A DNA stretch of 32,411 bases. Source: Methanobacteriota archaeon (GTDB lineage Archaea > Thermoplasmatota > B47-G6). Below the pieces are notes generated by a model that had not been told where the DNA came from, made no database searches, and worked only from the letters and a program-made list of their open reading frames with translations. Position numbers and translations under genes: made by a program. Shown one piece after another: positions 1-32,411 of the stretch; position 1 is the stretch's first letter; every line of letters starts with the position of its first letter. Location: positions 1-32,411 of the forward strand of contig JAGGXY010000083.1 of the NCBI GenBank assembly GCA_021162855.1, in the 5' to 3' direction.

Positions 1-164
1 AGACCAATGATATGCTCCCGATGAACCCTGAGGGGGCTGAGGTTGATGTGCCCCAAAGCTTACACAGGCTTACAAATGCCTATGTAGGCTGAACCCCATT
101 ATCTCCCATGGCTATACTATTATATACCTATCTCAAATAATACATGATTTTCAAGGTGATCACT

Positions 165-314
165 ATGGGATTCCCAGAGGCAGAGGCAAGATTGCTCAAT
201 AAGTATATATGCATGAAATGTAGCGCAAGGAATCCTCCAAGAGCAAAACGTTGTAGACGATGTGGCTCAACTAAACTAAGACCAAAAGCTAAGGAACCTA
301 GAGGAGGCAGATAA
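165..314 (+). CDS. rpl40e: 50S ribosomal protein L40e
   Basis: This short ORF falls below the track cutoff. ATG165 to TAA312-314 translates to [49 protein letters not shown]. It has a CxxC...CxxC zinc ribbon and an N-terminus typical of archaeal L40e. A GGTGATC Shine-Dalgarno sits at 155-161. An in-frame ATG at 144 is the alternative start. Confidence 0.85.
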
Positions 315-466
315 AGGATATATTGGTTATTTTGCTCATTAATGACGTACGAACGCTCGCGAATATTCATGAATGCCCACAAGGACAAGAACAGTTTCAT
401 AAGGCGCCAAAAGGAAGGTCTTCCATATATGCACTATGCTTTCCATAATTAGAGGTAGTATTTGTT

Positions 467-1201
467 CTAACGTAGCTTCAGAAGCTTGTGTACCTGAGGC
501 AATACTCTTATGTTACCTCTAAATTTTTCTCCAAGCTTTTCAGACATTTTAATAAGAGATTTTATATTCACCCCCAGTAGGTTTCTGATCATAACAGGTT
601 GGAGGACTATCTCTATGTTATAATTTTCTAACCCTAATAATGCATTCTCAAGCTCCTTGATGGATGTCTCCGGAAGAACTACGACCTTGACATATGTTTC
701 AATGCCACTTTTGACAAATGTCTCGATGCATCTCTTCTCATGAGATATTAAGGCCTGTGGATCTGGGTGCGCCCTATGTGAAGGGAGCTTTATATCCACA
801 GATGCTATATCTATGTACTTAACTATTTTCTCTGCTTTTTTATATGGAAAACATGCAGTCTCAAGAAATGTTCTATATCCCTCTTTTTTCACTTCTCTAA
901 GAACTTCTTCTAAATCTTCTTGTATTAGAGGCTCACCTCCAGTGAACGATACTGAGTGCATGTCAGGAGTTTCTAGAGCCTTTATAATTTCTACTATGTC
1001 CTTTGGCGATATAGGATTGCTTATGTACTTTACCTCATCAGACATTATTATTTTAGCCCTTTTTGGAATTTCATATGCGTACTTTGTATCACAATATATA
1101 CATCTCAATGGGCAGCCTGCAAACCTTAAGAACACTTGTCTCTTCCCCACATATATGCCTTCACCCTGTATAGAAGAAAAAGCCTCATAAATGTATGCCA
1201 T
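467..1201 (-). CDS. queE: 7-carboxy-7-deazaguanine synthase QueE (radical SAM)
   Basis: The N-terminus reads SIQGEGIYVGKRQVFLRFAGCPLRCIYCDTKY, carrying the CxxxCxxC radical-SAM cluster motif in the QueE context. Length is 244 aa. It lies next to queC and queD. Confidence 0.9.
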   Translation of the reverse strand: MAYIYEAFSSIQGEGIYVGKRQVFLRFAGCPLRCIYCDTKYAYEIPKRAKIIMSDEVKYISNPISPKDIVEIIKALETPDMHSVSFTGGEPLIQEDLEEVLREVKKEGYRTFLETACFPYKKAEKIVKYIDIASVDIKLPSHRAHPDPQALISHEKRCIETFVKSGIETYVKVVVLPETSIKELENALLGLENYNIEIVLQPVMIRNLLGVNIKSLIKMSEKLGEKFRGNIRVLPQVHKLLKLR

Positions 1202-1288
1202 GGGATTTCCCCACAGGAGCCTTTTTGATTAGACAGCTTTGTCTTCAATGCACGTCTACAGGAGCTCGATTTAAAGTTTATGTGCAAT

Positions 1289-2026
1289 TTATAGATTTTT
1301 TCTATTTTTTTCCTCCAACCATTCCTTATACCATTTGGGATAATATTCATACTCTATTGGGTCTGGAATCCCTGCTTCCATAAAGCCTTTGAGTCTCAAA
1401 ACACAGCTGTCGCATCTTCCACAAGCCTTTTCCCCACCTCTGTAACAACTCCACGTTAAGTGTAATGGTGCTCCTAACTTATATCCCAGTTTAACTATCT
1501 CTGCCTTCGTCATGTTTATTAGTGGTGTCTCTATCTTTATGGGTCTGCCTTCCACTCCTGTTTTCATGCCAAGCCTAATAGCCTCCTGCATTGCCCTTAT
1601 GAACTCAGGTCTACAGTCGGGATAACCACTATAGTCTATTGCATTTACTCCTATGAATATGGTCTCGGCCCTCACAACTTCTGCATAAGCTGCCGCAATA
1701 CTCAAGAAGATTATATTTCTACCTGGCACATATGTCGGAGGTATTTCACTTCCTATTTCTTCTGGCCTAGTTCTCGTAGGAATCTCTATTGTGCTATCTG
1801 TAAGAGCACTACCTCCTATTTCATCAAGAGGAACATAAAGCACTTTGTGTTCTAGTGCTCCTAACTCTTTTGCTATTTTTTTAGCACTCTCCACTTCTTT
1901 ACTGTGTTTCTGACCATAAACTATTGTAAGTGTGTATATCTCATATCCCTGAGACTTAGCGTATGTAGCAGCTACGGTAGAATCCAAACCTCCTGATATC
2001 AAGCAAACAGCTTTTTTACGTGGCAT
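1289..2026 (-). CDS. queC: 7-cyano-7-deazaguanine (preQ0) synthase QueC
   Basis: It has the PP-loop motif CLISGGLDS and the C-terminal zinc cysteines CYRGGEKACGRCDSCVLR, both typical of QueC. A C-terminal extension of about 20 aa is present. Confidence 0.92.
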   Translation of the reverse strand: MPRKKAVCLISGGLDSTVAATYAKSQGYEIYTLTIVYGQKHSKEVESAKKIAKELGALEHKVLYVPLDEIGGSALTDSTIEIPTRTRPEEIGSEIPPTYVPGRNIIFLSIAAAYAEVVRAETIFIGVNAIDYSGYPDCRPEFIRAMQEAIRLGMKTGVEGRPIKIETPLINMTKAEIVKLGYKLGAPLHLTWSCYRGGEKACGRCDSCVLRLKGFMEAGIPDPIEYEYYPKWYKEWLEEKNRKNL

Positions 2027-2484
2027 GCTTCCTGACCTCCACCTTCATCAATGCATATTTCTATTTGGTATATTCCTCTTCTCCTAATTTCATCACTAAG
2101 CATTTCATAAAGTCTCTCCGCCACATATTTAGCCAATTCTTCTGCAGTAACAACCTCTATTGGAAGCACTTTTACATCTTCTTCTGGAATACACATGATT
2201 TTGTCATCCTTCTTTATAAAAACTAGACCATCCTCTCTTTTGGTCACTTTCTTCTCGGGAACTAGTACTTTATGATCCAATTCTTCGACAATCTTCTTTA
2301 ATGCAGACTTCACTATGCTGAAATCCACAATCATTCCATCGTCAGACACTGGTCCATAGAGTTTAATGCTCACATAATAATCGTGGCCATGAAGCCTTTC
2401 ACACTTTCCTGCACGCTCAACCCAGTGAGCAGCAGAGAACCTGATATTACGCTTCCAACCATCTATATATACATAGAACGTCAT
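1999..2484 (-). CDS. queD: 6-carboxy-5,6,7,8-tetrahydropterin synthase QueD (PTPS family)
   Basis: It contains the PTPS-type zinc and catalytic motifs FSAAHW...CERLHGHDY. The preferred start is ATG2484 (MTFYVY...), preceded by GAGGTG. The track start at 2505 is the alternative. The 3' end overlaps the queC start by 28 nt. Confidence 0.85.
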   Translation of the reverse strand: MTFYVYIDGWKRNIRFSAAHWVERAGKCERLHGHDYYVSIKLYGPVSDDGMIVDFSIVKSALKKIVEELDHKVLVPEKKVTKREDGLVFIKKDDKIMCIPEEDVKVLPIEVVTAEELAKYVAERLYEMLSDEIRRRGIYQIEICIDEGGGQEACHVKKLFA

Positions 2485-2552
2485 CTGAAACACCTCTGCT
2501 AACATAACTTTGCCTCATAGTATTTAAATGCTATTTCCTCTTCACAACAGTT

Positions 2553-2960
2553 ATGTATAAGATATATAAAATTCCAGACGAGGCAGTCGAAATGAGACCC
2601 TTTAAGATAAAAGGAATTATCTCCAAAGGATTCGGGGAGGGAAAATACTATGTAAGTGCTTACTCCAACATTATTGCAAGGAATTTAGGATGGAAACCAT
2701 ACCCTGGAACCATAAACATAATCGTCAATGAAGCCACTTGGAGAACTGTAAGGGCTCTCGCAAATAAAAAAATAAATGGATTTAAGAAAAATAACAGGAT
2801 CTTTCATGATGTATATTATGTCGAATGTGTCTTAAAAGGTGTTCGTGGCATAATAGTGTTTCCAATAGTAAGTAAGCATGGAAAAAATGTTATAGAAGTA
2901 ATTTTACCGAAAAAAATAAACATAAATATGGGAGAAAATGTGGAGGTTTTAGTAATATAG
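2553..2960 (+). CDS. ribK: CTP-dependent riboflavin kinase (archaeal RibK, MJ0056 family)
   Basis: It shows GFGEGKYYVS and PYPGTINI motifs, and its size (about 120-135 aa) matches archaeal riboflavin kinase. ATG2592 (MRPFKIKG...) is an alternative start. Confidence 0.8.
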   Translation: MYKIYKIPDEAVEMRPFKIKGIISKGFGEGKYYVSAYSNIIARNLGWKPYPGTINIIVNEATWRTVRALANKKINGFKKNNRIFHDVYYVECVLKGVRGIIVFPIVSKHGKNVIEVILPKKININMGENVEVLVI

Positions 2961-4298
2961 CATCTCCTTTTCTATTTTGCTGAGATATTCTGAGGATGCC
3001 TTTACATCCACAAATAGTCTTGAAGCTCTCTCTACGTCTTCCGGCATGACTTCTTTTCTGCCTTCACTCTCTGCAATTATTCTCGAAGGAGTCAATAGTT
3101 GTACTGCATACCTCAAAGATCTTTCTGCACCAAGTTTCACAAGTCTTTCTAGTGCTTCATCATTTATTTTAACGTTCTCTTCTCTCGCCCTAATTCTTAA
3201 TATTTCTCTTATCTCGTCCTCAGAATACTTCCTTGTAACAATTATCAAGAGCCTGTCCAGGAGATCCAAGGGCATTCCGTGTGGCGCCACGGCATCTGTA
3301 CCACGTATCTTTGTAACTCCTCTGTTCGTAGCGAAGATTATTATTGGAGCAAGTTCCTGCTCCAGTGCTCTATTGAGAAATGCAAATGTTTCTATATCTA
3401 ATAATGAAGCTTCGTCTATGAAGAGAACCCCAGGTATTATCTCTGCACGACCTTCTTCTATCCACTCTTTAACCATCTTATCTACTTCCCTTCTTACATC
3501 TTGACTTATCTCTTTTCTCTGAACACCTCCAAAGAATATGTCAAAGAGTGAATATTGAGATCTGCTGTGCATTAAATCAAGCTGATGAAGCGTAAGTGTG
3601 TATACAAACTCCTTCTCCTTCTTTACTGAACCAGAAGGTACAGGCACGGCCTTCTCTGTGTATAAAGTTTCATCACCAATGGCATCCTCAGCAACTCCTA
3701 CACGCACAATGCGGCCACTGTCTATATCTATCATTATAATATCTCCTTCTCTTATTCCCAACTGAACAAGCTGTCTCGTATATCCCTCATCTAGGCTTAG
3801 TTTTTTCTTTTCATCCTTAGTAGCAAGCACAATCTTAGCGCTAACGGGAACCTGCATATATGGATTCCACGGTGAAGCCTTTGTTTGAATGTCTACTTCA
3901 AGCACTTTTCCCTCATAAACGTTCCTCTTTTCTCTCACTCTCACACCAATCGCACTTCTTATAGCCTGAGTGAGGAATTCTGTTTTCTTGATCTCGGCTG
4001 AATAAATCTCGGAAGCTGTTATTGGGACGAAAGGAACATCTTCACCAAGTTCTTTTGCTATAGCCACTGCTATAGCGGTTTTACCACTACCTGGTGGACC
4101 TGCTATTAGAACAGCCTTTCCAGAGAACTTACCTTCCTTTATCATTCTAACTATTATGCCAGCAGCTTCTCTAGCTTCTTCCTGCCCCACCATTCCATCA
4201 GCGGTATGCTTCGCCTTAAGCCCCTCCAGACCAAGTCCTTTTATATGAGAATGGGCATGCACTCTCTCGAATGTTCCGCCTATTTCACGTATCTCCAT
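2949..4298 (-). CDS. TIP49/RuvB-like AAA+ ATPase
   Basis: It has the N-terminal HSHIKGLGL motif, Walker A GPPGSGKTAIA and Walker B LFIDEAS, with a RuvBL-type inserted domain between them. ATG4298 (MEIREIGG...) is preceded by GGTGAT. The track start at 4364 adds an implausible leader. Confidence 0.85.
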   Translation of the reverse strand: MEIREIGGTFERVHAHSHIKGLGLEGLKAKHTADGMVGQEEAREAAGIIVRMIKEGKFSGKAVLIAGPPGSGKTAIAVAIAKELGEDVPFVPITASEIYSAEIKKTEFLTQAIRSAIGVRVREKRNVYEGKVLEVDIQTKASPWNPYMQVPVSAKIVLATKDEKKKLSLDEGYTRQLVQLGIREGDIIMIDIDSGRIVRVGVAEDAIGDETLYTEKAVPVPSGSVKKEKEFVYTLTLHQLDLMHSRSQYSLFDIFFGGVQRKEISQDVRREVDKMVKEWIEEGRAEIIPGVLFIDEASLLDIETFAFLNRALEQELAPIIIFATNRGVTKIRGTDAVAPHGMPLDLLDRLLIIVTRKYSEDEIREILRIRAREENVKINDEALERLVKLGAERSLRYAVQLLTPSRIIAESEGRKEVMPEDVERASRLFVDVKASSEYLSKIEKEMLYY

Positions 4299-4392
4299 GA
4301 CAATCACCAGGGCTAGTTTCCTAAAAGACATCTTGATTGTCTTCAAGAAAAACTCGAAAAACAATTTGTGTAAAAATAAGAAAGAGACATGA

Positions 4393-4974
4393 TCACTCTA
4401 TCTTTATCTTCTTTCCAGACCTTTTCTCGGACCCCTTTTTCTTTATTATGATATCTAGTATACCGTTCTTGTATGTGGCTTTGATACTGTCTGGATCGAC
4501 GTCTGCTGGAAGCTCAAGTACCTTCTTATACTTCCTGTTCTCACCCTCGGCCTTTATGAGAAGCTTGTTTCCATCCATAACCTCGAGATCTATCTTGTCC
4601 TTGTCCACACCTGGAAGCTCGACTGTCACGTAAACCTTGTCCTTATCTTCTACAATCTCCACAAGGGGTTCCCTTTCTTCCTCAAGCTGCTCCTCAGTAA
4701 TACCTCTCGGCATCACCTGCCTTGGAACGTTTCCAAAGGTCTCTATCCTTGGCTTTCCATCAGGTCCTATGGAAATTGTAAAACCGTAAACGACTGACTT
4801 CGGAGATCCAGTTCTTGCCATTTCTTCAAATCTTCTCCTTAAGTCATAAAAGATCTTGTTAAAGTATTCGTCTATTAGCGTCATCTCTTCCATGAGCTCT
4901 TCGAATATGTCCTCGAATCCGTAAGGTTCCCATGGATCCCATCTGCGTCTTCTCTTCCTTGGCCACCATGCCAT
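4393..4974 (-). CDS. Small heat shock protein, Hsp20/alpha-crystallin family
   Basis: The alpha-crystallin domain reads VYVTVELPGVDKDKIDLEV...KKVLELPADVDPDSIKATYKNGILDI. A long basic and acidic N-terminal extension precedes it. AGGAGGTG lies 8 nt upstream of the ATG. Confidence 0.9.
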   Translation of the reverse strand: MAWWPRKRRRRWDPWEPYGFEDIFEELMEEMTLIDEYFNKIFYDLRRRFEEMARTGSPKSVVYGFTISIGPDGKPRIETFGNVPRQVMPRGITEEQLEEEREPLVEIVEDKDKVYVTVELPGVDKDKIDLEVMDGNKLLIKAEGENRKYKKVLELPADVDPDSIKATYKNGILDIIIKKKGSEKRSGKKIKIE

Positions 4975-5005
4975 ATTTTCAACACCTCCTGATTATGATC
5001 GTGAT

Positions 5006-5050
5006 CTTTGAAAGCGTCAAAGTTAATATGTATGTGGTTCTATATAAAAA
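5006..5050 (-). promoter_or_regulatory. Putative hsp20 promoter with operator-like palindrome
   Basis: On the minus strand, TTTTTATATA (5041-5050) lies about 70 nt upstream of the hsp20 ATG. A perfect inverted repeat CTTTGA-N5-TCAAAG (5006-5022) sits where the transcription start is expected, about 25 nt downstream of the TATA box. Confidence 0.3.
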
Positions 5051-5117
5051 TTTCTATTTAGAAAAACATTCGTACTAAAATGTTCTTAAATGGTACCTGG
5101 TTATTTTCAAACTCAGT

Positions 5118-6671
5118 ATGGAGACCGAGGAACGGTTAAGCATAAGTGCAAAAGGAAGCGCAACGATACTTCAAAACGTTATAGGGGGTCTTTCTGGATT
5201 AGTAGCCTTATTCTTCATTGCTAGGTATATCCCTAAGAGTTTTTACGGAATGTATGCCTTTGTGTTGTCATTGTATAACCTTTACCTCTTCATGGTAGAT
5301 CTCGGCGTTAGCTCCGCATATATTAAAAAATATACGGAGCGTAAGTATTCACATGACGACCTTTTCAACACTTTCATGAGCATGAAAATAGTTCTGTCTG
5401 TGTTAATAGTCTCGGGATCATTCCTTTTAGTTTATGTCATTCTTCCGTATTTTGGCTATAGGCTATTTGATGCCACAACTCAAGAACTCTTCAATACGAT
5501 GCTCATATGGATCCTCATTGAGGGAACTGTCCTTTCCGTTTTGGGATCTTTCATTAGAGCAAACATGTCCTATGTTACTGCAAATTTAATATCTTCAGCT
5601 GAAGCTGTTGCTAGAGCAATTTTACAGATAGCAATAGCCTTTCTTTATAAAAATAAATTGATAGGAGGCATTTTTGCTGCAGAAATGCTCTTAATAACGT
5701 TTATACTTTCTAGATTGCTGAACATGACTTTCATGTTACTTCTCTCAAGAAGATTGATCCTCAGATTCAAATTTTCTTTAAAATTAGAAATAGTTAAGGA
5801 TATTCTTAGGTTCTCAATACCTCTTGCTATAACCGGTGCTGTCATAATCATATCAGCGAACATAGACAAAATAATGCTTGGATGGATATTTTCAAGTGCA
5901 GATGTCGCTGATTATAATGTTGTCCAGAGATATGCCAAGTTTATTTCAAATATTGCCATGGGAATATCCCAAATATTTTTTGTAAAGGTCTCAATAGATG
6001 CCATGAATAAGAGCATTCCCGAAATAGAGAAATATCTAAAGGAATGGGAAGAAACCATTGCTATTATACTCGCTCCGGCAGTTCCACTTGCCTACGTCCT
6101 CTCTGATAATTTGATAATAATATTTCTTAGCAAGCAATATGTAACGGCATCTAATACGCTCTTCGTCCTTGTGTTGACATATATACTTCTTGCAATAAGA
6201 AGTCCACTCTCTTCCACTTTTTTGAGCTTTAATAAGCAGTGGACAGCTGCAGGAATTGCCATATTTGCAAACGTTCTTAACGTAATACTTAACATTCTCC
6301 TAATACCTGTGATGAGAAGCTTTGGAGCGGCACTCGCGACTCTTATTTCAGTTGGTATTTTGGGGTCGCTTCTTACATACATTATGCTGAGAAAAATTGG
6401 CTTAAAGCACTTAGGAGTGCGCTCACATCTTTATCTCCTGTTAGGACTTCCACTATTCCCAATCGCTTACGTCCTCAAGCCATATCTTTATAGAGTTTTC
6501 ACATTTTTACCAGCGGTTTTGGCACTCTACATAGCATATCTCATAGTAATGCGCGTCCTAAACGTCCTTGACAAGGAGAAGTTCGAAATTATAATGGGAA
6601 TGCTAAGCATTAAAAACCTCAAAAGAACTTTCATCGATGAGCTTGAACGAATAAAGAACAACTCACAATGA
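5118..6671 (+). CDS. Polysaccharide/oligosaccharide flippase (MOP superfamily, Wzx/AglR-like)
   Basis: The 517-aa protein is almost entirely hydrophobic, with roughly 12-14 predicted membrane spans. Its layout is typical of polysaccharide biosynthesis (PST) transporters. Confidence 0.7.
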   Translation: METEERLSISAKGSATILQNVIGGLSGLVALFFIARYIPKSFYGMYAFVLSLYNLYLFMVDLGVSSAYIKKYTERKYSHDDLFNTFMSMKIVLSVLIVSGSFLLVYVILPYFGYRLFDATTQELFNTMLIWILIEGTVLSVLGSFIRANMSYVTANLISSAEAVARAILQIAIAFLYKNKLIGGIFAAEMLLITFILSRLLNMTFMLLLSRRLILRFKFSLKLEIVKDILRFSIPLAITGAVIIISANIDKIMLGWIFSSADVADYNVVQRYAKFISNIAMGISQIFFVKVSIDAMNKSIPEIEKYLKEWEETIAIILAPAVPLAYVLSDNLIIIFLSKQYVTASNTLFVLVLTYILLAIRSPLSSTFLSFNKQWTAAGIAIFANVLNVILNILLIPVMRSFGAALATLISVGILGSLLTYIMLRKIGLKHLGVRSHLYLLLGLPLFPIAYVLKPYLYRVFTFLPAVLALYIAYLIVMRVLNVLDKEKFEIIMGMLSIKNLKRTFIDELERIKNNSQ

Positions 6672-6704
6672 TCACTCCATTACATAAAGGAGGTGCAATA
6701 TATT

Positions 6705-7703
6705 ATGGCATTCAAGATCCCATACATACCTGAACCTCAGGAGATCATAGATAAGGCATTCAGTAGGGCTGTAAAGGCGAGTCCACCAAGAGCTAGGGAT
6801 CCTCTTAAAAACAAGAAGAATATAGCAATAGTAAGAATTAGGACTGCACAAAGTGTTGTAGATAGTGCTCTTACTAAGATTATAGAAAATTATCCTGATC
6901 CCAGGAAAATGCACAAATTCTACTATGAACTCATAGATATATCCTTCGGAGCACAAAAGATAAGAAATGCACTAGATGGGATAAAATGGGCAAGGAGATT
7001 GGTCAACAGAATAGCAGATAGCCTAGTAGAGAAAATAAAAATGGCAAATGATGCTAAGACCATAGAAAGACATAGAAAAGCATTCTATGGACGCGTGGCT
7101 TCTATAATTGAGGACTTAGATGATGACCTTTACATACTTAAGAAGGCAGGAGCCGCCATCTCAAGTCTTCCAACAATAAATCCTGAAGAACCTACTATAG
7201 TTATTGCTGGATATCCAAACGTTGGAAAGTCGTCTCTTCTCAGGAAGATATCAAGAGCAAGACCTGAAATTGCTCAATATCCATTCACAACAAAAGGGAT
7301 AAACGTCGGACACTTAGAACTCGGATGGAAAGTGATCCAAGTCATAGATACTCCAGGACTTCTGGACAGACCCCTAGAAGAAAGAAACGAAATAGAACTG
7401 AAAGCAATACTTGCCTTAAGATACTTGGCTACAGTAATAGTGTTCCTGATAGATCCTACAGGTCACTGTGGGTATCCTGTTGAACCACAAGAACGACTAC
7501 TAGAGGAAATAAAAGATATGTTTCCGAAGATACCAATAATAGAAGTCGAAACAAAATCAGACATATTGAAAAGGGACAACAATAGACTGAAAATCTCCGC
7601 TGTCACAGGAGAGGGTATCGAGGAACTTCTACAAAGGATAGAGGTGATATTGAGTGAAAAATCAAAGAAAAAAAGTATCTATTGTGATACCAGCTCTAAA
7701 TGA
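6705..7703 (+). CDS. NOG1-family GTP-binding protein
   Basis: G motifs are GYPNVGKSSLL, PFTTK and DTPGLLDRP, with an N-terminal NOG1-type helical domain. ATG6705 (MAFKIPYIP) follows AAGGAGGTG. The track start is GTG6693. Confidence 0.85.
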   Translation: MAFKIPYIPEPQEIIDKAFSRAVKASPPRARDPLKNKKNIAIVRIRTAQSVVDSALTKIIENYPDPRKMHKFYYELIDISFGAQKIRNALDGIKWARRLVNRIADSLVEKIKMANDAKTIERHRKAFYGRVASIIEDLDDDLYILKKAGAAISSLPTINPEEPTIVIAGYPNVGKSSLLRKISRARPEIAQYPFTTKGINVGHLELGWKVIQVIDTPGLLDRPLEERNEIELKAILALRYLATVIVFLIDPTGHCGYPVEPQERLLEEIKDMFPKIPIIEVETKSDILKRDNNRLKISAVTGEGIEELLQRIEVILSEKSKKKSIYCDTSSK

Positions 7704-8361
7704 AGAAGAAGGTATTGAAAAAACCATAAGATCAATTCCTAAGGAGAAACTAATCAGCATGGGATACGATGTAGAAGTTATAGTAGTAGATGGAGGGTCG
7801 AAGGATCGAACGAGGGAAATAGCATCTTCGCTTGGTGCTAAGGTTATAATCGAGTCCAGAAAGGGTTACGGTAGGGCTTATAAAACAGGATTTAAAGAGG
7901 CGTCTGGAGACATTATAGTCACTGGAGATGCTGATGGAACATACCCCTTTGAACTCATTCCAGAACTTATTAGAATACTTGAAGAGGAAAAATTAGATTT
8001 CATAAACACAAATAGATTCGAAAAAATGGAAAAAGGGTCTATGAGCTTGCTTCACAAGATAGGAAACAAGATACTAACTTGGACTCTAAGGATTCTCTTT
8101 AAGATAAAGATAGAAGACTCTCAGTCTGGGATGTGGGTCTTCAGAAAAGAACTCTTAAAGAAGCTAAACCTCACAGGAGATGGAATGGAATTCTCTGAGG
8201 AAATAAAAATAGAAGCATTCATGAAAGGTTACGCTAAAGAGATTGGAATACCATATAAGAAACGCACTGGTGAGAAAAAACTTAATAGTTTCAGGGATGG
8301 ATTTAGAAATCTCGTATTCCTTTTCAAGAAGTGGTGGAACATTAGGAGGACCTCGAGATGA
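7654..8361 (+). CDS. Family 2 glycosyltransferase (dolichyl-phosphate sugar synthase-like)
   Basis: The sequence VSIVIPALNEEEGI...VVDGGSKDRT...TGDADGTYP is a classic GT2 fold with a DxD-type motif. A GTG start follows GAGGTGAT. The gene overlaps the NOG1 3' end by 50 nt. Confidence 0.85.
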   Translation: MKNQRKKVSIVIPALNEEEGIEKTIRSIPKEKLISMGYDVEVIVVDGGSKDRTREIASSLGAKVIIESRKGYGRAYKTGFKEASGDIIVTGDADGTYPFELIPELIRILEEEKLDFINTNRFEKMEKGSMSLLHKIGNKILTWTLRILFKIKIEDSQSGMWVFRKELLKKLNLTGDGMEFSEEIKIEAFMKGYAKEIGIPYKKRTGEKKLNSFRDGFRNLVFLFKKWWNIRRTSR

Positions 8362-9368
8362 GGGTGATAATAGGCGGTAAACCTGTTGAAATGAGGAGTG
8401 TCTGGGCAGAAGACGGCATAATAAAGCTTATTGATCAGAGAAGACTTCCAAGGGAGCTTGTCATATTTGAGGCAAAGACGTTAGAAGACGTCGCGTTTGC
8501 AATAAAGGAAATGGTTGTTAGAGGAGCCCCAGCCATAGGAATAACAGCAGCATATGGAATGGCTTTAGCACATGCTCAGGGAATTGATCCAGAACACGCA
8601 GCGAGTGTACTAAGAAATACTAGACCTACAGCTCATGATTTGTTTTTTGCTATAGATTACATGCTAAAGCACTATGATGAGGGATGGGAGGCTGCTGAAC
8701 AATATGCAAACGATGTGATAGAGAAGGCCAGGCTTATAGGAGTTCATGGTGAACCTCTCATAGAAGATGAAGACAGAATACTTACGCACTGTAATGCCGG
8801 TGCCTTAGCTGTTGGTGATTGGGGAACTGCTCTTGCACCCATAAGAATGGCCCACAGAAATGGTAAGAAGGTCTTCGTTTATGTCGACGAAACAAGGCCT
8901 AGACTTCAAGGCATGTTAACAGCATGGGAGCTCCTTAATGAAGGAATAGACCACGTTATAATACCTGACAATGCCGCTGGATACTTCATGTGGAGGGGAG
9001 AAATAGATCTCGTCATAGTAGGTGCTGATAGGATAGCTCTAAATGGAGACTTCGCTAATAAAATAGGAACGTATGAAAAGGCGGTCTTGGCTAAGGAAAA
9101 TGGCATTCCATTCTTTGTTGCGGCACCTATAACAACGTTTGATCCAAACATTGAAAACGGTATGCAAATTCCTATAGAAGAAAGAAGTGAACAAGAGGTT
9201 CTTTCAGTGGACAAACCAATACCCCCTCCAAAGGGATCACGTGCTAGAAACCCAGCATTTGATGTGACCCCACATAAGTATCTAACAGGAATCATAACGG
9301 AATATGGGATAATATATCCCCCATTTAAGAAAAACATAAAGAAGCTATTAAAAAAGATCACTAAGTGA
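8358..9368 (+). CDS. mtnA: Methylthioribose-1-phosphate isomerase-like protein (aIF-2BI / eIF-2B alpha-beta-delta family)
   Basis: The sequence IKLIDQRRLP...VRGAPAIGITAAYGMAL...VGADRIALNGD is typical of the MtnA subgroup. ATGA start/stop overlap with the GT2 gene. Sequence alone cannot exclude a sugar-bisphosphate isomerase role. Confidence 0.8.
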   Translation: MRVIIGGKPVEMRSVWAEDGIIKLIDQRRLPRELVIFEAKTLEDVAFAIKEMVVRGAPAIGITAAYGMALAHAQGIDPEHAASVLRNTRPTAHDLFFAIDYMLKHYDEGWEAAEQYANDVIEKARLIGVHGEPLIEDEDRILTHCNAGALAVGDWGTALAPIRMAHRNGKKVFVYVDETRPRLQGMLTAWELLNEGIDHVIIPDNAAGYFMWRGEIDLVIVGADRIALNGDFANKIGTYEKAVLAKENGIPFFVAAPITTFDPNIENGMQIPIEERSEQEVLSVDKPIPPPKGSRARNPAFDVTPHKYLTGIITEYGIIYPPFKKNIKKLLKKITK

Positions 9369-9371
9369 GAA

Positions 9372-9685
9372 GTCCAACCTAAGGGTTCTCTCTATGGGGG
9401 ATGTTAGTGTGATCTCGTGGAATCTTAATCCCAGTCTCTGCTTCTCGAGGACTATAATCCCGTAGGGATTGGCATTCATAGGCCCGTCATCGGGAGTTCT
9501 TCCCTCGAGACCTCCAATCCCTTCGGGGAACCATTCTGGTTAACCGTAACTTGTGTAATGGCTAACCTTCCCTCCCCTGGCTTCATTGGAGGGCTTTCGG
9601 GATCACGCGAGCCTCACATCCTCGCGGCTTTAGCGTTCCCATTTGGGCTTAGGACTCGCATGTCAAGGACTGCCACACTATAAGA
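9372..9685 (-). ncRNA. Candidate structured ncRNA A (unknown family; paralog of 18725-19160)
   Basis: This is a GC-rich, ORF-free island in AT-rich DNA. On the minus strand, TTTTTAAA (9703-9710) lies about 25 nt upstream of the first helix. Local hairpins sit at 9456-9470 (AATCCC/GGGATT), 9483-9494 (CCCG/CGGG) and 9518-9529. A 7-bp helix pairs 9444-9450 with 9503-9509, and a long-range helix pairs 9399-9407 with 9613-9621. A T6 run follows on the minus strand at 9350-9355. Strand choice rests on G-U pairs and promoter position and is not certain. Confidence 0.5.
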
Positions 9686-9765
9686 GATAAATCCTAAGAA
9701 TGTTTAAAAATTGCAGGGACATTACGTGCCAAACTTTACACTCTCTACCATCTACAAAACAGCCC
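9561..9765. repeat. Copy 1 of a ~200-nt dispersed repeat (partner 19026-19243, same orientation)
   Basis: By manual alignment, roughly three quarters or more of positions are identical to 19026-19243. There is one insertion of about 11 nt in copy 2. The repeat spans the 5' module of the candidate RNA plus its promoter and upstream block. Confidence 0.8.
9700..9765 (-). promoter_or_regulatory. Conserved TATA/BRE-like element plus 37-nt upstream block for ncRNA A
   Basis: CTAAGAATGTTTAAAAATTGCAGGGA differs from its partner at 19171-19196 at only 1 of 26 positions. The block at 9729-9765 matches 19207-19243 at 34 of 37 positions. The TATA is near-palindromic, so divergent plus-strand initiation is also possible. 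Confidence 0.45.
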
Positions 9766-10091
9766 TCGCACTACAAGAACACTCTACTTGCCCTCATGAG
9801 TGCCAAGAGCATCTAAAGCAAATGAGAGCAGGGTGCAGGAGAAAACGGTGCCAAAAGGGAAGTAAAGCAGTAAACGGTTCATAAGAGTTTTCTTTCATAA
9901 GTGCTAAACCTTAAAAACATCAGGACATTAGTGTTTATGATTATTAGTTGACTAGTTCATTTAACGACTAAGAGCCAGCCCACTAGATCCTATAGGCAAA
10001 CATGATCGAAACAATAACACCCAGCTTTGAGGTCTATTTTAGCTCAAAATCTCCTTCCCAAGATTTAGAACATTTTTAGAGGTGATGAATT

Positions 10092-10355
10092 ATGGCAAAA
10101 GCCGAAGAGATCGTGAGGCAGGTTGTTGAGATCCTAGATGGAATTATAGAGGAAGAAGGCGTTCCAAGAAATATAAAGAGGGGTGCAAACGAGGCAAAAG
10201 AGCTTATATCTGGAGGTACTGAGAATATAGGTGCTAAAGCTGCCAGCGCTATAAATATACTTAACGAGCTTATAGTTGATCCAAACACACCAATCCACGT
10301 TAGGACACAAATCCTTAGTGCAATTGCATTATTAGAACAACTTACGAAGGAGTAA
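10092..10355 (+). CDS. UPF0147-family small helical protein
   Basis: The 87-aa protein carries VPRNIKRGANEAK...DPNTPIHVRTQI, characteristic of the archaeal UPF0147 family. GAGGTGAT lies 5 nt upstream of the ATG. Confidence 0.75.
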   Translation: MAKAEEIVRQVVEILDGIIEEEGVPRNIKRGANEAKELISGGTENIGAKAASAINILNELIVDPNTPIHVRTQILSAIALLEQLTKE

Positions 10356-10399
10356 TCATCCCTTCTTATCCCCCTTCAGTTCTAAACCAAATTATTTTT

Positions 10400-13183
10400 T
10401 CACTGATGCTTATGACGCCCATAGGCTAAAGCCATAATGGATATTATCAAGACAATAAGTATGACAGCTATAATGGTGTTTCTCCTAGAAGTTTCTGAGG
10501 ACAATATATCCTCCGTAGAAGTGGAGGTTCCTGTAGGAGTTTGTGATTGAGTAGGCCCTTCACTCTGATTTTGACTGACGTTCTCTATCAAATATACTGG
10601 TACTTTTACAGATATAGTATGAGAGCCTACTGAAGCTTCAATGATCAAATGAAGTGATACCCCATCAAAGTAAAACGCATAGTACCCGTTCTTAATTACA
10701 TCAAGGAGAGAACCACTCGTCATTTCTACACCATCAATGTTCACACTTATGTTTGAGAGATCATCAAATGTCACTCCAAGACTTGGGTCAAGCTCCACAT
10801 CGATTATAGCCCCTTCACCTTCTGAATGAATCCTGACAGCATTGTCAGCACTTATTTCTACAGTAAAACGTGTGTCATGTAAAAGAGATGCCATAGATAC
10901 TACAAGATTATGCTCTCTCATGACCTTAACGAGAGCCCCTGGGACAATATCATACAAAGGTTCACAAAACACTCTTAGTGTACTGTTTTGCGCCATTTCT
11001 ACGATAATGTGAGTACCTCTGATTGTAAGGCTTCCGTTCACAATTTCAACTCTGACACTAAGCCCTTGAACCATGTACGATAGGGTACTGTTATTTATGC
11101 CCTTGAAGAACAAGAGCTCATCTGGGAGTATTATATAGAGTGTCATTGGCTCTCTGGACTTAACCTCCATAAGCCCTATCATTGTATCAAAAACTCTAAG
11201 AGTGCTCATACTCGTGTTTATAACAATGAAAGCTCCATTTCTTTGCACAGTTAGTCCAGACCTCGCAAGCTCTGAGAGAGCAACTAGCCTCATTATTTTT
11301 ACTCCGAACACAGAGTAGTCCATTATTTGGTCTCCAGTTAAATTAAAGCTAACATATCTTCCCCTGAATCTTCCATATGAGGTGAAACCTATTTCTTCAT
11401 TATATCCTCTCTTTCCTAGACTTATTAAGCGTTCATCTATCTGAGGGCCAATAACAAAGACAGCATGTCCTTGTGCTTCGATTGTTTCCTGCAATATTCT
11501 CATATTCTCCGCCATTATAATGGAATACGTCTTGTTGTTATATTGAAGAAGAACTAAACCATTACTGACTTCTTTGATAGTGATATTGTGCGAAACGTGA
11601 ATGGCTATGTCCCCAACATTAAAACTCATCCTTACGTAGTCTTCTCCAAACAAGATCCTTGCTGAAGCATTCTTCCAAAATATGATTTTATCTTTGTTTC
11701 CCCAAAATCCAATAAAATCTCCAGCATTTACTGAGAGACCCATTATATCTAAATTTACAACTTTTATACTACTAATGCCATTTTCTGCTATATTAATAGT
11801 GATAATCCCATTTGAAAGTACTCTTGAAGTATTTATCTCTAAGAACGCGTTGAGGACACCAGACACTATTTTAAGTTCACCTATAGTACTATTGAAGCTC
11901 CAATTACCCTCGACTCTTATAATTATGCTAGCTCCTTCGTTAGGGATTATCAACTTACTTGAAATATATTTAGCGTTAGGCACTTTCATCGATAGTTTTT
12001 CTCCGTATATCGTAATAGCTCCCCAACTTATCATGAGAGATCCATGCTCAAAGATCATATAAGCGGACTTATCACTCTTAAAACCGTCAATGTACTCTCC
12101 CAAAAACATGTCCTCAAAAACGGTTTTTCCGCCGTATTCTATATGGATTATGTTGCCCTTAAATGCTACACATTTGCATTTCCAGAGGCTTATGTTCTCT
12201 AGAGTACTTATTCTCGTAAGGCCTGGTATCTTGACGTTTGTGATTAACATGGATGTACCATTCGATAGCACTAGAGTAGAGTCCTTAACGAAATGATCAC
12301 CATAGACCTTTACTGTTAGTTCATTGTTCAAACGATAAAGGAAAAATTTGTAAGGACCATAAAGTTCCGTTAGGGAACCATTTAAGAGAAGGGTGAGGTT
12401 TCCAAGAGAGTATATCCATATAAACCATGCTCCTTTGCCTTTAGGATCATTAAACTCAACAATACCATACTCTCCTTTTATCACGTGAATATATTCCTCT
12501 ACTCTTGATTCGCTTATGTTTCCTATTATTATCTTATTAATAATTGTTTTATTGTTCACCGTCACATTTTCAATCGTTCCATTCGTGATTAGATACTTTA
12601 TATCATCGAAATATGTAGGCGCACTACTCTTACTTACATATATCTTCATGTAGATTATAAGGCTGAAAAGAGGGTTTCCCTTAACTTCAATAGTGGTACT
12701 CTCTACAATAGATGCTTCTTTAGCACCCACAAGTCTCATGTCTATAATATAATAATCACCCTCGACGTGCGCAGTATTATTTATTATATATGCAGTCTTC
12801 AAATTGTGAAACTTAAACTTTACATCCATCTTCGGACTTAGGGTAATCATCACATCAGTTGGATTAGAGTCTCTAAACTTTATGGAGAACTTTGTCGTCG
12901 CAAATGTCCAGAAGGTTCCATCGAAGTTCTTTCCACTGTACTCGCCAAACTCTGCAGGAGCAATTTCTTCGATTACAAGGACGTTACTTACAGATATATT
13001 CTCAAGTTTTCCTTCTTCATAGTTTATCGTCACACAAGTTACATGCCCAATAGTTTCTTTAGACACTGAAGTAGCTAGTAATCCTGAGAGCTCACTAAGA
13101 ACTCCAAGAATTAGTATAAAGGCTGTTAACATCGCCAGCGTCCTTGCGTGACTATAAGGACGTCGCATCATGGCACACCTCAT
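10400..13183 (-). CDS. Large secreted, C-terminally membrane-anchored surface (S-layer-like) glycoprotein candidate
   Basis: The N-terminus has a basic stretch followed by a hydrophobic signal or anchor (RRPYSHARTLAMLTAFILILGVL). The body is beta-rich and high in Asn, Ser, Thr, Ile and Val, with about two dozen N-x-S/T sequons by manual count. The C-terminus has a Thr/Ser-rich linker (PTQSQTPTGTSTST), one TM helix (IIAVILIVLIISIMALA) and a short basic tail. The track start TTG13207 and ATGs at 13183, 13171 and 13168 are all possible. Confidence 0.65.
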   Translation of the reverse strand: MRCAMMRRPYSHARTLAMLTAFILILGVLSELSGLLATSVSKETIGHVTCVTINYEEGKLENISVSNVLVIEEIAPAEFGEYSGKNFDGTFWTFATTKFSIKFRDSNPTDVMITLSPKMDVKFKFHNLKTAYIINNTAHVEGDYYIIDMRLVGAKEASIVESTTIEVKGNPLFSLIIYMKIYVSKSSAPTYFDDIKYLITNGTIENVTVNNKTIINKIIIGNISESRVEEYIHVIKGEYGIVEFNDPKGKGAWFIWIYSLGNLTLLLNGSLTELYGPYKFFLYRLNNELTVKVYGDHFVKDSTLVLSNGTSMLITNVKIPGLTRISTLENISLWKCKCVAFKGNIIHIEYGGKTVFEDMFLGEYIDGFKSDKSAYMIFEHGSLMISWGAITIYGEKLSMKVPNAKYISSKLIIPNEGASIIIRVEGNWSFNSTIGELKIVSGVLNAFLEINTSRVLSNGIITINIAENGISSIKVVNLDIMGLSVNAGDFIGFWGNKDKIIFWKNASARILFGEDYVRMSFNVGDIAIHVSHNITIKEVSNGLVLLQYNNKTYSIIMAENMRILQETIEAQGHAVFVIGPQIDERLISLGKRGYNEEIGFTSYGRFRGRYVSFNLTGDQIMDYSVFGVKIMRLVALSELARSGLTVQRNGAFIVINTSMSTLRVFDTMIGLMEVKSREPMTLYIILPDELLFFKGINNSTLSYMVQGLSVRVEIVNGSLTIRGTHIIVEMAQNSTLRVFCEPLYDIVPGALVKVMREHNLVVSMASLLHDTRFTVEISADNAVRIHSEGEGAIIDVELDPSLGVTFDDLSNISVNIDGVEMTSGSLLDVIKNGYYAFYFDGVSLHLIIEASVGSHTISVKVPVYLIENVSQNQSEGPTQSQTPTGTSTSTEDILSSETSRRNTIIAVILIVLIISIMALAYGRHKHQ

Positions 13184-13312
13184 GAACTCGTTGAGTCTCT
13201 CAGACAAATAAATATAACCTACTGGTCTTTATTTCTGTTTCATACATATATAATCTCATAAAGACTTCACAATAGGATTAGATTAAGGATATTTTTCAGG
13301 AGGGGTTTATCT

Positions 13313-14107
13313 ATGAACGAAAAACCCACTCAGGAAGCCATAATAGCCATTATGACAGACTTCGGAGAAAAGGATTTTTATGTAGGTGCCATGAAGGGTG
13401 TGATACTTTCCATAAACCCAAACGCGAAGATAGTGGATATATCTCATAACATCGAGCCATTTAGCGTAATATCAGGTGCTTACGTCTTATATGGTGCTTA
13501 TAAATACTTTCCTAAAGGGACTACATTCCTTGTAGTAATAGATCCAGGAGTTGGCTCGAGTAGGGAACCTATAGTAGTTAGAACAGATAAATACACTTTT
13601 GTCGCTCCAAATAATGGGGTTTTAAGTCTTGTGCTAAGAGAAGAATGTGTCATTGAGAAGTATTTAATACCTGAAGACATATATGTTGAAAAACCCTCAT
13701 ACACGTTTCATGGAAGAGACATATTTGCTCCTGCAGCTGCTTATGCATCTCTAGGATCCTATGATGTGTTCAAAGAGTTTAAAGGTGATCTCATAGTTCT
13801 AGACATCACAGAATACAAAGTAGAAAAAAACTCAGTGAGATCACATGTGATAAATATTGATCGATTTGGTAATGTAGCTCTAAGCGTCCCATATGAGGCA
13901 ATCAGGGCGTATGTTTCTTATGGAGATACTATAAATGTTGAAGGCATTGGGAAATTAAAATTTGTCAGATATTTCTCGGAACTTAAAGTGGGGGAGACTG
14001 GACTAATCGTGAACAGTATTGGCTTCCTCGAGATCTGCATAAGGGAAGGTAATGCTTCAGAGATCCATAACCTTAAATTAGGGGATGAGGTGCTATTGAG
14101 TTGGTAA
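13313..14107 (+). CDS. SAM hydroxide adenosyltransferase (DUF62 / SAM-dependent chlorinase-fluorinase-like family)
   Basis: The sequence IAIMTDFGEKDFYVGAMKGVI...VVIDPGVGSSREPIVV...NNG is diagnostic for the DUF62 family. Length is 264 aa. Confidence 0.85.
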   Translation: MNEKPTQEAIIAIMTDFGEKDFYVGAMKGVILSINPNAKIVDISHNIEPFSVISGAYVLYGAYKYFPKGTTFLVVIDPGVGSSREPIVVRTDKYTFVAPNNGVLSLVLREECVIEKYLIPEDIYVEKPSYTFHGRDIFAPAAAYASLGSYDVFKEFKGDLIVLDITEYKVEKNSVRSHVINIDRFGNVALSVPYEAIRAYVSYGDTINVEGIGKLKFVRYFSELKVGETGLIVNSIGFLEICIREGNASEIHNLKLGDEVLLSW

Positions 14108-15216
14108 GGAGAGTCGCTGCTGAATACCTTCTGAAGATTCTAGGAGGCCCCAAAACGCTTTACGCATCGTATAGGGTAAGGGCAAGAAGCTTAGTGAATC
14201 GCCTCTCAAACGATATTCTCGTAGGTAGAGCTTTCTTAGTAGAAGAACACAGATATGGAAAACTTTTGGACAAACATTTAGGGCTCTCCATAATAGGCTC
14301 AAAAGGGAACATTGAATCTGACCTTATGGTCACAAGAAATAACTCGAACAATGTTATCAAGATAGACACAAACTTTGAAGAAATAGAGGGCCCTAGGATT
14401 GTCGTTGATGTACGCTATTATGACCTACACAAAAGTGATGAGAAGATGAGCCTAATAGAGCAAATGCGACTTATAACCGTGTTATTAAGGGACTATCTCA
14501 CCGAAGGGCATTACATAGTAACATCTGCAAATGAACACTTCATGAAAGATTTTCTTAAGGGGAATTATGATTTTAGAGGAAAAATTCATGAAAAAAGATT
14601 CAATGAAATTTTAAACAAAGAAGAAACTATAGTGTTAGACCCATTTGGCGACATCGAGTTTGATGCAAGTCTTTTTAAGGAGTATAAGTACTTCGTTATA
14701 GGAGGTATCGTGGATAGAGGATGTAGATTTCAAGGCTTTACTTCTAGAATGGCTGAAGACTTCGAGCGTGCTAGGATCTCCCTAAAGGGGGATATAAAAG
14801 GCGTACCTGATAGGATAAACAGGATAGCGGAAATATTGATATATCTATACTGTGGCGTGGCTAGCACTATCGAAGAGGCCATAAAGCTTGCACAAGCCCC
14901 AATAGTTGCTAGAAAGAGGCTTCCAATCGAGCTGAAAAGAAGAGCAATTAGATTTGAAATGTCCGGGCGTAGATGGTATGCAATAGCACTATCAGATTAT
15001 GAGGAACTTCATGATATCATGAACTTCAGAGACAGTGACATAGAAAGGGTCCTCGATAGAGACCTCATAGTGATTACCGATGAGCTCTACGAAAGAATCA
15101 TAAGCTCTAAAAGTTTTGAGAGCTTTGGAAGGGTTGTTTATATTCCAGAGGGAATTTCAGAGGATTTCTTTAGAAGTAACATTGTCAAAGTCATTGGAAA
15201 ATCAAAGGAAGTGTGA
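14101..15216 (+). CDS. trm10: tRNA (purine-9 N1)-methyltransferase Trm10 (SPOUT)
   Basis: The sequence VLDPFGD...YFVIGGIVDRG...ISLKGDIKGVPDRINRIAEIL matches the archaeal Trm10 SPOUT core. A C-terminal extension is present. The start is a non-ATG codon (TTG14101) that overlaps the upstream stop, and it remains uncertain. Confidence 0.7.
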   Translation: MVRRVAAEYLLKILGGPKTLYASYRVRARSLVNRLSNDILVGRAFLVEEHRYGKLLDKHLGLSIIGSKGNIESDLMVTRNNSNNVIKIDTNFEEIEGPRIVVDVRYYDLHKSDEKMSLIEQMRLITVLLRDYLTEGHYIVTSANEHFMKDFLKGNYDFRGKIHEKRFNEILNKEETIVLDPFGDIEFDASLFKEYKYFVIGGIVDRGCRFQGFTSRMAEDFERARISLKGDIKGVPDRINRIAEILIYLYCGVASTIEEAIKLAQAPIVARKRLPIELKRRAIRFEMSGRRWYAIALSDYEELHDIMNFRDSDIERVLDRDLIVITDELYERIISSKSFESFGRVVYIPEGISEDFFRSNIVKVIGKSKEV

Positions 15217-15220
15217 TATC

Positions 15221-16255
15221 ATGAAGACCTATGAGAAAGTTGCCGTAGGAGGTACTTTTGATAACTTTCATAAAGGTCACGAAGTACTTCTCAATGAAGC
15301 ATTTAAGATAGGAAGGAACATCATAATAGGAATAACTTCTGATGAAATGGCATCAAAAAAAGGACATGACATAGAACCTCTTAGTGTACGTAGGAAATAT
15401 GTAGAAAAATGGATCAGAGAACACTATCCTAACAGACATTATGAAATATTTGTTATAAACGATAGATATGGACCAGCAATTCATATGGAAGACCTTGAAG
15501 CGATTATCGTATCTCCAGAAACTTATCTTGTCGCTGTGAAGTTGAACGAATATAGAATGTCTATGAATCTAAAACCACTAGACATAATCAAAATCCCTTA
15601 TGTCCTAGCAGAGGACTTATTTCCTATAAGCTCTAGTAGAATAAGATCTGGAGAAATAGATAGAAATGGTAAGAGACTAAAACCTCTTAAAGTAGCTGTT
15701 GGAAGTACTAACAAGTCCAAAGTGAAGCCTGTCATTTCTTTTCTAAGAGCCCTTTTTGCAAACGTACTTCTCGAGATATTTCCTGTAAAAGTTGATAGCG
15801 GAGTCCCAGAGCAACCTATAGGAGATGAAACATACAAAGGAGCTTATAATAGAGCTAAGAGAGCCCTCGAACTTGTAGGTGCTGATTATGGTATCGGGAT
15901 AGAATCAGGAATATTTTCTCATGAGTTTGGAGGAAAATGCTCTATAGTGTACCAAGTGGCATGTGTATATGATAGGTTTGGAAATTATTCATTTGGCACA
16001 AGTAAGGGCTTCATGCTTTCAGAGTGGATGATGAAAGAAATCCTAAAAGGAAAGACCCTTGGAGATGTTGCAAGGGAGATCTCTGGAAAACATGATATAA
16101 ATGAAAATGAAGGAATCGTCGGATTTCTATCTAAAAATATCGTTACAAGATTTGATTTATCCTATGATGCTGTAAAAGCAGCATTTATACCAAGAATGTC
16201 TCCAGAGTACTACGAATACAATTTCAATATCTTCAATCCATATGACGAAAAGTAG
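15221..16255 (+). CDS. Fusion protein: phosphopantetheine adenylyltransferase (archaeal PPAT) + YjjX-type inosine/xanthosine triphosphatase
   Basis: The N-terminal half has VAVGGTFDNFHKGH...ISSSRIRSGEID, a cytidylyltransferase-fold PPAT. The C-terminal half, from about nt 15680, has KVAVGSTNKSK...DSGVPEQPIGDETYKGAYNRA...GIGIESG, a YjjX/NTPase_I-T domain. ATG15221 is the first plausible start; the track ORF begins upstream inside trm10. Confidence 0.8.
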   Translation: MKTYEKVAVGGTFDNFHKGHEVLLNEAFKIGRNIIIGITSDEMASKKGHDIEPLSVRRKYVEKWIREHYPNRHYEIFVINDRYGPAIHMEDLEAIIVSPETYLVAVKLNEYRMSMNLKPLDIIKIPYVLAEDLFPISSSRIRSGEIDRNGKRLKPLKVAVGSTNKSKVKPVISFLRALFANVLLEIFPVKVDSGVPEQPIGDETYKGAYNRAKRALELVGADYGIGIESGIFSHEFGGKCSIVYQVACVYDRFGNYSFGTSKGFMLSEWMMKEILKGKTLGDVAREISGKHDINENEGIVGFLSKNIVTRFDLSYDAVKAAFIPRMSPEYYEYNFNIFNPYDEK

Positions 16256-16309
16256 TGAGGCGTACAAATGGTTCCCAAAAATAAAAACAAATAAGAGAAG
16301 ATGAAGAGC

Positions 16310-17425
16310 TTATTCTATGCTTTCGAATCTGTCCTTTATGCGCTCAAGAACTTTAGGTAGTGTCGTATATTCCATCTCCTCAGATGGGAGTCTGTGGGGT
16401 TCAAATGGTCCATGAAGCCTCATGTACATTGCTACCAAATTTGCAATAGTTCTCGTTGTACTGTAGGCAGGGTCTGCAAAGAAGTCTACTGGTCCTATGA
16501 GTTTCCCATCTGCAAGGTTAAAGCCTAAGGCAACAACCCTCGGCGGACCATCGAATCTTGTACATGTAGCATCCTTTAGTGATACTGGCATGAGAGGCCC
16601 ATTATGACTGCCACGCATCCAACCAGAAACCAGATACGGAAATGCAAACGGCTCTAGGATTTCTCCAGTTGCTGGAAGTCCTGACTGTGCCCTTATAAGG
16701 GCTACGGGATCGTCCTTCCCGACATATTCTCCCTTTATGAAGAATAACTTCTCTGTGCTTATCACAGCAACAGGTTCATCCTTTGGTAACGGTGATCCCT
16801 CTTTAGGATATATCCTCTTTATCACGAACCTTCCCTTAGCCCCTATAAGCGCAAGTATATCATACATCTCCTCAGGAGCTCTCATGAACACCCTTCTATG
16901 CTCTATTATGTCCCATATCTCGAAGACAAATCCCTGATGCATCTTTGGATCTATAACAAGTCCTGCTGTATTAAACGGATCTGCGAATATTTTGAATATT
17001 GGATAATTGAACGCTCCTGGCTCCGTTTTGTCCATCATAATTGCTATTATAGGTTCTGAACGTCTAGGGGTGAACTCCATTTCTGCAACTCCCGGACCAA
17101 GGCCTCTCACGTTCCCTGAGAAAGCGTCAGAGAGCAAGTCCTGACCTGCCCCATAGAGCTTAAGCTCTTTCGCTACATCTGCAGCTGCTTTAAAAGTGTT
17201 CCAAGCAAGCTCATGAATCTCCTCATTGTCAACTCCCTTAGTATGTGTCATTAAGAGTTGAAGGTCATCTCCGACATGTGTTACAAAGAAATCTATTATA
17301 AGTCCGGATTCTCTAGCTTCTTCTAGCTTCTTTTGGGCTGTTGATATCAGTTTCTCGTGTACTGTAGTATGTCCTGCAACACTACCAACATCTGCTTTAA
17401 TAAGGCTAACAGTAATTTTCGCCAT
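16310..17425 (-). CDS. fbp: Fructose-1,6-bisphosphate aldolase/phosphatase (class V FBPase)
   Basis: The N-terminus MAKITVSLIKADVGSVAGH and full-length similarity are typical of the archaeal bifunctional FBP aldolase/phosphatase. ATG17425 is preferred over GTG17434. Confidence 0.93.
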   Translation of the reverse strand: MAKITVSLIKADVGSVAGHTTVHEKLISTAQKKLEEARESGLIIDFFVTHVGDDLQLLMTHTKGVDNEEIHELAWNTFKAAADVAKELKLYGAGQDLLSDAFSGNVRGLGPGVAEMEFTPRRSEPIIAIMMDKTEPGAFNYPIFKIFADPFNTAGLVIDPKMHQGFVFEIWDIIEHRRVFMRAPEEMYDILALIGAKGRFVIKRIYPKEGSPLPKDEPVAVISTEKLFFIKGEYVGKDDPVALIRAQSGLPATGEILEPFAFPYLVSGWMRGSHNGPLMPVSLKDATCTRFDGPPRVVALGFNLADGKLIGPVDFFADPAYSTTRTIANLVAMYMRLHGPFEPHRLPSEEMEYTTLPKVLERIKDRFESIE

Positions 17426-17654
17426 GGCAAACACCTTAAGACTTTTTCAGAGCAAGAAGATGCTATTTTAAAGCGTTTATTGTCTCGCGAACTTTGGTTA
17501 ATATACTAAATAATTTGAGTTATATACGTCTTTTTAAAGAGTTCTCCCTTTTACAGTCGAGAGCGTAATCGTCACCTCTTTGAAAATATTGCTAATACCT
17601 TTAAGAAGGAGTGGTATTTGACGAAATTATCAATTGAGTGCTTTATAAAAGACC

Positions 17655-18446
17655 TCAGACTACAAGGACGTTTTCAAGAAAGTTTTTAAGGTCATTCATG
17701 TGTCCAGTTATGATATATCCTCCTATAGATTCCACATATTTAACAAACTCTTCTCCTATAGGATTAAACACTATAGACATCCCAGCTCTCTCAAGCATAT
17801 CTTTAAAGAAATCATCTCTAGCTATTATCATTACTTCCTTTGGATCTACTTCGTAGGCAGTAATTATTGTGTTGAATATTTCATTTAACTTAGTCCTTCC
17901 ATAAAGACCTTGTTTCATGTACACGTGATCGTCAATGTTATACAATAGCCCTCCAAGAATATGATATGACCCCTTATTGTCACGAAGTATTCTCACGTAA
18001 TCATAAAAGTCCATGTTAAGCCCGAGTTCTGATGATATTCTTTTGATTATTATCTCGTGAGCCCCTCCTACTACTCCCACTTTACTTCCTATGGAATTCA
18101 ATAATCTAATAACTTCCTCAGCGCAGAGTATAAAAGGTATCTCCTTAAAGGCTTCTTCTATGATATCTAAAGGGTCTTTTCTGAGACGGTCTTTTAAGCT
18201 TATTATGTCCCTGTATATTGCCTCATATTCACTCTTAAATGATTTTTTCCTATAAACTCTCTCAAGAGAGATAGAATCCACATCAAAGTATTTCTTTAAC
18301 CAATACCATGGGTTTTCTAGTGTGAAAAATATCGAAACATCCAATATTACAATTTTGTATTCTCTTTTTCGTTCCCATAGAGGGTCTCCCAAAGTTTTCT
18401 TACGTACTTGATATGTTCTTGCATTTCTCTGGTACTCTATGTCCAT
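17655..18446 (-). CDS. HAD-superfamily-like protein with degenerate catalytic motifs
   Basis: It has a SerB/HAD-IB-like C-terminal signature (IIARDDFFKDMLERAGMSIVFNP) and a motif-I-like VILDVSIF. Several canonical Asp residues are replaced. ATG18446 follows GGTGAT. Confidence 0.45.
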   Translation of the reverse strand: MDIEYQRNARTYQVRKKTLGDPLWERKREYKIVILDVSIFFTLENPWYWLKKYFDVDSISLERVYRKKSFKSEYEAIYRDIISLKDRLRKDPLDIIEEAFKEIPFILCAEEVIRLLNSIGSKVGVVGGAHEIIIKRISSELGLNMDFYDYVRILRDNKGSYHILGGLLYNIDDHVYMKQGLYGRTKLNEIFNTIITAYEVDPKEVMIIARDDFFKDMLERAGMSIVFNPIGEEFVKYVESIGGYIITGHMNDLKNFLENVLVV

Positions 18447-18724
18447 ATTTTGTATCACCGAAGTTTATGCGCTCCTCGAAATACTATTTAAGATATGTAG
18501 TAATAAAATACTTTTATCGTAATTTTCACAGCCTAATAATCGAATAAGAATACCACGATCGTTTAAGAGATTTTGTAACACGCCAATATCTACTCTAGTG
18601 CATGTAACATTGTATTTTACCTCACGCTAAAAGTGTACATTATGTTAGAAATCTCTCATTAGGTATAAGGGCTATTATCTCTGTAGTGGACTTTAAATAA
18701 GTTTAAGTAAGTTTATATTTATGT

Positions 18725-19160
18725 GTGGATAAGTTCTATAAGCCTGGTGGGCAGTGAAGAGTTCCTGAGGGTGGGTAAAGTGTCTTCTTAACCTTAGTGA
18801 GGGTACGCGTGATAATCTACGCGAGAGTATCATCTTATAGGCAGAGGGATTGTGAGATCTCGAGAGGCTGTGAGCTAGGTAAGAGTCCGAGGATGAGGGG
18901 CCTTGTATTCTCCCGCTTACTGGAAATACTACCACATTCATGAGGTATAAGAGAAAGAAACGAAAGATGCGTAAGACTCCATTATGATCAGCCGCAACTT
19001 CCATAAAGTTCGTAAACGTCGTTGCGGCTGACCTTCCAGCCTCGAGTAAGAACCTTCATTGGCTGGCTTTCGGGAGTATGCGAGCCCCACATCCTCGGAG
19101 GCTTTAGCGATCCCCATTCGGGCTTGGGACCCCACATATCGGGGATCGTCACATTATAAT
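18725..19160 (-). ncRNA. Candidate structured ncRNA B (unknown family; paralog of 9372-9685, with larger 3' domain)
   Basis: This GC-rich island of about 430 nt contains only short ORFs with no plausible products. On the minus strand, TTTTTAAA (19180-19187) lies about 25 nt upstream. A perfect 10-bp hairpin pairs 18989-18998 with 19021-19030. A long-range helix pairs 18887-18900 with 19085-19098 at 13 of 14 positions. Another pairs 18859-18870 with 19037-19046. A 5-bp hairpin pairs 18806-18810 with 18819-18823. The 5' module is homologous to ncRNA A. Confidence 0.5.
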
Positions 19161-19243
19161 GAGATAAGCCCTAAGAGTGTTTAAAAATTGCAGGGAACAT
19201 TAAATACCAAACTTTACGCTTTTTACCATCTACAAAACAGCCC
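19026..19243. repeat. Copy 2 of the ~200-nt dispersed repeat (partner 9561-9765)
   Basis: See copy 1. The orientation is the same, and the two copies lie about 9.5 kb apart. Confidence 0.8.
19171..19243 (-). promoter_or_regulatory. Conserved TATA/BRE-like element plus 37-nt upstream block for ncRNA B
   Basis: CTAAGAGTGTTTAAAAATTGCAGGGA (19171-19196) and CCAAACTTTACGCTTTTTACCATCTACAAAACAGCCC (19207-19243) are near-identical to 9691-9716 and 9729-9765. Confidence 0.45.
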
Positions 19244-19444
19244 ACGAGAACCCGATGAAGATCATACGGACAGGAGCAATGCTCCGGATAACACATGGCA
19301 TGGAAGAAATCTCACTATGATAAATAAATCCTAGCTACAGTTAGCCCTTACCAACCATAGCTAGAAAGAGGAGCAACGTAAATATAATACTTGAGTAGTT
19401 GTTCTTCGTATTGAACACAGTAACAAGCAGTACAGGTGTAAGCT

Positions 19445-20770
19445 ATGGTATTAGACAATTTAAAGGAGACACTTAGGAAAAGTGTCAATAAAATTGTTAA
19501 CAGTATATTCATTGATAGGGAACTCATAAAAGAAACCGTTAAGGATATTCAAAGAGCTCTTCTTCTCGCAGATGTTGAAGTCTCCCTCGTAGTTGATCTC
19601 GGGCGAAAAATCGAAAAAAAGGCTCTAGAAGAGCGTCCCAAAGGTTTAGGAGAAAAAGAACATGTTATAAGGGTTTTATATGAAGAACTGAAATCTATAC
19701 TTGGAAAGAAGAAAGAACTACCAATCAAAAAGTATAGAATTATGCTTGTGGGATTATACGGTCAAGGGAAAACTACAACAGCAGCCAAGATAGCAAAATA
19801 TTTCAAGAAGAAAGGATTAAAGGTCGGTCTAATTCAGGCAGACGTCCATAGACCAGCTGCATATGATCAACTTAAACAACTTGCTGAAAAGATCAACGTT
19901 AAATTCTATGGAGATCCCTCTGAAAAAGATCCAGTAAATATCGTCAGAAAGGGCCTAGAAGTTCTGAAGGATGTAGACGTTCTCATAGTTGATACCTCTG
20001 GCAGACATGCCTTAGAAGAGGATCTTATTGAAGAGATGAAAAGGATAAAGTCTGTCTTATCTCCTGACGAGATATGGCTTGTCCTAGATGCCTCGATAGG
20101 ACAAAAGGCTGGTGAGCACTCCAAAGCATTTCACGATACTGTTGGAATCACAGGTGTTATTGTAACAAAGATGGATGGCTCGGCTAAAGGAGGCGGAGCG
20201 TTAACCGCTGTTGCTAAGACAGGAGCTCCAATAGTATTTATAGGAGTTGGTGAAAAGATTGATGATTTAGAACATTTTGATCCAGATTCTTTCATCTCGA
20301 GACTTCTTGGAATGGGAGACTTAAAAGCACTCATCGAGAAGGTTCAGGAAGTTGTGCCTGAAAAGAAAGCAGAAGAAATGACCAAGAGGTTCTTAAGTGG
20401 AAGGATTACAATGAACGACGTTTACGAGCAATTGGAGGCAGTTCTAAACATGGGTTCACTAAAGCGTGTTTTAGAACTATTACCCTTGGGATTTGGAGCT
20501 CCGCAGATAGATGAGAGTACATTAGAAATTACACAAGAGAAGCTCAGGAGATTTAAAGTCATAATTGATTCAATGACCAAAGAAGAAAGAGAGGATCCTT
20601 CTATAATAAAGGGCTCTAGGATTATAAGAATAGCACGTGGTTCAGGTAGCTCTGAGGAAGACGTAAAAGAGCTCCTAAAGTACTATGAACAGTTGAAAGT
20701 CCTGTACAAGTCCTTTGGAAGGAACCGCAAATTCAGAAGGGCCCTTATGAGGCAGCTAAGGCTTACATAA
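19445..20770 (+). CDS. srp54: Signal recognition particle protein SRP54
   Basis: The N domain is followed by G-domain motifs GLYGQGKTTTAAK, DTSGRH and TKMDGSAKGG, then a Met/Arg-rich M domain. AGGTG lies upstream of the ATG. Confidence 0.95.
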   Translation: MVLDNLKETLRKSVNKIVNSIFIDRELIKETVKDIQRALLLADVEVSLVVDLGRKIEKKALEERPKGLGEKEHVIRVLYEELKSILGKKKELPIKKYRIMLVGLYGQGKTTTAAKIAKYFKKKGLKVGLIQADVHRPAAYDQLKQLAEKINVKFYGDPSEKDPVNIVRKGLEVLKDVDVLIVDTSGRHALEEDLIEEMKRIKSVLSPDEIWLVLDASIGQKAGEHSKAFHDTVGITGVIVTKMDGSAKGGGALTAVAKTGAPIVFIGVGEKIDDLEHFDPDSFISRLLGMGDLKALIEKVQEVVPEKKAEEMTKRFLSGRITMNDVYEQLEAVLNMGSLKRVLELLPLGFGAPQIDESTLEITQEKLRRFKVIIDSMTKEEREDPSIIKGSRIIRIARGSGSSEEDVKELLKYYEQLKVLYKSFGRNRKFRRALMRQLRLT

Positions 20771-20785
20771 GAAGGTGTCCTAAAA

Positions 20786-21409
20786 GTGACATACCTAAGA
20801 GCATTTGTCATAATTCTCCATAAAGCAAGGACCGACTCAGATTTCAAACTTGAAGACCTTCCAGGTTCTGGTGGCCGTATGGATATATTATGTAGATTTC
20901 TTGTTGCCTCTCTTCTCACTAGCCATGGTATAAGAAGAGATACCATAGCTTATGCTGTCCTTCTTGGCCCTCCAAAGCCCCCAGTTGCCATAAAGGTCTT
21001 AGGAGATAAAGTAAAGTATTTAAATCCAGATGAGAGAAGTACGGGAGCTTTGATAAGGAATGCATTAATAAAAATGGAAAAATATAATTCTGAAGGCACT
21101 TCTTGGAAGAAAGCTTCTCCCGGAATATTTTTCAAAAAGGCAAATATAACAGACATCCTTGAAGAACTGAAAAGGGAGGGCTTCAATATATACTACCTAA
21201 AGGAGGATGGAAAAGACATAAGATCAACTGATATTACACTGCCTTCTGCCTTTGTATTAAGCGATCATGTGGATCTCACACAAGAAGAAGAGAAGGATGT
21301 CATGAAATATTCTCATGAAGTCTTATCTTTAGGTCCTATAAGTCTTTATAGTGAGCATTGTGTTGTGATCATTCACAATGAGCTCGATAGAAGATCCTAC
21401 TTTTCATGA
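20786..21409 (+). CDS. trmY: tRNA (pseudouridine54-N1)-methyltransferase TrmY (SPOUT, DUF358)
   Basis: The sequence AFVIILHKARTDSDFKLEDLPGSGGRMDILCRFLVASLL matches the TrmY N-terminal signature. The GTG start follows GAAGGTG. Confidence 0.85.
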   Translation: MTYLRAFVIILHKARTDSDFKLEDLPGSGGRMDILCRFLVASLLTSHGIRRDTIAYAVLLGPPKPPVAIKVLGDKVKYLNPDERSTGALIRNALIKMEKYNSEGTSWKKASPGIFFKKANITDILEELKREGFNIYYLKEDGKDIRSTDITLPSAFVLSDHVDLTQEEEKDVMKYSHEVLSLGPISLYSEHCVVIIHNELDRRSYFS

Positions 21410-21448
21410 AAGAATAATTTATTATTATTCGTGTAATATTTATTATGC

Positions 21449-21667
21449 ATGCAAAGAGAAGACGAAGAGTATAAGGAATCACTTATTGGCATCTCTGAAG
21501 AGATGGAGAAGTGGGAAGCTAGATTGAAAGTCATCAAAACACAAGAAAGGTATGTGAAATACCATTTATCTTATTATAAAAGATTATTGCGCAATCTCAA
21601 AAGGCTTTTCAGCTTTAAGGCATTCGTGAGATTCCTGAGGTTCATGTTCAGAGAAGTCAGGAGGTAA
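21449..21667 (+). CDS. Hypothetical small basic protein (72 aa) immediately upstream of leuS
   Basis: This ORF has an acidic N-terminal half and a very basic, aromatic C-terminal half. Its TAA stop overlaps the first leuS ATG (TAATG). I recognise no family. An AT-rich TATA-like sequence lies upstream. Confidence 0.3.
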   Translation: MQREDEEYKESLIGISEEMEKWEARLKVIKTQERYVKYHLSYYKRLLRNLKRLFSFKAFVRFLRFMFREVRR

Positions 21668-24501
21668 TGACTATGAATAACACGTCCAATGAGTATAACT
21701 TCGTAGAAGTAGAGAGAAAATGGCAAAAACGATGGGAAGAAGCCAGAGCCTTTGAGGCAGAGCCTATTGAAGGTAAAAAGAAATTCTTTATAATCTTCGC
21801 ATATCCTGGAATTTCAGGATATTTACATGTTGGTCACATGAGAGGATATACGTACGCAGACGTCATAGCAAGATATATGCGAATGAGAGGATATAATGTT
21901 TTATTCCCTGCAGGTTTTCATGCTTCGGGTCTTCCATCAGTAGGTTTCGCTAAAAAGATAGAAAGAGGCGATCCAGCAACTATAGCAATATTAAAAGAAA
22001 ACGGAGTTCCAGACGATGTAATAGAAAAGCTTAAGGACCCCTATGAGGTCGTGAACTTCTTTAGGGACATTTACATAGACGAGTGGAAGAAATTCGGGTT
22101 CTCAATAGATTTTAGATACACGCTCTGTAGTATTGATCCTGGATATCAGCGTTTTATACAATGGCAATTTAGGAAGCTTCACGAAAAAGGTCTCCTTGTG
22201 AAGAAACAGCACTATGCTCCATATTGTCCAAGATGTGGGCCAGTTGCTGTGGACCCCTCCGAGACTGATATATCTAAGGGGGGGAATGCTGAGATCTTAG
22301 ATTTCCTTATAATAAAGTTTAGAGATGCAGAAGATAAGTCCTTAGTATATCCAGCAGCGACCCTAAGACCGGAGACCATATTTGGCGTCACAAATATGTG
22401 GGTAAATCCTGATGTTGAGTACCTAGTCGTCAAGATAGATAATGAAAGATGGATACTAAGCGAAGAAGGCAAAAGAAAGCTTGAATTCCAGCTAGGAAGG
22501 GAACTTGAAATAGAGTGCAGAATAAAGGGTGAAAATCTTGTCGGAAGGAGGGTAATAGCACCCCTCATTAATAGAGCTGTTCCTGTATATCCTGCAAAAT
22601 TCGTGGACCCACTTGTCGGAACAGGCATAGTCATGTCCGTTCCAGGGCATGCTCCCTATGATTGGATTGCACTTAAGGACTTAGGAATGCCCGTAGAACC
22701 AATATCAATAATAAAAGTAGAGGGATTTAGCGAGCTTCCAGCAAAGGATGCCTGTGAAATGTTTAGGGTGAAATCGCAAGAGGACCGAGACGGTTTAGAG
22801 GAGGCCACAAAGGAAGTATACAAAAAGGAGTATCATAGAGGAGTTATGAAAGAGAACTGTGGAGAGTTTGCAGGAATGAAAGTCTCAGAAGCTAAAGAGC
22901 GTGTAAAAGAAAAGTTAATTAGCATAGGAGAAGCGATAAACTTCAAAGAGTTCTCTGAAGAAGTCATATGCAGATGTGGCTCTAGGGTATACATAAAACT
23001 TGTCCCAGATCAATGGTTTATAAAGTACAGCGATCCAGAGCTCAAGAAAAAAACCCTAGACCATATGAACAAGATGGTATTTTATCCAAAACATGCAGGG
23101 GATACTATAAAAGCAGCTGTAGAGTGGTATGACGATAGAGCTTGTGTGCGTAAGGGAAGATGGTTAGGTACGAAGTTTCCATTAGATGAAACTTGGATTA
23201 TAGAACCCATTTCTGATTCCACACTTTATCCCGCGTACTATATAGTATCCAAATATGTGAACTTGGGTCTCATAAAAGAGGAAGATCTAGACGACGAAGT
23301 CTTCGATTATGTCTTCTTAGGAAGAGGCTTGCCTAAAAAGGGCCTAGAAAGCGTCATCGAGTCAATGAGAAAAGAATTCCTTTACTGGTATCCTGTTGAC
23401 ATAAATCTTGGAGGAAAAGAACACATGACAGTACACTTCCCAGTGTATATAATGAACCACGTTGCAATACTTGCGAACGAACACTGGCCAAGAGGTATCT
23501 TCGTGAATTGGTGGGTTGTGCAGTCAAAAGTCTCCAAGGAGAAGCTTTCAAAGTCTAAAGGAGGCGCGGAACCGGCACCAAAAATAGGAGAAAGGTATGG
23601 CATAGATGCTATAAGGCTCTACTATTGTCATGAAGCATCACCACATGACGACATGGAATGGTCTTTCGATAAATTAGAGAACTATTCTAAGAGAATAAGA
23701 TACATCTGGAACTTATTCCATAGATTACTTGCATTAGATGGCTCAGACATAAAGTTCATAGATCACTGGCTTATATCTAAAATAAATAGCAGAATAAAGG
23801 CTGTATTGAGCTACTTAGACAAATTCGACATAAGAAGCGCAGCCTCTGAGATATTTTATGGGATCGTTGATGACATAGAGTACTACTTAAAGGAAGGTGG
23901 AAACAACAAGGAGACAGCAAGATATGTCCTTGAAAGATGGGTCAAGCTTATGGCACCGATAACACCACATATAGCTGAAGAATTCTGGTCACTGCTTGGA
24001 AAAGAGACATTTGTCTCTCTAGAGAACTATCCAGAACCAGAAGAAGAAAAGATATCAAAATACGTAGAGGTCGGAGAAGAAATTATTAAAAGACTCGTTG
24101 AGGACGTTAAGGAGATAATAAGGGTTACTGGAATAATTCCTAAGAAGGTTTACATTTATATAGCAGAAGACTGGAAGTACGATGCCTTTAGAGCCCTTTA
24201 CAGGGAGAATTTCAACGTTGGAAGTGTCATAAAAGAGTTCATTGCAAAAGGATATGATAAAAAACTTGTTCCAAAAGTCGTACAGGATCTTAGGAGGCTG
24301 GCATTTGACGTACCAGAAAGACTTATAGAAAGCATACTTGAAGGATTTAAGGAAGAAAAAGTACTAAAAGAGGAAATCGAAAGAATAGTACAGAAAATAG
24401 GTGCTGAGATTATCGTACTCTCAGAGAGAGATTCCAAGGAGGAGCACAAACAGAAAGCTACAAGAGCACTTCCTTTAAAGCCAGCAATAGTTCTGGAGTG
24501 A
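21667..24501 (+). CDS. leuS: Leucyl-tRNA synthetase (archaeal type)
   Basis: It carries the HIGH-type motif (YLHVGH), the KMSKS-type motif (KLSKSKG), a CP1 editing domain and an archaeal C-terminal domain. The second ATG at 21673 has better spacing from the AGGAGGT Shine-Dalgarno and may be the true start. Confidence 0.95.
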   Translation: MTMNNTSNEYNFVEVERKWQKRWEEARAFEAEPIEGKKKFFIIFAYPGISGYLHVGHMRGYTYADVIARYMRMRGYNVLFPAGFHASGLPSVGFAKKIERGDPATIAILKENGVPDDVIEKLKDPYEVVNFFRDIYIDEWKKFGFSIDFRYTLCSIDPGYQRFIQWQFRKLHEKGLLVKKQHYAPYCPRCGPVAVDPSETDISKGGNAEILDFLIIKFRDAEDKSLVYPAATLRPETIFGVTNMWVNPDVEYLVVKIDNERWILSEEGKRKLEFQLGRELEIECRIKGENLVGRRVIAPLINRAVPVYPAKFVDPLVGTGIVMSVPGHAPYDWIALKDLGMPVEPISIIKVEGFSELPAKDACEMFRVKSQEDRDGLEEATKEVYKKEYHRGVMKENCGEFAGMKVSEAKERVKEKLISIGEAINFKEFSEEVICRCGSRVYIKLVPDQWFIKYSDPELKKKTLDHMNKMVFYPKHAGDTIKAAVEWYDDRACVRKGRWLGTKFPLDETWIIEPISDSTLYPAYYIVSKYVNLGLIKEEDLDDEVFDYVFLGRGLPKKGLESVIESMRKEFLYWYPVDINLGGKEHMTVHFPVYIMNHVAILANEHWPRGIFVNWWVVQSKVSKEKLSKSKGGAEPAPKIGERYGIDAIRLYYCHEASPHDDMEWSFDKLENYSKRIRYIWNLFHRLLALDGSDIKFIDHWLISKINSRIKAVLSYLDKFDIRSAASEIFYGIVDDIEYYLKEGGNNKETARYVLERWVKLMAPITPHIAEEFWSLLGKETFVSLENYPEPEEEKISKYVEVGEEIIKRLVEDVKEIIRVTGIIPKKVYIYIAEDWKYDAFRALYRENFNVGSVIKEFIAKGYDKKLVPKVVQDLRRLAFDVPERLIESILEGFKEEKVLKEEIERIVQKIGAEIIVLSERDSKEEHKQKATRALPLKPAIVLE

Positions 24502-24606
24502 TTTTTCAGTTATTCCTTAGTTTGCTTATATTTATCTATTTCTTTCGCAAAATTTTTAGAATATGCATTCCATTCGAAACGCAGCGACCTTAATAATGTT
24601 CCTAAG

Positions 24607-25632
24607 TCAGTGGAGGTAGGGATACCTCCGGGACACCTTCATTTCTTGTATCCAGAGATTATGACACAAGCAACTCCTTGGTATGGAAAGTCTTTTAATG
24701 TCTTGTGTCAATGAGAACTCTATTAAGCTTCTGAGCCCTGCCTTTAGACACTTCTCACATCCTCGAAGACCTTCTTCCCTCATTTTTTTCATCGGATATG
24801 ACACTATAACTTTTTCAGGTCTCTCTATCTTAACTCTTTTCAGAAGGACTATAAGCGTAAATATCCAAGGAGGTTTATATAACCCCTTTTTATAGAGATC
24901 TTCAACGACCGTATAAGGTTGTATTATTGTTGGGTTTATGGATATTCTATCAGAAAAATTGGCAGCAAAAAGAGCTGAATTTATGCCAGTTTTCAGAGCA
25001 TAGAATTCTGAGACAAATGGAGGTTTAAGAAGTATATATGTCTTCAAGAGAAAACCCATTTCCTTAACTTTTATTGCAGCCTTCACATAATCCTCTATAG
25101 AGAACCCCTTATTAATTAAATTCCTTAATATTTGCTCGTTAGAGCTCTCAAGACCGATACTTATTTCCACATTTATTCCATATTTTTCAGATAACTTCTT
25201 TAAGGTTTTCAATGATTTATTGTTCACGAATTCTGGCCTGGATTCCACTGATATCACTTTAGCATCCGAAAATAATGAAAAAAGATCCTCATAGACATCA
25301 TATGATACCTCCCTAGGGTCTAGAAAGCTTCCTGAAGTGAATATCTTAACGTATGGCTCCCCCGAGTATTCTTCTTCAAAGTATTTAAGCTGTTCTCGAA
25401 TGTCTTCTGAACTAACAGGTGCCATATATGCATCCTTGATATATCCACACATCGTACATCCTCCACTGAGTGCCCAATAACACCCTCTAGTCCTCAGTAT
25501 TCCCACAAAAACCTCTACTATTTGTCCAGAAAGATGATCCTTTTCCTTCCAGTATGCCACAGGTTTCTTAGGGTCATGTCCTCTTGCTTTAAGTTTAGCT
25601 TTCTCTCTTAAAGCTCTTAAGACTTCATACAT
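24607..25632 (-). CDS. raSEA: Archaeosine biosynthesis radical SAM protein RaSEA (TIGR01210 family)
   Basis: It has the cysteine cluster RGCYWALSGGCTMCGY. Size is about 340 aa. Its start overlaps the stop of the upstream arcS gene by 8 nt. Confidence 0.75.
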   Translation of the reverse strand: MYEVLRALREKAKLKARGHDPKKPVAYWKEKDHLSGQIVEVFVGILRTRGCYWALSGGCTMCGYIKDAYMAPVSSEDIREQLKYFEEEYSGEPYVKIFTSGSFLDPREVSYDVYEDLFSLFSDAKVISVESRPEFVNNKSLKTLKKLSEKYGINVEISIGLESSNEQILRNLINKGFSIEDYVKAAIKVKEMGFLLKTYILLKPPFVSEFYALKTGINSALFAANFSDRISINPTIIQPYTVVEDLYKKGLYKPPWIFTLIVLLKRVKIERPEKVIVSYPMKKMREEGLRGCEKCLKAGLRSLIEFSLTQDIKRLSIPRSCLCHNLWIQEMKVSRRYPYLH

Positions 25633-27268
25633 GATGTCTCACCTTAACACCAAGCCCTCTTGATGCATCTTTGAGCATTTTTCCAGACATTCTAGCAATA
25701 CCGACAGCTCTGAGCTCTCCGTTATGCGTTATTATCACCTCGTCCCCTTCCCTTATGTGTTCATCTGCATCAATAATACCCGCACAGAACACCGAGCCTT
25801 TAGGAATGAAATCATCTATTTCCACCCAAAACATGTTCGACTTCAAGAGATATTCTGCACCATGTAATGTAAACGAGTAGTATCCCCTTCTAATGTCGAA
25901 GCTTGCTATCTGTTTCCTTTCCATCAGGAGACGAGACCTAGGCAGATCTTTACCTGCGACTGTGTCAAATGCCAAGTACTTTGACGCTTCCATTAACTGA
26001 TAAGACAAAACACCAAAGGCACTTTCCTTAAGATATGTCCTTTTGTCCACATAATCCAATCCCTCTAATACATCATTTAGTACCTTTACTAAACTTTCTA
26101 GAGATTCCTTACTCGTTATTTTCTTTCCTTGTGGCGCCGTGAACAAGACATCACCTAATTCGGAAAGAAATTCATAATCCTCTGGTACATGTGCTATAAT
26201 TGCTCTGTATCTTCCTTTATTAATGATGCTCTTTATAGAATCAATTATTACCCTTATTTCCTCATAAGACCAAGAGCCCGTAACTGGAACATCATAATTT
26301 TGTGCAGGATAGACGTACTCAAGCTCCCTAGGTACAGCACCAAGTGGTGAGGTTACTATAACCTCATGTATTGCGTACCTGTTTTTGATCTTAGACAGCG
26401 CTTTCAGGATCTCCCTATGGGTCTTTGATTTTGAGTATGGCTTCCTATACGAGCAGGGTATCAAAAGAAGCACTCTTTCACTCCTTGGTGGCACATAATA
26501 CTCTCGTAGCCTTTCAATGTACCTCCTTACGTCAGGTCTATATAATGCCTCCTCAAAGACTGTCATAAGGACTTTTTTCTCATTTAACACAGGATACCCT
26601 CTTTCAAGTTCTTTAAAATAGTCCTTTTCTCCGATTTTTATCATGGAAGCGTTATATTGTGATTTTCTTGCAATGATCTCTATATAATCTCGAAGTCTTT
26701 TTTCATCTATAAGCTTCCTGACTTTCTCAGCAACTTTCACCATGTTCCTAGCTATGACGTTTCTCTTAGGATCTCCTACAAGGAATGCATCGTCAACTAA
26801 GTCCACACCAAAATAATATAAAATTGGAAGACTTCCTGGTTTAAAATATCCAGAAACATAAAGTATAGCATCGTCTCTCATTACTCTTCTGATTTTTATT
26901 ATAGTATCTAGTGTCCTCCTATAACTGCTTCCAACATCTTTCGAAATAATTGTGAACACTATATCCACGTCCTTTAGTGACTCTTTAGGAGCACCTATGA
27001 CTAGTGCTACGTTTCCCTCCTTTACTATTTTCTCATCATATGGTATATAATCCGCTCTTGGAAATCTTATGAGTGCACCTTCATGAGTCTTATATGATGT
27101 CGCAAATGAAATAATATCTCCGGGAATTCCATTATCCACAAGATTTCCATAAATAATGACATTCGGGGTTTCAAAGCGCTTTTCTTTGTTATTATTTTTA
27201 TCTTTTATGGTAATCATTAAATGCCTTGCAAGACCCAATTGAGATACAGGCTCTATAATCATTTCCAT
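25625..27268 (-). CDS. arcS: Archaeosine synthase ArcS (TgtA2-like, C-terminal PUA domain)
   Basis: It has the conserved ArcS motif PCSYRKPYSKSKTH (PC-x3-KPY-x2-S-x2-H). A C-terminal PUA-like domain is present (IREGDEVIITHNGELRAVGIARMSG). Length is 547 aa. Confidence 0.85.
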   Translation of the reverse strand: MEMIIEPVSQLGLARHLMITIKDKNNNKEKRFETPNVIIYGNLVDNGIPGDIISFATSYKTHEGALIRFPRADYIPYDEKIVKEGNVALVIGAPKESLKDVDIVFTIISKDVGSSYRRTLDTIIKIRRVMRDDAILYVSGYFKPGSLPILYYFGVDLVDDAFLVGDPKRNVIARNMVKVAEKVRKLIDEKRLRDYIEIIARKSQYNASMIKIGEKDYFKELERGYPVLNEKKVLMTVFEEALYRPDVRRYIERLREYYVPPRSERVLLLIPCSYRKPYSKSKTHREILKALSKIKNRYAIHEVIVTSPLGAVPRELEYVYPAQNYDVPVTGSWSYEEIRVIIDSIKSIINKGRYRAIIAHVPEDYEFLSELGDVLFTAPQGKKITSKESLESLVKVLNDVLEGLDYVDKRTYLKESAFGVLSYQLMEASKYLAFDTVAGKDLPRSRLLMERKQIASFDIRRGYYSFTLHGAEYLLKSNMFWVEIDDFIPKGSVFCAGIIDADEHIREGDEVIITHNGELRAVGIARMSGKMLKDASRGLGVKVRHHV

Positions 27269-27837
27269 GTCACCTTCACTAGGTACAACGTCTCAAACAT
27301 GATCCTCTTTTCACAGACTATCTCCACACGATATTTCTGTGGAAACACTTCTTCAGGACTTTTTATTCCAGTAAGTGATGAATAGACCATGTACATTCTT
27401 CCGTCCTTCTTTAGAACCTTTGGAAGGTCTCTATTAATGAACCTCTCTATGATCTCTCTTCCCCCATACCACCATAGATCTTCATGTATATTATCCTTAA
27501 ATGGTAAATATGGGGGATTAAAGGTTATAACATCGAACTCTCCCTTTACGGCTTCTGCAAGATCACATCTAATAAGATCTATATTGACTTCGTTAAGCTC
27601 TGCGTTCATCTTTGCACATCTAATAGCATTTATATCTATATCTGTAGCGACTACATAGAACCCCAACTTGGCCAGCCATATTGCTATTATTCCGGATCCC
27701 GTTCCCACATCAAGGGCAAGTCCAGGACCTTTTTCGTCTAGGTTATCAAGTATCAAGTAAGTATCCTCTGCTGGTTCATAAACGCCATCACAAACAAGCA
27801 CCCTTATGCCATCATGAAAAGCACACTTCAAGGTCAA
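27259..27837 (-). CDS. HemK/Mtq2-like N5-glutamine (NPPY) methyltransferase
   Basis: The SAM-binding motif is LDVGTGSGIIAIW and the catalytic motif is FNPPYLP. The start is a non-ATG codon (TTG27837) directly abutting the ksgA stop, and its exact position is uncertain. Confidence 0.75.
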   Translation of the reverse strand: MTLKCAFHDGIRVLVCDGVYEPAEDTYLILDNLDEKGPGLALDVGTGSGIIAIWLAKLGFYVVATDIDINAIRCAKMNAELNEVNIDLIRCDLAEAVKGEFDVITFNPPYLPFKDNIHEDLWWYGGREIIERFINRDLPKVLKKDGRMYMVYSSLTGIKSPEEVFPQKYRVEIVCEKRIMFETLYLVKVTWK

Positions 27838-28647
27838 TCACCAGGGGTTCCCTCCATGTGGCTTCCTCTCGCTTATATAATTCACCAACTCCGCTATCTG
27901 TTCTATTGAAAGAGCATCACCCCTCATCTCTAAATAAGGGGCATCTTCGTCAAATGGTATTCCATAATTTCTTAATATGTTTCTTACCTTTTTTCTACGC
28001 TGAGAGAAGAGAATCCTAGTAATTTCAAAGAATAGTTCCTCACTTTTTACATGAACTCTAGGCTCCTTAAGTCTCCTGAACCTAACAATTCGCGAGTATA
28101 CTTCAGGTTTTGGATAAAATGCCTTTGGACTTACCTCATCCAGAAGCTCTACGTCAGCATAGTAGTTTACTAGTATTGTAATCCTTCCATATTTTTTCGT
28201 CCCGGGATCTGCTTTAAACCTCTCAGCAAACTCTTTTTGATACATTAAAACTGCGATATCAAATTTTAGTAGTAATATCTTGGCTGTTATCTGTGAGGAT
28301 ATTGCATAAGGTATATTTCCAATTATTTTATTAAAATCTGGAAGCTCTATCTTAAGAAAATCCCCAACAATAACCTCAACATTGTCTCTTGCCAGTTTTC
28401 TAGTAATTTCTGCCATTCTTGCATCTTTTTCTACGGCGTAAACCTTCTTTACATGTGCTGCAACCAGGTTAGTAAGTATTCCTAACCCAGAACCTATCTC
28501 AAGAACAATATCATCTTTCTGTGGCTCCAAATATTGGATAACTTTTTTCATTATCTTTTCATCGACTAGAAAATGTTGACCAAGCTTCTTTGATATTGAA
28601 ATGTTATACCTCTTAAGAAGCCATAACACATCCCTCTTTAAGCTCAT
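27838..28647 (-). CDS. rsmA: 16S rRNA (adenine1518/1519-N6)-dimethyltransferase KsgA/Dim1
   Basis: The motifs GQHFL, LEIGSGLGILT and GNIPYAISS are diagnostic for KsgA. Confidence 0.93.
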   Translation of the reverse strand: MSLKRDVLWLLKRYNISISKKLGQHFLVDEKIMKKVIQYLEPQKDDIVLEIGSGLGILTNLVAAHVKKVYAVEKDARMAEITRKLARDNVEVIVGDFLKIELPDFNKIIGNIPYAISSQITAKILLLKFDIAVLMYQKEFAERFKADPGTKKYGRITILVNYYADVELLDEVSPKAFYPKPEVYSRIVRFRRLKEPRVHVKSEELFFEITRILFSQRRKKVRNILRNYGIPFDEDAPYLEMRGDALSIEQIAELVNYISERKPHGGNPW

Positions 28648-29291
28648 ACTATAGCCCTCGGTGCTGGCTTCTTCTGATAATGTGTGAAAAGTCTTACAGG
28701 AATCTCCTCCTCAAGCATCTCTTTTAATATCCTCTCTCGAAACATCTTTATGGGATCCTGTATTCCTTTCACTCTTGATTTCAGATCTTCAAAGCTCTTG
28801 AATGGTGCCTTTTCCCTTTCCTCTATGATTTGATTAACAACTTTCTTTCCAAGACCTGGAATAAGCTCTAACTTATGCGTTCTTAAGTTTAATGGACCCG
28901 CAGTATTTATGAACTCTATGAACCTGTGCTCTTGATCCAATATTATCTGCTCTAAAACTTTAGGAAGAGACTTCTTTGCTATATCAGATAACTCGTCATA
29001 GAATACCTTTCTCCTAACCTTTTCTATCTTTTTCCGCATTCTAAGATTTTTGCCAATATATACTTTCTCTCCTATCTCTAAATTAGCATTCCTTCTTGGA
29101 GTGAGTTCTAATAATGTGAAATTTTTATCTCCTATAGCATATGCGATGAATTCTTCACGAACAGTACCAGTACGCTTGTCCTCAGACCATTTCTTCACGA
29201 CGTCTAATATGTATGCAAAGTCCTCTAACTCCTGAGGATTCTTTTTCTTCCTATCATCCCGTACTCGATGAGATCCACGAGGTCTTCGCAT
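28644..29291 (-). CDS. DUF655 protein (OB-fold + helix-hairpin-helix nucleic-acid-binding protein conserved upstream of ksgA)
   Basis: The sequence FAYILDVV...FTLLEL...IGEKVYIG...LELIPGLGKK...FKSFEDL fits DUF655 (COG1491). Its neighbourhood with rpoF and ksgA is the conserved archaeal arrangement. The start is ATG29291 or GTG29300. Confidence 0.8.
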   Translation of the reverse strand: MRRPRGSHRVRDDRKKKNPQELEDFAYILDVVKKWSEDKRTGTVREEFIAYAIGDKNFTLLELTPRRNANLEIGEKVYIGKNLRMRKKIEKVRRKVFYDELSDIAKKSLPKVLEQIILDQEHRFIEFINTAGPLNLRTHKLELIPGLGKKVVNQIIEEREKAPFKSFEDLKSRVKGIQDPIKMFRERILKEMLEEEIPVRLFTHYQKKPAPRAIV

Positions 29292-29511
29292 GGCATACAC
29301 CTAAACTTGTTTGATCACTTGCTATTAGGTAATGCCTATACCCTTAAGTATTTATTATTTGCAACAAAAAATTTACAAAAGTATTGCCAAGTGAACCTTA
29401 GTATGCTCTATTTTACAGTCCGTAGATACTACCCTGCCGGAGTGCCCAATCTTAAGCTCACTTGAGGGAAATGTGAAAAACTGCTTCGAAGAACTATCGG
29501 CGTATTTTATA

Positions 29512-29937
29512 TCACTGAGATATCACTTCCTTAATGATTTCTAGTATCTTTTTAGCATCCTCCTCCTTAAGAACTACGTTGAACTGATCTTGAATCACAT
29601 AGAGCTCTATAAGATTCCTTGGGAGTAAATCAACGATTTTTGAAAGGAGACCTTTTAGTTCCTGATCACTTATGGTATATTGAGTCCAATCTATTTCTTC
29701 CCTGATTCTCTTCTTAAGCTCCACAGCCTTTTCATAATCAATAGGCTTTATTCTCCTAAGATAGTCCAAGAAGGCCCTCGCAACTATGGAGTCTGGCAAG
29801 GTCTTCCCTTCTTCATCATATGTAGGGTTCAATGAGGGTGGAAACTCCTTGTCCTTAAGTTTTTCCTTTAATAATTTATATGCTTCTGTAAGTGATAATG
29901 GTTCCTCTTCTACGATTCTTTGATCCAATGTGAACAC
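29512..29937 (-). CDS. rpoF: DNA-directed RNA polymerase subunit Rpo4/F
   Basis: The C-terminal region LLSKIVDLLPRNLIELYVIQDQ...EEDAKKILEIIKEV resembles archaeal RpoF. Its position between rpl21e and DUF655-ksgA is the conserved archaeal arrangement. The start is a non-ATG codon (GTG29937). Confidence 0.65.
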   Translation of the reverse strand: MFTLDQRIVEEEPLSLTEAYKLLKEKLKDKEFPPSLNPTYDEEGKTLPDSIVARAFLDYLRRIKPIDYEKAVELKKRIREEIDWTQYTISDQELKGLLSKIVDLLPRNLIELYVIQDQFNVVLKEEDAKKILEIIKEVISQ

Positions 29938-29981
29938 CCCTTAAATTTAATTGAAAGAGGAGGACACTACAGAGAACTTTA

Positions 29982-30296
29982 TTAGGCTTCAGCAGGCTTC
30001 GTCACTTGTATTGGTTTAAGATGTACTGGAAGGGCTATGATCTTCTTGTACTTACCGCCATCACGAATTCTAACAACATACGCTTTACCTTGTTTTCCTA
30101 TGACAACCCCTGTGCGACCTTGGAACCTAGGATGAGGCATTCCCTTATGCACACTCGGTTCTATATCTATTGTTACATAGTCTCCTGTGTTAAACTCCTG
30201 AAGAAACCTTGTAATTGGAGGCATCCCTCTTTCTCTCGGTGACTTACTTAGCTTCTTCCTAGTTTTTCTCCTAAATCCATGATGCTTTTTGACCAT
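29982..30296 (-). CDS. rpl21e: 50S ribosomal protein L21e
   Basis: The sequence [16 protein letters not shown]...[28 protein letters not shown] is typical L21e. ATG30296 follows GGAGGGATTAAGG. The track start is TTG30311. Confidence 0.93.
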
Positions 30297-30298
30297 CC

Positions 30299-31531
30299 TT
30301 AATCCCTCCAATCAACTTCTATTACGTCTAATTCTTTAACCTGAGCTTTTACTCCAAGCAGATCTGATAGGTTCGGTGTAGTCCTCCCCAAATCTCCATT
30401 TATGAGCTCTTTTATGTACGTTCCACCATCTGTATATAGTTCTATCACGGCCTCTTGGCCCTTATATTCAATAAGCCTTGCTTCATATATTTTCCTGCGC
30501 CTTAATAAATTTCCTCTTCTGTGAAGGACCCTAAGAGGAGTCCATTGATTAATCTCCGTCCCGCTTAACGTCTCAAGAGCTTTTATAAGATCCTCTTTTG
30601 GCACAGCCTTCTCGAAGGTCACTACTGCCCTATACCTCTTCTTCGGATTATAGCTCTTGATCCTAAGGACGTCCTCATAAGTAGCATACCTTATTAGCTT
30701 AACCTCCACCTTCCCATTAGCTTTCTTATTGATTTCTTCCTCCAATACTCTAAGATCAACCCGTCTTCTCTTTGGCTTTATTAGTTCTAAGACAAAAGGC
30801 CTTCCATTTCCGAGCATTCTTGCGTCTATGTCTTCTCTCCCCATGGCATGCAATCTATGATCCTCTGCGTCAAAGAACTCCTTTGCGACATCACCAATAA
30901 GCTCTTGCACGCTTGTTTCATAAAGTGTACCACGGTAATTACATTTTTCGCACCCTATGCCATCACAATATGGACACAGCCATCTGCTCTGTGGAATACC
31001 TCTCACAAGTTTTTTATATCTTCCATAAATGTATACAGGAGAGATTATTATCTCAAGATAGTCAAATCTTGTATCAACTACTATCGTCACATCAGGTCTC
31101 TTAGTTTTTCCTTTTTTGCCTGTAAGTCTTGAAATAAGTTTCCCAAGTTCTCTATTAAATTCCATCTTTATTGATTCTGCATATTCAGAGCCGAATTTAT
31201 TTAAAATTTCTTCCTCCTTCATGAGTATCTCAGCATCAAACCTTGATCCTATGAGAAAGGACTCAAATTCTATATCTTTTGTTTTTTCAATGACCATTTC
31301 TGCATACATTTCTAGACTTTTCCTAGAAAATATACCCCTACAAAGCTCACATTTCTCTGGAGGAATCTCCTCTAGGGCAAGGACCTCTCTCAAGATACTT
31401 CCTCGTTCATAGTTACTCATACCATGACCTATTCTTGCAAACATCCTTCCCAAACAGTGGTTGCATAATTTGTATTCTTCCAAGATCTTCCTTGCTTTCT
31501 CGATTATCTTAGGGTCTCTAAGATCTTCCAT
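30299..31531 (-). CDS. pus10: tRNA pseudouridine(54/55) synthase Pus10
   Basis: The N-terminus has a zinc-binding CNHCLGR...CELCRG motif and a THUMP region. The catalytic motif is [19 protein letters not shown]31531 is preferred over GTG31540. Confidence 0.9.
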
Positions 31532-31925
31532 GTTTACCACCCTTTTGAATAGTGATTTTCATTATCGTAGTGTTTATCAGGGCCATAGTCTCATATAACG
31601 GATAAGCAAGTTCTCCCACAGGTAATCTCTTAAATAATCTTGCACTATCTCCCAAACGCGTGTCTTTGTCTATTAACAAACCAAATATATATCCTTCGCC
31701 GGACTTGTCCTTTATTGTACCTATGAACATTAGATCCTCTTGAGACGCTTCTATTCCACATTCCTCAAAGAGCTCTCTCAGTGCAGCTTCCTCCGGAGTC
31801 TCTCCCTCTTCTATGGACCCTCCAGGCAGCTCCCAACCCTTCTTCCCGCGATACATCACGACTTCTCCTGTGCTTGTTACAGGAACAACAATGACAAACC
31901 TCTTAAGAGCGTTCACAGTACTCAC
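31518..31925 (-). CDS. Nudix hydrolase
   Basis: The Nudix box reads GGSIEEGETPEEAALRELFEECGI. The start is GTG31925 or TTG31928, following GAGGT. The 3' end overlaps the pus10 start. Confidence 0.85.
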   Translation of the reverse strand: MSTVNALKRFVIVVPVTSTGEVVMYRGKKGWELPGGSIEEGETPEEAALRELFEECGIEASQEDLMFIGTIKDKSGEGYIFGLLIDKDTRLGDSARLFKRLPVGELAYPLYETMALINTTIMKITIQKGGKHGRS

Positions 31926-32089
31926 CAAATGACCTCGATGTGCTCTTCAAAACGACACTACATAAATAAAATGTAATGATAGCGAGGATTATATGCAAAT
32001 AAATTTAAGAAGAAGAAAGCTAAAGATATCAAAGGATTTAAAAACATATACTTGATAGATCATATTTTCACAAGCGTTGCTCTCGTCCT

Positions 32090-32411
32090 TGTGGTCTTCA
32101 TTGGGCTTTTGTGGTGCACGCGGACTCCACGCATCTCCCGTTTCTATTCTCTCCCATTGGATCTTTATTTTTACTGTCATTTGGGGTGTTTGAGTGCCTT
32201 GCCAGGCCTGTAGAGCTTATCTATATAAGTATGACACTATAAAACCTATTTAAACTTACCATTACAGTAATAGCCTTTGAGCAATTATGACATAAACATT
32301 ACATGATCTCAATCAAGAACCGTTTCCTCCTGCATCCATTTTTATTTATTTTAGCCATTTTCGATTCTTACGAGAGCAAATAGAGCGTTCTTGTGGTGCA
32401 GGAGGTTGGCC
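32090..32411. repeat. Degenerate third copy of the 9561-9860-type element, truncated by the window edge
   Basis: Short matches to copy 1 occur in the same orientation and order. CTTCATTGG..GCTTT..CACGCG at 32096-32125 matches 9581-9609. TCCCATTGG at 32153-32161 matches TCCCATTTGG at 9637-9646. TTTAAAC..ACAG at 32249-32266 matches TTTAAAAATTGCAG at 9703-9716. GCAAATAGAGC...GGTGCAGGAG at 32376-32402 matches GCAAATGAGAGCAGGGTGCAGGAG at 9818-9841. This copy is more AT-rich, and the helices seen in copies 1 and 2 are not preserved. Confidence 0.3.

Follow-up and report, generated by a model that had tools for sequence, protein, structure and literature searches.

Sense transcripts from the 3′ ends of tnpB genes are now called ωRNA; the last ~250 nt of tnpB encode the guide-RNA scaffold of TnpB (ωRNA or reRNA, earlier 'sotRNA'). 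The RNAs sRk48 and sRk52 have been tied to such sense transcripts (Gomes-Filho et al. 2015). There are six copies of them in P. abyssi and further copies across the Thermococcales (Phok et al. 2011, PMC3124441), and they resemble the 3′ ends of orphan OrfB (IS607-type) genes (PMC3124441). The primary transcript of 177/180 nt starts 22 nt after the BRE/TATA, the processed form is 130 nt in length, and expression was seen by Northern blot in P. abyssi; the same study describes dependence on growth stage for other ncRNAs (PMC3124441). Of the four stems P0 to P3, P0 and P3 covary and P1 is invariant, while the K-loop of P2 in P. abyssi sRk52 (corresponding to P3 in the numbering used here) binds L7Ae in EMSA (PMC3124441). 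A second related system is that of the gene-less PATE-like elements, which carry ωRNAs and are proposed to rely on TnpB and TnpA provided in trans (Meers et al. 2023).

We have analysed a 32,411-nt stretch of archaeal DNA (the window). It has the appearance of an ordinary archaeal chromosome, carrying eIF-2B-family, UPF0147, FBPase, SRP54, LeuRS and similar genes; the nearest SRP54 loci are in Thermoplasmata MAGs, one of which, from the Guaymas Basin, has 89% identity. Two loci within the window, termed copy 1 and copy 2, contain the following features, where R1 is a covariance model of 175 positions.

9684-9767, minus strand: upstream block of copy 1, beginning GGGCTGTTTTGTAGATGG (nhmmer with the 5′-block profile, E=1e-18).
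9531-9683, minus strand: RNA module of copy 1, with P1, P2, the P3 K-loop hairpin and P4 (R1 115.2 bits, E=3e-34, model positions 1-175).
9570-9593, minus strand: P3 hairpin of copy 1, CCCUCC-AAUGAAGCCAGG-GGAGGG, K-loop-like with the 3′ GA degenerate (from reading of the sequence and the ten-sequence pairing analysis).
9350-9530, minus strand: locus-specific GC-rich 3′ flank of copy 1, common to no other copy.
19160-19245, minus strand: upstream block of copy 2 with the BRE/TATA, reading TTTAAAAA on the plus strand at 19180-19187 (nhmmer E=6.5e-22).
18979-19159, minus strand: RNA module of copy 2, intact (R1 192 bits, E=7.5e-57).
19036-19066, minus strand: P3 K-turn/K-loop hairpin of copy 2, CCAGCC-AAUGAAG...CGA-GGCUGG (from reading of the sequence and the ten-sequence pairing analysis).
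18986-19033, minus strand: P4 hairpin of copy 2, 13 bp, with perfect 11-nt arms at 18988-18998 and 19021-19031.
18847-19039, plus strand: degenerate inverted (tail-to-tail) second copy of the module, sharing the palindromic P4 (R1 22.9 bits, E=4e-7 locally; nhmmer E=4e-5).

The preliminary description of this DNA had recognized colinear homologous segments in the same orientation at the two loci, and this is borne out by three methods. Using blastn the copies match in the same orientation with 82.6% identity over 190 nt, MAFFT aligned them colinearly on the same strand, and an nhmmer profile found the two window segments with E=1e-92 and E=7e-75. The common unit runs from 9531 to 9767 and from 18979 to 19245, on the minus strand in each case; at ~265 nt it is longer than had been stated. 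Each unit comprises an upstream block of 85-90 nt containing a putative BRE/TATA promoter, followed by an RNA of 153-181 nt (spanning the 175 model positions) that ends in CAGAAYGG. The sequence TTTTTAAA(T/C)A is conserved ~20-25 nt before the first position of the model. In copy 1 the BRE/TATA is TTTTTAAA, at 9710 to 9703 on the minus strand and ~20-25 nt before the predicted RNA start; the start of sRk52 was mapped 22 nt after an equivalent BRE/TATA (PMC3124441). Transcription as a minus-strand RNA is favoured both by G-U pairs and by the orientation of the promoter. The local G+C content rises to ~52%, compared with ~40% nearby, and the fold of each locus is more stable than that of shuffled sequence (z=-2.5 for copy 1 and z=-4.8 for copy 2). 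Copy 1 is the most decayed of the full-length copies. Its P4 loop is deleted, the P3 loop is shorter, and P1 and P1a are partly broken.

Eight more copies were found, in Thermoplasmata MAGs and two Thermococcus genomes, so that ten sequences were aligned in all. This alignment (A8) is the basis of the covariation counts and of the profile used below. R1 scores 115-200 bits on all ten copies, with copy 1 the lowest. The further copies were recovered by two routes. A strict DNA pattern sought in metagenomes gave two true copies, both from one metagenome (L002 and L004), together with two chance matches within a kinase ORF; the same pattern had no matches in GTDB genomes, and a scan of viral contigs also gave none. 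The second route used a profile of the longest open sense frame of the module against a protein collection, and gave nine tiny 'ORFs', all of them gene-caller predictions lying on further copies. L088 is from Thermococcus atlanticus and L089 from Thermococcus sp. 101 C5, while L090-L094 are Thermoplasmata contigs. We note that L094 is in the same MAG as the closest SRP54 relative, and that L092 shares its metagenome of origin with a contig bearing the exact SRP54 of the window. Metagenome contigs break within the element.

The profile built on A8 was compared with published sequences copied from Additional file 6 of Phok et al. 2011 (PMC3124441). Using nhmmer it matched sRk52 with E=3.1e-37, sRk48 with E=1.7e-34 and Pfu 1500218 with E=3.2e-28, and also the 3′ ends of TK1842 (E=4e-27) and TSIB1736 (E=3e-24). 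By homology, therefore, the window loci are assigned to the sRk48/sRk52 family, which was described in 2011 and is absent from Rfam; the lineage in which they are found is new. The Rfam scan of both loci that had been proposed in the preliminary description gave no family at the gathering threshold. Rfam 15 returned nothing at gathering anywhere in the window or in L088 and L089, and relaxed thresholds gave chance-level matches only (E>2); a tRNA scan of the window found none. The earlier statement that the RNAs match no known archaeal RNA class is thus correct as regards Rfam, yet it does not stand, given the match to sRk48/sRk52 with E=3e-37. Expression, processing and L7Ae binding were seen with the P. 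abyssi RNAs, and for the window copies they are predictions. Other classes of RNA were considered on the basis of motifs. RNase P, SRP, and C/D and H/ACA guide RNAs were dropped, as were group II introns, DGRs, and IscB or bridge RNAs, in each case lacking defining features or an Rfam signal. A riboswitch or leader was ruled out since the downstream genes differ at every locus.

The secondary structure was examined by comparing the pairing in the ten sequences. In the proposed helices 94.8% of cells are paired, and nine pairs exhibit double changes. None of 500 shuffles attained the observed covariation score, and when the partner strand was slid as a control only 29-52% of cells were paired. 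The covariation supports three helices, P1, P3 and P4. In P1 GCGGUCCCC/GGGGACCGC is replaced by GCAGU../..ACUGC, with two pairs changed on both sides. In P3 CCAGCC/GGCUGG is replaced by CCCUCC/GGAGGG, again with two pairs changed on both sides, and five pairs are changed on both sides in the 13-bp P4. By contrast P2 (GGGG..CCCC) is nearly invariant, and has one-sided changes only. P3 is the first helix of the preliminary description, where the replacement of CCCUCC/GGAGGG (9588-9593 with 9570-9575) by CCAGCC/GGCUGG (19061-19066 with 19036-19041) had been noted; this was checked base by base and is correct. At the two switching pairs of P3 five members have A-U/G-C, four have C-G/U-A, and one is a hybrid (L090) in which both pairs are broken. 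P3 also carries the signature of a K-turn or K-loop, i.e. a 3-nt bulge AAU followed by GA, and a second GA that precedes the closing strand. Nine of the ten copies have the motif CC-AAU-GA...GA-GG, which is degenerate in copy 1.

The more general claim, that the window contains paralogous structured RNAs, read from the minus strand and with helices maintained through compensatory changes, is supported by this covariation, which exceeds the shuffled background (0/500) now that more homologs have been aligned. A further proposal, of a hairpin CUUG..CGAG in copy 1 that becomes CCCG..UGGG in copy 2, is one of two pairings between which the data do not choose. The hairpin fits all ten sequences, with 97% of cells paired and one-sided changes only. 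If the C-run is instead taken as an extension of the long P1 helix, the fit to the ten sequences is equally good.

It had also been suggested that a segment of the module pairs with a distal 3′ segment in both RNAs, so that the window would encode larger RNAs of ~300 and ~430 nt, each with the shared 5′ module and its own 3′ segment, and with a long-range helix under selection. Complementarity is indeed present at both loci. In copy 2 the arms at 18881-18915 and 19071-19104 have 78-86% complementarity, the loci differ from one another at two positions that nevertheless keep pairing (as judged by eye), and the fold of copy 2 is the very stable one described above (z=-4.8). But in copy 2 the partner segment is the degenerate inverted copy of the module (18847-19039, plus strand), to which the module is automatically complementary. 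The corresponding inverted repeat in copy 1, between 9400-9417 in the flank and 9598-9615 in the module, is weak (72%, 13 of 18 positions), and is unused in the minimum-energy fold. Moreover, conservation stops at CAGAAYGG in the ten copies, the downstream sequence is unrelated between loci wherever enough of it was read, and the other recovered copies have no common 3′ domain after CAGAACGG. The distal pairing is thus not a feature of the RNA family, and the larger RNAs with a dedicated 3′ segment seem to us very improbable. The 3′ extensions at the window loci are locus-specific flank, and that of copy 2 is a decayed inverted copy of the element.

The boundaries of the element are sharp. At the 5′ side all copies begin GGGCTGTTT(C/T), and the conserved BRE/TATA lies ~60 nt further in. 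At the 3′ side the boundary lies at CAGAAYGG in all ten aligned copies. Both the orphan copies (those lacking an adjacent tnpB) and those embedded in tnpB end in CAGAAC(G/A)G or CAGAAUGG followed by unrelated flanks, so that the right end is common to orphans and tnpB-bearing copies, and we infer that CAGAAYGG is the right end of the element. Among the seven copies for which at least 120 nt of downstream sequence is available this sequence is unrelated, except in the orthologous pair L090/L094; that of L002 also diverges, over the 15 nt aligned. No terminal inverted repeats or target duplications were seen at the copy boundaries, nor any conserved TAM-like motif beside either boundary, when the flanks were compared by eye. 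If the RNA acts as an ωRNA then the first ~16-20 nt of the copy 1 flank (UUCCCCGAAGGGAUUGG...) would be at the guide position. A second match to the putative guides was sought within the window, and none was found.

The homology to sRk48/sRk52 suggests that the window RNA is a derivative of a TnpB 3′ end, of ωRNA type, and comparison with tnpB genes is consistent with this, the RNA part of the element being homologous to the last ~250 nt of a tnpB (OrfB) gene of IS200/IS605-IS607 type. R1 scored 108.7 bits on the 3′ end of the tnpB at L095, and 70.4 bits on that at L096 with a separate match to P1 of 29.6 bits ~20 nt upstream; the ORFs of both bear OrfB_IS605 and Cas12f1-like TNB domains. A profile of the relic frame was searched against 1.8 billion representative proteins, and returned mostly tiny ORFs together with two C-terminal fragments of TnpB, P0022 and P0020, whose tails run ...CPVCGEKLSPNGHRVLKCSNCGFEADRDVVGSFNISVRALKMWGVSVPPESHPMK.... 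P0022 is a Thermococcus transposase with a Cas12f1-like TNB domain (E=1e-24) and the tail ...ADRDVVGSFNISVRALKMWGVSVPPESHPMK. It matches the relic frame of L094 with E=3e-15 and a single gap of 22-23 residues, and that of window copy 2 with E=3e-6. Through this gap the orphan frame is without RuvC-III and the second zinc-finger half, and ~70 nt of the tnpB-embedded RNA are correspondingly missing from the orphans. In the tnpB genes of L095 and L096 the CPICG zinc finger is encoded by CCGAUAUGUGGGG, and the GGCUGA of the P4 3′ strand supplies the stop codon. Copy 2 retains this relic stop codon (GGCUGA) in the 3′ strand of its P4. The conserved open frame of the orphans is explained by this coding of the zinc finger and stop codon in tnpB.

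The same frame might be taken to encode a small protein of 48-55 aa (MWG..KPEWG..RMWG..PPESQPMK..GGWKVSRNEIYELYGSCG), the high degree of structure in its mRNA then being a coincidence. It is open with the same stop in most copies and has been annotated by gene callers in several genomes, and with a predicted start close to the first AUG the mRNA could be leaderless. The pattern of substitution is nevertheless not that of a coding sequence, being flat over the codon positions (373:336:332) with dN/dS mostly 0.4-1.3, and the 5′ half is in different frames in near-identical copies, e.g. L092 and L094. Paired radical swaps of residues (Q/P with W/G) at P3 follow the base pairing, and the frame and its stop are those of the relic tnpB. 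We find a protein-coding function scarcely credible.

No tnpB is present in the 32-kb window, nor beside any of the ten orphan copies. Taken with the tnpB-embedded homologs elsewhere, this indicates that the window copies are derivatives rather than canonical ωRNA loci. The only tnpB seen in a close relative is that of L008, considered as a possible parent, but this TnpB fragment was rejected; only one homolog was found, and its 3′ end is a different RNA in which only the K-loop hairpin resembles the module, at a level that is not significant (E=2.5). The origin of the upstream block of 85-90 nt was considered separately. It might have been the left end of the tnpB element, but it is absent from L095 and L096, the two parents compared; a contig end truncates one of these, while the other is a pseudogene and divergent. 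The TnpB of L096 has an unrelated N-terminus. Nor is the block a remnant of the TnpB C-terminus (..LQFLNILR..), which has no Pfam support; the real relic frame lies further downstream, and the LNI in the translation of the block arises from the TATA box.

The ten copies sit in unrelated housekeeping contexts with no conserved neighbouring gene. Downstream neighbours include a tRNA-Ser 44 nt away (L004), an ABC ATPase (L002), and convergent genes elsewhere. Copy number and positions vary among close relatives. The region of copy 2 corresponds to an insertion or deletion of ~700 nt relative to the closest relative, L008, in which the same 267-aa gene and SRP54 flank an orthologous site that is empty. 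The synteny analysis based on SRP54 covered 80 loci, none of which contained the element; it provided the taxonomy and the empty orthologous site.

These observations bear on whether the orphans might be domesticated host RNAs, i.e. regulatory or structural small RNAs bound by L7Ae, transcribed from their own regulated promoter and acting independently of TnpB. Such a role would agree with the conservation of the promoter block between the Thermococcus and Thermoplasmata copies, with the retention of helices by compensatory change in gene-less copies and with the expression of P. abyssi sRk48/52 (Northern blot, PMC3124441). No orphan adjoins a tnpB, and the deletion of ~70 nt relative to the tnpB-embedded form suggests a distinct RNA. 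However, the turnover of copies among close relatives including the empty site in L008, the existence of decayed copies (copy 1 and 18847-19039), the hybrid L090 with its broken P3, and the lack of any conserved neighbour together point to the birth and death of a selfish repeat, and not to an essential RNA gene. A host function of this kind is in our view unlikely.

We consider it likely that the window loci are gene-less copies, belonging to the sRk48/sRk52 family, of a ~265-nt element derived from the 3′ end of tnpB that carries an ωRNA, similar to the PATE-like elements and with use in trans inferred. Such orphan ωRNA elements are probably used in trans by TnpB. In the proposed mechanism the orphan RNA would be transcribed from its own promoter, would bind L7Ae at the K-loop and be processed to a form of ~130 nt, and would carry the adjacent flank as guide. 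A TnpB encoded elsewhere would then be guided by it in trans, cutting the emptied site and so restoring the element.

A more far-reaching possibility is that the orphans have become self-promoted guide genes, comprising an ωRNA without the nuclease ORF that has acquired a conserved, regulated promoter. They might programme TnpB, or a nuclease-dead TnpB-like protein, in trans, with targets in the host or in foreign DNA or RNA, and would have passed between Thermococcales and Thermoplasmata in hydrothermal settings. We regard this as speculative and rather improbable. If it were true the stand-alone guide gene would be a natural intermediate between transposon ωRNAs and CRISPR-type guide loci, and the ORF would have been shed by deletion of the codons for half of the zinc finger and RuvC-III (the gap of 22-23 residues).

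A family published in 2011 and absent from Rfam is now understandable as a set of TnpB guide-RNA scaffolds, and judged from the homologs its range covers the Thermococcales and, beyond them, the Thermoplasmata. Related fragments of tnpB carry the labels Asgard, Korarchaeota and Alkanophagales, suggesting that there has been exchange between archaea of hydrothermal settings. There are dozens of spurious ORF calls of 48-80 aa on copies of the family in public protein sets, and a covariance model for the family would end both these and its repeated rediscovery. Gene-less copies of an ωRNA with their own promoter would provide an apt test case for TnpB programmed in trans by orphan guides.

The element can be compared with three described systems. 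The first is TnpB ωRNA or reRNA (Karvelis et al. 2021; Altae-Tran et al. 2021), together with the 'sotRNA' of IS1341-type tnpB (Gomes-Filho et al. 2015). Homologs of the element lie within the last ~250 nt of tnpB and reach the element end, the structured scaffold is followed directly by unrelated flank at the guide position, and the orphan frame is the TnpB C-terminus. The window copies differ in lacking tnpB, in having a promoter block of their own and in the loss of the ~70 nt encoding the second CxxC and RuvC-III, and through this loss they may fold or bind TnpB differently.

With the PATE-like IS200/IS605 derivatives (Dyall-Smith et al. 2011; Meers et al. 2023) they share a gene-less and dispersed character, terminal inverted repeats or target duplications not being seen, and the right-end or ωRNA part has been kept. 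They differ in that a left end common with the tnpB-bearing parent was sought in L095 and L096 and not found, and in that no TAM-like motif was seen in the flanks. In addition the parent family here may be of IS607 type (with a serine recombinase) rather than IS605 type.

The closest likeness in sequence is to sRk48/sRk52, with which the copies are homologous. The layout of four stems is the same (P1-P4 here correspond to P0-P3), with the first and last stems covarying, the second invariant and the third carrying the K-loop; here P3 also covaries. Both sets of RNAs are multi-copy and intergenic with a BRE/TATA just upstream of the RNA start (a predicted start in the present copies), and have the orphan 5′ start GGGCTGTTTCGTAG and 3′ end ACCAGAACGG. 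The present copies differ in that they occur in Thermoplasmata MAGs from hydrothermal sediment, and fall into two sequence subtypes in the P2 region together with one hybrid copy. Within the window, copy 1 is decayed and copy 2 lies tail-to-tail with an inverted remnant of the element.

The promoter block of the element is conserved from Thermococcus to Thermoplasmata. It was not found in either of the two tnpB-bearing copies examined. In each copy, the RNA module that follows it contains the sequence AUGUGG(G/C)G three times (for example within 19080-19150 of the window, minus strand), near the RNA 5′ end, in the inner loop of helix P1 and at the start of P2.

Window 9684-9767 and 19160-19245, minus strand: promoter block of 85-90 nt, GGGCTGTTTC...CGCAATTTTTAAATA, also present in loci L088-L094, which carry other copies of the element
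Window 9369-9530, minus strand: GC-rich, strongly self-paired stretch that separates copy 1 from the convergent eIF-2B-family gene
Window 18847-19039, plus strand: decayed inverted copy of the element, tail-to-tail with copy 2
Window 18693-19004, minus strand: ORF of 103 aa overlapping the decayed copy

The stretch downstream of copy 1 contains an inverted repeat whose arms, 9459-9472 and 9514-9527, are 93% complementary. No homolog of this stretch was present in the fetched loci, and it had no match in Rfam. Beside copy 2, the decayed inverted copy shares with it the palindromic P4 hairpin. The 103-aa ORF lying across this remnant is probably spurious; no Pfam family was found for it.

Two independent metagenome contigs carrying the exact SRP54 of the window (L005 and L007) both end inside the element, the break being at their position 1, equivalent to approximately 19135 in the window. 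Contig ends of this kind typically mark a repeat that disrupts assembly.

Three further features lie at other loci.

L004 4165-4563, minus strand: element copy, ending 44 nt upstream of a same-strand tRNA-Ser(GGA) gene
L090 4979-5159, plus strand: hybrid element copy, with a P3 5′ strand of the CCCUCC type and a 3′ strand of the GGCUGG type
L008 1-340, plus strand: 3′ fragment of tnpB with a TNB domain (E=3e-12) and a structured 3′ end of a different kind

Since the L004 copy and the tRNA gene are so close and on the same strand, they could be co-transcribed. In the L090 copy the P3 strands are of opposite types and two pairs are consequently broken, a pattern suggesting that the family's two sequence subtypes have undergone recombination or gene conversion with each other. 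The tnpB fragment in L008, the locus of the closest relative, adjoins the ortholog of the 267-aa gene of the window.

The TnpB C-terminal fragment has 54 close homologs, every one of them short (76-221 aa), with source labels that include Thermococcus, Palaeococcus, Asgard, Korarchaeota and Alkanophagales. Judging by public data, what remains of this tnpB clade in hydrothermal archaea seems to be mostly 3′ fragments.

The second AUGUGG(G/C)G occurrence corresponds to the codons of the CPICG zinc finger in tnpB. The covariance model built from ten element copies (R1) did not match the whole RNA of the L008 tnpB 3′ end; the tail hairpin of that fragment, CUCCCC-AAUGAACCCGGA-GGGGGG, is similar to the K-loop stem of the element family.

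What the first reader, a model, noticed from the sequence alone, without database searches (positions are those of the whole stretch)
9372..9700. GC-rich ORF-free island A folds into a multi-helix RNA of about 310 nt convergent with mtnA
The 723-nt gap between mtnA and the UPF0147 gene is far larger than other intergenic spaces in this window, which range from overlaps to about 150 nt. Its left half is much more GC-rich than the flanking DNA. That contrast is how structural RNAs stand out in AT-rich hyperthermophile genomes. It contains a three-way-junction-like unit. A 7-bp helix (9444-9450 with 9503-9509) encloses the hairpins AAUCCC-UAC-GGGAUU (9456-9470) and CCCG-AUGA-CGGG (9483-9494). A CCC-N4-GGG hairpin lies at 9518-9529, followed by the shared 5' module. 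A TATA box lies about 25 nt upstream on the minus strand. A T6 run on the minus strand at 9350-9355 lies just past the body, inside the 3' end of mtnA.
Basis: partly seen in the sequence, partly recalled or inferred. Interest (0 to 1): 0.65.

Follow-up and report, generated by a model that had tools for sequence, protein, structure and literature searches.

The report
Dispersed structured repeats, not one RNA
The GC-rich gap after mtnA is not a unique 310-nt RNA gene but a patchwork of short, high-copy repeat modules that litter this hydrothermal-vent archaeon's genome; one module carries its own promoter-like TATA box and a ~150-nt stretch whose hairpins are kept by compensatory changes.

Summary
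The stretch is not a single RNA gene.

It is two adjoining, unrelated dispersed repeats.
- M2 (9534-9765) holds the "shared 5' module", the TATA box and 60 more conserved bases beyond it.

In vent metagenomes both reach 10- to 90-fold the depth of the flanking genes, on dozens of contigs with unlike flanks.

Further M2 copies:
- window 18985-19243 (82% identical to copy A);
- a Nezhaarchaeales-like contig (L009);
- a third archaeal contig, next to tRNA-Ser (L010).

Orthologous sites in every related genome fetched are empty. Assemblies of this species break at these repeats, and both ends of the window lie in repeats.

M2 has two covarying hairpins, plus a G.U-rich helix that favours the minus strand. 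M1 folds no better than shuffled sequence (z -0.85). Nothing matches Rfam, phage, plasmid or viral collections. No RNA-seq data exist.

Best reading: a mosaic of non-autonomous mobile repeats, with M2 as a promoter-plus-small-RNA cassette. The mobilising mechanism is unknown.

The parts
9372..9528 (.). Repeat module M1. The most repeated core is 9437-9464.
   Evidence: Summed contig depth reaches 620 against about 7 for the flanking genes, from 42-57 contigs per run. Loose ends lie at 9403 and 9528. Fold z is -0.85 (minus) and -0.27 (plus). It is not detectably related to M2 (z about 1).
9534..9765 (-). Repeat module M2, copy A. It comprises a conserved terminal 36 nt, a TATA box and a structured part of about 150 nt.
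   Evidence: It is 82% identical to 18985-19243. nhmmer gives E 1e-77. Depth is 50-270 against about 7, and copies break off at 9534 and 9765 with unlike flanks.
9703..9711 (-). TATA-like box inside M2 (TTTTTAAA on the minus strand, TTTAAAAA on the plus strand). It is nearly palindromic.
   Evidence: Read directly. It is invariant in copies A and B and reads TTTAAAGA in L010. No variant reaches 25% over the TTTAAA part among the laid copies.
9730..9765 (.). The most conserved stretch of M2, at its end: CAAACTTTACACTCTCTACCATCTACAAAACAGCCC on the plus strand.
   Evidence: Copies A and B share 20 identical bases. No variant reaches 25% over the equivalent 19208-19243. The family boundary is sharp at ...CAGCCC.
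9604..9662 (-). M2 helix H1 (9662-9650 pairs with 9616-9604). It is rich in G.U pairs.
   Evidence: RNAalifold and pair counts: 51 of 52 cells pair, 15 of them G.U. The mirrored helix on the other strand pairs in only 37 of 52.
9570..9593 (-). M2 hairpin H2 (CCCUCC/GGGAGG here, CCAGCC/GGCUGG in copies B and L010), with AAUGAAG in its loop.
   Evidence: Two of six pairs change on both sides and all 24 cells pair.
9538..9567 (-). M2 hairpin H3, a 13-bp stem with a loop of 4-22 nt. It lies 4 nt (9534-9537) inside the element's end as mapped at 9534.
   Evidence: Four of 13 pairs change on both sides. Loop length and sequence vary freely.
9350..9355 (-). T6 run, the first oligo-T downstream of the M2 promoter on the minus strand. 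It lies inside the 3' end of mtnA.
   Evidence: Read directly. Its use as a terminator is inferred only.
9762..9860 (.). Module M3, a diverged copy.
   Evidence: It is 71% identical to 32399-32319 on the opposite strand (E 1e-4). The copy at the window end has depth up to 220.
18985..19243 (-). M2 copy B, closer to the family consensus than copy A.
   Evidence: nhmmer gives E 7e-98. Depth is 90-430 against about 6, with a sharp end at 19243/19244. The fold z of its structured part is -3.14 (minus) against -1.89 (plus).
18874..19039 (+). Partial, decayed, inverted M2 copy (B') that shares hairpin H3 with copy B.
   Evidence: nhmmer gives E 1e-5 over model positions 157-275.
18810..18889 (.). 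M1-like core. Relative to M2 it is inverted compared with island A.
   Evidence: Depth is 77-127 against about 6. The local alignment to the reverse complement of M1 has z 5.1.
32084..32411 (.). Repeat island C at the contig end: modules at 32084-32131, 32180-32275 and 32324-32411 (M3-like).
   Evidence: Depth is 40-220 against about 5-7. Other assemblies of this species end near here.
1..110 (.). GC-rich repeat at the contig start. A further repeated piece lies at about 366-405.
   Evidence: The 1-540 bin has depth about 70 against about 8. One contig joins 405 directly to 9534, the end of M2.

Best explanation
Island A is a junction of two independent members of a set of short, non-coding, high-copy dispersed repeat modules. 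These modules have colonised the intergenic DNA of this AT-rich vent archaeon and of at least two other archaeal genomes.

Shown:
- Each module has its own boundaries.
- They are present in tens of copies with unrelated flanks.
- They occur in varying order and orientation.
- They are absent from the same loci in relatives.
- They break assemblies.

M2 (9534-9765) is a compact cassette. Read on the minus strand it has three parts in order:
1. a strongly conserved 36-nt end;
2. a TATA box;
3. a stretch of about 150 nt with three helices, two of them kept by compensatory changes.

Inferred:
- M2 is, or recently was, moved as DNA by a factor encoded elsewhere.
- Its TATA box fires on the minus strand and gives a small structured RNA.
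- That RNA has no terminator of its own. In island A it would read through M1 into the tail of mtnA and stop near the T6 run.

M1 is most likely a passenger repeat with no demonstrated RNA fold.
For: Copy number and boundaries:
- Contigs of four vent or sediment metagenomes were laid at 80% identity or more. Depth is about 7 on mtnA and UPF0147.
- Depth is up to 620 on 9437-9464, 80-270 on 9534-9635 and 30-60 on 9705-9765.
- 64-120 contigs per run were laid, most of them running into unlike sequence.
- Copy B shows the same pattern, with a sharp end at 19243/19244. So does island C.

Paralogy:
- Copies A and B are 82% identical over the block, which spans the TATA box.
- Two more copies were found in JGI contigs L009 and L010.

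Independence of the modules:
- M1 is absent beside copies B, L009 and L010.
- The M1-like core is inverted in island B.
- Other M1 copies continue into different sequence past 9528.
- M1 and M2 are not alignable.

Insertion-like distribution:
- No copy was found in L001-L003 (mtnA loci), L011-L015 and L021-L022 (SRP54 loci), or L019-L020 (sufC loci).
- Island B adds about 670-740 nt relative to L013.

Assembly breaks:
- The window is a whole contig and both its ends lie in repeats.
- Sister assemblies begin inside copy B.

Host breadth:
- The window's proteins match Thermoplasmata MAGs.
- The sufC on L009 is 86% identical to a Nezhaarchaeales-labelled MAG protein, and its other named hits are Thermoprotei/Thermoproteales MAGs.

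Structure:
- 97.5% of cells pair, and 8 pairs change on both sides. Slid controls pair in 45% of cells or fewer.
- On the minus strand 153 of 157 cells pair, 23 of them G.U. The mirrored structure on the other strand pairs in 132 of 157.
- Fold z for the M2 structured part, minus strand against plus strand, is -3.1 against -1.9 for copy B and -4.2 against -1.7 for L010.
Against: - No transcript data exist, so the promoter's use, its direction and the RNA ends are unproven. The TATA box is nearly palindromic and a plus-strand start at about 9733 is equally possible.
- M2 has no terminal inverted repeats.
- No target-site duplication or conserved target motif could be read from the four flanks.
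- No transposase, integrase or nuclease gene lies in the window. The way it moves is therefore unknown and mobility is inferred from distribution alone.
- Depth sums over all community members that carry the repeats, so per-genome copy number is only "tens".
- The covariation rests on four sequences in two sub-types.
- The structure was predicted on the strand that it then favours.
- Copy A itself is a weak folder (z -1.64) with a degraded 5' domain.
- Taxon labels for L009 come from MAG names.
Confidence: 0.65

Rival explanations
1. One dedicated ncRNA gene of about 310-330 nt lies on the minus strand. It has a paralogue at 18.8-19.2 kb that shares its 5' domain, and it acts as a cellular structural or regulatory RNA.
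For: - The island is GC-rich in an AT-rich genome.
- The whole stretch folds with z -3.2 on the minus strand.
- The TATA box and the T6 run are correctly spaced.
- M1-like and M2 sequences lie near each other in islands A and B and in at least one other copy: the joint from 18866 to 19054.
Against: - The 3' body is not conserved in copy B and is not stable beyond chance.
- The two halves have separate boundaries, copy numbers and orientations.
- It is absent at orthologous loci.
- Conservation extends 60 nt upstream of the TATA box.
- No Rfam family matches.
Confidence: 0.08
2. M2 is a multi-copy cellular small-RNA gene family with a shared promoter and regulator site. It spreads by ordinary duplication, not by transposition.
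For: - A conserved TATA box is followed by a structured stretch of about 150 nt with compensatory changes.
- The upstream 36 nt could be a transcription-factor site.
- All copies seen are intergenic.
Against: - There are tens of copies with sharp common boundaries and unrelated flanks.
- Copies about 85% identical sit in Thermoplasmata-like and Thermoproteota-like contigs, yet none is found in closer relatives.
- Decayed and inverted fragments lie beside intact copies.
- Copies cause assembly breaks.
Confidence: 0.1
3. The modules act as DNA or as parts of mRNAs, like bacterial REP/BIME or BOX mosaic repeats. They would serve as binding sites, supercoiling or termination signals, or mRNA end protection. 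There would be no dedicated RNA product, and the TATA box would be incidental or a portable promoter for neighbouring genes.
For: - The modules form a mosaic in varying order and orientation in intergenic DNA.
- Hairpins H2 and H3 pair equally well on both strands.
- M1 sits directly after the mtnA stop codon.
- M2 has no terminator of its own.
Against: - The G.U-rich helix H1 and the fold z-scores consistently favour one strand.
- The TATA box and its surroundings are among the best conserved parts of M2.
Confidence: 0.12

Closest known systems
Bacterial mosaic intergenic repeats (E. coli BIME/REP, pneumococcal BOX elements). Compared from my own knowledge.
   Same: Both consist of short non-coding modules combined in varying order and orientation. 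Both are confined to intergenic DNA, present in tens to hundreds of copies, and able to form stable hairpins.
   Different: This family is archaeal. Its modules are longer (about 100-250 nt). One module carries a TATA box. No GTAG-tagged palindrome or RAYT-type partner was seen. Near-identical copies occur in different phyla.
Archaeal MITEs such as Sulfolobus SM1-SM4, and MITE-like Correia elements of Neisseria, which carry promoters. Compared from my own knowledge.
   Same: Both are small, non-coding and high-copy. Both are missing from orthologous sites in relatives. Both have promoter activity plausibly built in.
   Different: M2 has no terminal inverted repeats. No target-site duplication could be shown. 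No parent insertion sequence was identified.
IS200/IS605-derived PATEs with TnpB right-end guide RNAs, and IS110 bridge RNAs. Compared from my own knowledge.
   Same: Both lack terminal inverted repeats. Both have a hairpin a few bases from one end. Both have a conserved structured non-coding RNA inside the element followed by flank-derived, variable sequence.
   Different: There is no matching hairpin at the other end of M2. The four flanks share no target motif. No TnpA, TnpB, IscB or IS110 gene lies in the window. There is no Rfam hit, including HEARO.
High-GC ncRNA genes of AT-rich hyperthermophiles (the Hgc RNAs found by base-composition screens). Compared from my own knowledge.
   Same: Both are GC-rich, ORF-free islands that stand out from an AT-rich genome.
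   Different: Hgc-type RNAs are single-copy genes conserved at orthologous loci, and most are H/ACA guides. This island matches none of them and is not conserved in relatives.

Membership tests
Any described RNA family (Rfam 15, including RNase P, SRP, HgcC/E/F/G, H/ACA, C/D, ribozymes, HEARO) | A covariance-model score at or above the family's gathering threshold | tested here: not met
   There were no matches at gathering level anywhere in the window. The best hits over island A have E 3-5 to unrelated families. Nothing matched over island B or over the L009 and L010 copies.
MITE in the strict sense | Small, non-coding, many dispersed copies | tested here: met
   M2 is 232-259 nt. No ORF is shared in frame between copies. 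Depth is 10-90 times that of the flanks, over dozens of contigs.
MITE in the strict sense | Terminal inverted repeats | tested here: not met
   An inverted-repeat search over three M2 copies with their flanks found only internal hairpins.
MITE in the strict sense | Target-site duplication | tested here: inconclusive
   The flanks of copies A, B, L009 and L010 show no shared or duplicated short motif. The nearest empty sites are too diverged (about 74% in coding DNA) to place the junctions.
MITE in the strict sense | A related autonomous element that supplies the transposase | not testable with these tools
   The window contains none. The metagenome contigs that carry other copies cannot be retrieved as sequence.
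IS200/IS605-derived PATE or TnpB guide-RNA element | Subterminal hairpins at both ends and a conserved target motif 5' of the left end | tested here: not met
   Only H3 lies near an end. The other 80 nt fold no better than chance (z +0.6). The sequences flanking GGGCTG... differ...GCGA...TCGT and ...GTGG (alignment).
Mosaic intergenic repeats (BIME/BOX type) | Distinct short modules joined in varying order and orientation, intergenic only | tested here: met
   M1, M2, M3 and M4 have separate depth peaks and breakpoints. The M1-like core is inverted relative to M2 in island B compared with island A. One contig joins 405 to 9534. All sites seen are intergenic.
Single-copy structural ncRNA gene of a hyperthermophile | Conserved at the orthologous locus in related genomes | tested here: not met
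   The mtnA loci L001 (90% amino-acid identity), L002 and L003 lack it. L001 has tRNA-Asp there instead.
Single-copy structural ncRNA gene of a hyperthermophile | Helices kept by compensatory substitutions | tested here: inconclusive
   This is met for M2 (8 pairs), but from only 4 sequences. It cannot be tested for M1, because no second M1 copy could be fetched as sequence.
Single-copy structural ncRNA gene of a hyperthermophile | A discrete transcript | not testable with these tools
   No RNA run holds the stretch.

The most novel reading that the evidence does not exclude
M2 is a non-autonomous, RNA-carrying mobile element. Its small structured RNA, followed by flank-derived sequence, would serve as a guide or bridge for a recombinase or nuclease encoded elsewhere in the community. 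That would explain its lack of terminal inverted repeats, its built-in promoter, the hairpin next to one end, and its presence at about 85% identity in different archaeal phyla.
Probability: 0.08. Interest if true: 0.85.

Novelty: new variant of a known kind. Interest (0 to 1): 0.45.

Why it matters
Three reasons.

1. GC-rich, well-folding islands in AT-rich thermophile genomes are routinely read as structural RNA genes. This case shows that such an island can be a pile-up of selfish repeats, which is a useful caution for RNA-gene screens.

2. Dispersed mosaic repeats are well known in bacteria but barely described in archaea. This family is abundant enough to fragment MAG assemblies. It carries a promoter-like element that could rewire neighbouring genes.

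3. The family appears in Thermoplasmata-like and Thermoproteota-like contigs. That points to horizontal spread among vent archaea by an unknown vehicle.

If the M2 RNA proves to take part in its own mobilisation, it would add an archaeal case to the RNA-guided transposon story.

Tried and rejected
- **Known RNAs.** RNase P, SRP, H/ACA, C/D, Hgc RNAs, ribozymes and HEARO were rejected by Rfam at gathering level and at E up to 10. The CCGAUGA motif lacks the invariant U of a hammerhead core.
- **tRNA or a tRNA remnant.** ARAGORN found nothing in the window. There is no similarity to the tRNA-Asp that occupies the site in L001.
- **CRISPR repeat.** Rejected because there is no regular spacing, and similarity runs over 80-125 nt with graded shoulders.
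- **Diversity-generating retroelement pair.** Rejected because the differences between copies A and B are not limited to adenines.
- **Small peptide genes.** Frames are broken by indels between copies. None of ten candidate ORFs is in the 15-billion-protein collection.
- **Virus or plasmid origin.** No match was found in phage, plasmid or IMG/VR collections with three patterns and blastn.
- **M1 as a diverged M2.** Not significant.
- **Searching for more copies.** A 23-base pattern found nothing in 185,579 species genomes and two contigs in JGI metagenomes. A concatenated six-frame pseudo-protein query meant to catch spurious ORFs on other copies returned nothing. Two window proteins could not be looked up because their called starts differ.
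- **Literature.** Searches found no description of this family.

Full report
**What is at the coordinates**

The window is archaeal. mtnA (8358-9368), a UPF0147-type gene (10092-10355), SRP54, TrmY, LeuRS and FBP aldolase/phosphatase are recognisable. The closest proteins come from Thermoplasmata MAGs. The DNA occurs only in hydrothermal-vent and sediment metagenomes.

The gap between mtnA and the UPF0147 gene is 723 nt. GC rises to 0.49-0.57 over 9400-9699 against about 0.35-0.45 around it.

The 329-nt stretch folds at -113 kcal/mol on either strand. Its z-score is -3.2 on the minus strand and -2.2 on the plus strand. No Rfam family and no tRNA is found anywhere in the window.

**The stretch is composite**

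Positions 9534-9765 align with 18985-19243 at 82% identity. The block runs straight through the TATA box (9703-9710). It ends 60 nt beyond, at ...TACCATCTACAAAACAGCCC. I call this block M2.

The rest of the proposed RNA, about 9372-9528 (M1), carries the "three-way junction". Four results count against it being part of a structured RNA:
- It has no counterpart next to copy B.
- It folds no better than dinucleotide shuffles (z -0.85 minus, -0.27 plus).
- It has a competing 14-nt helix.
- It is not alignable with M2.

**Both parts are high-copy dispersed repeats**

Contigs of four public metagenome runs were laid on the region at 80% identity or more.
- mtnA and UPF0147 sit at depth about 7.
- Depth reaches about 300-620 over 9423-9471 (peak 9437-9464), 80-270 over 9534-9635 and 30-60 over 9705-9765.
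- This depth comes from 64-120 mostly short contigs per run. Many of them run on into unrelated sequence at 9403, 9528, 9534 and 9765.

Copy B behaves the same way. Depth is 90-430 over 18990-19243, with a sharp end at 19243/19244 and diverse flanks. A separate small peak lies at 18810-18881. That peak is an M1-like core, and relative to M2 it lies in the opposite orientation to island A.

The end of the window carries three further repeated pieces. One of them (M3) also follows M2 in island A. The start of the window is repetitive too, and one metagenome contig joins position 405 directly to 9534.

The window is a complete contig. Other assemblies of the same species begin inside copy B and end near island C. 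This is what repeats do to short-read assemblies. Depth sums over all carriers in the community, including a relative at about 18x that also has copies at contig ends. Per-genome copy number can therefore only be put at "tens".

**Distribution**

A 23-base pattern from the M2 core found nothing in one genome per GTDB species. It found two JGI contigs.
- L010 has a full M2. Its H3 end lies about 35 nt from a tRNA-Ser gene on the same strand, and the tRNA has its own TATA box.
- L009 has an M2 cut by the contig end, 170 nt upstream of sufC.
- The L009 sufC is 86% identical to a Nezhaarchaeales-labelled MAG protein, and its other named hits are Thermoprotei/Thermoproteales MAGs.

A profile of the four copies finds no copy in any orthologous or related locus fetched. 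These were the mtnA loci L001-L003, the SRP54 loci L011-L015 and L021-L022, and the sufC loci L019-L020.

Relative to L013, island B is an extra 670-740 nt between conserved flanks. At island A the neighbours are rearranged: L001 has tRNA-Asp after mtnA, and L002 has the UPF0147 gene inverted.

A partial inverted M2 (B') lies tail-to-tail with copy B.

This pattern has four features: sharp common ends, unrelated flanks, empty orthologous sites, and decayed fragments beside intact copies in more than one phylum. It fits a mobile element. It does not fit a housekeeping RNA gene.

**Anatomy of M2**

Read on the window's minus strand, M2 has these parts in order:
1. GGGCUGUUUUGUAGAUGG... and about 60 nt of very conserved sequence;
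2. the TATA box;
3. about 25 nt;
4. about 150 nt holding helix H1 (9662-9650 with 9616-9604), hairpin H2 (9593-9588 with 9575-9570, loop AAUGAAG) and hairpin H3 (9567-9555 with 9550-9538);
5. CCAGAAYGG at the end.

On four sequences, 97.5% of cells pair and eight pairs change on both sides, mainly in H2 and H3. Slid controls pair in 45% of cells or fewer.

On the minus strand 153 of 157 cells pair, 23 of them G.U. The mirrored structure on the other strand pairs in 132 of 157, and the loss falls almost entirely in H1.

Fold z-scores of the structured part favour the minus strand in every copy. They are strong for the consensus-like copies: copy B -3.1 against -1.9, and L010 -4.2 against -1.7. 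Copy A is weaker (-1.6 against -1.4), and its 5' domain is degraded.

Among the laid copies, the terminal 36 nt and the TTTAAA core show no variant at 25% or more, whereas the structured part varies at a dozen sites.

M2 has no terminal inverted repeats. It has no oligo-T tract of its own. The four available flanks share no target motif.

**How it most likely works**

Shown: island A is M1 abutting M2, and both are dispersed repeats.

Inferred:
- M2 is a non-autonomous mobile cassette whose TATA box drives a small structured RNA on the minus strand.
- In island A this transcription would read through M1, antisense to the last bases of mtnA, to the T6 at 9355-9350.
- An RNA of about 330 nt may therefore exist, but as read-through across two repeats rather than as a designed molecule.

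The direction of the nearly palindromic TATA box is not settled. A plus-strand start at about 9733 would put the conserved 36 nt at the 5' end of an outward transcript. Which enzyme moves the element is unknown. The window holds only housekeeping genes.

**Comparison with known systems**

The behaviour resembles bacterial mosaic repeats (BIME/REP, BOX) and promoter-bearing MITEs (Correia elements). Among archaea it resembles the Sulfolobus MITEs.
- It fails the MITE test for terminal inverted repeats.
- It fails the IS200/IS605-PATE test for paired subterminal hairpins and a target motif.
- It matches no Rfam family.

I file it as a new variant of the dispersed-repeat kind, not as a member of any named family.

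**Limits**

- No RNA data exist.
- Other copies could be seen only as depth, breakpoints and 30-nt loose ends, not as sequences. M1 could therefore not be tested for covariation.
- The M2 covariation rests on four sequences.
- Searches of phage, plasmid and viral collections, of spurious ORFs and of the literature found nothing.

Noticed in passing
L010:3146-3353 (+): This stretch matches Rfam HgcG (Pab40, an H/ACA guide RNA) at 57 bits, E 8.5e-14. That is below the gathering score of 77. It is likely a diverged H/ACA sRNA in the organism that also carries an M2 copy.
   Followed up: no
window 165-314 (+): A small [52 protein letters not shown], looks like ribosomal protein L40e. This is my own reading and was not scanned. 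The mechanical ORF list shows only a 90-aa ORF on the opposite strand (128-400).
   Followed up: no
window 9913-9935 (+): A second motif, TTAAAAACATCAGGACATTAGTG, resembles the M2 TATA region (TTAAAAATTGCAGGGACATTACGTG). It lies about 180 nt upstream of UPF0147. A similar GTTTAAACACCTGCAGGGCTG lies about 90 nt upstream of sufC in L009. These may be a shared promoter or operator motif, or chance.
   Followed up: partly
L001:8074-8148; L002:11157-11433: Gene order after mtnA differs among close relatives. L001 has tRNA-Asp there. L002 has the UPF0147 gene in the opposite orientation, 150 nt from mtnA. The repeat island sits at a rearrangement point.
   Followed up: partly
window 21449-21667 (+): Gene calls in sister assemblies and relatives place a conserved ORF of about 72 aa with no Pfam hit between TrmY and LeuRS (for example L017 2164-2382 and L013 3496-3714).
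   Followed up: no
window 18693-19004 (-): A 103-aa ORF spans the mostly single-copy, GC-rich left part of island B. It is not in the protein collection and matches no family, so it is probably not a gene.
   Followed up: partly
window 2949-4364 (-): This ORF encodes a TIP49/RuvB-like AAA+ protein (Pfam TIP49, E 6e-138). To my knowledge that family is uncommon in archaea.
   Followed up: no
window 19244-19290, 32073-32131, 366-405: A short module (CCCRATGAAGAYCAYAMGGAC...) recurs beside M2 copy B, in island C and near the contig start. The copy in island C has depth about 130. It loosely resembles the H2-loop region of M2, but the M2 profile does not detect it.
   Followed up: partly
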